Origin: Crocinitomicaceae bacterium
GTDB taxonomy: Bacteria; Bacteroidota; Bacteroidia; Flavobacteriales_D; Crocinitomicaceae
DNA: 64,000 nucleotides
Assembly (NCBI GenBank): GCA_049611865.1
Contig: JBMZAY010000010.1
Coordinates: 20,354-84,353 of the forward strand
Direction of reading: 5' to 3'
In this document: piece by piece, positions 1-64,000 of the stretch
Position numbering within the stretch: the stretch's first letter is position 1
Layout: each line of letters opens with the position of its first letter
Notes under the pieces: model-generated
What the model was told of the DNA's origin: nothing
Databases searched by the model: none
Seen by the model: the letters and a program-made list of their open reading frames with translations, nothing else
Position numbers and translations under genes: made by a program

Positions 1-204
1 CTCACCACTTCCTCGTTCACCTTCAATAATGTACGTCTCTATACGCTCACCATTATTTACATTGACGATTTGAACACGCTCCCCTTCAATCATATTCGCT
101 GCCTCCAGCAAATCAGGGTCAATGGTTATACTTCCAATATAGTTTAAGTCTGCCTCAGTAACTTTTACCCGGTGAATCTTTGATTTTAGTACTTGTATCA
201 ACAT
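1..204 (-). CDS. panD: Aspartate 1-decarboxylase, 5' part; runs off the window edge
   Basis: Manual translation from ATG at 204 gives [68 protein letters not shown], with PanD motifs [14 protein letters not shown] and NGERIETY. Not in the ORF track. Confidence 0.95.
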
Positions 205-223
205 GTTGATTAAAAATGTGGTG

Positions 224-231
224 CAAAATTA
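224..231 (-). promoter_or_regulatory. Bacteroidota -7 promoter element (TAATTTTG) upstream of panD
   Basis: Exact match to TAnnTTTG, 19 nt before the ATG. Confidence 0.5.
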
Positions 232-324
232 AGTCAAATATTCGATTTGACATGCTTTACATACTTGAGTTTAGGCAATTTCCATGCCTAAAACCAACTC
301 ATACTTGGATTTCAATAGCTTTAA

Positions 325-1410
325 CTAAGCTTGATTTCCCATTAAGAAAGCCTTTAAGAACTCATCGATATCGCCATTCATCACCGCATCAACATTTGAG
401 GTCTCATACCCGGTTCTGACATCTTTCACCAATTTATAGGGCTGCATGACGTAATTTCGTATCTGGGAACCCCATTCGATCTTCATCTTATTTGCCTCAA
501 TTTCGTTTTGTTTTGCCATTCGCTCACGCAGTTCTAACTCGTATAATTGAGATTTCAGCAACTGCATTGCTTTTTCTTTATTTGACAATTGAGATCTAGA
601 TTCTGAATTTTCTATTATAATTCCCGATGGTGCATGTCTAAGTCGAACCGCAGTTTCAACCTTGTTTACGTTCTGACCACCAGCACCGCCAGCTCGAAAT
701 GTCTCCCAAGTAATATCGGCGGGATTAATATTAATTTCTATTGAGTCATCAACTAAAGGGTATACATAGACTGAAACAAAAGATGTATGTCTTTTTGCAT
801 TCGAGTCGAATGGCGAAATCCGAACTAATCGATGCACACCGTTTTCTCCTTTTAAGTAACCGAAGGCAAACTCTCCATCAAATTCTAAAGTAACCGTTTT
901 GACACCTGCAACATCCCCAGCTTGGTAATTCAACTCTTTTATTTTCATACCATTCTTCTCTCCCCACATAATGTACATCCGCATGAGCATGGATGCCCAA
1001 TCGCAGCTTTCTGTTCCTCCAGCACCGGCAGTAATTTGCATCACAGCCTTTAAACTATCCTCTTCTGCACTGAGCATATTTTTGAACTCAAGCTCCTCTA
1101 ATTTCTCGATCGATTTTTCAAAATGTTTTTCAATCTCAGATTCTTCCGACTCCCCCATCTCATAGAACTCAATAAGCACTTTTAAATCTTCAAGATCGGT
1201 TTTAACCGATTCGTAGGCATCGATCCAAAACTTTTTGCCGCGCATTGATTTAAGAATGCGTTCCGCTTTTTTTGGATCATCCCAAAAAGTTGGATCTTGT
1301 GACTTAAGATTATCCTCTTGAACATCAACGCGTTTTTCTTCAATCTTTAAATAACTATGAAGTTCATCAATTCTTCGCTCGAAATCTTTTATTTGATCCT
1401 GTGTCACCAT
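325..1410 (-). CDS. prfB: Peptide chain release factor 2, single uninterrupted ORF
   Basis: [13 protein letters not shown] (GGQ motif), SPF specificity tripeptide in [24 protein letters not shown]. Confidence 0.97.
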
Positions 1411-1562
1411 GTTGCAAAAATTATATTTTTTTTTCGTTTTTCATCGAAAATAGCACGGAATAAATGCGATTGAGAATCTGATTCATCTATACAATCCTGT
1501 CAGAACTTATTAACAGTAAATGAAGTTATTCAATACCTAGTTCATCAATTGTAATATTATTC

Positions 1563-1570
1563 TAAATTTG
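1563..1570 (+). promoter_or_regulatory. -7 promoter element (TAAATTTG) upstream of gcvH
   Basis: Exact TAnnTTTG in the divergent prfB/gcvH spacer. Confidence 0.55.
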
Positions 1571-1598
1571 TGTAAAACTATTATTAAAGAGAACACAA

Positions 1599-1976
1599 AT
1601 GAATGTACCTGCTGATTTAAAGTACACAAAAGACCACGAATGGGTAAAAGTAGATGGCGACACAGCCATTATCGGTGTAACTGATTTCGCTCAAAGTGAA
1701 TTGGGTGATATCGTATATGTAGAGGTTGAGACTGAAGGAGAGACCCTAGACCAAGAAGAAGTTTTTGGTTCGATTGAAGCTGTAAAGACAGTTTCTGACT
1801 TGTTTATGCCTGTAAGTGGTGAAGTTACTGCATTCAATGAAGAATTAGAATCAAACCCGGAGGTTGTAAACTCTGATCCATACGGAGAAGGTTGGATGAT
1901 AAAAGTTGCGCTATCGGATGCTTCCGAATTGGACAATCTTTTATCAGCAGATGAGTACAAAGACCTCATTGGTTAA
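1599..1976 (+). CDS. gcvH: Glycine cleavage system H protein
   Basis: [23 protein letters not shown], lipoyl-lysine motif [19 protein letters not shown]. Confidence 0.97.
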
Positions 1977-2367
1977 GAAAAACCGCTATCACATTCCCTG
2001 GGTTTTATGGACCCTGATCATCTTGGTTTTAAGTTTAACACCAGGCGATCAATTACCAGATTTAACTCTTGATTGGATATCTCCGGATACGTTGGCCCAT
2101 CTCATCATGTACACCATTTTATCATGGTTTTTATTGTTGGGTTTTGGAATACGTGAAAAAAAAATGAACCGATCTGATATTCGATTGTACGGAGGGGTGA
2201 TAATAGCAGGGATCGTTTTGGGTACACTCATCGAAATTGCTCAGGGAACACTCATTTATCGGAGGCATTTTGATGTAGCTGATATAGTGGCCAACCTTTT
2301 TGGAACAATTTTTGGTGCAATTACCTTTAAATGGACTGCTAGAAAAATAGGTATTATTAACCGCTAA
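1969..2367 (+). CDS. VanZ-like membrane protein
   Basis: [22 protein letters not shown] and [11 protein letters not shown] follow the VanZ pattern. The start is probably the TTG at 1969 overlapping the gcvH stop; the ORF track extends it to 1906. Confidence 0.75.
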
Positions 2368-2414
2368 GTTGACTATTTTATTATTAACTTAGCAACGTTC
2401 AAATTGACAGAACT

Positions 2415-3083
2415 ATGGAACTCAAAAAATCAAGAGAGGCGAATTTAGAGAACAAGCGAGCAGGCTTTTTCTTTGTTGGTCTTGTGATGATATCAGCACT
2501 AGTGTTGATGGCATTCAATTTCCGTGAATTTATCCCAGATGATAAGGTAGCGGAAGTAGAGCACGAAACAGAGACGGAAGATCTATTATTTGATATTCCA
2601 CCAGAAGAGGAACCACCACCGCCACCACCTGAGCAGGCACCACCTCCACCGGTGATTGAAGAAATTGAGGTTGTGGAGGATGACGAAGAGGTTGAGGAAA
2701 TTGACCTTGGATTCATCGATGATGAAATTGAAGAAGTTCCTGAAGAAGAGCCAGAAATTGTTGCGGAAGCAATTTTGGACATCGCAGAAGTCGAGCCTGA
2801 ATTTCCAGGCGGACCTGCTGAAATGGCTAAGTGGATTCAAGAGAATGTAGAATATCCTGAGCTTTCTCGTGAGATGGGAGAGCAAGGAACAGTTTACGTT
2901 CAATTCGTAGTGAACAAAAACGGTTCTATTGAGCAAACGAAGGTATTAAAAGGTGTTTCAGATGCCTTAGATAAAGAAGCAAAACGAGTTGTAGGCAATA
3001 TGCCTCGTTGGAAACCGGGTGAACAGGCTGGAAAACCAGTACGTGTTCGTTACACGATTCCAATTAAATTTAAATTGGGATAA
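2415..3083 (+). CDS. tonB: Energy transducer TonB
   Basis: N-terminal TM helix, Pro/Glu-rich linker, and TonB C-terminal domain (EPEFPGG, YPELSREMGEQGTVYVQFVV, WKPGEQAGKPVRVRYTIPIKF). Confidence 0.92.
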   Translation: MELKKSREANLENKRAGFFFVGLVMISALVLMAFNFREFIPDDKVAEVEHETETEDLLFDIPPEEEPPPPPPEQAPPPPVIEEIEVVEDDEEVEEIDLGFIDDEIEEVPEEEPEIVAEAILDIAEVEPEFPGGPAEMAKWIQENVEYPELSREMGEQGTVYVQFVVNKNGSIEQTKVLKGVSDALDKEAKRVVGNMPRWKPGEQAGKPVRVRYTIPIKFKLG

Positions 3084-3105
3084 CCCACTTCTGATAAAAC
3101 TATCG

Positions 3106-3138
3106 AAATCCGTCTCCATTTTTGGGGACGGATTTTTT
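3106..3138 (+). terminator. Intrinsic terminator after tonB
   Basis: Stem AAATCCGTCTCC / GGGGACGGATTT followed by a T run. Confidence 0.75.
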
Positions 3139-3157
3139 ATATTTGGACTTCTGCTTA

Positions 3158-3907
3158 ATGACAAAAAAAAATACCATACTACAACTTATTCAATGTATTG
3201 ATCTTACCACGTTAGCTGATACCGACAATCATGCTTCTGTAATGAAATTGGTACATAAGGCCAATGCTGGGTTTCAAGGTATAAATCCAGCAGCAGTTTG
3301 TGTCTTTTCTAATTTTGGGAACGATGTAAGAGCAGCACTAAACCCCTCCATGAAGACTGCTGTAGTTGGCTCTTGCTTTCCTTCTGGTCAAACGCTTAGC
3401 GCGGCTAAAATTCATGAAGCTCAATTAATTGCACAAACCAATATTGACGAACTGGACATTGTTATTAATCGAGGGGATGCTTTAGCAAAAAATGATGATA
3501 CGATTTTTGAGGAGATCAGTAAGATTCGCTCTGCTATAGGATCGAAACACCTCAAGGTAATCTTGGAAACTGGTGATCTAAATACTGAAGAACGAATCAA
3601 AACCATGGCAAAAATCAGTATTGATGCCGGAGCTGACTTTATAAAAACCTCCACGGGTAAAACCGCTACAGGTGCAAGTTTTGAAGCAGTGAAGTGGATG
3701 TGCGAAGTAATTCGCGACCATCATCAGGAAACAGGAAAAAAAATTGGCATAAAGCCATCAGGTGGAATTCGCACTTATCAAGATGCAATCGCCTATTTCG
3801 ACATTGTTGGAGACATATTAGGCTCGGATTGGCAAAATCCGAACCTGTTTCGTATTGGAGCAAGCTCACTCTACGATGCGTTAATCGAAGCTTATAAAAC
3901 TGCTTGA
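3158..3907 (+). CDS. deoC: Deoxyribose-phosphate aldolase
   Basis: IDLTTL, ELDIVI, LKVILETG, Schiff-base lysine in DFIKTSTGK, GIKPSGGIR, FRIGASSL. ATG 3158 is preferred because the track start lies inside the terminator. Confidence 0.93.
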   Translation: MTKKNTILQLIQCIDLTTLADTDNHASVMKLVHKANAGFQGINPAAVCVFSNFGNDVRAALNPSMKTAVVGSCFPSGQTLSAAKIHEAQLIAQTNIDELDIVINRGDALAKNDDTIFEEISKIRSAIGSKHLKVILETGDLNTEERIKTMAKISIDAGADFIKTSTGKTATGASFEAVKWMCEVIRDHHQETGKKIGIKPSGGIRTYQDAIAYFDIVGDILGSDWQNPNLFRIGASSLYDALIEAYKTA

Positions 3908-3909
3908 CG

Positions 3910-4713
3910 ATGGATTACGAAATTCCTCATTCTTGGTTAAAGAATTCGCTTAATGCTGCCATTGAAGCTTCTAATGTAATTGAAAAATTCTATCGATCGA
4001 ATATTGACATCGAAATTAAAGCAGATCATTCACCTGTAACGATTGCGGATAAAACTTCTAGCAAAATTATTCTAGAAAATCTGAACAAGACCAAGATTAC
4101 TGTTATCTCAGAAGAGGAAAATATTCCGCATTTTGAAGAGCGTTGTCAGTTGGATTGGGTGTGGATAGTGGATCCATTAGATGGCACAAAAGAGTTCATT
4201 CGCCAAAACGACGAATTTTGCGTTTGCATTGCGCTCATTTACAAATCCAAACCTGTTTTTGGGATATTAGCTAATCCCGTAAAAAAAATGATCTTAGCCG
4301 GAGGAGAACAATACGGAGCTTTTTATTTCCCTTTCAACGAAGATGGTTTTCAGGATCCAACCTATGAAGTAGAGCAGTTAATTACAAACCCAAAAAAAGT
4401 CATCGCTCATTCACGATCCCATTTTTCTGAAAAGACAAAAAACTTTATTCGAGAAACCGAAAAGCGTTACGGAGAAGTTGAATTTATAAAAAAAGGAAGT
4501 GCTTTAAAATTCGTAGATCTATGTCTTGGAAAAGCGGACTTATACCCTCGATTGGCCCCAACCATGGAATGGGATATTGCTGCTGGTGACGCTATTTACC
4601 GATCTGTTGGTGGTGAAGTAGTTGATTTTACTAAATTTGAACCGTTGAAATACAATAAGGAAAACCTCTATAATCCTTATTTTATAGCACGAAATAAACA
4701 TTTGAAACAATAA
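3910..4713 (+). CDS. cysQ: 3'(2'),5'-bisphosphate nucleotidase CysQ
   Basis: KADHSPVTIAD, WIVDPLDGTKEFI, GSALKF, DLYPRLAPTMEWDIAAG. Confidence 0.9.
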   Translation: MDYEIPHSWLKNSLNAAIEASNVIEKFYRSNIDIEIKADHSPVTIADKTSSKIILENLNKTKITVISEEENIPHFEERCQLDWVWIVDPLDGTKEFIRQNDEFCVCIALIYKSKPVFGILANPVKKMILAGGEQYGAFYFPFNEDGFQDPTYEVEQLITNPKKVIAHSRSHFSEKTKNFIRETEKRYGEVEFIKKGSALKFVDLCLGKADLYPRLAPTMEWDIAAGDAIYRSVGGEVVDFTKFEPLKYNKENLYNPYFIARNKHLKQ

Positions 4714-4719
4714 TACGCT

Positions 4720-5808
4720 ATGCGCAAAGTTGCCTTAATTACAGGAATCACAGGACAGGATGGTGCTTATCTTGCCGAACTACTTCTCGAAAAGGGATAT
4801 GTTGTACACGGTATAAAAAGACGTTCTTCTTTATTTAATACCGATCGAATAGATCATTTATATAAAGATCAGCATGAATCTGACGTTCGATTCTTTTTAC
4901 ACTATGGCGACTTAACTGATGCTACAAATCTTATTCGTCTTGTTCAGGAAATAGCTCCAGATGAGATATACAATTTAGCAGCAATGTCTCATGTTAAGGT
5001 TTCTTTTGACACGCCAGAGTACACTGCAAACACCGATGCACTCGGCACACTCCGTATGCTCGAAGCGATTCGTATTTTAAAAATGGAAAAAGAAGTGAAG
5101 TTATACCAAGCTTCAACTTCAGAGCTTTACGGAAAGGTTGTGGAGACACCGCAAACAGAAGAAACACCATTTTACCCAAGAAGTCCATACGGTGTTGCCA
5201 AACTATACGCTTTCTGGATCATCAAAAATTACCGTGAAGCTTATGACATATACGCATGTAACGGCATCCTGTTTAACCATGAAAGTCCTTTAAGAGGTGA
5301 AACGTTTGTTACCCGAAAGATCACTCGGGCAGCAGCAAAAATAAAGCTCGGCTTACAAGATAAATTATTCCTTGGAAACCTTGACGCTCAGCGTGACTGG
5401 GGACATGCGAAAGATTATGTTTATGGCATGTACCTCATAATGCAACAAGACAAAGCTGATGATTATGTATTAGCTACAGGAGAAACTCATCCGGTTCGTG
5501 AGTTTGTTGAAAAATCATTTGCAAGAGTTGACATTAAGATTCGATGGGAAGGAGAAGGTGTTGATGAGAAAGGAATCGATATTGAAACAGGCAAAGTATT
5601 GATAGAAGTAGACCCGAAATATTTCCGTCCTACCGAGGTTGATCTCTTACTCGGAAATCCAGCAAAAGCGAAAAGAGAATTGGGATGGGAGCCGACCTAC
5701 TCTTTCAATGAATTGGTTAACGAGATGGTCGATGCCGATTTAGCCTTATTCAAAAGGGATAAATACCTTCTTGAAGGTGGACATAAAATTTATCATCAAA
5801 AAGAATAA
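4720..5808 (+). CDS. gmd: GDP-mannose 4,6-dehydratase
   Basis: [54 protein letters not shown]. Confidence 0.98.
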
Positions 5809-5812
5809 CCCC

Positions 5813-6751
5813 TTGGAAAAGCAAGCTAAAATCTATATAGCCGGCCATCGTGGTGTGGTTGGATCGGCGATTCTACGCAAATTAGAAGAACAAGGCTATC
5901 ACAATATTACCGTCCGAACCTCTACAGAACTAGATTTAAGAGATCAACATGCAGTAAATCTATTCTTTGAAGAGGAAAAGCCGAACTATGTTTTCCTTGC
6001 GGCTGCGAAAGTAGGCGGGATTCATGCTAATAATATTTATAGAGCGGAGTTTCTTTATGACAACTTGATGATCGCTAGTAATATTATTCATGCTGCACAT
6101 AAGGCAGAAGTAAAAAAACTTCTATTTCTGGGGTCTTCTTGTATTTATCCCAAACTAGCTGAACAACCTTTGAAGGAAGATTACCTGCTAACCGGATCAC
6201 TCGAATCGACTAACGAGCCATATGCTATTGCCAAAATAGCTGGAATCAAGTTGTGCGAGACCTATCGCGACCAATACGGCGATGCTTTTATTTCAGCGAT
6301 GCCTACCAATCTCTACGGTCCTAATGACAACTATCACCCTGAAAACTCCCATGTTTTACCTGCATTATTGCGCAAGTTTCATCTAGCGAAAATCAATAAT
6401 GAGTCACATGTAGAAATTTGGGGATCTGGAAAACCAATGCGTGAATTTTTACATGCAGACGACCTTGCTGACGCATGCTTGTTCTTGATGGAGAATTACA
6501 ATGAAAAGCAATTTGTTAATGTTGGTACAGGTAAAGATATCACCATAGCCGAATTAGCGAGACTTATCAAGGATATTGTTGGATATGATGGAGACCTTAT
6601 TTTTAACACAGATAAACCAGACGGCACACCACGCAAATTAATGGATGTCTCAAACATCAATCAATTAGGTTGGAAAGCAGCGATTTCATTGGAAGAAGGC
6701 ATCCGAAAAACATATCAGTTGGCACTTGAAAATGGCAGGCTGGTCGAATAA
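5813..6751 (+). CDS. fcl: GDP-L-fucose synthase
   Basis: [59 protein letters not shown]. Likely TTG start at 5813; the track start is 5771. Confidence 0.96.
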
Positions 6752-6798
6752 TCCATTAATTTGGAAACCAATAGTCGAACGACCACGTATTTTAAGAT

Positions 6799-8394
6799 GT
6801 GAATAAACAGCTTGGAATTTATCTCTTCTTGTTGACTTGCTTCTTTTATACGGATGCGAATGGCCAGCTGTATTTACCACTCAATAATTATTATCAAAAT
6901 GAAGCAGAACGACATTTTTTGAGGGATAGTGTCTCAAGTATTGCCGGCTCTCATAGAAGCATGAAACCCATTTTGGATAAGAAAACTTACCCAGAAAAAA
7001 TCTATAACAGCGAAGGCAAACATTATTATTGGATCACTCAAAAAATTTTCAAAGAGAACTTTATTGTCTTTGAAGGAGAAGACTATTGGTGCAGCATTGA
7101 TCCTATTTTGGATCTCGAATTAGGCAGTGATTTTTCCGCAGACAGTCTTGAACGATTATATTGGAACACCAGAGGAATAAGAATACAAGGTCGATTCTTT
7201 GACCAAGTAGGTTTTTCAACAGTCATTTATGAGAATCAAGCGATTCTACCTCATTACCAGCGCACTTATGCTGATGACCACGGTGAATTTTTCCCGAACA
7301 GCATCTTAACCCAATACCAACAAAACAATGCCATAATTCCAGGTTATGCGCGCACAAAGTCTTTTAAAACTAACGGGTATGATTTTGGATTTGCTGAAGG
7401 ATACGTGAACTATATCCCTTCGAAACACTTCAATATTCAGCTCGGTAATGGAAACCATTTCATCGGTAACGGCTACCGATCACTGTTGCTATCCGATTTC
7501 ACGACCAATTATCCTTTCCTTAAACTCGAAACAAACCTCTGGGAAGATCGCATTCAATACAATACGATTTATTCGTTACATCAAAACCCATATCGACTGG
7601 TTGCATACACCACTCCCGAAGCGACTTATGAGCGTAAAATTGGCACCTACCACTACCTTGACTTTGCTATCAACAAACATATACAACTGGGAATTTTTGA
7701 AGGAAATCATTGGCGTTTAGTCGACTCTTTAGGTTCTCACAGTCCAGATTACCTTTTTATCAATCCAATACCTTTTATCAACACGATCATCAAACAAAAT
7801 GATAGCACTGGATTTTGTTCAGTTATGGGATTTAATCTGGCAGGCAATATTCACCAACTCTCAGCTTATTCTCAAATCGTTGTTAGCAATGGTAAACTCG
7901 GCGGCTATCAATTTGGGTTAAAATATTACGATTTATTGATCGATCAGCTGGACCTGGGCGTCGAATACAACCAAGTATTTGCCAACACCTATTTGAATGA
8001 AAATGAACGGTATAATTACAGTCACAACAATTTACCGATCGCTCATCCATTTGTCAATGATTTTCAGGAATTGGTGGTGAGATTAGAATATCAACACAAT
8101 CGTTTTTTTGTTAGGAATAGCCTAAATTATTCGCAACGAACATACCAAGACAGCTTGCCTGTATACAACACGATCCTGGACCCATTGACAGAGAACAAGT
8201 CAGCAAATACACATCGCGGAATCTTCCTTTACAACCAACTCGAAATCGGTTATCACTTTAACAAAACAAATAATTTACAATTCTTTTTAGGACACTTGTA
8301 TCGCAATCAGAATGCCCCATCTGATAACCCGTTAACGAATTATGCGTATATAGGCGTGCGTACTGAGTTGAAGAATAAATACAGAGACTTTTAG
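6799..8394 (+). CDS. RemB/Wzi-like outer-membrane protein, paralog 1
   Basis: Signal peptide; FIGNGYRSLLLSD motif shared with 9479..10996; beta-strand-rich with an aromatic C-terminus. Confidence 0.65.
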   Translation: MNKQLGIYLFLLTCFFYTDANGQLYLPLNNYYQNEAERHFLRDSVSSIAGSHRSMKPILDKKTYPEKIYNSEGKHYYWITQKIFKENFIVFEGEDYWCSIDPILDLELGSDFSADSLERLYWNTRGIRIQGRFFDQVGFSTVIYENQAILPHYQRTYADDHGEFFPNSILTQYQQNNAIIPGYARTKSFKTNGYDFGFAEGYVNYIPSKHFNIQLGNGNHFIGNGYRSLLLSDFTTNYPFLKLETNLWEDRIQYNTIYSLHQNPYRLVAYTTPEATYERKIGTYHYLDFAINKHIQLGIFEGNHWRLVDSLGSHSPDYLFINPIPFINTIIKQNDSTGFCSVMGFNLAGNIHQLSAYSQIVVSNGKLGGYQFGLKYYDLLIDQLDLGVEYNQVFANTYLNENERYNYSHNNLPIAHPFVNDFQELVVRLEYQHNRFFVRNSLNYSQRTYQDSLPVYNTILDPLTENKSANTHRGIFLYNQLEIGYHFNKTNNLQFFLGHLYRNQNAPSDNPLTNYAYIGVRTELKNKYRDF

Positions 8395-8400
8395 CAAACC

Positions 8401-9486
8401 ATGAAAGATTATCACCTCATATTATCCTTTATCACTGCATTTAGTGTTGTGTTGCTGGCTACTCCCGCTTTGATAAAAGTAGCGAAGTTAAAGCACTTGG
8501 TTGATGAACCAAGCGAAGCTCGAAAAAAACATACAACAAGTATCCCTACTATTGGTGGAGTAATCATATTTAGTGCGTTTATCTTTTCGTCATTTCTTTG
8601 GCTGCCCGTCAACGACCAGGGTGTTATCGAAGGACTGGAACAATTCATGTTTTTAATGGCCAGTCTAATCCTCCTTTTCTTTGTCGGGGTAAAAGACGAT
8701 ATCATCGGTATGTCGCCAATGAAAAAGTTGATTTCACATGTTATGGTGGGCTTTATTCTCGTGGTAATGGGAGGTATAAAAATAACCAGTTTTCATGGGA
8801 TATTAGGAATGGACATTATCCTTCCAGATTACGCGAGTATCTTGCTCTCGATATTTATCTATATAGTAGTAGTAAACTCAATCAACTTAATTGACGGTGT
8901 TGACGGACTTGCTAGTGGGATCGGCTTACTTTCCACTTGTGTATTTGGAATATGGTTTGCGCATTACGACCAAATGCATTGGGCTGTGGTATCATTTTCA
9001 TTAAGTGGTGCTTTGCTGGGCTTTTTGATATTTAACTTTAATCCAGCTCGTATATTTATGGGCGATTCTGGATCATTAATTATTGGAGCGGTCATTAGCG
9101 TCTTAGCGATCCAGCTGATTGAGTCACCTGTAGATCAACTGCCAGAAGGTTATCAACTCATTTCTACACCAGTGATGGCCATGGCTATACTGGCCTATCC
9201 TTTGCTAGACACCTTGCGGGTGTTTATCATTCGTACATCCAGAGGAAAATCACCTTTAAGCGCTGACCGAACACATTTGCATCATCGTTTACAAGATCGT
9301 GGATTTGGACATAAGAAAACCGTGCTCATCATTTACATTTTCAACTTATGCATGATGGCGCAAGCTTTTTTTATTCAGTTCGAAAATCCTAATTTCAGCT
9401 TCCTTGTAAGTCTGGGCTTCGCAGCTTTGTTCATTGTCATAGTTTTCGCCGGAAAGAAAAAAAAGCATACTGACGAGAGTGAATAA
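8401..9486 (+). CDS. Glycosyltransferase family 4 (WecA/MraY-like polyprenyl-phosphate HexNAc-1-P transferase)
   Basis: KKHTTSIPTIGG, GVKDD, NSINLIDGVDGLA, FNFNPARIFMGDSGS, DRTHLHHRL; about 11 TM segments. Confidence 0.9.
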   Translation: MKDYHLILSFITAFSVVLLATPALIKVAKLKHLVDEPSEARKKHTTSIPTIGGVIIFSAFIFSSFLWLPVNDQGVIEGLEQFMFLMASLILLFFVGVKDDIIGMSPMKKLISHVMVGFILVVMGGIKITSFHGILGMDIILPDYASILLSIFIYIVVVNSINLIDGVDGLASGIGLLSTCVFGIWFAHYDQMHWAVVSFSLSGALLGFLIFNFNPARIFMGDSGSLIIGAVISVLAIQLIESPVDQLPEGYQLISTPVMAMAILAYPLLDTLRVFIIRTSRGKSPLSADRTHLHHRLQDRGFGHKKTVLIIYIFNLCMMAQAFFIQFENPNFSFLVSLGFAALFIVIVFAGKKKKHTDESE

Positions 9487-10996
9487 GATATTACTTTTCA
9501 TATTAGCCTTGCTGCTCATTTCACACGCTGGACTGGCACAATTATCCGTTGAGCCACTTCACTACCGTACTCGGATTAACAATGACTCACTTTATTTTGA
9601 AGACAATCAATCAATTCATTCAGGCATTTTACCTCTTATTACAAACAATTATAATCGAAAAATAGGCGTTGATAAAGTCCCCATAATTAAGCGCAAAAAC
9701 AGTCATTTAAGAATTTACCCTCTAGCTAATTTGACAGGAGGATATGATCTCAATGCAAACAACCCAGGCGCGGTTTTTAATCTCGGCGCAGGATTAGGAA
9801 TGGACTACAGCGCTTCCAAACTTTTTTTAACTGGGAAATTTCTGCCTTTTTATGCGAATGCGGCTTATATATCGGACTCGACGCAAAGAAGCTTTGATAT
9901 GTTTCCAGGGGCAAGTAGAAGTATAGCAAACCAAACCTATCATTTTAGTGAGTTATTGATTGGCTACAAACCCAATAAATTCTTTACTTTTTTGGGAGGA
10001 TATGGTCGCAATTTCTTTGGAGAAGGGTATCGTTCTCTCTTGCTTTCTGATAATGCAACGGGCAATCCATTTTTCAAAATCGAAACGCAATTTGGAGACA
10101 TTAAATATGTCAATCTTTATCAAGCTTGGAAAGACAATACCGTTGATCCATTTGATCGGAGTTTAGATCGTCCAAAATATGCGGCGATGCATTACATCAG
10201 CTGGAATGTAACGGGAGAATTCAACGTAAGTGTTTTTGAGACAATAGTTTGGCAAGCAAATGACACCTTAGTTAATAGAGGTTTTGATCCAAACTATCTG
10301 AATCCAATCGTGTTTTATCGCCCTGTTGAATACGGAAACGGATCAGCGGATAATGTACTCTTAGGGGCAAATTTATCGTACAAAATTGATCGATCAAACT
10401 GCCTTTACACACAAATCATATTAGACGACTTTTTACTCAAAGAAATTCGTGCACGTTCGAGGTGGTGGGCAAATAAATACGGTTTTCAATTTGGTTATAA
10501 ATCGTCCGATTTTGCTGAGGTGGACGACCTTTATTTTCAAACAGAAATTAATGTGGTACGTCCGTTCACCTTTTCACACCGGACCTCTACTCCATCTTAT
10601 GGTCACCTCAACGCTTCTGTAACACATCCTGTAGGAGCGAATTTTTGGGAAGCATTGAATATCGTTTCCAAACCGATTGGAAATTTTAGATTAACCAATA
10701 AAATGACTTACAGTGGTTATGGTATGGATACATCCCAAACGAGCTATGGTCAGAACATATTTGAGCCTTACACAAACCGTGAACAAGAGTATGATCATTT
10801 TATCATGCAGGGACTGAAGCACAATGTTTTCATTAACAATCTAACGGTAGAGATGCCACTATTAAAATCTGTAGAATTAATGGCATTTTTCAGTTACCAA
10901 ATGCGCTTTGCAACAATTGCCCAAGACAGCTATTTTCAGCAGCAATTTCAAATAGGAATTCGATCTAGAATTTGGAATAGTTATACTGATTTCTAG
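9479..10996 (+). CDS. RemB/Wzi-like outer-membrane protein, paralog 2
   Basis: Signal peptide, NFFGEGYRSLLLSD, YLNPIVFYRPVEY, DNVLLG, NKYGFQFG, VRPFTFSH. Confidence 0.7.
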   Translation: MNKILLFILALLLISHAGLAQLSVEPLHYRTRINNDSLYFEDNQSIHSGILPLITNNYNRKIGVDKVPIIKRKNSHLRIYPLANLTGGYDLNANNPGAVFNLGAGLGMDYSASKLFLTGKFLPFYANAAYISDSTQRSFDMFPGASRSIANQTYHFSELLIGYKPNKFFTFLGGYGRNFFGEGYRSLLLSDNATGNPFFKIETQFGDIKYVNLYQAWKDNTVDPFDRSLDRPKYAAMHYISWNVTGEFNVSVFETIVWQANDTLVNRGFDPNYLNPIVFYRPVEYGNGSADNVLLGANLSYKIDRSNCLYTQIILDDFLLKEIRARSRWWANKYGFQFGYKSSDFAEVDDLYFQTEINVVRPFTFSHRTSTPSYGHLNASVTHPVGANFWEALNIVSKPIGNFRLTNKMTYSGYGMDTSQTSYGQNIFEPYTNREQEYDHFIMQGLKHNVFINNLTVEMPLLKSVELMAFFSYQMRFATIAQDSYFQQQFQIGIRSRIWNSYTDF

Positions 10997-11068
10997 AACG
11001 TTGAACGCTTTTGGCCTATTTTAGAATGATTCTGAATAAAAACATCTCTTAAAATGCTACCTTTTTAT

Positions 11069-11076
11069 TAAATTTG
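11069..11076 (+). promoter_or_regulatory. -7 promoter element (TAAATTTG) of the cyoE-cox operon
   Basis: Exact TAnnTTTG, 22 nt before the ATG. Confidence 0.55.
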
Positions 11077-11098
11077 CATTACCAATTCACAATGAGTA

Positions 11099-11995
11099 AT
11101 GGTAGCTGAAGATACTGTGGCAGAAAAAACGCAATCCACCTCGAAAATTAAAGACTATGCTTTGCTTCTTAAGCTTCGCTTGGCATTTCTAGTGGTTCTC
11201 TCTGCTTTATCGGGGTATCTTTTTGTAGGAGGTGATTTCAATTTGAATTTTGTTTATCTGATTATTGGTGGTTTTCTTATAACCGGCGCATCCAATGGAT
11301 TTAACCAAATTATTGAGCGTGACTTAGATAAGATGATGAATCGCACATCCAATCGACCTATTCCTTCAGGAAGAATGAGCATTAACGAGGCATTCATCGT
11401 GTCAACGACTTCTGGAATAATCGGGACATTCCTATTGTTCCAGATTAATTATTTTGCCGGAATACTGGGATTATTGGCTTTTGTTATGTATGTATTCATT
11501 TACACGCCGTTGAAACGCATAACCCCGTGGGCTGTTTTTGTTGGTGCATTTCCAGGCGCCATTCCACCTATGTTGGGTGTTTTAGCAGTTACAGGGACGT
11601 TTCAAGGAGAGAACGGATTAATCGCTGGCCTTTTATTTTTCATCCAATTTGTATGGCAATTCCCGCATTTTTGGGCAATTGCATGGGTACTTGACGATGA
11701 CTATGCCAAAGCTGGTTTCTCGCTATTACCAAGTAAAAAAAGAAAGTCAAAACGATCCGCATTTCACATCATGACATACACCCTACTTATGGTGCCTGTC
11801 AGCATTTTACCTTGGACACTCGAATGGACATCTGATATCACATTAATCGTCGCAACATTGGCGGGAATGTGGTTCTTTGTAAAAGCATATATGCTCTACA
11901 TCCGTTTGGATGATAAATCTGCCCGAAAACTCATGTTTGCCTCATTCATTTACTTACCCATTATCCAATTTTTGTACGTATTTAATAAAATTTAA
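11099..11995 (+). CDS. cyoE: Protoheme IX farnesyltransferase (heme o synthase)
   Basis: NQIIERDLDKMMNRTSNRPIPSG, YTPLKR, GAFPGAIPP, WQFPHFWAIAW, DDYAKAG. Confidence 0.96.
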   Translation: MVAEDTVAEKTQSTSKIKDYALLLKLRLAFLVVLSALSGYLFVGGDFNLNFVYLIIGGFLITGASNGFNQIIERDLDKMMNRTSNRPIPSGRMSINEAFIVSTTSGIIGTFLLFQINYFAGILGLLAFVMYVFIYTPLKRITPWAVFVGAFPGAIPPMLGVLAVTGTFQGENGLIAGLLFFIQFVWQFPHFWAIAWVLDDDYAKAGFSLLPSKKRKSKRSAFHIMTYTLLMVPVSILPWTLEWTSDITLIVATLAGMWFFVKAYMLYIRLDDKSARKLMFASFIYLPIIQFLYVFNKI

Positions 11996-12000
11996 AAATT

Positions 12001-13062
12001 GTGGACAAAATCGAGAAGAATCAGGAGATATCGCCGGAATTAAATGCTAAGATGAAGAAGAATCTCCTTTGGATTTTCATCTTTGCGGTGGTGATGATTT
12101 TTGCAGGATTAACGAGTGGTTACCTTGTCTCTAGAGGGGGGAATTTTTGGGTAAGTATCAGTATGCCAACGGCATTTCAAATTAGTACTGCATCCATTCT
12201 TTTAAGTAGTGGATTTCTTTTAAAAGCGCGATGGGCAGTCAAGAACAGCAAATCAACTGTTTTAAAGCTTTCGTTGGGTCTAGCCTTTTTTCTGGGTGCA
12301 ACTTTTGGAGTTTCACAATTCATTGGATGGACGCAATTAACCGAAAATGGCAATGTGCTTTCTGGAGAAATCATAAATATTAGGGGGAAATATGGAAAAT
12401 ACTTCACTTTAATCTACGAAGGAAAAGAAATCAGTTTTGACGGCTATGATTTTTACATAAAAGGCGAAATCATTTCAGAGGAATTAGCGACAGAGATGAA
12501 AACATTTGCTCAGTCCTTGATTGATGGATCGCAATCAGAAAACAAAGAATACCAACTGACCGATTACGGTACTAAATTTGCTATTCGTTTCTCCAATAAC
12601 CTATTGACTTACGAAAACAAATCGATTAAGTCGAACGGCTCTTTACTGTCTGATGTACAACATGATAGGCTTTATCATTTCGCAGACAATATCGCCAATG
12701 ACAAGGGAGACTTTATCATGAAAGGAAAATACGGAGAAGATTACATCATTTATTACGACAGTGAAGCGTTAGAATATAAGAACAGACAGTTTTACTGGAA
12801 AGGAGAGCCCCTTTCGAAAAAGAAAGTAAATGACCTGAATGCTCAAAAAAATACAGCTAGTTCATACATCTATGCTTTTACAGGAATGCATTTCTTGCAC
12901 TGGCTAGGTGGTGTATTCGCTCTTTTAGTTTTGTTTATCAAGGGGTTACGCTTAAAGTACACAGCCAATAACTATCTTGGATTAACACTGGGCTCTATTT
13001 ACTGGCATTTTCTAGGCATATTGTGGCTTTATTTATATGCATTTTTAATTTTTATTCATTAA
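12001..13062 (+). CDS. Heme-copper oxidase subunit III paralog 1, with a ~160-aa repeat-containing loop insertion
   Basis: VMIFAGLTSGY, STASILLSS, SQFIGW, TGMHFLHWLGG and IYWHFLGILW are subunit III motifs; soluble insert at about aa 122-283. Confidence 0.88.
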   Translation: MDKIEKNQEISPELNAKMKKNLLWIFIFAVVMIFAGLTSGYLVSRGGNFWVSISMPTAFQISTASILLSSGFLLKARWAVKNSKSTVLKLSLGLAFFLGATFGVSQFIGWTQLTENGNVLSGEIINIRGKYGKYFTLIYEGKEISFDGYDFYIKGEIISEELATEMKTFAQSLIDGSQSENKEYQLTDYGTKFAIRFSNNLLTYENKSIKSNGSLLSDVQHDRLYHFADNIANDKGDFIMKGKYGEDYIIYYDSEALEYKNRQFYWKGEPLSKKKVNDLNAQKNTASSYIYAFTGMHFLHWLGGVFALLVLFIKGLRLKYTANNYLGLTLGSIYWHFLGILWLYLYAFLIFIH

Positions 13063-13087
13063 ACTTGCACAACGAAAATTATCTTTT

Positions 13088-13786
13088 ATGGCATCTGCTA
13101 CGCAAGAAATCGATCAATCAAAACTTTGGGATGGAAAAGAGTCACCGTTAAGAGTGAGTTATGGAAAAATCATGATGTGGTTTTTCTTAGTTTCAGACGG
13201 TTTGACTTTTGGAGGATTATTAACTGCTTTGGGATACGCTAAATTCTCAAACCCTGAAACAGCTATGACATGGCCTTCAGGTGAGAGCGTTTTCTTTCAC
13301 TTCCCAGGAACACACGCAACACTTCCATTGTTGTATGTGGCATTCATGACTTTCATTTTGATTGTATCATCGGTAACGATGGTTCTTGCCGTTGAAGCGG
13401 GTCATAGAATGGACAAAAAAGGAGTCATTAAATGGTTGTTATGGACAGTCGTTGGTGGTTTGATTTTCTTAGGATCTCAAGTTTGGGAGTGGAGCACTTT
13501 TATCGCTGGTCCTGATGGAGACTTGTCTACATGGGCAGACAACGCAACACTTGCACACAATCCTTATGGCCCTACTTTATATGCTAATTTCTTCTTCTTT
13601 ATCACTGGTTTCCACGGATTCCACGTATTTACAGGAGTGGTTTTTAACGGTTTGGTACTTAGAAATGTAATTCGAGGGGTTTATCACAAACGTGGCCATT
13701 ATGAAATGGTTGAAAAAGTTGGTTTGTATTGGCACTTCGTTGACCTTGTATGGGTATTTGTATTCACATTCTATTATTTGGTGTAA
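13088..13786 (+). CDS. Heme-copper oxidase subunit III paralog 2
   Basis: MWFFLVSDGLTF, SSVTMVLA, SQVWEW, FFITGFHGFHV, GLYWHFVDLVWVFVF. Confidence 0.92.
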   Translation: MASATQEIDQSKLWDGKESPLRVSYGKIMMWFFLVSDGLTFGGLLTALGYAKFSNPETAMTWPSGESVFFHFPGTHATLPLLYVAFMTFILIVSSVTMVLAVEAGHRMDKKGVIKWLLWTVVGGLIFLGSQVWEWSTFIAGPDGDLSTWADNATLAHNPYGPTLYANFFFFITGFHGFHVFTGVVFNGLVLRNVIRGVYHKRGHYEMVEKVGLYWHFVDLVWVFVFTFYYLV

Positions 13787-13827
13787 GTACCTTTCAGGTA
13801 TTAAGAAATTGATTTAAACGAAAGAAA

Positions 13828-14202
13828 ATGGTAAGAGACGACATTATAGAATATTCGTTAGACACGCACCACTCAGAAGAAGAAGGTGTTAAGATCAGAA
13901 AGAAAATTTGGAAAGTAACTGCGATCCTTTCGATCGTTACGATACTAGAAGTTGCAGTTGGAGCAATGTTCCCTAAAGACGAGGTAAGCGGGGTTGCTTG
14001 GGCATTGATCAAATACGGATATATCTTACTAACAATAGTTAAAGCTGGATACATCGTTCAAGTTTTTATGCACCTTGGTGATGAGCGAAAGTCATTACGT
14101 TACATGGTACTTGTTCCATATATTATCTTTATCCTTTATTTGATCTTCATCATTTTGATGGAAGCTTCATACATCAAAGGAACTTGGGACACACTGCATT
14201 AA
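13828..14202 (+). CDS. Cytochrome c oxidase subunit IV family protein
   Basis: ILSIVTILEV and TIVKAGYIVQVFMHLGDE pattern, 3 TM segments, operon position. Confidence 0.85.
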   Translation: MVRDDIIEYSLDTHHSEEEGVKIRKKIWKVTAILSIVTILEVAVGAMFPKDEVSGVAWALIKYGYILLTIVKAGYIVQVFMHLGDERKSLRYMVLVPYIIFILYLIFIILMEASYIKGTWDTLH

Positions 14203-14232
14203 TCTTGGTATTCGCCAATTAAATTTCACCCT

Positions 14233-14970
14233 ATGAAATCAGGGAAACGCCTGATATTAATGGCACTCGTACTACTTGGGCCTGGCCTTGTCATCTATTT
14301 TATTTCTAAAACAGTGAATAATCATTTTATTCGCTTACCGTACTTAGGATGGGAGTATACCTTGGATTCAAGTGGAAATAAGTTGGACTCCACAGCTTAT
14401 CAAGTTCCAGATTTCACTTTAACCAGTTTTAACGGTGAACCAATAACTAGAGATTCGATCGAGAACAAAGTCATTGTATTATCTACGATTCAGAACAGTT
14501 GCCCTGATTTGAAATCATGTGGCATGAGTATCTTTCACTTTGACGAGATCTTTTTTCATAAATTGGTGAAAAATCAAGACAATTATTGGAACGTAAGGGT
14601 ATTATCAATCCTCACAGACCTTAATGGAAATCCAATTGATAGCATTGCACCTGAACTGAGAGAAGAATTAATTGCCTACGATACTACTGGAATCTGGTGG
14701 TTTGCAACTGGCGATGTTTCTCCATTTTACAACTTTGATTATTACGGTAAAAAATTCATTAACCAACCCGCTTCGAATAAAGATGGCGAAATAGGTGAAA
14801 AAGCTTTCACGAACAGTCTTGTATTAATTGATACCGAAGGGCATATCCGCGCTGTGACAGGCGCAAAGTCAGATACAGATATCAGAAACTTCTTCGATAT
14901 GGTAAAACTGCTTAAAAAGCAGGAATTTGATGAAATTCGGCCCACTGAAGATGTCGCCGAGACCGAATAG
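14233..14970 (+). CDS. Membrane-anchored SCO/thioredoxin-fold protein with a non-canonical motif
   Basis: N-terminal TM, VPDFTLTSFNGEPIT, CPDLKSC, SLVLIDTEGHIR; alignable with the downstream SCO. Confidence 0.65.
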   Translation: MKSGKRLILMALVLLGPGLVIYFISKTVNNHFIRLPYLGWEYTLDSSGNKLDSTAYQVPDFTLTSFNGEPITRDSIENKVIVLSTIQNSCPDLKSCGMSIFHFDEIFFHKLVKNQDNYWNVRVLSILTDLNGNPIDSIAPELREELIAYDTTGIWWFATGDVSPFYNFDYYGKKFINQPASNKDGEIGEKAFTNSLVLIDTEGHIRAVTGAKSDTDIRNFFDMVKLLKKQEFDEIRPTEDVAETE

Positions 14971-15082
14971 GTAAGTACCCATTTTTGATTTTTCTGTCTG
15001 TCAACTTTTCTGCATTATTTTCAAACGCTCCTGAGCTCAACTACTCTAAAAAGTAGTAACTTTGTACACCAAATAAAACGCA

Positions 15083-15736
15083 ATGCGCATATTCTTATAT
15101 ATATTTTTTGCATCACTATTTTTTGCTTGCAATGGCAGCTCTGAGGGAGATGTTCAAAACACTGAACCGAAACATTCTGGTTTACCACATCTCGGTTTTC
15201 ATGACTATGGAGTTGATACCATTTACCATACTGTGCCAGAATTTTCCTTAATGGCTCAAGATAGCTCAATAGTAACGCAAGATATGTTTGAAGGCAAGGT
15301 CCACGTCGCAAACTTCTTTTTCACAAGTTGTCCTGCTATATGCCCGGCTATGATTGAACAAATGAAACGCCTACAAGGAAACACTTCAGATATTGAAGAG
15401 ATCGTTTTCTTATCGCACACCATAGATCCTGAGCGCGATTCAATTCCGCGACTGAACTGGTATATAAATGAGAAAGAAATTGATACGCATAATTGGTATT
15501 TCCTATATGGTGAACGCGAGATCGTGTATGATCTTGGCGAAAACGGATATATGATCAATGCAATGGAAGACGAAGCTGCAGAAGGTGGTTTCTTGCACTC
15601 AGAACATTTTGTATTGATTGATCGAGAAGGTCATATTCGTGGTTTATACGACGGAACCCAAACCGTTGAAGTTGATCGCCTAGAAAAAGACATTCGAAAA
15701 CTATTAAAAATTGAATATGGCCTCAAAACAAAGTAA
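15083..15736 (+). CDS. SCO1/SenC family copper chaperone (lipoprotein)
   Basis: Lipobox FFAC, FFTSCPAICP (CxxxC), FLHSEHFVLIDREGHIRGLYDG. Its own TAACTTTG element lies at 15057-15064. Confidence 0.93.
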   Translation: MRIFLYIFFASLFFACNGSSEGDVQNTEPKHSGLPHLGFHDYGVDTIYHTVPEFSLMAQDSSIVTQDMFEGKVHVANFFFTSCPAICPAMIEQMKRLQGNTSDIEEIVFLSHTIDPERDSIPRLNWYINEKEIDTHNWYFLYGEREIVYDLGENGYMINAMEDEAAEGGFLHSEHFVLIDREGHIRGLYDGTQTVEVDRLEKDIRKLLKIEYGLKTK

Positions 15737-16301
15737 TATTTCAGATATCGAAAAGCGATACAAGCCGCTGGTAATTTTATTGTCGATTGTCATCCCGTTG
15801 GTGGTGGCACTCTTGTTTGGCATGCCAAAAGTTGAAGGTGTCGACCTAAGTTTCTTACCGCCTATTTACGCAAGCATCAACGCATTGACGGCCGTTCTTT
15901 TGGTTGCTGCTGTTATCAGCATCAAAAAAGGAAAACGCATTGTGCATCAACGATTAATGCTCTCAGCTGTATTATGTTCCCTCTTATTCTTAGTTGGCTA
16001 CGTGGCCTATCATTTAACTTCTGATACGACTTTATACGGTGATCTGGATCATAATGGGACGTTATCTGTTAACGAGACCGCTCAGTTAAGTTCAGGGGCC
16101 TATGTATATTATTTTATTCTTGCTTCGCACATCATACTTAGCATTGGGGTTATTCCTTTGGTGATGCAAACTTACTTGAAAGGATGGGCAGACAACTTGG
16201 AATCTCACCGAAAGTGGGCTAAGGTTACTTTCCCAATCTGGTTGTACGTTGCTGTTTCTGGTGTCGTAGTTTATTTGATGATTAGCCCATTTTACGGATA
16301 A
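15717..16301 (+). CDS. DUF420 family membrane protein
   Basis: LPPIYASINA, HQRLM, FLVGYVAYH, YYFILASHIILS, HRKWAKVTFPIWLYVAVSGVVVY; usual position after SCO. Confidence 0.88.
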   Translation: MASKQSNISDIEKRYKPLVILLSIVIPLVVALLFGMPKVEGVDLSFLPPIYASINALTAVLLVAAVISIKKGKRIVHQRLMLSAVLCSLLFLVGYVAYHLTSDTTLYGDLDHNGTLSVNETAQLSSGAYVYYFILASHIILSIGVIPLVMQTYLKGWADNLESHRKWAKVTFPIWLYVAVSGVVVYLMISPFYG

Positions 16302-16302
16302 T

Positions 16303-17121
16303 CTACCAACCTCGCATCTCACAGGGACTACGTTTAAAAGGATTAAAGGTAATCATTACACCGTAGAAGCTGTACCAGTCTTTGTTACCAGGATTACCAC
16401 GATTAGCGCCATCAGCTACATCTATTCTTTTATCAGATAATTCTGCCGCTAGTGGACCATTTTGAGCACGGAGTAGATCTGGATCAACATAATTTCCAGA
16501 AATGTCATCGATATAATCTGTGAAAGTTTTTCGAATACCGTATTCAACTGACACAGCTAATCGATCCTTAATGTTGATTTTAACGCCAACACCTAACGGA
16601 ACAGTTAATTGGTTGAGGGAATAATTATTCTTTCTTTTGAGAGACGTACCTTGTCCTTCGGTACCCAATGGTTGTAACTCAAGATCATTTCCATTGTAAT
16701 TGGTCGTAGGATTCATCCGCATATAAGCCAATTGATAAAAGAAATAAGGTGTTATAGGATGTTTCATATTATTGATATTGTAATTAAACAAATCAATCTC
16801 ATAACCTATTGCCAATTCCATGATCTGCGATTGAAAATTGAGGTTTCGGTTCTGCAATGTCGGATCATTATCCCTGGAATCATCACCATAAACTGAACCA
16901 TAAAAAGCAGTAGCCCGAATATTATGTCGCTTAGATGGGTTATAGCGATAAACAAGCCCAGCTCCAGGTTTGCTGAACCTGAAATGAGAACCTGGATTCA
17001 TATCCCCAATATAATATGAACCTCCTCCGAAAAAACCAATTTCAGTGCAAGTTTTATAAGCTTGCCCATACACCATTGTTGCACACCAACACATTGTGCC
17101 TAATACCAACCCACGTAACAT
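16303..17121 (-). CDS. DUF6089/PorG-like outer-membrane beta-barrel, copy 3
   Basis: Signal peptide, EIGFFGGGSYYIGD, NRNLNF, LQPLGTEGQG, RKTFTDYIDDISG, KDWYSFYG. Confidence 0.75.
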   Translation of the reverse strand: MLRGLVLGTMCWCATMVYGQAYKTCTEIGFFGGGSYYIGDMNPGSHFRFSKPGAGLVYRYNPSKRHNIRATAFYGSVYGDDSRDNDPTLQNRNLNFQSQIMELAIGYEIDLFNYNINNMKHPITPYFFYQLAYMRMNPTTNYNGNDLELQPLGTEGQGTSLKRKNNYSLNQLTVPLGVGVKINIKDRLAVSVEYGIRKTFTDYIDDISGNYVDPDLLRAQNGPLAAELSDKRIDVADGANRGNPGNKDWYSFYGVMITFNPFKRSPCEMRGW

Positions 17122-17170
17122 GGTGTAATAACGGTGAGATTATAGAGATATTGTAAAAAAATAAGAGGAT

Positions 17171-17998
17171 TTACCAGCCTCTCATATCACAAATATTCTT
17201 TTTGAAAGGTTTAAAGGTCAGCATGATGCCATAAAATGAATACCAATCTTTATTCCCAGAATTTCCTCTATTCATGCCTGCGGTCCCCATTCCATTTAAA
17301 CTACGATCTGCTAAATCTGCGGAAAGAGGCCCGTTAGACGCGGCTAAAATATCGGGATCAAGGTAGTTTCCTGATACATCATCTAAATAATCTGTGAATG
17401 TTTTTCGGATGCCATACTCTATAGATATTGCTACACGCTTTCGCAAATTAAACTTAAAGCCAATACCAAGTGGAACGGTAAATTGATTTAAATTATAGCG
17501 TCTAGACTTTGTACCCGGAATACCTGTACCTTGACCTTCCGTACCCAACGGTTGTAAAGCTACTTCATTACCATTAATCTCGGCTTTCGGATTAATTCGA
17601 GTATAGGCAAGTTGATAAAAGAAATAAGGTGTAAACGGATACTTCATATCATTTATTCGATATTTTAAGATGTCAATTTCGAACCCCGCAGCTAATTCAA
17701 TGATTCTTGATTTAAAACTCAAATTTCGATTAACTTGATCGCTGCTTTTGCTCTCTGCGTCAAAGGCAAAAACATTTCCGTAATTAGCTGTAAATCTGAG
17801 CGAATGACGTGTTGATAAATTATATCGAAAAATAAGACCACCTGCTAGTTTACTATCAACGAAATGGCGTGTTCTATTTAGATCTCCGACATAATAAGAA
17901 CCTCCTCCAAAAAAACCCATTTCCGCGCAAGTTTTGAAACCTTGAGCCGAAACCAAATTCACTGATATAAAGCACAATGCAAGAATTAACGATCGCAT
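17171..17998 (-). CDS. DUF6089/PorG-like outer-membrane beta-barrel, copy 2
   Basis: Clear paralog of 16303..17121 with the same motifs. Confidence 0.75.
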   Translation of the reverse strand: MRSLILALCFISVNLVSAQGFKTCAEMGFFGGGSYYVGDLNRTRHFVDSKLAGGLIFRYNLSTRHSLRFTANYGNVFAFDAESKSSDQVNRNLSFKSRIIELAAGFEIDILKYRINDMKYPFTPYFFYQLAYTRINPKAEINGNEVALQPLGTEGQGTGIPGTKSRRYNLNQFTVPLGIGFKFNLRKRVAISIEYGIRKTFTDYLDDVSGNYLDPDILAASNGPLSADLADRSLNGMGTAGMNRGNSGNKDWYSFYGIMLTFKPFKKNICDMRGW

Positions 17999-18003
17999 GC
18001 AAA

Positions 18004-18921
18004 TTAAAACTTCGGAATATATACTTGACCCTTCATGAATCGATAATGAAAAGAGAAAACTCCAAACATATACGCATCATTCCATCTGGGATCACCTCTT
18101 TGTAAATAATTATTTCGACCATCAACATATTGAATGACACCGTTCAAATCAGAGTCCAAAGAACGATCTGAAAGCGCTGCTGCAATATCACCATAATTTG
18201 CAGCGATTTCATCCTTTAAATAGTAGGAAGTGCTTACATCATCAATATAATCAGACATCGTATAGCGCAGACTCAATTCAAAGCTGATAGCCATTTGTTT
18301 GTCAATACGATATTTAACGCCGGCACCGAGGGGAATAGCCAATGTATATCTTTTGTAAGGATCTGGACGTCCTGCTAATCCTTGACCTTCTGTACCAAGG
18401 GGTTGAAGCGCTATCCAATCGCCATTATAATTAGCCTTTGGATTAAAGAATGTAAGTCCAACCCCTGCATAAAAATAAGGTGTTAAAGAGAACGCTTTGT
18501 TCCCTATTACTCCACGTAATTTATACCTAGGATGTACTTTATCGGCATAAGGGAAATACTCAGCATATGCAGCAATCTCTCCGAGATGCGAGCGGAAACT
18601 TAAGTTTCTATTGTTTCGGACAAAGTTTTTCGTATGTGCGTCATCCCCACTGAGTAGCGCCCAAAGCACATTTCCGCGGACTGAAAAATATGGGCTAAGC
18701 ATATACTTATAACCCATCATCATTGCCGAACGTGTATGTCTAAGTCGCAAATCTTTGATACCATGTGTACCAACACCTTTAGCTCCACCAAGATCCCCAA
18801 GAAAGTTAGAAGCACCAACTCCTGCATACACTTCATGGCGCACAGATTTCCATGCTTGTCCATAGACAAACCAAGCAGAGAGTAGTAAAGTTAAAGTCAG
18901 TAAGCCTCTTTTCATCCGCAT
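18004..18921 (-). CDS. DUF6089-like outer-membrane beta-barrel, copy 1 (divergent)
   Basis: GVGASNFLGDLGG, NRNLSF, ALQPLGTEGQG, SDYIDDVS, NDAYMF. ATG start at 18921 or 18915. Confidence 0.7.
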   Translation of the reverse strand: MRMKRGLLTLTLLLSAWFVYGQAWKSVRHEVYAGVGASNFLGDLGGAKGVGTHGIKDLRLRHTRSAMMMGYKYMLSPYFSVRGNVLWALLSGDDAHTKNFVRNNRNLSFRSHLGEIAAYAEYFPYADKVHPRYKLRGVIGNKAFSLTPYFYAGVGLTFFNPKANYNGDWIALQPLGTEGQGLAGRPDPYKRYTLAIPLGAGVKYRIDKQMAISFELSLRYTMSDYIDDVSTSYYLKDEIAANYGDIAAALSDRSLDSDLNGVIQYVDGRNNYLQRGDPRWNDAYMFGVFSFHYRFMKGQVYIPKF

Positions 18922-18995
18922 AGTGTACGACAAAATACTATCGTTCTGTTACAAACAAATATAAGAAAATTCGTGTTATTCCTCAACTTGAACGT

Positions 18996-19781
18996 TTAAG
19001 GCGCTAATAAGTTCGTCAACTCTACAAACTTATCCACACCAAGTTGCTCTGGGCGGTTTTGAAAAAGTGCTGCATGTTCACCGAAATCCAAGCCCTTATC
19101 AATGATCATAGGCTTTAGCGAATTACGTAATGTTTTGCGCCGTTGATTAAATGCCATTTTAACAACCTGTACAAAACGCTTCTCATCACAATTCAAGTTT
19201 TGCACTTGATTTCTAACCAATTTAATGACACCTGAATCTACTTTCGGCGGGGGGTTAAACGCTGAAGGCGGTATAGTAAATACATATTCAATATCGTAAT
19301 ATGCTTGTAATAAGACACTGAGAATTCCATACTTCTTTGATCCAGGTTTCTCCGCCACTCGCTCAGCAACCTCTTTCTGAAACATTCCAACGATTACAGG
19401 AATCTGCTGACGATAATCAAGTGCCTTAAATAGAATTTGAGAGGAAATATTGTACGGAAAATTTCCAACCAGTGCAAATGGATCATCACTCATTGTATCG
19501 CGTAAATCCATTTTCAAAAAATCGGCATCAAAAATGGCATTATCCAGTTTTGGATAGTGCTCCTGTAGATACACTACAGACTCTTTATCTATCTCGATTA
19601 CAGCGATTTGATAGTCGTCTTCCCTTAACAAAAATTGCGTTAAGGCTCCCATTCCAGGCCCTATCTCAAGGACTTTATTAAAATTATTTTTCTCTTCATT
19701 TAAGCTTGTAACAATGCGCTCACAGACTGTTAAATCTTTTAAGAAATGTTGTCCAAGATGTTTTTTAGCCCTAACGCTCAT
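18996..19781 (-). CDS. rsmA: 16S rRNA adenine dimethyltransferase
   Basis: AKKHLGQHFL, LEIGPGMGALT, VGNFPYNISSQI, MFQKEVAER, AFNPPPKVDS. Confidence 0.97.
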   Translation of the reverse strand: MSVRAKKHLGQHFLKDLTVCERIVTSLNEEKNNFNKVLEIGPGMGALTQFLLREDDYQIAVIEIDKESVVYLQEHYPKLDNAIFDADFLKMDLRDTMSDDPFALVGNFPYNISSQILFKALDYRQQIPVIVGMFQKEVAERVAEKPGSKKYGILSVLLQAYYDIEYVFTIPPSAFNPPPKVDSGVIKLVRNQVQNLNCDEKRFVQVVKMAFNQRRKTLRNSLKPMIIDKGLDFGEHAALFQNRPEQLGVDKFVELTNLLAP

Positions 19782-20094
19782 GCTTAAAGTCCTTGTGCAC
19801 TTCTAATAAAGTTCTAAAAGCTGCTGTGAATCTTCCAAATCGTTTCATGTGATCTCGTTGCAAAGCGGGTGCAAATTCAGCTTGATAACGTTCATATTCT
19901 GCCATGCTTGGACATAAATATTGAACTGCATAGGTAATCCCGCCTTCTTCGTGACCTAAAACACGAGAAATCTTAGATTCTAAGAAGATTCCAGTATTCA
20001 TTACATCAGGTATATGAACCTCCTGCATCCAGTCTAGCCATTCTTGACTTACTTCTATATCTACAGAAACGGTAACGTTATATATTACTTGCAT
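19771..20094 (-). CDS. DUF4286 family protein
   Basis: IYNVTVSVD, EWLDWMQEVHIP, TYAVQY and FRTLLE pattern; position upstream of rsmA. Confidence 0.8.
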   Translation of the reverse strand: MQVIYNVTVSVDIEVSQEWLDWMQEVHIPDVMNTGIFLESKISRVLGHEEGGITYAVQYLCPSMAEYERYQAEFAPALQRDHMKRFGRFTAAFRTLLEVHKDFKHER

Positions 20095-20132
20095 ATGATT
20101 TACTTTCGCTTACTTAACTGCGAATTTAGGGT

Positions 20133-21965
20133 TTAATTGAATTCAGCGACAATTTCGCGATACTTTTCACGAGCCTCAGCAGTGTACAGACTTCCTCCAA
20201 AATCAAAAAGAATCATCTTGCAGTATTCTCCGGCCTTTTGACGATCACCCAATTTTTCATCATAAATTTTTGCCAAATGAAAGGCAGCATCGTCACCTAA
20301 AATATCATGCGAATAGGATTCAACCACCTGACTGTAATAGTCGATTGCAAGTTCCCAATTCCGCTGGCCTTCATATATTTGAGCCTTCTTAAATAGTACC
20401 TCATCGACCATTGCGTGGAATGGAAATCTTCTTTCTAAACTATCCAAAAGAATGATTGCTTCATCGTAACGATGCTGCGCCAAGAGTAAATCAGCATTCG
20501 CAAATAATTGAACAGGAGCTGTTGTGGTATCCATTCCTAGATTATCCTGCAAAAGTAATGACAACTGCATAGCATCATTAGCAATGAGTTTACTCGTTGA
20601 GGCTTTTAACACATCTAATTGTGCTTTAGCGTACTCAAATTCACCGTCGTAATAGAATATTTTTGCGTTTTTAAATTTAGCTTCGTGTCCGATAACTTCT
20701 TCACTAAATGCTTTCTCAACCTGCATATATAACAATGATGCTTCCCAGATGTCATTTTGTACCACATAAATGTCGGCTTTGAGTATTTTCAGTTCAGCCT
20801 CTTGCTTACCACTTTGCGGAAAACCCATTGCCTGATCAACCAAAGTCATCCCTTTAGCTGTCTCATTTAAGTGAAATGCGTAAATTTTAGCGAGCTGGAT
20901 CATAGAACCTAAACTGTTTTGATTTCGCCCCATTTTATCGAGTGCTTTTTCGAAATCAGCCGCAACTTGAACGACTTCTGAACGATCATAAGTCGCCTGA
21001 CTGGTAACCTGATCGAATTGAACTTGTAGTTTACTTTCAAAAGCCTTGTGATAATATGGAAAACGATCGCCCTGTTCGATGACATAATCGTATGCTTTGA
21101 TCGCTTCTGAGTATGCCTTATTCATTTGACAAACTTGACCAATCTCCAACAATCTTTTTCCTTTCTCCCCCTTTTTACGATCTAAAGCTTTGGTCTGCAT
21201 GACAGCGCCAATAAATTCTTTCTTCTGCAAATAGTACCAGATGAACATTTCATTATAAACTTCCTCATTCGGATACTTCTGAACTTTAACCAAGATTTCT
21301 TGACGCAATAGTTCGACCAGTTCTTTGTCCGTTTCAAAGTCGATGGCACGGGACAGATACTTCTGCACCGTTCTTAAATAGACTGGACTATATTCGAGAA
21401 GATTTAGATACTCATCTAACATATCCGATGGTCGGTCCAACAACGAATAGAGTGATGCTAATTCAAACTGAAATTGATATCCTTTTCTGATTAAACTACG
21501 TCCTTTAAGGAAAGTTTCTAGCGCATAATCATACATGCCTTTGTTCTGGAATAACTCTCCCAAAGACTCGATTCTACTTTGAATAGGTTCTAGATTCTTA
21601 ATCAGATTTTTGTACAATTGATCTGCCTCTTTTTCACGACCTGTTTCTTTGTAGACGTCAGCCAACATAAACTGGTTCTCAATGGTATAGGGATTTTTTC
21701 GAATTCGTTTTTGAACTAGAGTCTCACTCTCATCGTACTTCTGTTGTAAAAAGAGGCATTGAAAATAGCGCTCAAAATACAATTGTGATTCGTATTTATT
21801 ATAAGCCTTTTTATAATAAAGCTCAGCTTTTTCATACTGCCCTTTACCAAAATAATGTGCAGCTAGTTTTGTGTCATTATCCTGTGGTTGCGACCAAACA
21901 TTGGATGCAAAAATCAGCAAGAAAACTGACAATAAAATTTGATATCCTTTACTCTTCTGCTTCAA
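20133..21965 (-). CDS. Exported tetratricopeptide-repeat protein
   Basis: Signal peptide and many TPR-like helical repeats, e.g. AAHYFGKGQYEKAELYYKKA and LFKKAQIYEGQRNWELAIDYY. Confidence 0.8.
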   Translation of the reverse strand: MKQKSKGYQILLSVFLLIFASNVWSQPQDNDTKLAAHYFGKGQYEKAELYYKKAYNKYESQLYFERYFQCLFLQQKYDESETLVQKRIRKNPYTIENQFMLADVYKETGREKEADQLYKNLIKNLEPIQSRIESLGELFQNKGMYDYALETFLKGRSLIRKGYQFQFELASLYSLLDRPSDMLDEYLNLLEYSPVYLRTVQKYLSRAIDFETDKELVELLRQEILVKVQKYPNEEVYNEMFIWYYLQKKEFIGAVMQTKALDRKKGEKGKRLLEIGQVCQMNKAYSEAIKAYDYVIEQGDRFPYYHKAFESKLQVQFDQVTSQATYDRSEVVQVAADFEKALDKMGRNQNSLGSMIQLAKIYAFHLNETAKGMTLVDQAMGFPQSGKQEAELKILKADIYVVQNDIWEASLLYMQVEKAFSEEVIGHEAKFKNAKIFYYDGEFEYAKAQLDVLKASTSKLIANDAMQLSLLLQDNLGMDTTTAPVQLFANADLLLAQHRYDEAIILLDSLERRFPFHAMVDEVLFKKAQIYEGQRNWELAIDYYSQVVESYSHDILGDDAAFHLAKIYDEKLGDRQKAGEYCKMILFDFGGSLYTAEAREKYREIVAEFN

Positions 21966-22524
21966 CTGAAGTTTTTAATTTTTCAATATAATCATCCACA
22001 TAAGGAACGGCATAGTAATACCGTTCTTTTTCCCGCTTTTGTGTCTCGTAAAAATCAATCACAATTAAATCCACCTTCCGCAGCGCTTCTTTTTCCGTAT
22101 TCAAATAAGTTTTTATTTGATCTTCCGTTAAAACTCCGTTACGAATATCATCTTCTAAATCCATAAACTGATTCTTTATCGCATTCAGTTCATCGCTATA
22201 ACTTAACTGTTTATTTCCTAAGTTGGTTAGCGTCTTTCGAATAATTTTCGAATCATTCACATGTCTGCCAAAGGTTACATCCAAAGTGTCGGGTTGATAA
22301 ATTTCCTTAATCGTTTTCTCGTTAGCGATAACGTGATCAACCATTATTTGTAACGTATCAAAATCTATTCCATCGAATAAAGTTTCTAGTGTATCGATTC
22401 GCTTGAGGCAAGAATCAATTTCAGTAAGCTCCGTTTTATATGCTTCTGCTGGATCACATGAAGCCATTGAAAAACCTAGAAAAACCGTTAATAAGCCTGC
22501 AAAAAAAACTTTCATTTTTTTCAT
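21949..22524 (-). CDS. Hypothetical helical lipoprotein
   Basis: Lipobox MASC after a hydrophobic leader; coiled-coil-like composition. Confidence 0.65.
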   Translation of the reverse strand: MKKMKVFFAGLLTVFLGFSMASCDPAEAYKTELTEIDSCLKRIDTLETLFDGIDFDTLQIMVDHVIANEKTIKEIYQPDTLDVTFGRHVNDSKIIRKTLTNLGNKQLSYSDELNAIKNQFMDLEDDIRNGVLTEDQIKTYLNTEKEALRKVDLIVIDFYETQKREKERYYYAVPYVDDYIEKLKTSVEAEE

Positions 22525-22549
22525 TTTATTCGATCAACTTTAAAAATTA

Positions 22550-23821
22550 TTAATCAATTCTGTTAAAACCAGTGTATGGCACTAATACTTCAGGAATATT
22601 AATTCCATTTCCATCTTGGTTATTCTCTAAAAGCGCGGCTAAAATTCTTGGTAATGCTAGCGCACTTCCATTCATTGTATGAGCCAATTGCTTTTTCTTG
22701 TTTGCATCTTTAAAACGTAATTTCAAACGATTCGCCTGATACGTTTCAAAGTTGGAAATTGAACTTACCTCTAACCACTTGTCTTGAGCAGCTGAATAAA
22801 CTTCTAAATCAAACGTCAGAGCAGAAGTAAACCCAAGATCTCCACCGCATAACCTCAGCGTTCTGAACGGCAACTCTAATTTAGTCAATAATCCTTGTAC
22901 ATAAACGACCATTTGATCCAACACTGCATATGATTGAGCAGGGTGTTCCACGCGCACAATTTCTACTTTATCAAATTGATGCAAACGGTTTAATCCACGT
23001 ACATCTTTGCCATAAGAACCAGCTTCTCTTCTGAAACAAGGTGTATACCCTGTTAGACATACAGGCAGATCCTCTTCTTTTAACATTTCATCTCTAAAAA
23101 TATTGGTCAAAGGCACTTCGGCAGTTGGAATTAAATACAAATCCTCACTTGTTACATGGTACATTTGCCCTTCTTTATCCGGTAATTGTCCTGTACCGTA
23201 CCCTGATGCCTCGTTAACGACAAAAGGTGGTATAATTTCTTTGTATCCAGCATCTCTGGCCTCATCCAAAAAGAAATTAATTAATGCTCTTTGAAGTCTT
23301 GCTCCTTTACCTTTATAAAAAGGGAAACCGGCTCCGGTTACCTTTACACCCAATTCGAAATCGATTAAATCAAATTCCTTTGCTAAATCCCAATGTGGTT
23401 TCCAGTTGTCACCTACCGTTGGAATTTCACCTGACTCAAAGACTACTTCATTGTCTTCATCCGTATTACCTGCTGGAACCGATGGGTGCGGAATATTTGG
23501 AATTTCATACAATAGTTGCTGGATTTCATCAGCCAATTTATTAACGCCATCTACAATTGATTTTTCCTGCTCTTTCAATTCAGTTCCTTTTGCCTTAGCA
23601 GCTTGCGCTTCTTCTTGCTTCCCTTCTTTAAAGAGTTGACCAATTGATTTGGACACCTTATTTTGTTCAGCCGAAACTGCCTCAAGGGCTTGTTTTTCTG
23701 CTCTCCATTGTGCATCCAATTCGAAAATGCGATTCAATTGTTCGGTAGCGTCCATATTTCGGACCTTCAAGCGTTCAATTATAGCTTCCCTGTTTTCTCT
23801 GATTTGTGTTATTTCCAACAT
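22550..23821 (-). CDS. serS: Serine--tRNA ligase
   Basis: IPNIPHPSVPAG, LYLIPTAEVPL, CFRREAGSYGKDVRGLNRLHQFDKVE, HTMNGSALA. Confidence 0.98.
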   Translation of the reverse strand: MLEITQIRENREAIIERLKVRNMDATEQLNRIFELDAQWRAEKQALEAVSAEQNKVSKSIGQLFKEGKQEEAQAAKAKGTELKEQEKSIVDGVNKLADEIQQLLYEIPNIPHPSVPAGNTDEDNEVVFESGEIPTVGDNWKPHWDLAKEFDLIDFELGVKVTGAGFPFYKGKGARLQRALINFFLDEARDAGYKEIIPPFVVNEASGYGTGQLPDKEGQMYHVTSEDLYLIPTAEVPLTNIFRDEMLKEEDLPVCLTGYTPCFRREAGSYGKDVRGLNRLHQFDKVEIVRVEHPAQSYAVLDQMVVYVQGLLTKLELPFRTLRLCGGDLGFTSALTFDLEVYSAAQDKWLEVSSISNFETYQANRLKLRFKDANKKKQLAHTMNGSALALPRILAALLENNQDGNGINIPEVLVPYTGFNRID

Positions 23822-23876
23822 GGATAATTTATTTTCTGTAAAAATAAAAATAGTAATCTGGATACGAGTCTAAAGC

Positions 23877-23913
23877 AAAAAAAAACTCCTTGCAGCAGAG
23901 CTGAAGGAGTTTT
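23877..23913 (-). terminator. Intrinsic terminator after rpmA
   Basis: AAAACTCCTT-GCAGC..GCTG-AAGGAGTTTT stem; the plus-strand A run gives a U tract on the minus strand. Confidence 0.75.
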
Positions 23914-23932
23914 AATATCTGTTTCAAAAAGA

Positions 23933-24433
23933 TTATTCGCTCAACGCTGCAATTAATTCTGCCTTTTTCATTGATGAGTAACCTGAAAGACCTTTTTCTT
24001 TTGCTGCTTCCTTAAGCTCAGCTACGGTCATTTTTGAATAATCTGTACCTTCTGCTGCCGGTGCTTCCTCTTTTGCAGGAGCTTCAGCTACTGGAACTTC
24101 TTCTTTTACCCCTGCTTTAGGAGCTGCCTTTGGAGCCGCCTTAGCTTTAGGAGCTTTTGGTTCTACTGTTACGTTTTCTTCGAAAGGTACGATAGAAACA
24201 AAAGATCTATTGTTTGCTTTCTTTACGAATTTTACTAGACCATCAGTCAAAGCAAATAAGGTATGGTCTTTTCCCATTCCTACATTATCACCTGGGTGAT
24301 GCTTCGTTCCTCTTTGTCTAACAATAATGTTACCGGCAATAGCCGCTTGTCCACCAAAGATTTTAACCCCAAGGCGTTTCGATTCTGACTCTCTACCGTT
24401 CTTCGATGATCCGACTCCTTTCTTATGTGCCAT
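23933..24433 (-). CDS. rpmA: 50S ribosomal protein L27 with an 80-aa C-terminal extension ending in a Rho-N-like domain
   Basis: aa 1-86 are L27 ([36 protein letters not shown]). They are followed by an Ala/Lys/Pro/Glu linker and [34 protein letters not shown]. Confidence 0.96.
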
Positions 24434-24475
24434 AATTTTATGTGTTTAAAATTTCTCGGAAGAAACTTTCAATTC

Positions 24476-24787
24476 TTAACCTTTAATGTTTTCGATCTTG
24501 ATCTCAGTTAAATACTGTCTGTGACCATTTTTCTTCTTGTAACCTTTTCTTCTTTTCTTCTTGAAAACGATTACTTTGTCTCCTTTTAAGTGTCTAACGA
24601 CCGAAGCTGAAACTTTAGCTCCTTGGATAGCTGGGGCGCCCACATTCACTTTTCCGTCATTATCAATAAGAAGTACATTATCAAAATCAACTTTTGATCC
24701 TTCGTCTTCTTTCAATCTATGAACGAAAATCTGCTGGTCTTTCTCAACTTTAAATTGTTGGCCTGCTATTTCTACAATTGCGTACAT
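24476..24787 (-). CDS. rplU: 50S ribosomal protein L21
   Basis: [37 protein letters not shown]. True start at 24787; a TACTTTTG element lies at 24821-24828. Confidence 0.98.
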
Positions 24788-24850
24788 AACAAATTTTCTA
24801 TTAATTTTTAAATCGGACGACAAAAGTAGTGATTTAATTTTAAACAATCA

Positions 24851-25768
24851 CTATTGCGCAGCTTTATTTACGGTTCCTTTCCCTTTTTTGTTCATGAAAT
24901 ACACACCAACGAGTATTATTAACATCCAAATTACCGCTTCTATCTCAAATTTCGACTCGGTAAAAAAGCCAATAATAACAGCTACTGCGGGTATTAAATA
25001 AGTCACCGCAGAGGCAAAAATATGATTTGCGATACTCACGAGTTTTGTAAAAATAAAAACGGCGAAAGCCGTACCTACTATACTGAGAATTGCAAGATAA
25101 AATATTGACTTCAAACCGTCTGGATGATTTGTAATAGGATGAAATGCATCAACACTCACGGCAACGATTATTCCGGGAAAGAAAATAATAAAGAATGAAA
25201 GCGAGGTGATAACATGCGGTTTCACATCAGCTAATTTAAACTTAATTGTGGTAAGGCTAATTGCATAACAGAGCGTAGCTAATAATACGAGTAATGCATA
25301 TTGGACATCTTCCCATTCAAAAGCAAGTTTTGCGTTTAATACACCATACAATCCGATTACACCTATTGCCATACCCAGCAATTGTTTCCAAGTTGGCTTA
25401 ACATGATAAATAATCACACCAAGAATCACAACAAAAAAAGAGGTTCCCATATTGAGTATACCAGCAAGAGATGGGGCAATTCTTGTTTCAGCGACTGTGA
25501 ATAAAAAGGCCGGCAAAAAATTACCGCATACACCAACGATCATTAACCACCAAAACTTCTTTGTGCCTAATATTTTAAGGTGGCGCCATGCAAAAGGCAT
25601 TAGGGCGAAAGCTGCAATTATTACACGCAAACTTCCTACTTGAAATGGCCCCATCACCCTTTCATCCGCTGTTATTGGATGCATACTTCTATCCATCAAG
25701 ATAAAAGAACTCCCCCAAATTAAAGCGAGGCTTATTAGCAGTAGCCAAGAGCGTTTTTCGTTGGTCAT
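24851..25768 (-). CDS. DMT/EamA family transporter
   Basis: LIWGSSFILM, GNFLPAFLF, about 10 TM segments in two repeats, SAVTYLIPAVA. Confidence 0.88.
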   Translation of the reverse strand: MTNEKRSWLLLISLALIWGSSFILMDRSMHPITADERVMGPFQVGSLRVIIAAFALMPFAWRHLKILGTKKFWWLMIVGVCGNFLPAFLFTVAETRIAPSLAGILNMGTSFFVVILGVIIYHVKPTWKQLLGMAIGVIGLYGVLNAKLAFEWEDVQYALLVLLATLCYAISLTTIKFKLADVKPHVITSLSFFIIFFPGIIVAVSVDAFHPITNHPDGLKSIFYLAILSIVGTAFAVFIFTKLVSIANHIFASAVTYLIPAVAVIIGFFTESKFEIEAVIWMLIILVGVYFMNKKGKGTVNKAAQ

Positions 25769-25884
25769 TGTGCAAAATTACGGCCTTTTATCGAGGTGCG
25801 GATTTTTTTTCAAAAGAATTAAATTTGACCTTAGTTAAATGAATATTATTTCTACTTTTATGACGCTAAATTAAAACCTTGAGT

Positions 25885-26499
25885 ATGCATATAGCGGTAG
25901 CAGGAAATATTGGATCTGGTAAAACAACTTTAACAAAATTATTGGCAAAACATTATGGGTGGGACACTCATTTTGAAGATGTTGAACAAAATCCATACTT
26001 GAATGACTTTTATGAAGACATGCAGCGTTGGTCATTCAATTTGCAAATTTATTACCTCAACAGTCGCTTTACTCAAATACAGGAAATCAAATCGCAAACA
26101 GATAATGTCATTCAGGATCGAACGATCTATGAAGACGCTTACATTTTCGCTCCCAACTTGCATTCAATGGGTTTGATGACCACTCGTGATTTTGAAAATT
26201 ATTTTTCTCTTTTTAACCTACTTGAGTCTTTCATCTCAGCACCTGATGTTCTTATATACCTTAAAGCAAGCGTGCCAACGCTAGTCAACCAAATTCAGAA
26301 ACGCGGAAGAGACTACGAAGAAAGTATTCGATTGGATTATCTAAAAAGATTGAACGAACGCTATGAAGCTTGGATTTCAACCTACGACAAAGGTAAATTG
26401 ATTGTTATTGATGTGGACGACAATAACTTCCACGAAAATGCAGATGATCTTGGAAAGATTATTCATGCGATTGATGCGGAGATTAACGGGTTGTTTTAA
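25885..26499 (+). CDS. Deoxynucleoside kinase
   Basis: P-loop IAVAGNIGSGKTT, WSFNLQIY, IQDRTIYED, QKRGRDYE. A TAAATTTG element lies at 25820-25827. Confidence 0.9.
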   Translation: MHIAVAGNIGSGKTTLTKLLAKHYGWDTHFEDVEQNPYLNDFYEDMQRWSFNLQIYYLNSRFTQIQEIKSQTDNVIQDRTIYEDAYIFAPNLHSMGLMTTRDFENYFSLFNLLESFISAPDVLIYLKASVPTLVNQIQKRGRDYEESIRLDYLKRLNERYEAWISTYDKGKLIVIDVDDNNFHENADDLGKIIHAIDAEINGLF

Positions 26500-26512
26500 T
26501 CACTAAAGACTT

Positions 26513-27076
26513 TTGATACAATTTAGTTTAATAGCGCTTGGTTTACTTGGCCTGGCGTTAATTATTCTTTCAACCATTTGGAGATTGAGATGGATTAGAG
26601 CGAAAACAATTGTGCAATTCCCTCTTCAAAAAGGTCAAATGACTTTCGACATTGCAGAACCAGGCGATTATGCGTTGTGTTTTTATGAGGCCAGAACTGC
26701 CAAAGCAGATGGCAATTTCGGATTTGAAATCATTTACAAGCCAAAAAATCTAATCATTGAAACAAAAGAGATTTTGTTGAAGCCACAGTTTTTCAAAAAT
26801 TCGGGTGTCGGCGTGGAATTCTGCTATTTCCATTTGGAAGATGTAGGTGAATACACAGTTCGCTTTCAAAACTCTGAAGATTTGATTTTGAAAAATTCGA
26901 TGCTTAGATTAGTCCGCTTTTTTCAGAAAAGCATTCCTATCCATTCGGTTGAAGTCCTTATCAAGGGATCATTACCCACTTGGAAGAAAATTCTTACGCT
27001 TGTTTTTCTGGTATTCGGCATAAATTTAATGGCATGGGGGATTGTAGCAATATTTCATCCCGAAATGTTTGCATAA
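26513..27076 (+). CDS. Hypothetical membrane protein with N- and C-terminal TM helices
   Basis: 187-aa ORF with a TTG start filling the gap between the kinase and proC; no family recognised. Confidence 0.6.
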   Translation: MIQFSLIALGLLGLALIILSTIWRLRWIRAKTIVQFPLQKGQMTFDIAEPGDYALCFYEARTAKADGNFGFEIIYKPKNLIIETKEILLKPQFFKNSGVGVEFCYFHLEDVGEYTVRFQNSEDLILKNSMLRLVRFFQKSIPIHSVEVLIKGSLPTWKKILTLVFLVFGINLMAWGIVAIFHPEMFA

Positions 27077-27134
27077 AACGCCAATTGAATCAATTGGATA
27101 CGCTACATTTGCGCCGCAATCTATACTTTGAGCA

Positions 27135-27929
27135 ATGAAAAACATAAAAGTAGCGATCATTGGGTGCGGCAATCTTGGTTTATCCATCCTGAATGGACTG
27201 TTGGACAATGAGTCGGTTGATCCGTCAAACATAGCTGTAACAAAGCGAAACATAGCATCAATTTTGAGCTATGAATCGAAAGGAGTTTTTGTTACTGATG
27301 ATAATGTTAAAGCGGTCGAGAATTCTGAAATTATTATTATCGCTCTGAAGCCATATAATATCCTAAAAGTTATTGAAAACATCAGTCCTGTTTTAGATCC
27401 TAAAAAACATTTGCTTGTTTCTCTGGCAACCGGTATTTCTGTTTCTGAAATCGCTAAAATAGTTCCAGTAGACTTACCTGTTTTTAGAGCGATGCCCAAT
27501 ACAGCTGCGGATGTAGAGAATTCCATGACTTGTATTTGTTCTATCTCAAAAAACACCCAAGAGATTTCCTTGATTAAAGACACATTCAATGCAATCGGAG
27601 AAACGATTGTTATTGACGAAGGTTTGATGGACGCAGCAACTGTTCTGGGGGCGTGTGGCATTGCCTATGTGATGCGTTTTATTCGCGGCATGATTCAAGG
27701 AGGAATTCAAATTGGATTTGATGCCAAAACAGCGAGCGCTATCGTTACACAAACCGTCAAAGGAGCTGCTGAACTTTTAGACCAAAACAAGCAACATCCC
27801 GAATATGAAATCGACAAAGTGACGACTCCAAAAGGATGCACGATTAAAGGTCTGAATGAAATGGAACACAATGGTTTTAGTTCTGCACTGATTAGAGGAA
27901 TTGTGGCGTCTTACGAAGCGATTGATTAA
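27135..27929 (+). CDS. proC: Pyrroline-5-carboxylate reductase
   Basis: IIGCGNLG, IALKP, RAMPNTA, GACGIAY, DKVTTPKGCTI. Confidence 0.95.
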   Translation: MKNIKVAIIGCGNLGLSILNGLLDNESVDPSNIAVTKRNIASILSYESKGVFVTDDNVKAVENSEIIIIALKPYNILKVIENISPVLDPKKHLLVSLATGISVSEIAKIVPVDLPVFRAMPNTAADVENSMTCICSISKNTQEISLIKDTFNAIGETIVIDEGLMDAATVLGACGIAYVMRFIRGMIQGGIQIGFDAKTASAIVTQTVKGAAELLDQNKQHPEYEIDKVTTPKGCTIKGLNEMEHNGFSSALIRGIVASYEAID

Positions 27930-27964
27930 TTTGGAATATTCAAAGATAGCTATTCCCTTTTCAC

Positions 27965-27972
27965 TAAATTTG
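27965..27972 (+). promoter_or_regulatory. -7 promoter element (TAAATTTG) 4 nt before the engB ATG
   Basis: Sequence reads TAAATTTG-CACC-ATG. Confidence 0.6.
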
Positions 27973-27976
27973 CACC

Positions 27977-28579
27977 ATGGAAATCAAACAAGCCAAATTT
28001 ATCATTAGCAATACAGATGTTCGAAAGTGTCCAGCACCAGATCGTGCAGAGTATGCTTTTATTGGACGTTCAAATGTTGGAAAGTCATCATTGATCAATA
28101 TGTTGGCGAACAATAAAAATTTGGCTAAGATTTCAAGTAAACCGGGGAAAACACAGCTAATCAATCATTTCCTTATCAATGATGAATGGTATTTAGTTGA
28201 TTTACCTGGATATGGCTATGCTAAGGTGCCTCACCAACAACGTGATAAATTTCAAAAGTTAATTTCTCGGTACATGGAAACACGAGAAAACCTTATCAAT
28301 GTTTTTGTTTTAGTAGACAGTAGACACGAAGCACAGGCGATCGATCTAGACTTTATAGAGTGGCTCGGTGTCAGAGGCATCCCTTTTTCAATTGTTTTTA
28401 CCAAATTTGACAAGCTCAAAAGTAATGACAAACACAAAGTGATTGCGCGTTATAAACGGGAGATACTCAAACGTTGGGAGGAGATGCCTCCTCACTTTTT
28501 AACCTCATCTGAAACTGGAGAAGGGAAAGAAGAAATTCTCAATTACATCGCCGAAATCAACGAAACGCTAGACTTCTAG
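27977..28579 (+). CDS. engB: Ribosome biogenesis GTPase YihA/YsxC
   Basis: [38 protein letters not shown]. Confidence 0.96.
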
Positions 28580-28920
28580 TTTAGAGGAGGAAGAATACCC
28601 ATCTTATCACCAAAGTGATGACAGTAGTCGCGTAGATCTTCAGCCATATTCTTTTCACCCGTTGCGCGCTCAAAGGTGTCTGCTAGCGTCAAAAGTGTTT
28701 GATGCATAAACTTTTTCATTTCATCAACTGTCATATCTTTATTCCAAAGATCAATACGCATAGCTGTTTCGTCCTTTTCATCCCACAATGAAAGAATGAG
28801 CGCTTTTGCTGCCGCATCTTCTACCCCTCCCTCTTTTGCCGACCAATTCATTTTTTCGGGCACATTATTTTCATTGGTCAATACTTCAATCTCAATTATT
28901 GATTTTTTTAAATCACTCAT
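28576..28920 (-). CDS. gldC: Gliding motility protein GldC
   Basis: [35 protein letters not shown]; directly downstream of gldB. Confidence 0.9.
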
Positions 28921-29926
28921 TCTTTTCTGGTTTATATGCTTTTAATATTTCAGTTTCTGTCGCGTGATTGATTAAGTCCTCAACAGTCAGTTCGTCATTT
29001 TGTTCCATAAAACTACGCACCATTTGCCAACCCATAAATTGACCTATACGTCCTGGCGATCCATCGATCCCAACAGTTTCTGGTGCTTCCTCGAAATAGC
29101 GCAATTTCACTTTCATTTCAATTGAATAAATCCAATTCATATCAACGATGTACTGCCAAATTTCATATTCGCTTGCGAGGGCAAATTCATATTCTTCCTG
29201 TGAATATCGAATGATTCGATGTTCAGGTAGATCCGGCAACATCGCCTCCATCACATAACGCAATTTGCCGAAATAAATCATACTCGAAAGGAATGTCTCA
29301 CCTCTATCCTCACCTATCACATTTGTGATCAACCAACTGTGAGCAACATCAACTGGCAAGTAGTCTTTGTGCATTTTTTCCTTCATGTAAAGTGGAAAGC
29401 GTACTTCCTTTACTATTCTATTTTCCGGACCCAAATACATATCTAATCCTATCCCCATAACTGAGTCAGTTGAGATAACCCCATAGCTAAAAGCGCTGTT
29501 GTAAATGTAAAAAGCTGCCGGTGTCTTTTCGTTTGGCAAATGATATTTTTGATGCTTGAACATGTCTATGAATTGGTTTTGCACGTCTTCAATATCACTA
29601 AACTCTTGCTGAATATCCGCGTAGAGTAATTGCATCATACTGTCCTGAACAAAATACCAGAGGTATTCATTTATTGAATCTGCATAAACTGATCCTGATC
29701 TTAATGCGTCATATACATAAAACTCGTAAAGCTCTCCTCCATCCTCTATCAAGGCCTTATTAATATCAATCAAGTCCGCTGAAGAAGTGGCTTGAAATAG
29801 ACGTTGATCAAAACGGTAAAATTCGGTTTCGTAGTCAATTGATGATACATCTACATCCAGTTTATCGCCTTGACAAGACACTAGGACGAAAGTCATTAAT
29901 ATTATTATACGGATTGCGTCCTTCAT
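28913..29926 (-). CDS. gldB: Gliding motility lipoprotein GldB
   Basis: Lipobox LVSC, FYRFDQRLF, GIGLDMYLG, MIYFGK, SPGRIGQFMGWQMVRSFM. Confidence 0.88.
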   Translation of the reverse strand: MKDAIRIIILMTFVLVSCQGDKLDVDVSSIDYETEFYRFDQRLFQATSSADLIDINKALIEDGGELYEFYVYDALRSGSVYADSINEYLWYFVQDSMMQLLYADIQQEFSDIEDVQNQFIDMFKHQKYHLPNEKTPAAFYIYNSAFSYGVISTDSVMGIGLDMYLGPENRIVKEVRFPLYMKEKMHKDYLPVDVAHSWLITNVIGEDRGETFLSSMIYFGKLRYVMEAMLPDLPEHRIIRYSQEEYEFALASEYEIWQYIVDMNWIYSIEMKVKLRYFEEAPETVGIDGSPGRIGQFMGWQMVRSFMEQNDELTVEDLINHATETEILKAYKPEKNE

Positions 29927-29983
29927 TGGCGATATTTTCTTATAATTGTTATATCTAAATGTATAATTAATAATTGCAAAATT

Positions 29984-30847
29984 ATGAAAAAGTTACTTTC
30001 GTTGCTTTTAATTGCTGTAATCACTTTTGGCGCTCAAGCTCAAGATAAAAAATTTCAAATGGGATTGGTTTTTGGACCTACATTTAATTGGACAAAAATT
30101 CAAACCAATAAAATCGAGCGAAACGGAATCGGAAACGGTTTCACGATAGGAGTTGGGGGAAATTATCTTTTCGATGATAACATTGGCCTCGCTTCGGGTA
30201 TACAGTTTGACTTAGAGTCTTTCTCATTGAATTATGGTTCTTCAACCAACACGGCTTTGGGTGATGTCTTTTATGCATTTGCAGATACCGATATTCAAAA
30301 ATTTGACGAAGAATCTGGACGCGTAGAGGATTTCACGGATACTACAGCCTTCTCTTTACAAACGCGAAAATTCAGAGCGAAATATGTGACTATTCCGTTA
30401 TTCTTAAAGTTCCAAACCAACATGATTGGGCAATTTAAATATTACGGTAAGTTTGGTTTACGCACTAGCTTCCTAGCCGGTGTTCGTATGGATGACACGG
30501 GATACCAAGCAGATTATGATCCAGATGCTGGAACGTTCGAGCGTATCAACACCAATACATTGACGATGGAAAACATGAAACCCGTTGCTGTCAAAAAAGG
30601 CTTAGCATTGGTAAGAACGGGTATTGGAATCTATGGTGGAGCAGAATGGAACTTCACAGGTAATACTTTCCTTTATTCAGAGATTGGATTTAACTACGGA
30701 ATTACGCCTGCACTTTATCAAAGATCAAGTCACTTGGTTGATAAGGTTGAAGACACTTCAAACCCTGGAACATACAACTATTCTCAATTGGATATTAAAA
30801 ACAACCCACAACACATCATTGAGTTGAAAATTGGATTGTTGTTCTAA
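29984..30847 (+). CDS. Outer-membrane beta-barrel, PorT/porin-like family
   Basis: Signal peptide, YVTIPLFLKF, alternating beta strands, C-terminal LKIGLLF. Confidence 0.7.
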   Translation: MKKLLSLLLIAVITFGAQAQDKKFQMGLVFGPTFNWTKIQTNKIERNGIGNGFTIGVGGNYLFDDNIGLASGIQFDLESFSLNYGSSTNTALGDVFYAFADTDIQKFDEESGRVEDFTDTTAFSLQTRKFRAKYVTIPLFLKFQTNMIGQFKYYGKFGLRTSFLAGVRMDDTGYQADYDPDAGTFERINTNTLTMENMKPVAVKKGLALVRTGIGIYGGAEWNFTGNTFLYSEIGFNYGITPALYQRSSHLVDKVEDTSNPGTYNYSQLDIKNNPQHIIELKIGLLF

Positions 30848-30850
30848 ACA

Positions 30851-31636
30851 ATGAACTACGACAAAGTAATTGATCACATTACCAAGTGGCTAAAGGCTTA
30901 CGCTGAAAACGCAGGAGTTAATGGATTTATAGTAGGTGTTAGCGGCGGAATTGATTCCGCCGTTACTTCTTTTTTATGCGCAAAAACAGGATTGGATGTG
31001 CTTTGTTTGGAGATGGGGATCCATCAAAACCCTGATGAAGTGAATCGCGGGTTGGAGCACATTGCAATTCTTGAAAGCAAGTTTACAAATGTTAGCCATT
31101 TATCCATCAACTTAACGGATAGTTTTGAAACCATGCGAGCTGCGCTGCCCGATGAAACCAACAAACATGGTTTATCAATGGCAAATACACGATCACGCCT
31201 TCGAATGGTAACACTCTACGCCATTGGACAATCTAAAGGGCTTTTGGTTGCCGGAACAGGAAATAAAGTGGAAGATTTTGGTGTTGGTTTCTATACAAAA
31301 TATGGTGATGGTGGTGTAGATCTAAGCCCAATTGCCGATTTAACTAAAACAGAAGTTTATGGTGTTGCTAAAACCCTAGGTGTGGTTCAATCGATACAAG
31401 AAGCTGCCCCAACAGATGGCTTATGGAAAGATGAGCGCACGGATGAAGGTCAATTGGGCGCAACATATCCTGAACTAGAATGGGCAATGGTATTTGATAA
31501 TGACCCAAACGCGACTGAAGAACATTTAGACAAACGCCAACGCGAGGTTTTAAAAATCTACCGTTCGTTTAATCGTGCGAATAAGCACAAGATGTTGCCT
31601 ATTCCAGTTTGCGAAATTCCGGACGATTTTCGATAG
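30851..31636 (+). CDS. nadE: NH3-dependent NAD+ synthetase
   Basis: GVSGGIDSAV, NTRSRLRM, GTGNKVE, GFYTKYGDGGVD, APTDGLW. Confidence 0.96.
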   Translation: MNYDKVIDHITKWLKAYAENAGVNGFIVGVSGGIDSAVTSFLCAKTGLDVLCLEMGIHQNPDEVNRGLEHIAILESKFTNVSHLSINLTDSFETMRAALPDETNKHGLSMANTRSRLRMVTLYAIGQSKGLLVAGTGNKVEDFGVGFYTKYGDGGVDLSPIADLTKTEVYGVAKTLGVVQSIQEAAPTDGLWKDERTDEGQLGATYPELEWAMVFDNDPNATEEHLDKRQREVLKIYRSFNRANKHKMLPIPVCEIPDDFR

Positions 31637-31643
31637 GAATTAA

Positions 31644-33752
31644 TTATCTGATCAGGTTCACATGACCTGTGTAGGAGTGTTTTTTATCGCTCGACAGATC
31701 CCCAAAATCGATTGACCAAACATACGTTCCAGAAGGAGCAGGTCTTGTGCCTCCATAGGAGCCGTCCCAACCTTTAGAGGCATCATACGATTCAAAAACG
31801 ATTTCACCCCATCGGTTATATATCACGAGATGATAATCATAGATATCCAGACCTGCAGAGAAAATTGGTTTAAAGTTTTCATTGAACAAATCACCGTCTG
31901 GGGTAAATGCATTTTCGATGTAGAAGATATTTTCCCCTTTTACAAAGACATTGCCGTAGGCTGTATCCTGACAACCAAATTCAGAGCGTGCAATTAGTGT
32001 GATTCTGTAATTACCTCCTCGCTCAAACGGGAATGTATGTGTTGGATGAACATTGGTGCTACCTTCTGATCCGTCTCCAAAATCCCATTCATAGGTCGAA
32101 GCTCCTTCAGTAAGATTGTCCATTTTAGTTTCTGCGTTAAGCGAATTTAATTCATCAGGTGTTGCAGTGAAGTTTGCAACCGGATAAGGTGTAACATCCA
32201 CATTGAATGTAAACGAATTATCCATCTCACTGTCATCAATATAACCATTAGGCGATGTTATTAGCATCACGATAGTATATGAACCTGCAGGCAAGGTGAT
32301 TTCAGGAAACGAAAATACGCTGGTATCTTCTTCCAACACTTCTCCTCCCCAATCATAAAAATCGAATAATTCACCATCGATATAGAGCTCCACTCTGAAA
32401 TTATTTAAGGGTTCGTTACCGTTGTTCGTAAAACCAAAGGTCATGTCAATTGGTCCATTTTCACATGTTTCAGAAATCGTACCGCTGAGCACTTCGACAT
32501 CCATTATGGTCAGATCACATCCAACAAGACAATCAGAACTTGCCATCCTGTTTCGAATATGAGTGCCAGGCTGTAGACCAAAACCTAAACCTAAATTGAT
32601 TCCAACAGGCAGCAAATGGCAATAACTCATAACGGTTCCGCCGAGTGGTGGAATAAAGGCATCACAACCTTCTGGAAACCCTGCTTCAGGTCCGCAACCA
32701 TCAATAGCGGTATCATCACCATTCCAAAAACAAGCATGTGTATGTGGAGACCCAAAGTTATGTCCCATTTCATGCGAAATTACCTCAACAGACCATGAGT
32801 AAACAGGAACTTCTGCAAATGTTGGAGCAATACCACTTACTGCTTTTCGAATCGCTTGATTTGGATGACAAAACACATCTACCCAAGCCAAACCACCACC
32901 GGCAGCATAATTCACAAAATGCCCCAGATCTCCATCCCATTCAGTCGTAGTTGTTCCAAATAAATCCAGCAACACTCCTGTATCGCTGATTTCATAGTAA
33001 GGACTTTCGATGTCCCAAACTAGCATATCTTCGAGAAAAATCCCCATGTCGGCAAGTTCAAAAAGATAGGCGACCTCATTGAACAAGGCGGTGATATAAT
33101 CCGTTGCCCCTACCAATCCCCCTTTATCGAGATAAATATCATAATCAACTTCGAAATACATCCCTGAGCAAGCTGACCATACGCGTCGATCATCGGAACC
33201 TTCGTGTCGCGGGTTATATGAAACTGTTGGCTCACCTCTTGTTTCACAGTGAAAGTCATTTATACCATCTAATGCATTTTCAGCATAAAAAACATATTCA
33301 TCTTGATCTTTTAATTTCCCTAAATTGACATCGCTAATGGCAGGAATAGAACCCACTCCTATTATCTCATTATTAAGCACACTCAATGCAAAATGTGATC
33401 CCGCATGTCCGGTAAAAGTTCCATGATAATATACACTTCTCGATATTTCGTTCCATACTAATGTATCACCTGATGCGGTTCTTACTTGGAAATCTTCTCT
33501 AAACAGCTCCGTTTTCCGAAGGGTTAAATTCAGATCCGTATCACCATAAGGTATGCTTAGTGAAATTCGTGATGGATGATTTGTCAAAATTTCTTCCCAT
33601 GCATCATCATTAACGGACAATAAAGAATAAGTATCGACAAGACCCAGCTCAGCTTCGTCAGTAGCAGTATTAAAAAGGTTTACGACCGTTTGTGCGTTGG
33701 AGTTTACGGCAGCAAAAAGGAGGACACAAAAGAGTATCGTTGTTTTTTTCAT
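31644..33752 (-). CDS. T9SS cargo: reprolysin-like (M12) zinc metallopeptidase with Ig/CARDB-like and PKD domains and a type B CTD
   Basis: HEMGHNFGSPH, Met-turn GTVMSY, PKD YEWDFGDG, type B CTD YIENAFTPDGDLFNENF..IYNRWGEIVF..GWDG. Confidence 0.88.
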   Translation of the reverse strand: MKKTTILFCVLLFAAVNSNAQTVVNLFNTATDEAELGLVDTYSLLSVNDDAWEEILTNHPSRISLSIPYGDTDLNLTLRKTELFREDFQVRTASGDTLVWNEISRSVYYHGTFTGHAGSHFALSVLNNEIIGVGSIPAISDVNLGKLKDQDEYVFYAENALDGINDFHCETRGEPTVSYNPRHEGSDDRRVWSACSGMYFEVDYDIYLDKGGLVGATDYITALFNEVAYLFELADMGIFLEDMLVWDIESPYYEISDTGVLLDLFGTTTTEWDGDLGHFVNYAAGGGLAWVDVFCHPNQAIRKAVSGIAPTFAEVPVYSWSVEVISHEMGHNFGSPHTHACFWNGDDTAIDGCGPEAGFPEGCDAFIPPLGGTVMSYCHLLPVGINLGLGFGLQPGTHIRNRMASSDCLVGCDLTIMDVEVLSGTISETCENGPIDMTFGFTNNGNEPLNNFRVELYIDGELFDFYDWGGEVLEEDTSVFSFPEITLPAGSYTIVMLITSPNGYIDDSEMDNSFTFNVDVTPYPVANFTATPDELNSLNAETKMDNLTEGASTYEWDFGDGSEGSTNVHPTHTFPFERGGNYRITLIARSEFGCQDTAYGNVFVKGENIFYIENAFTPDGDLFNENFKPIFSAGLDIYDYHLVIYNRWGEIVFESYDASKGWDGSYGGTRPAPSGTYVWSIDFGDLSSDKKHSYTGHVNLIR

Positions 33753-33842
33753 GGAAGCTTTTTGTTCAAGTACTAACCCTCAGACGGTTTTATTTGTTCT
33801 GAGGATGCCAATAAATCAAAACGATTTAAGAAATTTTAAGAA

Positions 33843-34172
33843 TTAATTTCCTTCGGGGGCTAAACGAAGTACTATTCCGTCGATTTCATCCGAAATTTGA
33901 ATTTGGCAACCTAATCGGCTATTGTCTTCCACAAAAAAAGCTTCATCGAGCATATCTAATTCAGCGTCTGATTGTTCAGGCAGATCTGTATCCGATTCGA
34001 GATAGCATTGACATGTAGCACACATCGCCATGCCTCCACAACGACCTTCAACGGGTAGTTCATAAGAACGACAAACCTCCATCACGTTCATGTTCATGTC
34101 TGTTGGAGCTTCAAGATCGTGCTGAACACCTTCACGGTCTATGATGTGGATGGTTATCATATTGTCTGCCAT
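33843..34172 (-). CDS. 2Fe-2S ferredoxin (adrenodoxin/Fdx type)
   Basis: CGGMAMCATCQC and SRLGCQI. A TAAATTTG element lies at 34191-34198. Confidence 0.93.
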   Translation of the reverse strand: MADNMITIHIIDREGVQHDLEAPTDMNMNVMEVCRSYELPVEGRCGGMAMCATCQCYLESDTDLPEQSDAELDMLDEAFFVEDNSRLGCQIQISDEIDGIVLRLAPEGN

Positions 34173-34246
34173 AAGGATCTAAATTTTCTGCAAATTTAGG
34201 TGAAATTGATCAGTTTATGAACAGAAATATCATTCCTATTAAAAAC

Positions 34247-34286
34247 AAAAAAAAACACCCTCCGCTCCTTTCGGAATAGTGAGTAT
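34247..34286 (-). terminator. Probable terminator of the broken T9SS gene
   Basis: Minus strand ATACTCACTATTCC-GAAA-GGAGCGGAGGGTGT (imperfect stem) followed by a long T run. Confidence 0.55.
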
Positions 34287-34312
34287 TTTCTCGTAAGCGG
34301 TATGGAAAAAGC

Positions 34313-34779
34313 TTAATGCTGTATCATAACTTTTGTTTTTGCATAGGTACCCTCGACATTTAAGACAAGATAATAGAGTCCATTCGCAAAAATTGAAACA
34401 TCTATCATTTGATCCTGATATGGCTCTGGCGTTTGCTCATAAACCAATTGACCTGCGGCATTATATAGTCTAATTTCATCAATGTTCATATCACTTTTCT
34501 TCGCAATGGTTAATTGGTCATTTGTGGGGTTAGGATAAACAACAAATAAGTCAATCCCTAAATCCTCTAAACTCAATTGGCTACCTACTTCGAAGGTAAA
34601 TACAAAGACACAGCCATTTGCATCTGTTATGGTTAAGGTATATGTTCCGCGTCATTAAAACCGATCTCTACGTAGTCACCTATTAAATATCCACTGGCAC
34701 CGATGATTTGTGAATAGCCAAAAGAAGGCATCAACAAAACCAATGCGGCATAAATAAATTTGAACTTGTTAGTTATCAT
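34313..34779 (-). pseudogene. Internally deleted T9SS type A cargo gene
   Basis: ATG 34779 gives signal peptide + IIGASGYLIGDYVEIGFND, then a stop at 34633-34635. A second frame from about 34648 reads GTYTLTITDANGCVFVFTFEVGSQ straight into the CTD (VYPNPTND..IRLYNAAGQLV..GLYYLVL). Confidence 0.85.
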
Positions 34780-35159
34780 TGGTAAGGTTTAATCGTTAAT
34801 TAATTCCAACAAAAGCCCATAACGACTTACCGCATGACAAGTATTCTAAAAACTATGAAGTAATAGATTTTTGAAAAACACAGCGATAAAACACTGGTTT
34901 TTAGAGGTTCAAGGTTTAGTTTGGTTCTTTGAGGTATGCGCAATTTAATTCAAAAGATTCTTTCTACCACTATCCTAAACGTAAAAAAAATAGGCACTCT
35001 TAAAAACCCATTAATCCAGATTATACTCCAACTGCTGGTTTCATGGGCTTTAGACGCTATAAATCTATGAATCACAAAAACAAAAAAACACTGCTTAATC
35101 GATAAAAAACAATGTTTTGTCGTAGAAAATCAGTGTTTAATACTAAAAGGATAGACTTC

Positions 35160-36170
35160 TTAGAAGCCGTTCACCCCATTGACTGTCGTGTACTTCAGTA
35201 CATTCTTTTTGTCTGGGTGAATTCGAGCAAAGGCTGATTGCACGGCAATTGTTCCTTCGTGAAAACCACAAAGAATCAACTTCAACTTACCCTCATACGT
35301 ATTGACATCTCCGATGGCGTAGATTCCTGGTCGGTTTGTTGAGTAATCGCGTGTATCCACTTTAATAGCATTCTTCTCGATCTCTAAGCCCCAATCTCCA
35401 ATTGGACCTAATGTGGGTTTTAATCCAAACAATGGCACAAAATGATTTGCCTCTTTTGTAAATTCACCTTCAGTTTTATGTTTGATTGTTACATTCTCTA
35501 CATGTCCATTTCCACCAATACCAACAACCTCAGCTTCTGTAATTAAATTTATCTGTCCCTTCTCTGCCAGATCCATTACTTGCTGAACTGAGTCTAAGTG
35601 ACCCCTGAACGAACTTCTTCTGTGCACGAGAGAAACTTCTGAAGCAATATTATTCTTTACCAAATAAATGGACCAATCAAGCGCAGAATCACCACCTCCT
35701 GCGACGACCACTTTTTTATCTTGATAGAAATTAGGGTCTTTAATAATGTATTCAACACCTTTATCTTCGTAGCTCTCCAAATTTTCGATAGGTGGTTTAC
35801 GCGGTTGAAAAACGCCAAGCCCACCAGCTATCATAACAACTGGTGCTTTATGTTTGGTTCCTTTATCGGTAGTTACGATGAATTGATCACCCTCCGTTTC
35901 GTCGATAGTTACCGCTGATTCTCCAAGCGTAAATTGTGGTTTAAATGGATCAATTTGCTCCATTAATTTATCAATCAATTCACCAGCATCAACCGTGGGA
36001 TAACCTGGGATATCGTAAATTGGTTTCTTGGGATAAATTTCAGTTAACTGACCACCTGGTTGCGGCAGAGAATCAATGAGGTGACATCTTAACTTTAATA
36101 ATCCCGCCTCGAACACGGTAAATAATCCTACTGGCCCGGCACCGATGATAACAATATCTGTCTCTATCAT
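35160..36170 (-). CDS. Ferredoxin--NADP+ reductase (YumC/TrxB-like flavoprotein)
   Basis: IIGAGPVGLF, GGQLTEIYPKKPIYDIPG, GGGDSALDW with no CxxC, YAIGDVNTYEGKLKLILCGFHE. Confidence 0.88.
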   Translation of the reverse strand: MIETDIVIIGAGPVGLFTVFEAGLLKLRCHLIDSLPQPGGQLTEIYPKKPIYDIPGYPTVDAGELIDKLMEQIDPFKPQFTLGESAVTIDETEGDQFIVTTDKGTKHKAPVVMIAGGLGVFQPRKPPIENLESYEDKGVEYIIKDPNFYQDKKVVVAGGGDSALDWSIYLVKNNIASEVSLVHRRSSFRGHLDSVQQVMDLAEKGQINLITEAEVVGIGGNGHVENVTIKHKTEGEFTKEANHFVPLFGLKPTLGPIGDWGLEIEKNAIKVDTRDYSTNRPGIYAIGDVNTYEGKLKLILCGFHEGTIAVQSAFARIHPDKKNVLKYTTVNGVNGF

Positions 36171-36284
36171 TTCGCTTACTAAATATGATTAGAACAAAGT
36201 TCTAAAGCTTTTGGCTGCAAAAATAAGGAATAAATCACATCTCAATACTGAGCTATGTTCATTCAATACATGAGCACAGTCATA

Positions 36285-36512
36285 TTAGACTGCTTCTACG
36301 TGCGAAATTTCGGGAATTGCATTTTTGATGGACTCTTCTATTCCTGCTTTAAGGGTCATTTGACTCATTGCACAGGTCTCGCAAGCCCCGATTAGCCTCA
36401 CTCTTACCACTTGTTCGTCCGTGAGTTCTACAAACTCGACATCCCCACCATCTTTTTGCAAAAACGGTCGAATGGATTGTAGCGCAATCTCTATTTTTTC
36501 GTGAGCGTCCAT
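36285..36512 (-). CDS. NifU/NfuA-like Fe-S scaffold domain protein
   Basis: IRPFLQKDGGDVE, GACETCAMSQMTLKAGIE. True start ATG 36512. Confidence 0.92.
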   Translation of the reverse strand: MDAHEKIEIALQSIRPFLQKDGGDVEFVELTDEQVVRVRLIGACETCAMSQMTLKAGIEESIKNAIPEISHVEAV

Positions 36513-36513
36513 G

Positions 36514-37581
36514 CTATTCATTTTCAAGCTGTTCGACAAATTTACGAACAAAATCGTCAAAAACCTTTGCCGAAACAGTATTATCCTGTAAAACTGCTGG
36601 TCTACCAACATCTCCTGCCTCTCTTACACTTTCAATCAATGGCAGTTGTGCTAAAAGCGGTACATTCATTTGTTCCGCTAAATTCTTCGCTCCATCACGA
36701 CCAAAAATATAATATTTGTTATCCGGCAATTCTTCTGGAGTGAAATAAGCCATATTCTCAACAACTCCTAAAACAGGGACTTTCAAAGAGTCCATTCTAA
36801 ACATATTAATTCCTTTTCTAGCATCTGCCAGCGCCACCTCTTGCGGAGTACTCACAATCACAACTCCGGTTAATGGAACGTTTTGAACTAATGTCAAATG
36901 CACATCACCGGTTCCCGGAGGAAGGTCAACAATCATAAAATCCAGCTCACCCCAATCAGCATCTTTAAACATCTGATTTAGCGCCTTGGTTGCCATTGGA
37001 CCTCTCCAAACAACTGCCTGATCAGGATCTGAGAAAAAACCGATCGAAAGTATTTTAACGCCATGTGATTCAATGGGTTGAATTAGCGTCTTTCCATCTT
37101 TTTCGATCCCTTGTGGTCGTTGACCTACAAGATCAAACATCGTTGGCATTGAAGGACCGTAAATATCTGCGTCGACTAATCCAACCTTATAACCTTGCCT
37201 TGCTAAACCTGCTGCTAAATTCGCAGTAACGGTAGATTTACCGACACCTCCTTTACCACTGGCAACGGCTATCACATGCTTGACATCGGACAATATGGCT
37301 CGTACTTCAGGCACCTTTTCCTTTGGTATTGGAACTAAAGAGATGTTAGCGTCAACGTCTTTGCCGAATGCTCGTTCAAGCGCAAACTCCAGTGCTTCTT
37401 GCATTCTTTTTTTAGCATGCATCGCCGGATTGTATACTTTCACTTGAAAGCTGATTTGGTTGTTTTCTACTTTGATGTCTGAAACCAAATCTAACGTGAT
37501 TATATCCTTTTTTAAATCTGGTTCAATGACCTTCTTTAAGGCTTCTTTTATTCTATCTGGTGTAATATTTTGATCTGTCAT
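36514..37581 (-). CDS. Mrp/ApbC (NBP35) Fe-S carrier ATPase
   Basis: N-terminal FeS-assembly domain (VIEPDLKKDI), VASGKGGVGKST, DADIYGPS, VWRGPM, DLPPGTGD. A TATCTTTG element lies at 37591-37598. Confidence 0.95.
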   Translation of the reverse strand: MTDQNITPDRIKEALKKVIEPDLKKDIITLDLVSDIKVENNQISFQVKVYNPAMHAKKRMQEALEFALERAFGKDVDANISLVPIPKEKVPEVRAILSDVKHVIAVASGKGGVGKSTVTANLAAGLARQGYKVGLVDADIYGPSMPTMFDLVGQRPQGIEKDGKTLIQPIESHGVKILSIGFFSDPDQAVVWRGPMATKALNQMFKDADWGELDFMIVDLPPGTGDVHLTLVQNVPLTGVVIVSTPQEVALADARKGINMFRMDSLKVPVLGVVENMAYFTPEELPDNKYYIFGRDGAKNLAEQMNVPLLAQLPLIESVREAGDVGRPAVLQDNTVSAKVFDDFVRKFVEQLENE

Positions 37582-37638
37582 AACTAATTACAAAGATATA
37601 TAATACTCATCTTGTAAACATCTCTAATCGGATAATGT

Positions 37639-38010
37639 TTACACCACCCAAATCATCTTTTCTTTTAAAATGAAAACAACGATTACAAATACAATCATCA
37701 GAATTATATTGGTAAGTATGTAATAACCAATAGTCACTTGTTGCCAGCGATCACGTCTACTATACAAGATTCCATTGGGCTGATCATCAAGGAGTGTATC
37801 CTCTCTTTTATTTTTCCTAATTGTATTTCGGACTCCAAGCAATGTCAGGAGGTGAAACAGCAGGACAACGATCAAGAAATTAACGAACTGTGTTTTATCC
37901 AACAAAAAGAAAAGCGAAACAATGAGCACCCAGAAAGTTTCAATGGAAATAATCCAAATTCTTAATTGCTGATTCGAAATCTCAGTCAAGTATTTCCTTA
38001 TGGTGTGCAC
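37639..38010 (-). CDS. Hypothetical membrane protein (about 3 TM)
   Basis: 123-aa hydrophobic ORF with a GTG start abutting the crotonase stop; no family recognised. Confidence 0.5.
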   Translation of the reverse strand: MHTIRKYLTEISNQQLRIWIISIETFWVLIVSLFFLLDKTQFVNFLIVVLLFHLLTLLGVRNTIRKNKREDTLLDDQPNGILYSRRDRWQQVTIGYYILTNIILMIVFVIVVFILKEKMIWVV

Positions 38011-38781
38011 TTATTTCTTTTTGAATGCGTTTATGGCATTCTTCGTGAAATCGGACAGCACTAATTCACCACTCATTGCCGCACGAACCTTCAATAAATT
38101 ATCCCAGTTTTGAGTTCCGTCCCAGAATATTTCTTTTAACATGCGCATTGCATCTGGATTAGAGCTAGCCAACTTATTCGCTAATTCCTCAACACCTTGA
38201 TCAAGCTCCTCAGCTGTGTCATAAATTTCAGCATACAACCCTTTTTCTCTAGCCCATTCAGCCGACTTCCATTCTGTTGCGTTAATGGCTAATTGCGACA
38301 TCGCTGACATACCTATTTTACGCTGAACGGCAGGACCAACTACAAATGGACCTATACCTACAGCCAACTCAGACAACTTAACAGCTGCGTGCTTAGTCGC
38401 CAAGCAATAATCTACCGCTGAAGCAACGCCAACTCCTCCACCAACTGCTTTTCCTTGCACACGACCGATAATTAATTTTGGACATTTTCTACATGCATTA
38501 ATGACGTTTGCGAATCCAGAAAAGAATACTTTTCCAGTATCAAGGTCATTAATTGAGATCAGCTCATCAAAACTTGCTCCTGCACAAAAGGCACGATCAC
38601 CTGCAGACTTTAATACGATGATTTTAACTTCACTCTTTGCGCCAACATCGGTAATTGTTTTAGCCAGTTTATTTAATATTTTACCCGGTAAAGAATTGCT
38701 TAATGGGTGTCCAAATTCAATTGTCGCGATTCCCTTATCGTTGATTTCAAAATTTACGTGTCCTTGATTTATTGCGCTCAT
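38011..38781 (-). CDS. Enoyl-CoA hydratase/isomerase (crotonase family)
   Basis: AFCAGASFDEL, GKAVGGGVG, LSELAVGIGP; downstream of paaZ. Confidence 0.9.
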   Translation of the reverse strand: MSAINQGHVNFEINDKGIATIEFGHPLSNSLPGKILNKLAKTITDVGAKSEVKIIVLKSAGDRAFCAGASFDELISINDLDTGKVFFSGFANVINACRKCPKLIIGRVQGKAVGGGVGVASAVDYCLATKHAAVKLSELAVGIGPFVVGPAVQRKIGMSAMSQLAINATEWKSAEWAREKGLYAEIYDTAEELDQGVEELANKLASSNPDAMRMLKEIFWDGTQNWDNLLKVRAAMSGELVLSDFTKNAINAFKKK

Positions 38782-38782
38782 T

Positions 38783-38817
38783 TTAGTAGTTAGTGATTAG
38801 TAGTTAGTGATTAGTTA
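38783..38817. repeat. Five tandem heptamers TTAGTAG-TTAGTGA-TTAGTAG-TTAGTGA-TTAGTTA
   Basis: Read directly; fills most of the 43-bp paaZ/crotonase spacer. Confidence 0.85.
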
Positions 38818-38824
38818 TTTACCT

Positions 38825-40876
38825 TTATTTGCTCTGATCCAGCTTCTTGACCATCGTCAAAATGGTTGCAATTCCAACTGTTTCCCCTGTCTCATCATAA
38901 ATATCAACAAGGAATTTAACGATACCTTTAGCAATGTCGGCGTCATTTCGTTTTTCTTGATCAATTTTTTCCTTAACCGTGAAACGGACACCTATTGTAG
39001 TGCCTAGATAAACCGGCTTCGTAAATCGGCACTCATCAATACCATAATTTAACAAAACAGGTCCTTTCTTTGGTTCTACAAATAATCCAGCCGCCTTTGA
39101 AAGTAGGAAATAACCGTGCGCTACTCTTTGCTCAAAGATGGTTTCATCCAATGATGTAATATCCATATGTGCATAGAAATTATCACCGCTAACGTTAGCA
39201 AAGTTCACAATATCAGTTTCAGTGACAGTGTGTTTATGCGTAAAAACGGTTTCCCCAACAGTTAACTCCTCGAAATGCTTTCGGAAAACATGCGGGTTTG
39301 CTTCTGGTTGATCTGCTCCAATTTGGAATTGTTTCGTTAAAGCTGTAATCGTTTGAGGGTGGCCCTGAATCGCTGTTCTTTGCAAATAATGAAGAACACC
39401 TCTTTTACCGCCCATTTCTTCTCCGCCTCCGGCTCTTCCTGGACCACCATGTGTCAACATTGGCATCGGTGAACCGTGACCAGTGCTTTCTTTCGCACAT
39501 CTTTCGTTTAAAACGAGAATACGTCCGTGCATAGAAGCTGCATTGATCACATAATCCGTCGCAATGGAATCATCCGCCGTTACAATCGAAGATACCAATG
39601 AACCTTTTCCTTTTTTGGCAATTGCCACAGCATCTTCAATATCCTTGTAAGGCATGATGGTTGAAACTGGTCCGAAACACTCAATATTATGAACTCCTTC
39701 TTTGTTGTGTGGATCTTCATTTCTGAATACAATTGGAGAGAAAAATGCTCCTGCTTCCTTATCAGCGCCAATAACATCAAAGTTATCTAAATCACCAATA
39801 ACAATATCCTGTTCTTCCATGAGCAATTCAACATTTGCTCTGACTCTTTCCACCTGCAGTTTAGTGGCGAGTGATCCCATTCTTACAGTTTTGTCTGAAG
39901 GATCACCAATGGTGTTTTTTGCTAACCTTTTAGCCAATGCATCTTGCACATCATCCATTAGATCTTCTGGAACGATAATTCGTCTGACAGCGGTACATTT
40001 TTGACCCGCCTTAACTGTTATTTCGCGTTGAACTTCTTTGATAAAGATGTCAAACTCAGGTGTTCCCGGCACTGCATCTCTACCTAATATCGCTGCATTT
40101 AATGAATCTGCTTCTAAGTTAAAAGGTACTGAGTTTTCAACAATACTTGGCAAGTTTTTTAATATTTTCCCTGTAGCTGCGGACCCAGTGAATGTTACCA
40201 CATCCACATTTGTTACATGATCTAAAATTCCGCGGCCTAAACCAACAACCAATTGAAGTGCTCCCTCCGGCAATATTTTAGAATCAATGATATCACGCAC
40301 CATTAACTCCGTTAAATAACATGTATATTCTGAAGGTTTGACGATGGCTGGAACACCTGCTAATAAGTTAACCGCAATCTTTTCAAGCATTCCCCAAATT
40401 GGAAAGTTAAATGCATTGATGTGAATCGCTACTCCTTCTTTTGGAACCATAATATGGTGACCAATAAAAGAACCACCTTTTGACAGCGGCACTGCATCAC
40501 CATCCACATAATACGGTAGATCTGGAAATTGACGTCTTAATGACGCATTAGCGAAAAGGTTTCCAATACCGCCTTCGATATCAATCCAAGAATCCATTCG
40601 CGTTGCACCTGTAGCAGCACTTAATTCGTAATATTTACGTTTATTTTTAAGCAGAAATAAAGCCAGTTCCTTAAGCATTAAACCACGCTGTGGGAAAGTC
40701 ATTTTGCGAAGTGTGCGACCACCTTTTTCTCTCGCAAAATCCATCATCTTGGCATAGTCGAGCCCAGCGGAAGAACAAGTTCCGATTTGCTCACCACTAA
40801 TGGCATTATATAAATCTGTTTCAGATCCTTCTCCGCTCACCCATTCTCCATAAGCGTAATTTTGGTACGTTTTCAT
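38825..40876 (-). CDS. paaZ: Phenylacetate degradation bifunctional protein (aldehyde dehydrogenase + MaoC dehydratase)
   Basis: DSWIDIEGGIG, HINAFNFP, TFTGSA, EADSLN, KAGQKCTA, THGGPGRAGGGEE, MaoC FANVSGDNFYAH. Confidence 0.95.
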   Translation of the reverse strand: MKTYQNYAYGEWVSGEGSETDLYNAISGEQIGTCSSAGLDYAKMMDFAREKGGRTLRKMTFPQRGLMLKELALFLLKNKRKYYELSAATGATRMDSWIDIEGGIGNLFANASLRRQFPDLPYYVDGDAVPLSKGGSFIGHHIMVPKEGVAIHINAFNFPIWGMLEKIAVNLLAGVPAIVKPSEYTCYLTELMVRDIIDSKILPEGALQLVVGLGRGILDHVTNVDVVTFTGSAATGKILKNLPSIVENSVPFNLEADSLNAAILGRDAVPGTPEFDIFIKEVQREITVKAGQKCTAVRRIIVPEDLMDDVQDALAKRLAKNTIGDPSDKTVRMGSLATKLQVERVRANVELLMEEQDIVIGDLDNFDVIGADKEAGAFFSPIVFRNEDPHNKEGVHNIECFGPVSTIMPYKDIEDAVAIAKKGKGSLVSSIVTADDSIATDYVINAASMHGRILVLNERCAKESTGHGSPMPMLTHGGPGRAGGGEEMGGKRGVLHYLQRTAIQGHPQTITALTKQFQIGADQPEANPHVFRKHFEELTVGETVFTHKHTVTETDIVNFANVSGDNFYAHMDITSLDETIFEQRVAHGYFLLSKAAGLFVEPKKGPVLLNYGIDECRFTKPVYLGTTIGVRFTVKEKIDQEKRNDADIAKGIVKFLVDIYDETGETVGIATILTMVKKLDQSK

Positions 40877-41028
40877 ACTATATTATTTCTATAATGATCA
40901 ATAAAACTGAGGTAATTAATAGCCTTAAAGGTAGTCATTTTTTGAACATTCATGTACCTAGAATGGAAACAAACAATGGTCTTAATGAAGCCAATTAAAC
41001 CCCATTAAAAGAAGACTAAAAACCCGGT

Positions 41029-42741
41029 TTAATGAATAACCTTTGTGATATGCGTTAGGCCATCAAACGAGATAGCTGTCAAAATATAAATTCCCGAAGC
41101 ATATTCACTGAGATCAATCTGAATCATCTCATTGGCAGTGTAGGCTTCAGTTGAATAAACCACAGCCCCACTCGGATCCACCAAAGTTAACTTTGAAAGG
41201 TTTACAGCGGACTGTATATTTAATATTTCTGCGGCTGGATTAGGATATACTGAAATCAAATACTTCGACTCATCCAAGCCAAGGCCATCAATAAGCAACA
41301 CTTTTTCAAAGATCTGCGAACAGTCAATTTCGTTGGTAACTTCCAGCGTCACATCATAAGAACCGTTATCCGCGTATGTGTGCGTTGGTGCAAATTCATC
41401 CGATGTTTCACCATCATCAAAATCCCAGAAATAAGAGATTCCTCCTGTTGACTCATTCACAAATTCAACCGAATTAAAATCAGTTATGATTTCATAGAAA
41501 TCTGCAACAATTTCGTCTGTAACCGTTACAAAAAATGAAATGGTATCACCTGGACAAAGAATTTCATTGTATTCAACCACATGAATTTCGTATTCACCGG
41601 CTTCTGTAAACATGAGGTTGAGCGTCCCTGAATTGTCATCTGAAACGACTTCTATTCCATCTTCGACGTATGACCATACATAATGTGAACTGATAGAATC
41701 ACTCACCATAAAACTGACTGAGGCTCCAAAACAAACTTCTTGCTCTTCTTCTGAAATTCTCTCTGTTCTCGGCTTAATGAGTTCATATAAAAAACGGGTT
41801 GTTTCCGGTAAAAGCGTATCACTCCAAAAACTATTCGGTGCTGCCCCTTCAAAAGTTCCATTATCTGATCCATCAAGCATGTGTAAAGGTCCTTCAGAAG
41901 TGAAAAAGTCATTCTCAATACCGACATTATTCATTCTTTCCGTAATTGGCAGTCCACCGTAAGTTTCGGGAAGCGTAAACAAACCAAAAGGATGACCATA
42001 TTCAAAAGGCACCGTTTCATCATTTTCACCATGCATAACTAGCGCAGGAACATCTCCTTCTTCTAAAATAGTCGTATCATTGACAGCGCCCCAAAAGTCA
42101 AGAATTGCCATGACCTCAGAGGTATGATCATAATCATTACCTGCACAATCCAGACATTCTAGATCATTAACCAAACCTCCTCCATAGGTACTAGCAGGAC
42201 GTTCTGTTTCCTTGTCCATATATGCTACATGAAGCGCCATAAACCCACCGGCTGACATTCCTCCAAAGAAAACATAGTTGGTGTCGATATCGTGTAAACT
42301 GGCATTCTCCTTGAAATAACGCACAGCTGCTTTCCCATCTTGAACACCTCTATAAACGGCCCTTTCGGCACTTTCACCGTCCAGGGGATCAAACCCTTTT
42401 CTATAATCTAATGATGCAGTAACATAGCCTTTTTGAGCAAAGCTGTCGCAAATCGCCACCATATTGTCCACATCCTTTGATCCATTGATAAAACCTCCTG
42501 CATGAGCAAATATAATTAATGGACGTTTCGGATTATCGTCTCCATCAGGCATGTAGACATCACAATAAAGATCTATATCCCAATATGGCCAAACCCACTG
42601 AGGCGCTTCACCATATTTTACATCTGATAAACTGACAACATCAGGATAGACCTGTTCTTGGTATCGGTTGGGTAAATAAGTTTGACCAAATGCATAAGCA
42701 TTTGCTAACAATAGAAGTATAAGAAGGTTAAGCTGTTTCAT
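41029..42741 (-). CDS. T9SS cargo: alpha/beta-hydrolase (carboxylesterase) with PKD domain and type A CTD
   Basis: HAGGF oxyanion motif, GMSAGG nucleophile, HGENDETVP, YFWDFDDG, VYPNPA CTD. ATG 42741, with TACATTTG at 42748-42755. Confidence 0.88.
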   Translation of the reverse strand: MKQLNLLILLLLANAYAFGQTYLPNRYQEQVYPDVVSLSDVKYGEAPQWVWPYWDIDLYCDVYMPDGDDNPKRPLIIFAHAGGFINGSKDVDNMVAICDSFAQKGYVTASLDYRKGFDPLDGESAERAVYRGVQDGKAAVRYFKENASLHDIDTNYVFFGGMSAGGFMALHVAYMDKETERPASTYGGGLVNDLECLDCAGNDYDHTSEVMAILDFWGAVNDTTILEEGDVPALVMHGENDETVPFEYGHPFGLFTLPETYGGLPITERMNNVGIENDFFTSEGPLHMLDGSDNGTFEGAAPNSFWSDTLLPETTRFLYELIKPRTERISEEEQEVCFGASVSFMVSDSISSHYVWSYVEDGIEVVSDDNSGTLNLMFTEAGEYEIHVVEYNEILCPGDTISFFVTVTDEIVADFYEIITDFNSVEFVNESTGGISYFWDFDDGETSDEFAPTHTYADNGSYDVTLEVTNEIDCSQIFEKVLLIDGLGLDESKYLISVYPNPAAEILNIQSAVNLSKLTLVDPSGAVVYSTEAYTANEMIQIDLSEYASGIYILTAISFDGLTHITKVIH

Positions 42742-42782
42742 CGCGCACAAATGTACGAAATAAAATCATGCCTGTAAAGAGC

Positions 42783-43757
42783 TTAAACGACTGTATTTAT
42801 GATTTCTGTCAAGACATCTTGAAGCTTTTTTCCTGCAGCTGCAATTTGCTGTGGAACAATACTTTGCTCCGACATTCCGGGAGTGGTATTCACCTCAATT
42901 AAAACTGGCGTATCATTCTCCTTAACGATAAAGTCAATTCGAGCCAATCCCCTCAAACCAAGTCTGCGGTATATCGCCTTGGATGTGTCTTGAATTTTCT
43001 TTGTTAATTGTTCGCTTATTTCAGCAGGTGTTATTTCTGCAGACGCACCATTGTATTTCGCCTCATAATCAAAAAACTCGTTGTGTGAGATGATCTCAGT
43101 GGGCGGTAAAGCAATCAATTCATTGGAATTTAAATAAAGACCGCAAGTTATCTCTCTACCGAGAACTGCTGCTTCAACTACAACCTCGTCATCCTCTGTA
43201 AATGCCTTTGCAATTGCTTCTGGCATTTCCATCAATGTTTTAACTTTAGAAATACCAAAGCTCGATCCTGCACCGTTTGGTTTTATAAAACAAGGAAAAC
43301 CAATTTCATCTGCCAATTCGATTGGATTAGGCGATTCTCCTTTTCTTATCAATATTGCTTTTCCGGTAGCAATTCCAAAAGCGCGTAAAAAACTGTTACA
43401 AGCCCACTTATTAAATGTAATCGCCGATCCAAATACTGGTGAATTGATGTAAGGAATTTGAAGCATATCAAAATATGACTGCATTTTCCCATCTTCACCC
43501 GGCGTACCATGGATGGTTATGATTGCCAGATCAAAATTCGTTAAGGCATCATTCCACAAGAAGGTAAACTTATTCTTATCAATTGGAGAAACGCTACCTC
43601 CTTTTAAAACAACATGCCAACTCTTTCGAGAAACCTCAACCATAAATGGCTGAAATAATTCCCTGTCCAGTGCATCATAAATGGTTCTTGCACTTTTCTC
43701 TGATATTTTGTGTTCTGAAGAATACCCTCCATACACAATAGCGACCTTCTTTTTCAT
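42783..43757 (-). CDS. ddl: D-alanine--D-alanine ligase
   Basis: GGYSSEHKIS, HGTPGEDG, IKPNGAGSSFGISKV, FFDYEAKY, EVNTTPGM. Confidence 0.96.
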   Translation of the reverse strand: MKKKVAIVYGGYSSEHKISEKSARTIYDALDRELFQPFMVEVSRKSWHVVLKGGSVSPIDKNKFTFLWNDALTNFDLAIITIHGTPGEDGKMQSYFDMLQIPYINSPVFGSAITFNKWACNSFLRAFGIATGKAILIRKGESPNPIELADEIGFPCFIKPNGAGSSFGISKVKTLMEMPEAIAKAFTEDDEVVVEAAVLGREITCGLYLNSNELIALPPTEIISHNEFFDYEAKYNGASAEITPAEISEQLTKKIQDTSKAIYRRLGLRGLARIDFIVKENDTPVLIEVNTTPGMSEQSIVPQQIAAAGKKLQDVLTEIINTVV

Positions 43758-43871
43758 GCGCCTTGAATGCTATTATAAAGGATTTAAAACCTTAAATATG
43801 TTCATCACGAATGTAGGAAAAGAATACCCTGATGAAAATAGTGTCTTGTGAAAGATATTAACAGAAAAAGG

Positions 43872-44345
43872 CTAGAAAAGTGAGAGAAACTCTTCAAAAG
43901 ACATGCTGTAGGTGTAGTCCATTTTCCATCTCATCTTAAACAAAGCAACACCTGCTTTGAGCTTACCTTTTATTGTAAAATCAATTCCATCCCCTTTCAT
44001 CAATGACCATATTGAAGAGAAAGCACTTTTGACAAACTTGGAACCATCGCCCTTTAAAACAAAAGGGTAACTGGCCTTCGTTTTTCTTTTTAGTCGAATT
44101 TTTTCTTCAATTTTAACCAAACCGCAATCCTCTCCTGCCACTTCCAAACGAAGCATTGAAGGCTTAATCACGATAGCATAACAATTGGGATTTTTGATCA
44201 CATAATCAAACCCAACGTAGAAATTCCCATCCTTTTTCTGCACCGAGAAATTCTCCAAAGCGTAAAATTCTAAATCCTTATACCAAAATCCTGCATTTGC
44301 AACACTTGCAAACATCAAGAAAACGGAAAGAATTATTGTTTTCAT
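43872..44345 (-). CDS. Exported hypothetical protein, LEA_2-like fold possible
   Basis: Signal peptide and the YVIKNPN..I pattern; the family call is tentative. Confidence 0.5.
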   Translation of the reverse strand: MKTIILSVFLMFASVANAGFWYKDLEFYALENFSVQKKDGNFYVGFDYVIKNPNCYAIVIKPSMLRLEVAGEDCGLVKIEEKIRLKRKTKASYPFVLKGDGSKFVKSAFSSIWSLMKGDGIDFTIKGKLKAGVALFKMRWKMDYTYSMSFEEFLSLF

Positions 44346-45727
44346 TACTTTTTGATTTGACTGTAGTGCTTGTAGTAAAGCGGTATGGATTCGATTCCTT
44401 TGAAGTAGTTATATACCCCATAGTGCTCATTTGGCGAGTGAATCGCATCTGAATCCAAACCGAAGCCTAAAAGAATCGATTTTAATCCTAACTCTCTTTC
44501 AAACATGGATATGATCGGAATGGAACCTCCACTTCGAACTGGGATTGGTTTTTTACCAAAACTTTCTTCCATTGCTAGACTCGCTGCTCTGTATTCATCC
44601 GAATCAATTGGTGTCAAGGCAGGTTCTCCACCATGATGCGGGGTGACTTTCACGCGTACCGAATCGGGTGCGATTGATTCAAAATGTTTTTGAAAGAGCT
44701 CTGTGATCTTATCTGGATCTTGATTTGGCACCAAACGCATAGAAATTTTTGCATTGGCTTTAGACGGCAAAACAGTTTTCGCTCCTTCTCCAATGTAACC
44801 TCCCCAAATTCCATTTACATCCAAAGTAGGACGGATAGTTGCGCGTTCCATCGTTGAGAATCCAGCCTCTCCCTCCGATTGCTTAATGTCTATTGCTTTG
44901 CAATAAGCCTCCTCTGAAAATGGTGCCTTCGCCATTTCCGCTCTTTCCTCAGTAGATATTTCTAGGACGTCATCGTAAAAACCTGGAATGGTAATGTGCT
45001 TGTTCTCATCTTGTAATGACGCGATCATATTAGACAAAACATTTATAGGATTGGCCACTGCACCACCATATAAACCAGAATGTAAATCCCTATTTGGGCC
45101 AACAACCTCAACCTCTACATAACTCAAACCTCTTAACCCCGTTGTAATTGAAGGTACATCCGGCGCAATCATTCCAGTGTCTGACACAAGAATCACATCG
45201 GCTTCTAGCATCTCCTTGTGCTCCTTGATAAAAGGCTCCAAGTTCTCTGAACCAACCTCTTCTTCTCCTTCAATAATAAATTTTGCATTACAAGCTAAAG
45301 TATTGGTTTCTAACATGGCTTCAAACGCCTTCAAATGCATGTACATTTGCCCTTTATCATCACAAGCTCCACGTGCAAAAATCGCTCCTTCCGGGTGAAT
45401 ATCTGTTTTCTTGATAACGGGTTCAAATGGTCCTGACTCCCATAGTTCAATGGGATCTGCGGGCTGAACATCATAATGTCCATAAACCAAAACCGTAGGC
45501 AAGTCTTTATCTATTATTTTCTCTGCGTAAACAACAGGATGACCAGCAGTAGGCATTACCTCAACTCGATCTACACCCATTTTTTCGAATTGATTCTTCA
45601 AAAATTCTGCTGTTTTAATCATATCACCCTTGTATGCCGGATCGGCACTAACAGAAGGGATTTTTAGTAATTCAATAAGTTCGTTTAGAAATCTGTCTTT
45701 GTTCGATTGTATGTAGTCGTTAATCAT
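44345..45727 (-). CDS. M20 family dipeptidase
   Basis: LKIPSVS, YGHYDVQP, ARGACDDKGQ, EGEEEVGS, DLHSG, HSPNE. Start ATG 45727, with TAAATTTG at 45749-45756. Confidence 0.93.
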   Translation of the reverse strand: MINDYIQSNKDRFLNELIELLKIPSVSADPAYKGDMIKTAEFLKNQFEKMGVDRVEVMPTAGHPVVYAEKIIDKDLPTVLVYGHYDVQPADPIELWESGPFEPVIKKTDIHPEGAIFARGACDDKGQMYMHLKAFEAMLETNTLACNAKFIIEGEEEVGSENLEPFIKEHKEMLEADVILVSDTGMIAPDVPSITTGLRGLSYVEVEVVGPNRDLHSGLYGGAVANPINVLSNMIASLQDENKHITIPGFYDDVLEISTEERAEMAKAPFSEEAYCKAIDIKQSEGEAGFSTMERATIRPTLDVNGIWGGYIGEGAKTVLPSKANAKISMRLVPNQDPDKITELFQKHFESIAPDSVRVKVTPHHGGEPALTPIDSDEYRAASLAMEESFGKKPIPVRSGGSIPIISMFERELGLKSILLGFGLDSDAIHSPNEHYGVYNYFKGIESIPLYYKHYSQIKK

Positions 45728-45874
45728 GTGGTTTTTTTGATAGGAACACAAATTTAGCAATAGTTTGTCAGACCACTAGAAGCGAATTCGGAAAAAAATC
45801 AAGACCTTTGTGCAACAAATCAGGACAATCATCAGTCTACCATATAAGTAAATTAAAAATTTAATTTTGATAAT

Positions 45875-48800
45875 ATGCGATTTTTAAAGCTCGCCACATT
45901 TACAGTAATGGCCATTGCCGCAAATCAGGGCCTTTCTCAAATTACTGTAACTAATACACAAACACCTGAAGAACTGGTAAACGATGTACTTGTAGGTGAA
46001 GGTGTAATTGTCTCTAACATAGAGTTCAATCACTCAGTGCCTTTGGCTGGGGTGGTGCAAACAATGGCCGGATATTTTGATGCTTCAGGAACGGATTTCC
46101 CAATCGAAGAGGGTTTGATCTTGGCTTCTGGACATGTTCGCCTTGCTGAAGGACCAAATGATACTGGTGGAGCAACAGACAACGAGGGTGTCGCTGTTGA
46201 TCCAAATGACATTGACTTAGATGCAATTGGAACAGCAACAATTAACAACGAAGCTGTTTTGGAGTTTGACTTTATTCCATCAGGTGATTCAGTTGTTTTC
46301 AATTACATTTTTGGATCTGAAGAATATTTAGAATTTGTGGACGCTGGGTTTAACGACGTATTCGGATTTTTTATTAGTGGACCTGGCTTTACAGGCCCTT
46401 ATGAATTTGGAGCCGAAAATATCGCTACCATTCCTGGAACGGCAATCCCGGTAACCATTGACAACCTTAATGACGAAGATTATCCAGAATATTACGTTAA
46501 CAACGACGGAGGAACTGCTGTACAATATGACGGCTATACGACGGTTTTAACGGCAAGTGCTTCTGTTGAGTGTGGTGAAACCTATCACATTAAAATTGCC
46601 ATTGGTGATGCAGGCGATACAGCGCTTGATTCTGGCGTGTTTTTAGAAGCAAGTTCTTTCTCATCGAACGGTGTAACAGTGGAGATTACATCAGTTCTAG
46701 GTGAAGAAGCTTTGATAGAAGGATGTGATTCTGCGCAGGTATGCTTCATTCGTCCTGAAGACTCTGACACCGTTGAACTGGTTGTAGATTATACAATTGG
46801 TGGCTCAGCGATAAATGGAGTTGACTACCCACTCCTTGATGAAACAGTTACTTTTCCAATTGGTGTTGATACTGTGAAAAAATGGATCGTACCAGAAGAT
46901 GATGGATTGGTTGAAGGAACTGAGGATGTGATCATCACTGTTGAGATCATTAACGAATGTGGAGACACAATTACAACAGACGCAACGATCGAAATTATTG
47001 ATCCATATGAAATCGAAGTCACAACGGAAGATGTTCTCATTGAATGTGCTGAGGATTCCGTCATGATAACTTTTGAAACCACAGGGGTTGATCCGCTTGA
47101 TATTGACTGGAGTTCCGGTGGTACGGAAGTGGAAGAATGGGTGCCGGGAGACATAGAAGGCACAACAACATACACAGTAGAAGTAACAGACGTGTGTGGT
47201 GAATCAGCCACAGGCACCGTAAATGTTATTTACGATCCGGCTTCGGATGTTTCAATCACATTTGCAGAAACAGAATTCACAATATGTCCTGGCAGTGAAG
47301 TCTTTATAGATGCAACCGTCATTGACCCGTATGATCCGACAGAGGTAACTTATGATTGGTCTCCTTCAGGAGATATAACTGAAGACATTACTATAACCCC
47401 TGATGAGGAAGGGTACCAAGTGCTGACGGTATGGGACGGCTGCGGATTTGCAATCGACTCAGTATTGATTGAATTTGGAGAAGTTGTTTTGGATGATATC
47501 ACAGTAATTGATGCTGTTGATTGTCCTGGTGTTCCTGATGCTACACTTGGATCGATTATCGTGGATCCGGATAGACCAGATTGGACTTATGAATTAGTTG
47601 GATATGTCGATCCTCAGGATAGCGGTATTTTTGAAGACCTCTCAGGTGGTATTGATTATATCCTTACCATAACAGATGAATTCGGTTGTACTTTGGACAC
47701 AGTTATTACGGTTGGACTTGGTGAAAACGAAGTAACGGCGATGTGGGAAGCAGATAGCCTACGAGACGTGTCTTGTTTTGGTGCCAATGACGGAGGTGCT
47801 TATGTATATGACATTTCAGGTGGAATTTCAGAACCTTTCAACGCGATTTGGACAAATGAATTGGGTGTATTTGACACAGAAACAGGCATTGCGGATGGTG
47901 GAGATGCAGAGATCGACAACTTACCTGGTGGGATTTATACAGTAACCATTACCGATGATTTCGGTTGTGCATGGTCTTATTCATTCGAAATCTTTGAACC
48001 AGAAGAATTGACGATTGACATTATCTTCAATGAGCCAACATGTAATGGTTTCTCTGATGGATCAGTAACCGTGCTTACATCAGGAGGGAATGGTGGAGAA
48101 ACATACATTATGACCAATGAAGCAGGTGATGTCTTAAATGTTGACAATTCAAACACGATCAATACGGTTCCTACAGGAACATATTTCGTTGAAGTGATCG
48201 ATGAAAATGGTTGTACCGCAAGTGGTTCTGTATTCTTAGATGAACCGGGAGTTATTGATGCAGATTTAATTATTACACAACCATTGTGTTATGGATTATC
48301 GACGGGAAGCGTCACCGTTGACACCGTTTATAATTTCCAAGGGGAGTATGATCAAATCAGTTATTTCTGGGCTCCGAATCCAGTTGGGGAAAATGGAATT
48401 GGTGCAAACACGATTAACAAACTCGGAGAAGGTGAATACACATTAACCATTAATGACGAAAACGGATGTTCTCAGGTCATTGATTTTGAAATTGAATATC
48501 CAGATTCGATGTATTGGACAGAATTGGGTTATCACCCAGCTTACTGTAGATTATATGGATACCAGAATGGTAACGGTGAAGTTTATGCTTCAGCAGCCGG
48601 AGGTACAGGATCAATCACTTACGAATGGATGAACATGGAAACTTTCGAAACCAATGACAATACTACTTGGGGAGGATTAAATCCGGGCACTTATGTAATC
48701 ATTGCTGAAGATGATAATGGATGTGAGTTTAGAGATACGGTAGTTGTAGACTCTTTGAACCCGATTGCTGATTTCACTGTAACATCTGATGAATTGAATG

Positions 48801-49354
48801 AAGATTTAATGGGTACAGCTGATGTTGCTGCAATCTTCACAAATACTTCATTGTATTTCGCAAACCCTAAAAACCCATTAGCGGACACCACATTCTTCTG
48901 GAATCTGGACACACTGAATACTGATTATTGGGTGACTGATGATTATTTCTTAGCACCAGACACGGTTTATAAGGCTAAAGGTGAATCATACGAAGTTGTG
49001 GTTTGTTTAACTGCTTTCAACAAGAATGGCTGTCAGGATACAGAGTGTAAAACACTGACCATTTTCGAACCGATCTCATTAACAAATGTCAATATCTTCA
49101 GTCCGAACGGGGATGGTGTCAATGACGAATTCAGATTTGATTTCTACGCGAAGTCAATCTCCGAATTCAGTTGTGTCATCGTAAACCGATGGGGAATCCA
49201 AGTAGGTGAAATTAATGACATAAACGATGGTTGGGATGGTACCGATATGAATGGTGATCCGTGCACAGATGGTGTATATTTCTATACGTATCGAGCAATC
49301 TCAGATAACAGCACCGTGTTGGAAGGTCAGGGTACTGTGACCATATCTAAATAG
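45875..49354 (+). CDS. Large T9SS cargo: choice-of-anchor L domain, Calx-beta-like domain, SprB-like repeats, PKD-like domain, type B CTD
   Basis: FNYIFGSEEY..FNDVFGFFISG, YTIGGSAINGVDY, at least five G.Y...(I/V).D..GC repeats, NIFSPNGDGVNDEF..VNRWG..GWDG. Confidence 0.88.
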   Translation: MRFLKLATFTVMAIAANQGLSQITVTNTQTPEELVNDVLVGEGVIVSNIEFNHSVPLAGVVQTMAGYFDASGTDFPIEEGLILASGHVRLAEGPNDTGGATDNEGVAVDPNDIDLDAIGTATINNEAVLEFDFIPSGDSVVFNYIFGSEEYLEFVDAGFNDVFGFFISGPGFTGPYEFGAENIATIPGTAIPVTIDNLNDEDYPEYYVNNDGGTAVQYDGYTTVLTASASVECGETYHIKIAIGDAGDTALDSGVFLEASSFSSNGVTVEITSVLGEEALIEGCDSAQVCFIRPEDSDTVELVVDYTIGGSAINGVDYPLLDETVTFPIGVDTVKKWIVPEDDGLVEGTEDVIITVEIINECGDTITTDATIEIIDPYEIEVTTEDVLIECAEDSVMITFETTGVDPLDIDWSSGGTEVEEWVPGDIEGTTTYTVEVTDVCGESATGTVNVIYDPASDVSITFAETEFTICPGSEVFIDATVIDPYDPTEVTYDWSPSGDITEDITITPDEEGYQVLTVWDGCGFAIDSVLIEFGEVVLDDITVIDAVDCPGVPDATLGSIIVDPDRPDWTYELVGYVDPQDSGIFEDLSGGIDYILTITDEFGCTLDTVITVGLGENEVTAMWEADSLRDVSCFGANDGGAYVYDISGGISEPFNAIWTNELGVFDTETGIADGGDAEIDNLPGGIYTVTITDDFGCAWSYSFEIFEPEELTIDIIFNEPTCNGFSDGSVTVLTSGGNGGETYIMTNEAGDVLNVDNSNTINTVPTGTYFVEVIDENGCTASGSVFLDEPGVIDADLIITQPLCYGLSTGSVTVDTVYNFQGEYDQISYFWAPNPVGENGIGANTINKLGEGEYTLTINDENGCSQVIDFEIEYPDSMYWTELGYHPAYCRLYGYQNGNGEVYASAAGGTGSITYEWMNMETFETNDNTTWGGLNPGTYVIIAEDDNGCEFRDTVVVDSLNPIADFTVTSDELNEDLMGTADVAAIFTNTSLYFANPKNPLADTTFFWNLDTLNTDYWVTDDYFLAPDTVYKAKGESYEVVVCLTAFNKNGCQDTECKTLTIFEPISLTNVNIFSPNGDGVNDEFRFDFYAKSISEFSCVIVNRWGIQVGEINDINDGWDGTDMNGDPCTDGVYFYTYRAISDNSTVLEGQGTVTISK

Positions 49355-49380
49355 AAATAGAAGAAGATAGATTGATACTA

Positions 49381-49414
49381 AACGGCCTCGCTCAATAAGT
49401 GAGGTCGTTTTTTT
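49381..49414 (+). terminator. Intrinsic terminator after the large T9SS gene
   Basis: AACGGCCTCGCT / AGTGAGGTCGTT stem (two G-U pairs) followed by a T run. Confidence 0.75.
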
Positions 49415-49878
49415 GTTGCATTTATATGATTAAAGCTAAAACTTATCTGATCTTCCTCCTGACCAATTTTGGCATTGTATTTTTGTAAGAAAATCTAATC
49501 GGATATACCGATGGGTTCTATCATTGCATGCTGTGTCAATCAAAAACCAAAATGTATCATCGCTTTATTTAAATTGCTACAATAGGTCACTTCGTGGTTC
49601 GGAGGTGGCCCTCATAGACTATCTTGACTCCACAGGTGTTATTGGGTACTTTGAAGTGGCTAGACAGGAAATTTGATTTGATAGGGATTTTAAAATATCG
49701 ATTTTCACTAAAGGATATTATTGTAATTATTTCCCCTGTGAAAATTTGTGCACATTGGTCTAATTCTGACACTGTCACATTTATGATGTGTTTCAAGAAA
49801 TAATGAAAAATACGCTACAGTTCATCTCCTTTTTGAAATGGAGCAAGGAGTCAATGTGATTCTAATCAACTATTAAAT

Positions 49879-50844
49879 TTAGCGCAAAACAACGAGCTTC
49901 GAAACCGCGCTTCCAATTTTCAATAGGTAATTGCCGCTAGCAGTATCGAAAGGTAAAATTACTTTGCAATACTCGTTATTTACAACAGGGACAAGTTCAG
50001 AAAAAATAAGATTTCCATTCATATCTAAGATATTACAAGTTAATTCTTGACGTTCCAAGCTATTAACATAAACCGTAATTTCCTCCTGATTCACCGGATT
50101 AGGAAAAACATACAATTCATTACTTGCAATTACAAATGAGCCATTGACTGCAATAGGTTCAAATATTTCCACTTTACCATCAAAGTCAGTTTGTTTCAGC
50201 CGATAATAAACTACTGATCTAATTTGTGTGGAATCGGTATAATTATAGTATTGTCTTGTGCTAATTGCACCAGCCCCACTAACGAAATGAATTTCTTCCC
50301 ACGCAACACCATCAATACTTTTTTCGATCCAAAAACCCCTATTATTCAGTTCGGATAAGTTTTCCCATTTGAGCTTTACATAACCGTTATCATCTACATA
50401 TCCAGAAAAACAACAGAGCTCAATTGGTAAAACAATAATTCCTCCAATGATGTCACCATCAGCTGCGCTCAAAACCGTTGTTCCGCATATTTTAATAAAG
50501 TTGGACATCCCTCCACCTCCACCGGCAGTCAATGATCCCGTTGGTTGAATAATCACCGCACTTTCACCGCATGGTAAGTCCAGTTTTTTTCCTGTTTGAA
50601 AGGAAAGCTCGCCGTAAACAAAAATAAGAATCGGTCCGCAGGCTGTTAAATCTTAAGTAGATTTAATCGTTACAGTGATGCCCTCGGGAATAACAATTGA
50701 GTCATAACAACCTGGATGTGTATTATCCCAAGTTGAATTATCGTTCCAATCACCATCAGCAACTGCAGTAATGATAGACGCCTGACTGCCAAAAGCAGAC
50801 AACAAAAAGAACAAAAATAAAAGATGTCTTATTCTCCTATACAT
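49879..50844 (-). pseudogene. T9SS type A cargo gene interrupted by one in-frame TAA
   Basis: Continuous frame ..GITVTIKST*DLTACGPILIFVYGELSF..LPIEL..VFPNPV; stop at 50653-50655. It joins track ORFs 50653..50844 and 49879..50556 in one frame. Confidence 0.88.
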
Positions 50845-50966
50845 AGCACTGTATTAACTGTATTAACAGTTTAATCTTCTAACATAGTAATATTCTGATA
50901 ACCAGTTAAAAAACTTCGACCAATCGACAAAACACTACTTCGAATTACTCAATATTACCATTAAAC

Positions 50967-51998
50967 TTATTCGTTAAAATGATTCCATCCCTGCGCCTGC
51001 ATTGGAATTAAGCTTCCGTCTCGTTGAACAATATTTAGACTTCCTCCTTTTTCGGTAAAGTGTCCGATCACTGTCATGTGCTCGCTGTCTTTAATCTTGT
51101 CATAATCAGACTGACGAATCGCAAACAGCAATTCATAATCCTCTCCACCGTTAAGCGCACAAGTGCTTGGGTCTATATTATAATCTCTTGCAACACGATG
51201 TGTTTCCTGATCAATTGGCAATTTCTCATCATAGATTAAGCAACCCATTTCACTGTGTTTGGCCAAATGCATAGTTTCTGAGACAACACCATCAGAAACA
51301 TCAATCATCGCCGATGGAACAACACCTAAATCATGCAAATAGTGAACAACGTCTTTGCGTGCTTCTGGCTTTAATTGTCTTTCGAGAATATAATCTACAC
51401 CGGCTAGATCAGGCTGAATTTCTGGATTTTCTAGGAATATTTGATGCTCTCTTTCTAGCATTTGCAAGCCCATGTAAGCAGCTCCCACATCTCCAGTTAA
51501 TACCAATAAATCATTTTCCTGCGCCCCTTTGCGGTAGGTTATTTTGTCTTTGTCTACACGGCCAATTGCTGTAACAGAAATAAGAAGACCACTCAATGAA
51601 GAGGTTGTGTCTCCTCCGACTAAATCAACTTGATAAAGATCACATGCTTTTTTTATTCCACTGTATATCTCCTCTATTGCCTCTACTGAAAAACGATTGG
51701 AAACAGCTATAGACACTGTAATTTGTTCCGCCTCAGCATTCATCGCATAAATATCGGAAAGATTAACAATAACTGCTTTGTAACCGAGATGTTTTAAAGG
51801 CACATAAGCCAAGTTGAAATGAACACCTTCAACTAACATATCCGTAGAAACAACTTGATACTGATCACCACAATCGATCACCGCTGCATCATCACCAACT
51901 CCAAGAATTGTAGTTTTGTGATTGGTTTTAAAAGTGCTAGTCAATTGATCAATCAAACCAAATTCCCCGAGTTTATCTAATTCTGTCCGTTTTTCCAT
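50967..51998 (-). CDS. thiL: Thiamine-monophosphate kinase
   Basis: GEFGLI, GVGDDAAV, TDMLVEGVHF, NLSDIYAM, VGGDT, IDVSDG, GGEDYELLF. Confidence 0.96.
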   Translation of the reverse strand: MEKRTELDKLGEFGLIDQLTSTFKTNHKTTILGVGDDAAVIDCGDQYQVVSTDMLVEGVHFNLAYVPLKHLGYKAVIVNLSDIYAMNAEAEQITVSIAVSNRFSVEAIEEIYSGIKKACDLYQVDLVGGDTTSSLSGLLISVTAIGRVDKDKITYRKGAQENDLLVLTGDVGAAYMGLQMLEREHQIFLENPEIQPDLAGVDYILERQLKPEARKDVVHYLHDLGVVPSAMIDVSDGVVSETMHLAKHSEMGCLIYDEKLPIDQETHRVARDYNIDPSTCALNGGEDYELLFAIRQSDYDKIKDSEHMTVIGHFTEKGGSLNIVQRDGSLIPMQAQGWNHFNE

Positions 51999-52010
51999 GC
52001 GTTAATTATG

Positions 52011-52054
52011 AAAAAAACGCCTGAAGCATAACTAAATAAAATTGCTACAGGCGT
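52011..52054 (-). terminator. Probable terminator after fumC
   Basis: ACGCCTG-A-AGCA..TGCT-A-CAGGCGT stem; the A run gives a U tract on the minus strand. Confidence 0.55.
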
Positions 52055-52075
52055 CTAAAAGTTTAAAAACGTTAA

Positions 52076-53476
52076 TTACGAATCCAATGATCCAATCATT
52101 TTTGAAGGATCCACCCATTCATCATATTTCTCAGCTGGCACATAACCCAACCGAACTGCCTCTTCTCTTAGCGTTGTTCCGTTTTCATGAGCCGTATTGG
52201 CAATCTCTGCGGCTTTATAGTATCCAATTTTTGTATTAAGTGCTGTCACCAACATCAATGAGTTGTTCAATAGTTCATCAATGCGTTTTTGATTAGGCTC
52301 AATCCCTTTCGCACAGTTCTCATCAAACGAAGCGCAAGCATCACCGATCAATTCTGCTGATTGCAACAAGTTATAAGCCATCATTGGCTTAAATACGTTT
52401 AATTCATAATGCCCTTGAGTGCCTCCAACTGCAATTGCAACATCATTTCCAATTACCTGAGCGCAAACCATTGTCAATGCCTCTGCTTGAGTAGGGTTAA
52501 CCTTACCCGGCATAATTGATGACCCAGGCTCATTTGCTGGAATCGTGATTTCTCCAATTCCAGAGCGAGGTCCAGAAGCCATCAAACGAATATCATTTCC
52601 TATTTTATTCAAAGAAACAGCTAATTGTTTCAGCGCTCCATGCGTTTCAACAATTGCGTCGTGAGCAGCAAGTGCTTCGAACTTATTTTCAGCTGTACGG
52701 AAAGGTAATTTTGTAAATTCAGCGATGTACTTAGCAACTAAAACATCATACCCTTTCGGGGTATTAAGCCCTGTACCAACCGCTGTACCACCCAAGGCTA
52801 ATTCTGATAAATGATCCAACGTGTTGTTCACTGCTTTTAATCCATGATCCAATTGTGAAACATATCCTGAGAATTCCTGTCCAAGCGTCAATGGTGTCGC
52901 ATCCATTAAGTGTGTTCTTCCGATTTTTACAACATCTTTAAAAGCCTCTGACTTTGCCTTTAGTGTATCTCTCAATCGTTCAATGCCAGGAATCGTTTTT
53001 TCGACAATCATTTTGTAACACGCAATGTGCATCCCAGTCGGGAAAGTGTCATTTGACGATTGTGATTTGTTTACATCATCGTTTGGTTGCAAAGTTTTTT
53101 CACCTTCTCCAATTTTATTACCTGCTAATTCATGTCCACGATTTGCAATGACTTCATTTACATTCATGTTCGATTGGGTTCCAGAACCCGTTTGCCAAAT
53201 CACCAATGGAAATTGATCATCTAACTTACCCGCCAATATTTCATCACAAACTTGACCAATTAGGTCTCGTTTTTCTTCAGTTAATACACCCAACTCGCAA
53301 TTTGTGTAAGCAGCTGCCTTCTTTAAGTAAGCAAAACCATATACAACTTCCAACGGCATTGAGCCAGCAGGACCAATCTTAAAATTGTTACGTGATCTCT
53401 CAGTTTGAGCGCCCCAATATTTATCAGCTGGCACTTTTACTTCTCCAATTGTATCTTTTTCTATTCTGAAGCTCAT
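52076..53476 (-). CDS. fumC: Fumarate hydratase class II
   Basis: [32 protein letters not shown], signature [11 protein letters not shown]. Confidence 0.98.
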
Positions 53477-53548
53477 TTTTCTTTCTTTTTCTAAGAATTA
53501 ATATTAACTTTACGGCGTAAATTTGATACAAAAATAATACTTAAAATC

Positions 53549-53710
53549 ATGATTGCACTCGGTTTTGCTCTATTTCTTTTAGTTGGTTTGATGGCATTTT
53601 GGACACTTGCTTTTGTTCTTGGATTTGCTGTTCCAATGTGGTTAACAATCGGTGCGATGCACATGTTAAGACCAAAAAGATTAGTAGAAGAGGAAGAAGC
53701 TGAAGCTTAG
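53549..53710 (+). CDS. Small 53-aa membrane protein, missed by the ORF track
   Basis: MIALGFALFLLVGLMAFWTLAFVLGFAVPMWLTIGAMHMLRPKRLVEEEEAEA, with its own TAAATTTG at 53518-53525 and a terminator just downstream. Confidence 0.75.
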   Translation: MIALGFALFLLVGLMAFWTLAFVLGFAVPMWLTIGAMHMLRPKRLVEEEEAEA

Positions 53711-53730
53711 TCCTTCGAAAATATTCATAC

Positions 53731-53764
53731 AAAAAAGACTGCTCAGTTGAGCAGTCTTTTTTTT
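53731..53764. terminator. Bidirectional terminator
   Basis: Perfect 14-bp stem AAAAAAGACTGCTC / GAGCAGTCTTTTTT between convergent genes. Confidence 0.85.
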
Positions 53765-53775
53765 GTTTATCTCTC

Positions 53776-54120
53776 TCAAACTAAATTCAAAACATTTTCT
53801 GGCGGTCTCCCCACAATTGCCTTGTTGCCCTTGATGACAATCGGTCGCTCGATTAATTTTGGATATTTCACCATCGCATCGATCCACTCATCTTCAGACA
53901 ACTCTTTGCCTTTGAAGTTTTCTTTGTAGTCTTTTTCACCTTTTCTTAAAATTGCAGTTGCTGGAACATTTAGTTTTTTCAACAATTCCTGCAAATGAGT
54001 TTTTGACAATGGCTCATCGAGGTACTTTATAATTTCTGGCTCAATTCCATTCTCCGTCAAAAGACTTAGCGCTTGTCTACTTTTCGAACACCTGTTATTG
54101 TGTAATATTTGAACTTTCAT
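53776..54120 (-). CDS. ArsC family reductase (glutaredoxin-type arsenate reductase/YfgD-like)
   Basis: HNNRCSKSR, ILRKGE, PKLIERPIV, GRP. Confidence 0.88.
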   Translation of the reverse strand: MKVQILHNNRCSKSRQALSLLTENGIEPEIIKYLDEPLSKTHLQELLKKLNVPATAILRKGEKDYKENFKGKELSEDEWIDAMVKYPKLIERPIVIKGNKAIVGRPPENVLNLV

Positions 54121-54285
54121 ATTTATTATTTCTTATTATATTTCTAAAAATTAAAACATGATCGATATCTGTTTAGTCATAATTCGTAGGCTTATATCGA
54201 GCATTGGTCTAAAATTAATTGGTTTTAAGATAATATCCACAACGGTTTAGTGAGATTCTCCGTTTATAATATTAAACACCCACAC

Positions 54286-55779
54286 ATGAAGAAACTACAC
54301 ACATTACTTTTATTCGTTGCTTTTACCTTAACCGGTATTTCGCAAGAAGCAGAACCAAACGCTCCGGTAAGCAACTACCTGACAAACAATCCAAATTTCA
54401 CTAAACTATCAAAGACAGCTGTTGATACTTGTGGCCCATACTTCAATAATTATGTAGGTTTATCCAAAACTTCAAACCTTTTCTTTGAAGAATTAAGAAC
54501 GGGGGATGGTTCTGACTTCACCCCTTACTCAGGAAGAGCACAACGTTTTCATGCCAATCAACCCATTGAAGTAAGCGGAATGCAGTTTTATAGCTTCCAA
54601 ACCAATGAGACATTAGACTCCTTACCTGTTGTTACTGTATTATACGATTATGATGAGGCACTTGATTCAATTGGAGTTGAAATGGCTAGGGATACGGTAT
54701 GGGTATTACACACTGAATTTACACCCTTATTGCCAGACCTTGAAGTGAACAGCTTTTTTGATGAGCCGGTGTTGGTTACTGAAGACTATGTAGTTGCACT
54801 TTATACCTACACAAATGATTCTCTAAAAATCATTACAAATGATCCGGGTGGTGATGGAGACGGTGAAGGTGTTTCATTTGCTTATTATGAAAATCCAGCA
54901 GCTCCAAGTTTTACAGGTTGGTATGCTACTTTACCGGTATTTGGACCTGCTTATGATATCGATTACTTGATTAACCCGCGCGTTGAATTTCAATTACACG
55001 ATGGCTTCACCTTGACAGGCGATGAAGTTTGCCCAAATATTGTGAGCGCCACTTGTGTTGAATATGTGCAAGTTCCTAATTTCTCTGACCGTCACTATAA
55101 CGGCAACTGGGATGATCCTTTACAAGATATTCGTTGGGATTGGGGAGATGGCTTCCAAAATGATGACTTAGCTTCTTTATGTCATACCTATGAAGCTTCA
55201 GGATCGTTTACAACAACACTAATTGATACTTTAAGACGCTATGTCTTCGCCGATTCTTCATGCGCAGTTGAAGTGACTCAAAATGTACTTGTATTAGATT
55301 CAACGATTGCAGCTGGAAGCTTCACTAGCACTGGTTTGACTGCTGAATTTATGGGTACACCTACCAACGAAGACTCTGTTTTCTGGGACTTTGGAGACGG
55401 ATCTCCTGGGTCCACTGACATGAATCCTTCACATGGTTATACAGAGTTGGGAGCATACAATGTTTGGTTTTACGCCTATGGACCTTGTAATACTGACTCT
55501 ATCGAATTCGTAGTAGATATAACTGATGCTAGCATCGGAGAATTAGAATCTAAAATTGAAGTATATCCAAATCCTGCAAATGCACATGTTACAGTAAGCG
55601 GTGTTGTTCCAGGTACAATGATCAGAATTGTTAACCTTTTGGGACAAGAAGTTGGTCGAGTAAATGCAAACGGAACAGTTGAAGAATTAAATACTGGAGG
55701 CTTTGCTCCTGGTACTTATTTTGTAAATCTGGTATTAGATGGACAAACGATAACCAAAAAACTAATAGTCAAACATTAA
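54286..55779 (+). CDS. T9SS type A cargo with an unrecognised N-terminal domain and two PKD domains
   Basis: Signal peptide, WDWGDG..CHTY, FWDFGDG..HGY, VYPNPAN..NLLGQEV..GTYFV. Confidence 0.85.
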   Translation: MKKLHTLLLFVAFTLTGISQEAEPNAPVSNYLTNNPNFTKLSKTAVDTCGPYFNNYVGLSKTSNLFFEELRTGDGSDFTPYSGRAQRFHANQPIEVSGMQFYSFQTNETLDSLPVVTVLYDYDEALDSIGVEMARDTVWVLHTEFTPLLPDLEVNSFFDEPVLVTEDYVVALYTYTNDSLKIITNDPGGDGDGEGVSFAYYENPAAPSFTGWYATLPVFGPAYDIDYLINPRVEFQLHDGFTLTGDEVCPNIVSATCVEYVQVPNFSDRHYNGNWDDPLQDIRWDWGDGFQNDDLASLCHTYEASGSFTTTLIDTLRRYVFADSSCAVEVTQNVLVLDSTIAAGSFTSTGLTAEFMGTPTNEDSVFWDFGDGSPGSTDMNPSHGYTELGAYNVWFYAYGPCNTDSIEFVVDITDASIGELESKIEVYPNPANAHVTVSGVVPGTMIRIVNLLGQEVGRVNANGTVEELNTGGFAPGTYFVNLVLDGQTITKKLIVKH

Positions 55780-55801
55780 TGCTTCCATGAAAAGCACTTT
55801 A

Positions 55802-55833
55802 GCGCCGTCGGATCAACTTCGACGGCGTTTTTT
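55802..55833 (+). terminator. Intrinsic terminator
   Basis: CGCCGTCG / CGACGGCG stem followed by a T run. Confidence 0.75.
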
Positions 55834-55852
55834 ATTTTAACTTTGTAGAACC

Positions 55853-56764
55853 ATGGCGAGCAAAAGGTTGAAAAATCCTGTTTTTCTGATTTACGTCCTT
55901 GTAATCTACATCACGCTTCAATTTAGCTGGTGGCTCTATCTGATTTATAGCCTCTACACTGAAACGTACAAAGACGCTGCAACGTTAAAAAGCAAAACAT
56001 TGATGCTGATCGGTGAAGGAAGTGTGTTTATGATCATTTTGTTGATTGGTGTTTATTTCATAGTAAGAAGTTATCGTAGAGAGAGAGATTTGATCAAACA
56101 ACAAGAGAACTTTATTCTCTCCGTTAGTCATGAGTTAAAAACACCAATTGCTTCCGTAAAGCTATTTCTTCAAACATTAAAAAAACGTGCATTAAACGAA
56201 GAGAAAAAAGAAGAAATTTATGAGCGTTCGCTTACTGAAATGAATCGACTCAATGACTTGGTGAACAATATCCTATTAACACGTTCAATTGAAAATGATA
56301 ATTATTTTATTGATCGGCAACCAGCTGAATTGAGTGCTTTTATTAGAGATCGAGTAGAGGTTTTAGAAAAGACCATTTTAAAAGCACATCAGGTCGAATT
56401 CGAACTAACCCCTGTCTCATTTCCAATTGATCTGATAGGTTTTGAACGCGTATTAGTTAACTTGCTCGAAAATGCCGCAAAATACAGCCCTGCTGGATCT
56501 ATTATCACCATTTTTTTGAAAGAGGAATTGAAACATATATCGCTGGAGATTAAGGACCAAGGAATTGGTTTGCCAGAAGATAAGCGCGATAAAGTGTTTC
56601 AAAAATTCTATCGTGAGGAAAATGAAATGACGCGTAAATCAAAAGGAACTGGACTAGGACTTTACATCACAAGATATTTGATAGAACAACACAATGGAGA
56701 GATTCGCTTTCGGGAGAATAAACCAAAAGGGTTGATTGCAGAAATAAGATTATTTAAAAAATGA
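55853..56764 (+). CDS. Membrane sensor histidine kinase (no adjacent response regulator)
   Basis: Two TM helices, H-box SHELKTP, N-box NLLENAAKY, DQGIG, GTGLGL. Confidence 0.93.
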   Translation: MASKRLKNPVFLIYVLVIYITLQFSWWLYLIYSLYTETYKDAATLKSKTLMLIGEGSVFMIILLIGVYFIVRSYRRERDLIKQQENFILSVSHELKTPIASVKLFLQTLKKRALNEEKKEEIYERSLTEMNRLNDLVNNILLTRSIENDNYFIDRQPAELSAFIRDRVEVLEKTILKAHQVEFELTPVSFPIDLIGFERVLVNLLENAAKYSPAGSIITIFLKEELKHISLEIKDQGIGLPEDKRDKVFQKFYREENEMTRKSKGTGLGLYITRYLIEQHNGEIRFRENKPKGLIAEIRLFKK

Positions 56765-58278
56765 AAAAAGTAGCCTTGCTAATACTAGATGGCTGGGGTC
56801 ATGGAGACCATAGCAAATCTGATGGAATTTATCATGCCAAAACTCCTTTTATGGATGGTTTGGAAAAGGAATCTGCCAATGCAGAATTGCTAACTCATGG
56901 TGAGCATGTTGGTTTGCCTGAAGGGCAAATGGGAAATTCAGAGGTTGGTCACCTAAACGTCGGAGCTGGGCGTATCGTTTATCAGGAATTAACACGCATT
57001 AATAAATCAATCAAAGATGGCGAATTTCAAAACAATCAAGTTTTGATTGAAGCTTATCGACTTGCAAAAGAAAAGAGTAAAGCAGTTCACCTCATCGGCT
57101 TGGTATCTGATGGCGGCGTACACGCTTCAGCAGAACACTTATATGCTTTATGTGATCTAGCCAAAGACCAGGGTTTAGCGGATGTTTTTATTCATGCATT
57201 CACAGATGGACGTGATTGTAATCCCACGACGGGAGCAGGTCATATTGTTGCTTTAGAAAAACATTTACAGAATAGCGTTGGCAAAATTGCGACCATTTCC
57301 GGGCGGTATTATGCAATGGATCGGGATAATCGATGGGAACGCATACAACTAGCCTATGATGCCATGGTAAACGGAAAAGGAGTTGAAGCAATATCAGCTG
57401 AAGAAGCGATAAAGAATTCATACGGTACAGAAGCCACTGATGAGTTTATTAAACCCGTTGTTTTAAAAGAAAACGGACGACCAATTGCACAAATTAAAGC
57501 GGGTGATATCGTGATCTGTTTTAATTTCCGAACGGATCGTTGTCGTGAAATCAGTATAGCGTTAACTCAAAAAGACATCCCTGAACACAGTATGCGGTCA
57601 CTTGATCTGCATTATGTTACCATGTCCAATTATGACAAGACCTTTAAAAATGTTCACGTTGTTTTTGAAAAAGAAAATTTAAAAAACACATTAGGCGAAG
57701 TCGTTGCTCGTGAGGGTTTCAATCAGATACGCATTGCGGAAACAGAAAAATATCCGCATGTTAGTTTCTTTTTCTCGGGTGGCCAAGAGCAGGAGTTTCG
57801 TGGAGAAAAGCGAATCCTTATACCCTCTCCATCCGTTGCCACATATGATTTAAAACCAGAGATGAGTGCGCTTGAAATTAGAGACGCCATTTGCGAGGAA
57901 ATGAAAACCAATCAACCAGAATTTATTTGCTTAAACTTTGCGAATACTGATATGGTTGGGCATACAGGAGTTTATGAAGCAATCTTAACAGCTGCCGAAA
58001 CGGTAGATGGCTGTGTTGAAGAAGTTGTTAAGACTGGCCAGTCATTGGATTATTCCTTCATCATTATTGCGGATCACGGAAATTCCGATTATGCAATCAA
58101 CCCTGATGGGAGTCCAAACACAGCTCACTCCATGAATCCTGTGCCAGTCATAGTCCTGGATAAAGATGTAAAGCAAGTCAAAAATGGAACTTTAAGAGAT
58201 GTTGCACCTACAATTCTTGATTTAATGCAGATTCAACAACCTTCAGAAATGACCGGGAGTAGTTTAATAAATCGCTAG
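56761..58278 (+). CDS. gpmI: 2,3-bisphosphoglycerate-independent phosphoglycerate mutase
   Basis: LILDGWG, QMGNSEVGH, SDGGVH, FTDGRD, AETEKYPHV, DMVGHTG, ADHGN. Confidence 0.98.
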   Translation: MKKVALLILDGWGHGDHSKSDGIYHAKTPFMDGLEKESANAELLTHGEHVGLPEGQMGNSEVGHLNVGAGRIVYQELTRINKSIKDGEFQNNQVLIEAYRLAKEKSKAVHLIGLVSDGGVHASAEHLYALCDLAKDQGLADVFIHAFTDGRDCNPTTGAGHIVALEKHLQNSVGKIATISGRYYAMDRDNRWERIQLAYDAMVNGKGVEAISAEEAIKNSYGTEATDEFIKPVVLKENGRPIAQIKAGDIVICFNFRTDRCREISIALTQKDIPEHSMRSLDLHYVTMSNYDKTFKNVHVVFEKENLKNTLGEVVAREGFNQIRIAETEKYPHVSFFFSGGQEQEFRGEKRILIPSPSVATYDLKPEMSALEIRDAICEEMKTNQPEFICLNFANTDMVGHTGVYEAILTAAETVDGCVEEVVKTGQSLDYSFIIIADHGNSDYAINPDGSPNTAHSMNPVPVIVLDKDVKQVKNGTLRDVAPTILDLMQIQQPSEMTGSSLINR

Positions 58279-58955
58279 AGCAATTTCTTTGGTTGCCCTG
58301 CAATGAAACTTTTAAGGTAATTTGGCTCGAAATAAGCAACATCTACAAAGTTCTTTTCTTGAAAGTTTTGTTCAGCAAGCTTAACCATTCCTCTTGCGCT
58401 GACATTGGTTGTTAAATCGAAATTCGTATTGGGATGCACAATTACATCCTGACATTTTTCTGCTCCAGGCCCCATAAAAAGAACTGATCCGTTTTCTAAC
58501 AAATCTTTGAATGAAAATTCATCTATGATAACCGGCTCTGTTGATTTGACCTCTTTATTGTTCTGATCATAAACCGCCGCATAAACTTCCATTCTGCGTG
58601 CATCGAACATGGGACATCTGTAGTCATGTGCATTAGATGCTGCGCGATTTGCAAGTGAAGCCAATGAATTGATGGCAATCAATGGTAAATTTCTAGCATA
58701 GCACAAACCTTTTGCCGTTGAAACACCTATTCGTAATCCCGTATATGAACCCGGTCCTTCGCTTACTGCAATCGCATCGATATCATTCCAATCAACTCCT
58801 TCGTCTTCTAATAAATCAATGATCATCGTATTCAACTTCTCTGCGTGTGAATACTGTTCCAAATGAAAATCTTTATAGGCCAGTAGCTGACCGTTTTTAC
58901 CGAGAGCGACGGAGCATGTACGCGTTGCTGTTTCTAGTGACAGAATTAATCCCAT
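58275..58955 (-). CDS. tsaB: tRNA t6A biosynthesis protein TsaB
   Basis: LETATRTCSVA, HAEKL, GPGSYTGLRIG, FDARRMEVY, FEPNYLK. Confidence 0.95.
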   Translation of the reverse strand: MGLILSLETATRTCSVALGKNGQLLAYKDFHLEQYSHAEKLNTMIIDLLEDEGVDWNDIDAIAVSEGPGSYTGLRIGVSTAKGLCYARNLPLIAINSLASLANRAASNAHDYRCPMFDARRMEVYAAVYDQNNKEVKSTEPVIIDEFSFKDLLENGSVLFMGPGAEKCQDVIVHPNTNFDLTTNVSARGMVKLAEQNFQEKNFVDVAYFEPNYLKSFIAGQPKKLL

Positions 58956-60142
58956 TAATCAATAATTTTGATTTCTACACGACGATTGGCCTCTTCTTCT
59001 TTGATTGATTTAGGCTCTGGAAAGATCATTTTTGTATTTCCGTAACCTCTCACTTCTATTCGGTCTCCATCTATACCATTGTCCTTGAGGAAAGATTTTA
59101 CGGCTTTTGCTCTTTTCTCAGACAAGGATTTGATGCGACCTTCATTTTCCATGCCGGGTGCATTAACGTGTCCCTGAATTTCTATTCTAATCTCACTGTT
59201 CAGCGCCATGAAGTCTAAGAGTCGTTTTAAGGCTGGATATGCTATCGGTAAAAAATCATCTGAATCCTGTTCGAATTTAATATTTTGTAGCGCGAGTTTT
59301 TTGCCGGGAGATAATCGCTCCAACTCCAACAATATTTCCATATTTTGTCCTCTCGCATCCTTCGTTTCAAAATCTTTCACAAACAAGAAATAACCTTTCG
59401 TATTGGACTCGATGTGCATCTCTTTTTCTGTTGTTGCATCAAACAAAAAATCAGTCCCCATAAACAAATCATTGTCGCGTTTTACACCATTAATGATCAT
59501 GTTTGCTTCTACCGGCTCTCCAGTTTCTTTGTCTCGTATTCGAACGCGCAAGAATTTACCGTTTTTATTTCTTCTAAAATCTTGCACAACAATTCGTGTT
59601 CTTTCAAGCTTTCCAATTCGTTTGTATTGAACGGTTACATGGCCTTTGTATGTTGAATTGGTATGAATCATTAAGTAGAAAATATCATCCACTTTACACT
59701 CAACCGAACCTTTAAACCCTTCTCCGCCATAATCCGTTGCACCTTTAGTGTGATACGAGGTGCTTTGAAACAATAGTGATGAAACACGATCAGCTTCCAA
59801 TTTCTCACAAAAGGAGTTGTCATTGGCACGAAACAGGTAGTAGCTAAAATCAACGTTATTTTCGGTCGAAATAACAAATTCAAAACTCCCTTCAACCCTA
59901 GGCTCAAGTCGTAACCAAACAGAATTTACTTCATGAAAATCTTCGTCCAATTCAATAAAATCGTCTCTCACTCCCCAGTTTCCAGGGAACTGAACACGAG
60001 AAGGCTGGTTGAAGTCAAAAACTTCTACTGCCCCAAAACAATCAGCAAATGAATTGGAGAAATGCATTTTAAACCCCTGTCCCCAGGACAAGGTTGCAAA
60101 TAAAATACTCAGTAAGCAGAGATATTTTATGTTGTTACTCAT
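58955..60142 (-). CDS. OmpA family protein
   Basis: Signal peptide; C-terminal OmpA-like domain IEIQGHVN..LSEKRAKAV..GYG..NRRVE. Confidence 0.88.
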   Translation of the reverse strand: MSNNIKYLCLLSILFATLSWGQGFKMHFSNSFADCFGAVEVFDFNQPSRVQFPGNWGVRDDFIELDEDFHEVNSVWLRLEPRVEGSFEFVISTENNVDFSYYLFRANDNSFCEKLEADRVSSLLFQSTSYHTKGATDYGGEGFKGSVECKVDDIFYLMIHTNSTYKGHVTVQYKRIGKLERTRIVVQDFRRNKNGKFLRVRIRDKETGEPVEANMIINGVKRDNDLFMGTDFLFDATTEKEMHIESNTKGYFLFVKDFETKDARGQNMEILLELERLSPGKKLALQNIKFEQDSDDFLPIAYPALKRLLDFMALNSEIRIEIQGHVNAPGMENEGRIKSLSEKRAKAVKSFLKDNGIDGDRIEVRGYGNTKMIFPEPKSIKEEEANRRVEIKIID

Positions 60143-60197
60143 TATGAAGTAAAGATACTTTAATTTTACAAAATTATTTAATTATGCTTGCAACTGC

Positions 60198-60554
60198 ATG
60201 GAGAACGTTAAAACATTATACGAACACCTTGGTGACAAACAGCTACAAAAACTAATTAACAGTTTTTATGCCAGAGTTTTCAAAAGTCCGATTATTGGAC
60301 CATTATTTAACGAAACCAATGCCGACGCAATCAAAGATAAACAATACCGATTTTTGACACAGTTATTAGGAGGACCGTCCAGATATTCGGAAAAATATGG
60401 TCATCCTCGAATGCGCATGAGACATATGCCCCATGCCATTACGCCAGAAGCAAAAGAGGAGTGGTTAAAGCTCATGAAAGATGCCATTCACGATCTTGAT
60501 ATTTCTGATGAGTTGAAAAACGCACTTTATTTGGAGCAGTCTCAATTTTTGTAA
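60198..60554 (+). CDS. Truncated hemoglobin (group II-like globin), natural C-terminus apparently lost
   Basis: [30 protein letters not shown]. The last residues LEQSQFL are read from the antisense strand of the icd fragment. Confidence 0.82.
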
Positions 60555-61458
60555 TCAAATCACCGAATCCATTTCTTTCCTCTACTCCTAAGTCATCTAA
60601 CGTTTTTCCATGTTTCTCCCAAATCGCTTTGAAATACGCTTTTACTGCATAACCAAAAATGATAGGATCAGACACCTTCATCATGGTAGCTTTCATATGG
60701 ATTGAAAACAATACACCTTTATCTCTCGCGTCAGCAACTTGCTCTTCTAAAAATGTAACCAACTGTTTAACGCTCATATAGGTAGCATCGATAATCTCAC
60801 CTTCCAGCAGATTCAATGTTTTTAAAACTTCTTTTTCACCAGCCTTGGACACAAATTCGATGCTTACTTTACCTTCGCGTGGCATCGTGTACGATTTTTC
60901 ATTTGATCGAAAATCACCTGATGACATCGTTGACACGTGGGTTTTAGAAACAGCCGACCACGCATCCATTCGATGCGGATTTGCTTTCGCATAATTTTTC
61001 ACAGCTCTTGGTGCTCTCCTATCTGAATTACCCTCACGTAAAACTGGATTCACAGCACTACCTTTGACTTTATTGTATCGCGATTGAATTTCTTTTTCTT
61101 CGTCTGATTCTGGATCTTCAGGATAATCAGGAATATTAAACTCTTTAGATTGTAGCTCTTGAATTGCTTCTAATAACTGAGGTACAGAGGCACTAATATT
61201 TGGTAATTTGATGATGTTTGCTTCTGACTGTTTGGCTAATTCTCCAAGTTCAGAAAGTGTGTCTGATATCTTTTGCTCATTTGTGAGATAATCAGGAAAT
61301 GCAGCCAGAATTCTACCTGCCAATGAAATATCTTTTGTTTCGATGTTAATCCCAGCAGAACGGGTAAATGCTTGTACAATTGGTAAGAAAGATTGAGTTG
61401 CTAATGCTGGTGCTTCATCTGTAATCGTGCAGACGATGGGAGCGTTGTCTAATGCCAT
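60472..61458 (-). pseudogene. icd: Monomeric NADP-isocitrate dehydrogenase, N-terminal ~300 aa only
   Basis: [61 protein letters not shown]. This family is normally about 740 aa; the tail [19 protein letters not shown] is antisense globin sequence. Confidence 0.85.
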
Positions 61459-61668
61459 TGTTGATCTTTGTAATAAACCGATAAAAAATGTTTAATCGTA
61501 AGAAGGGGGCCTTACGAGGCCGCAAAGATACTGTTTTGTCGTTGATATCCTACTTTTCTCCGTATCAATTTGAAGCCTTTGCTACAAAGAAATATCATCT
61601 AATCTAAAGCATTGGTAATGAATGTCACTTTTTAAAAGAATGAGGGTGTGATCTTTTTTATTGCCTAT

Positions 61669-62442
61669 CTATTCCAAGTCCTGATTTATCTGAGGCTTTG
61701 CCTTTATTCTTGGTACGACACGAATACCAAGACCATGCATTCTAACCTCACTTAACCATGTTCTCGTATCCGGTTGTTCGTACAATGACGTCGGTTTTGT
61801 AAAAAGCGCGTAGCGAAATAAATTCAAGTTCAGAAAACAGGACAAATAAAAACTATCGTATTTTTCCGTAATTTGAGGTTGATAATTCAAAACTAAAGCG
61901 GGATAGTTTGGACTAACCATCGCTCCATCAAACCCAGCACCTGGAGTATTTGTGCGCACAATAGCATTTAAACCAACTCCGATCGCGTTACTCAATTTAA
62001 TCTTTTCAGACGCATTGTAATGAATATCGAAATAATGAGTGAAGTTAATCACGTGATAACGCACTTTATATTCTAATCCTCCGAACAAATTAACGATTGA
62101 GTCGGTGTTACTAGTTGAGCTTCCTTGATAAAGTAGGTTACCCGTGCTCCTAAAAAATCGATAACCCAATTCCATTGAGTAACCCAATTGCCATTTATCA
62201 TCCTTTTCAAAGCGCCGACCGTAACTGCGAAGACTCAAAGCCTGAGCCAGGGTGCCGAGATTTTGATTGAGTCGATATAAATCCCATGTCTCATTCTCAT
62301 TGTAAACTTGCAAGTAATTCAAAAATTCTGATTGCGAATAAATGGCCGAGAGTTCATATCCACCTCCAAATGAAAATTGCGCATTTGCTTTATTGCACGA
62401 AAAGGCAAGCAAAATCGCGATGAGAGCATATAAACGAAACAT
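61669..62442 (-). CDS. Exported hypothetical protein, possible outer-membrane beta-barrel
   Basis: Signal peptide and aromatic-rich alternating strands; no family recognised. Confidence 0.6.
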   Translation of the reverse strand: MFRLYALIAILLAFSCNKANAQFSFGGGYELSAIYSQSEFLNYLQVYNENETWDLYRLNQNLGTLAQALSLRSYGRRFEKDDKWQLGYSMELGYRFFRSTGNLLYQGSSTSNTDSIVNLFGGLEYKVRYHVINFTHYFDIHYNASEKIKLSNAIGVGLNAIVRTNTPGAGFDGAMVSPNYPALVLNYQPQITEKYDSFYLSCFLNLNLFRYALFTKPTSLYEQPDTRTWLSEVRMHGLGIRVVPRIKAKPQINQDLE

Positions 62443-62472
62443 TAGTCAGTTGGTTTTAACCAAAAATAAGCC

Positions 62473-62751
62473 TTATCTGAACATAATGCCATAAACACGA
62501 CCGATTTTATCATCAATATCTCGTCCTGAGAAGTTTCTAACAAATCGGCTGTGCTCTTTCCCATCGAAAAACACTAGTAAAACAGGTGCAGTATAGACGC
62601 CATATTGAGCAGCCATCTTTTCAAGCTCTTCTCCTTCCATCGTCTGGAAATCCAATTCAGGATACTGTGTTTCAATATGTGTTTTAACCTTTGGATAAAG
62701 GACCGAGCACACGCTGCATTGATCTCCTCTAAAATAAATCGCCTTATTCAT
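62473..62751 (-). CDS. Thioredoxin family protein
   Basis: CSVC (CxxC), YGVYTAPVLLVFFDGKE. Confidence 0.85.
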   Translation of the reverse strand: MNKAIYFRGDQCSVCSVLYPKVKTHIETQYPELDFQTMEGEELEKMAAQYGVYTAPVLLVFFDGKEHSRFVRNFSGRDIDDKIGRVYGIMFR

Positions 62752-63424
62752 GATCCATTATACATTTTGCCCATTTCAAATCCATCGGGGATGTGATTTT
62801 AATATTCTCTTCATTACCCGCTACTGCTGTAATTTCTCCCCCGGCGTATTCGACTACTGAAGCATCGTCCATAAATTCGTTTTTATACCTTGATTGGTAT
62901 GCGGCTTTCAATAATTTCGATTGAAAACATTGTGGTGTTTGCACCAATGCAAAATCCTTTCGAGAAACAGCCCGCGTGGTTTGACCATTAATTGTTCTTA
63001 TGGACTCTTTTAACGATATAACTGGCACAGCAGCCCCATTTTGTTGTGCTGATGAAAAGCAATTCTCAATAACTTTTTTACTCACAAATGGACGGACCGC
63101 ATCGTGAACAGCAATCAATTCACCCGAAGCAATAGCAAGTCCATTTTTTACGGAAAAAAAGCGTTCAACGCCTCCTTCCACAATTTCATGTTTAATGCTA
63201 AAATTATGTTTTTGACAGAGCTTGTTCCAGTTTGCCTTTTGATCTGATGGTATAACGACTACAACCTGTATATCGGAATCAAAATCAACAAACTTCTCGA
63301 TGGTGTGCATGATGATGGGTTTACCGTCAATTTCAAGAAATTGCTTTGGTATTGCTCCTCCCATTCTTTTTCCTGTACCCCCAGCAGTAATGATTACTGA
63401 ATGTTTAATGGAAGAAAAAGACAT
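62744..63424 (-). CDS. ispD: 2-C-methyl-D-erythritol 4-phosphate cytidylyltransferase
   Basis: AGGTGKRMG..PKQF, GGVERFFSV, HDAVRP, VQTPQ, NIKITSPMD. Confidence 0.93.
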   Translation of the reverse strand: MSFSSIKHSVIITAGGTGKRMGGAIPKQFLEIDGKPIIMHTIEKFVDFDSDIQVVVVIPSDQKANWNKLCQKHNFSIKHEIVEGGVERFFSVKNGLAIASGELIAVHDAVRPFVSKKVIENCFSSAQQNGAAVPVISLKESIRTINGQTTRAVSRKDFALVQTPQCFQSKLLKAAYQSRYKNEFMDDASVVEYAGGEITAVAGNEENIKITSPMDLKWAKCIMDHE

Positions 63425-63442
63425 GATGTAAGCTAAAAAATC

Positions 63443-64000
63443 TTAGATGATTAGCATCGCATCTCCATAAGAGTAGAAACGATACTTCTCTTTAACAGCC
63501 TCATTGTATGCTTCTTTGATAAAATCTAGATCAGCAAAAGCTGAAACCATCATCATCAATGTAGACTGTGGAGTATGGAAGTTCGTAATCATTGCATTAG
63601 CAATCGAAAAATCATACGGAGGGAAGATAAACTTATTTGTCCATCCATTAAATGGCTTCAGGTATCCATCTGTAGAAACGCTTGATTCAATCGCTCGCAT
63701 GCTGGTGGTACCAACCGCACAAATCCTTCTTTTTTCTCTTTTGCCTTTATTTACCATTTCAGCGACTTCTTCGGTGATAATGGCCTGCTCAGAATCCATT
63801 TTGTGCTTCGTTAAGTCTTCAACATCAACACTTCGGAAAGTACCTAAACCAACATGAAGTGTCAATTCAGCAAATTCAATTCCTTTTATTTCGAATCGCT
63901 TTAGCAATTCACGGCTAAAATGTAATCCTGCAGTTGGCGCAGCAACCGCACCTTCATTTTTTGCATAAATTGTTTGGTAACGCTCTTCATCTTCTGGAAC
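63443..64000 (-). CDS. queA: S-adenosylmethionine:tRNA ribosyltransferase-isomerase, 3' part
   Basis: In frame from 64000: [54 protein letters not shown]. Confidence 0.96.

Follow-up and report, generated by a model that had tools for sequence, protein, structure and literature searches.

A predicted periplasmic ectodomain of three tandem repeat units in a divergent subunit III-like protein from a Crocinitomicaceae oxidase gene cluster

Introduction

Subunit III of cytochrome oxidases is usually seen as a purely membrane-embedded, cofactor-free stabiliser, and in known oxidases it lies distant from the CuA entry site. Two subunit III-like proteins, CoxO and CoxP, are encoded in a single A-type oxidase operon of Bradyrhizobium, which we take to be a precedent for the gene pair described here, albeit from an unrelated phylum; we know of no periplasmic repeat domain in either protein. 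For extra protein mass on subunit III, analogies are offered by the soluble mitochondrial subunit COX6B, which sits on the enzyme's P side, and by the greatly enlarged COX3 of ciliates, neither of which has a sequence or fold relationship to the domain reported below.

Nearer to the DNA analysed here is F. johnsoniae, of the same phylum and with the same ACIII-aa3 gene system, whose oxidase has a five-helix subunit III through which the contacts between ACIII and aa3 run (Sun et al. 2018, as summarised in PMC8361435). ActA, in turn, bears an extra, mobile cytochrome c domain (PMC5928083; PMC8552683), and in the F. johnsoniae-type system this domain feeds the oxidase directly (PMC5928083).

Here we analyse a 64,000-nucleotide stretch of a Crocinitomicaceae genome (the window, meaning that whole stretch) in which a subunit III-like gene, cox3a, coexists with a canonical paralogue, cox3b. 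Actinobacterial CtaE, E. coli CyoC and B. subtilis QoxC, subunits III of A-type haem-copper oxidases (PF00510), have the five-helix fold in common with cox3a, which also lies in an oxidase gene cluster. Their sequences, however, are recognisable in cox3a at TM4-5 only, they bear in their first helix an acidic residue that cox3a is without, and where they have a short loop cox3a carries a 166-aa periplasmic repeat domain. A paralogue of an otherwise membrane-embedded protein has gained a conserved soluble domain by tandem amplification in steps. With moderate confidence, we read cox3a as the subunit III-like part of the genome's single ACIII-linked aa3 oxidase and its amplified three-unit loop as a cofactor-free structural or docking ectodomain.

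cox3a is a divergent first copy of subunit III

The gene cluster and the parts of cox3a are arranged as follows.

11099..11995, + strand: ctaB/cyoE, haem O synthase, directly upstream of cox3a (TIGR01473, 257 bits)
12001..13062, + strand: cox3a, 353-aa divergent COX3-fold protein with a GTG start, carrying the repeat insert (ORF, Pfam, Foldseek)
12034..12345, + strand: TM1-TM3 of cox3a, helices aa 12-45, 58-81 and 85-115 (AlphaFold2), equivalent to canonical subunit III helices 3-5
12352..12855, + strand: periplasmic insert, cox3a aa 118-285, between TM3 and TM4
12379..12531, + strand: repeat unit 1, aa 127-177, three strands and a long helix (unit HMM E 1.2e-20, hhalign, AlphaFold2)
12553..12702, + strand: repeat unit 2, aa 185-234, three strands and a long helix, the most diverged (unit HMM E 5.4e-17, hhalign, AlphaFold2)
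12718..12849, + strand: repeat unit 3, aa 240-283, three strands and a short helix into TM4, the best conserved (unit HMM E 1.1e-17)
12856..13056, + strand: TM4-TM5 of cox3a, helices aa 286-316 and 326-352 (AlphaFold2), the segment that COX3 models recognise
13088..13786, + strand: cox3b, 232-aa canonical five-helix subunit III with no long loop insert (Pfam COX3 at aa 27-230)
13828..14202, + strand: oxidase subunit IV (COX4_pro; Pfam PF03626, E 1.3e-13)
14233..16301, + strand: SCO-like 245-aa ORF, SCO1/SenC and DUF420 (Pfam), assembly genes completing the conserved cluster

The GTG start of cox3a lies 5 nt past the stop of ctaB. Pfam COX3 (PF00510) scores the protein above its gathering threshold (33.1 bits, cut-off 23.8) over aa 288-350 only, and the NCBIfam subunit III models score it far below their cut-offs. 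In sequence searches of the PDB, the C-terminal part matches CtaE and COX3 (E 6.6e-8) and aa 25-123 weakly match CtaE helices; HMMER likewise weakly aligns TM1-TM3 with residues 31-134 of M. smegmatis CtaE. Val30 stands opposite Glu36 of CtaE in the HMMER alignment, and the conserved acidic residue of canonical helix 3 is therefore absent from cox3a, whereas cox3b, by eye, keeps an Asp there (VSDGLTF). AlphaFold2, run on a 45-sequence alignment of the family, models five TM helices (pLDDT 90.1, pTM 0.79), and Foldseek matches this model to COX3, CtaE and CyoC chains only, with probability 1.0 and a TM-score by target of up to 0.79, the best being M. smegmatis CtaE. Tetrahymena COX3 chains of 563-582 aa are among these matches; the extra mass of cox3a, an in-chain tandem repeat, is unlike that of ciliate COX3 and of COX6B.

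cox3b aligns with CyoC over all five helices (PDB phmmer, E 3.5e-14). Because the match of cox3b to CyoC and CtaE extends over all five helices and that of cox3a is mainly C-terminal, we regard cox3b as the canonical protein and cox3a, by Pfam threshold and modelled fold, as a divergent paralogue within the COX3 superfamily and the first of two subunit III genes. The initial annotation had described a cytochrome oxidase subunit III carrying an insertion; the COX3 fold stands, but the carrier is the divergent first paralogue and the canonical copy is its 232-aa neighbour.

The gene order ctaB-cox3a-cox3b-cox4-SCO-DUF420 is conserved in 98 of 98 loci, spanning every class of loop length described below, and all 98 have the cox3a-cox3b tandem, including those from Chitinophagales, Sphingobacteriales, Bernardetiaceae and Flavobacteriaceae. 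Elsewhere in the genome, on another contig, the one COX1 gene lies in an actA-actB-actC-actD-actE-actF-coxII-coxI cluster, whose ActA has an N-terminal cytochrome c domain (aa 66-157), and cox3a and cox3b are the only COX3 genes. The genome thus has a single ACIII-aa3 system, of which cox3a is, on the strength of gene context, a putative subunit.

That so long a cox3a gene should be an artefact of mis-assembly, gene fusion or a wrong reading frame has a probability close to nil. The frame is intact, the AlphaFold2 model is confident, and the same architecture is found in more than 125 independent genomes and in 359 homologues in the database; its conservation across those genomes led us to dismiss an artefactual or fusion origin.

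Three repeat units fill the loop between TM3 and TM4

The loop between TM3 and TM4 measures 166 aa in cox3a and 5-11 aa in insert-free orthologues, which are 188-201 aa long in total. These lengths bear out the initial annotation both in its insertion of about 160 aa, placed at 12364-12849 (cox3a aa 122-283), and in its figure of roughly 190-200 aa for a five-TM subunit III. The three aligned repeats that it had proposed are also statistically significant. The 33-aa segments at aa 129-161, 187-219 and 242-274 align without gaps, with ungapped BLOSUM62 scores of 67 for units 1 and 3 (11/33 identical), 37 for units 2 and 3 (9/33) and 28 for units 1 and 2 (5/33). The top off-diagonal 33-mer within the insert scores 68, a value reached by none of 1,000 shuffled inserts, whose maxima average 18.3 +/- 5.9 and peak at 43. 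When the 45-sequence cox3a alignment was cut into three unit segments and compared by hhalign, units 1 and 3 matched with 98.8% probability (E 7e-17), units 2 and 3 with 98.5% (E 3e-15) and units 1 and 2 with 98.1% (E 1e-13), the last alignment extending over 48 columns and through the helices, as expected from the matching helix that had been noted after units 1 and 2.

The AlphaFold2 model places strands at 135-139, 142-146 and 151-153 and a helix at 160-177 in unit 1, strands at 193-197, 203-205 and 208-211 and a helix at 218-232 in unit 2, and strands at 248-252, 258-260 and 263-266 and a helix at 273-281 in unit 3. As modelled, the module is a three-stranded beta-meander of roughly 55 aa that ends in a helix, in keeping with the strand/helix repeat domain first suggested. 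Units 1-2 are modelled at pLDDT 94-96 both in the whole protein and in the insert by itself; for unit 3 and the junctions, confidence drops to pLDDT 55-86 when the insert is modelled alone.

The cytoplasmic loops of cox3a hold Lys/Arg and zero acidic residues, and the TM1-2 loop is uncharged. Taken with the established topology of subunit III, these charges put the insert on the periplasmic side, where it had originally been placed. The earlier observation that it has no heme or metal motif was upheld as well: a search for Cys, His or Met ligands and for CxxCH found no Cys in the insert, and none of its 2 His and 2 Met is invariant in the 45-sequence alignment. A slightly acidic domain (22 K+R, 26 D+E) in a periplasmic position on the oxidase might serve as a docking site not for ACIII but for a soluble donor of electrons, for example a soluble cytochrome c. 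We consider this highly improbable, since known structures place subunit III at a distance from the CuA entry site and the cluster has no linked donor gene. Furthermore, the cytochrome c domain of ActA already feeds the oxidase directly in the F. johnsoniae-type system (PMC5928083).

The repeat module matches no described domain

Searches for known domains returned nothing for this region. Pfam has no match at E <= 10 to the insert or to any single unit; with all of cox3a as query, NCBIfam and the PDB sequences match the membrane helices only; for the insert, PDB phmmer yields just chance-level caspase matches (E at least 0.18); and Foldseek of the insert against the PDB finds no fold match (best E 1.7, TM-score at most 0.24). 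These results agree with the initial proposal of an undescribed domain, and none of the papers found in our literature search describes such a subunit III ectodomain. PDB sequence searches gave no Bacteroidota subunit III sequence and no atomic model with sequence for the aa3 part of the F. johnsoniae supercomplex.

The closest named relatives of cox3a, in Crocinitomix, Lishizhenia, Fluviicola and Taishania, are all Crocinitomicaceae. To look further, a profile of the insert was built from 37 sequences taken from the loci and searched against 1.84 billion representative proteins. It matches 64 of them, all consistent with COX3-like proteins or fragments: the full-length matches are of COX3-like length and align at about residues 115-290, and the others are short fragments or single-unit forms. 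By this search, the insert domain is shown to be confined to the cox3a-type subunit. The module defines a domain family that is absent from Pfam and has no structural match in the PDB. By sequence and modelled fold, the ectodomain matches no described family, and its carrier is otherwise a member of the COX3 superfamily.

The insert evolves under purifying selection

Among the 32 invariant columns of the 45-sequence alignment, many fall within the insert (G129, G132, Y189, G190, G236-D237-F238, G242, G245, Y259, N261, R262 and F264). Mean pairwise identity is 0.45 for the insert, 0.51 for TM1-3 and 0.66 for TM4-5; by unit, it is 0.54 for unit 3 and 0.41 for units 1 and 2. Against the closest orthologue, pN/pS is 0.106/0.907 for the insert (about 0.12, with synonymous sites saturated), 0.121/0.691 for TM1-3 and 0.050/0.654 for TM4-5, the pN of the insert not exceeding that of TM1-3. 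These substitution patterns show purifying selection on the insert comparable to that on the membrane core. No DNA-level repeat was found within the insert, which, together with the saturated synonymous sites, indicates an ancient duplication; a recent duplication of the units was ruled out on the same grounds.

The main rival to a structural or docking role sees the insert as growth tolerated in a permissive loop, with repeats kept because they must fold and serving no specific function. We judge this rather unlikely, and the low pN/pS and many invariant residues of the insert are among the points against it; further evidence on both sides comes from the distribution of the units, from other inserts and from the search for partners below.

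A copy-number series points to amplification in place

Sampling at three levels defines the range of the insert. In the Flavobacteriales, 235 of 401 genomes contain a match; across the phylum, the sample gave 2 of 301, both from the family of the window; and every sampled genome of Crocinitomicaceae (about 125, from at least 18 genera) carries all three units. This distribution, which the initial annotation had wished to see checked, limits the insert domain to part of one bacterial order. Within that range, the TM3-TM4 loop of cox3a falls into discrete length classes.

5-11 aa, 0 copies: Chitinophagales, Sphingobacteriales, Bernardetiaceae, Flavobacteriaceae such as Croceivirga, Owenweeksia and a Cryomorphaceae MAG (proteins of 188-201 aa)
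31 aa, partial copy: one small clade
54-72 aa, 1 copy: many uncultured Flavobacteriales families
109 aa, two-unit size: one small clade with a protein of 296 aa, in which the unit HMM detects one unit only
163-177 aa, 3 copies: Crocinitomicaceae and a few neighbouring families
243 aa, 3 copies and some 75 further residues rich in strands: a second large family with proteins of 403-454 aa

In the second large family (for example L007:2322-3614 in genome G020, and P0157-P0167), the extra residues precede TM4, as in EYNVKDGKVY...IKDGEWVQLRQEL. These ~75 residues of the 403-454-aa proteins may represent further degenerate units.

The single-copy form, found in sister Flavobacteriales families whose cox3a is 236-270 aa long, has a homologous module in the corresponding place of the loop (unit HMM E 3e-9 to 6e-5) and has in common with the window protein the motif G-x-Y-G-x-D-[YF]...G..L....G.[YF]Y. 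It differs in having one unit (54-72-aa loop) and no long helix, whereas cox3a of the window has three units and a long helix in two of these. The initial annotation had proposed a domain grafted onto the oxidase; the 0/1/2/3/3+ series speaks instead for amplification in place from a single-copy module that sister families still possess. Relatives with 0, 1, 2, 3 or 3+ copies thereby form a natural series for the birth of an ectodomain on a respiratory enzyme.

Two trees bear on how the series arose. In a quick tree of the membrane core, poorly resolved in its deep branches, the loop classes cluster strongly, needing 9 changes where shuffling gives 46.8 on average. A second tree, built from the single units of triple-unit sequences in Crocinitomicaceae and one related family, groups them by position and not by species: it needs 4 label changes, the minimum being 3, and shuffled labels need 70.7 on average. 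Since units cluster by position, the unit tree shows a single triplication, before the sampled triple-unit sequences of Crocinitomicaceae and the related family diverged. For most single-copy orthologues the unit-3 HMM gives the highest score, and the membrane-proximal unit 3 is probably the original copy, with units 1 and 2 added upstream.

For a tolerated expansion, the series cuts both ways. Lineages alike in their ACIII-aa3 system differ in copy number, from 0 to 3+, as one might expect of it, but the retention of all three units in every sampled Crocinitomicaceae genome and the clustering of units by position over deep divergence argue against it.

Unrelated inserts occupy the same site

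The initial annotation stated that Flavobacteriaceae place a long insert in the second paralogue. Croceivirga bears this out, with a cox3a of 193 aa (8-aa loop, no insert) and a cox3b of 326 aa, against 353 and 232 aa in the window; its long cox3b insert is unrelated to the module. Overall, cox3b orthologues range from 226 to 385 aa. We considered the cox3b insert as a relative of the cox3a module and rejected it: the hhalign probability is below 1%, and by the unit HMM no cox3b contains a unit. The loop of cox3a itself can also hold something else, as in a Flavobacteriales MAG (L052:3989-5014) with a Cys-rich, unrelated 166-aa insert (GCTDTLALNYN...DDGSCYYTCE) that was inserted independently at this position.

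Unrelated inserts in the same loop, in cox3b and in this one cox3a, mark the site as permissive and favour a tolerated expansion, at least to the extent that part of the growth could have been tolerated and not selected.

The cox3b inserts have features of their own. In other genera cox3b has a variable TM3-TM4 insert of about 110-150 aa (L023:5063-6112, L030:2930-3994, L092:4672-5652), and in Crocinitomicaceae this insert contains conserved His motifs (AGxHH, FQHAAxxGH and LHDGS), the L011 copy being very His-rich. The genus of the window, with its cox3b of 232 aa, is missing the insert. The cox3b insert may bind metal.

Possible roles and partners of the ectodomain

In our preferred reading, the TM3-TM4 loop grew by in-place tandem amplification of the roughly 55-aa module into a 166-aa three-unit ectodomain, which may have a structural or docking, non-catalytic role at the periplasmic face of the oxidase. 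Unit 3, the membrane-proximal one, would probably pack on the enzyme, since it is the best conserved and is modelled less confidently apart from the membrane part, and units 1-2 would project outward. The ectodomain might then stabilise the complex or contact a periplasmic partner. Because subunit III forms the ACIII-aa3 interface in F. johnsoniae, ACIII is a candidate partner, through either its periplasmic part or the mobile cytochrome c domain of ActA, and with subunit III as the ACIII-aa3 contact in the one solved Bacteroidota case, the domain becomes a candidate for lineage-specific control of the supercomplex.

A more specific version of this reading would make the ectodomain a rigid periplasmic arm, so far without a described counterpart, that organises the supercomplex, touching ACIII or corralling the ActA cytochrome c domain at the CuA site, with unit number setting reach or geometry. 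We regard it as speculative and unlikely. If true, the number of units (0 to 4+) would tune the reach or geometry of ACIII-aa3 across Flavobacteriales lineages.

Co-variation with unit number was sought among the candidate partners. CoxII length does not track it, the alignments spanning residues 3-390 in all loop classes; ActE is of similar length everywhere and does not track it; and ActA, compared over 38 genomes, has only an indel of roughly 30 aa, without correlation to the units of cox3a. Among the cluster genes, none is specific to three-unit forms and none follows the number of units. That no co-varying partner emerged from CoxII, ActA and ActE lengths or from the cluster genes is a further point in favour of a tolerated expansion.

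The ActA indel was seen as a loss of ~30 residues (aa ~388-418 of L102:4101-5549; 38 genomes) in families f2, f4, f5, f8, f11 and f12, the others keeping them. CoxII (L102:13480-14829) is a 450-aa protein with ~140 residues between its TM domain (aa 74-148) and its cupredoxin domain (aa 292-376). This architecture is common across the order, and the last ~55 residues match only the genus of the window and, in part, a few other genomes.

The position of cox3a, between ctaB and the SCO/DUF420 assembly genes, together with the absence of the canonical helix-3 acidic residue (Val30 for Glu36 of M. smegmatis CtaE), could instead point to assembly, in which the ectodomain would transiently hold or guide periplasmic maturation, for instance CuA loading by SCO proteins or haem a handling. 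This is distinctly improbable in our estimation: lineages without the insert have the identical gene order, the insert has no metal-binding residues, and the SCO genes are invariant with respect to unit number.

Other features of the locus

Between subunit IV and SCO1, the 245-aa ORF (14233-14970) has no Pfam match, carries a CPDLKSC motif and is kept in nearly all loci, and its orthologues match a SCO1 query; it probably encodes another SCO-like thiol-disulfide or copper protein, a divergent one. Upstream of ctaB, paralogous ORFs of 531 aa (6799-8394) and 505 aa (9479-10996) lie on either side of a 361-aa polytopic membrane ORF (8401-9486). The N-termini of the two paralogues resemble signal peptides, their common motifs are GYRSLLLSD, F.K.ET and C-terminal ..DF, and the 505-aa gene is often found upstream of ctaB in related loci. 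Beyond the cluster, on the - strand (16303-18933), three tandem paralogous ORFs of 272, 275 and 309 aa have the motifs LQPLGTEGQG, GNKDWYSFYG and C-terminal MRGW and look like members of an outer-membrane protein family.
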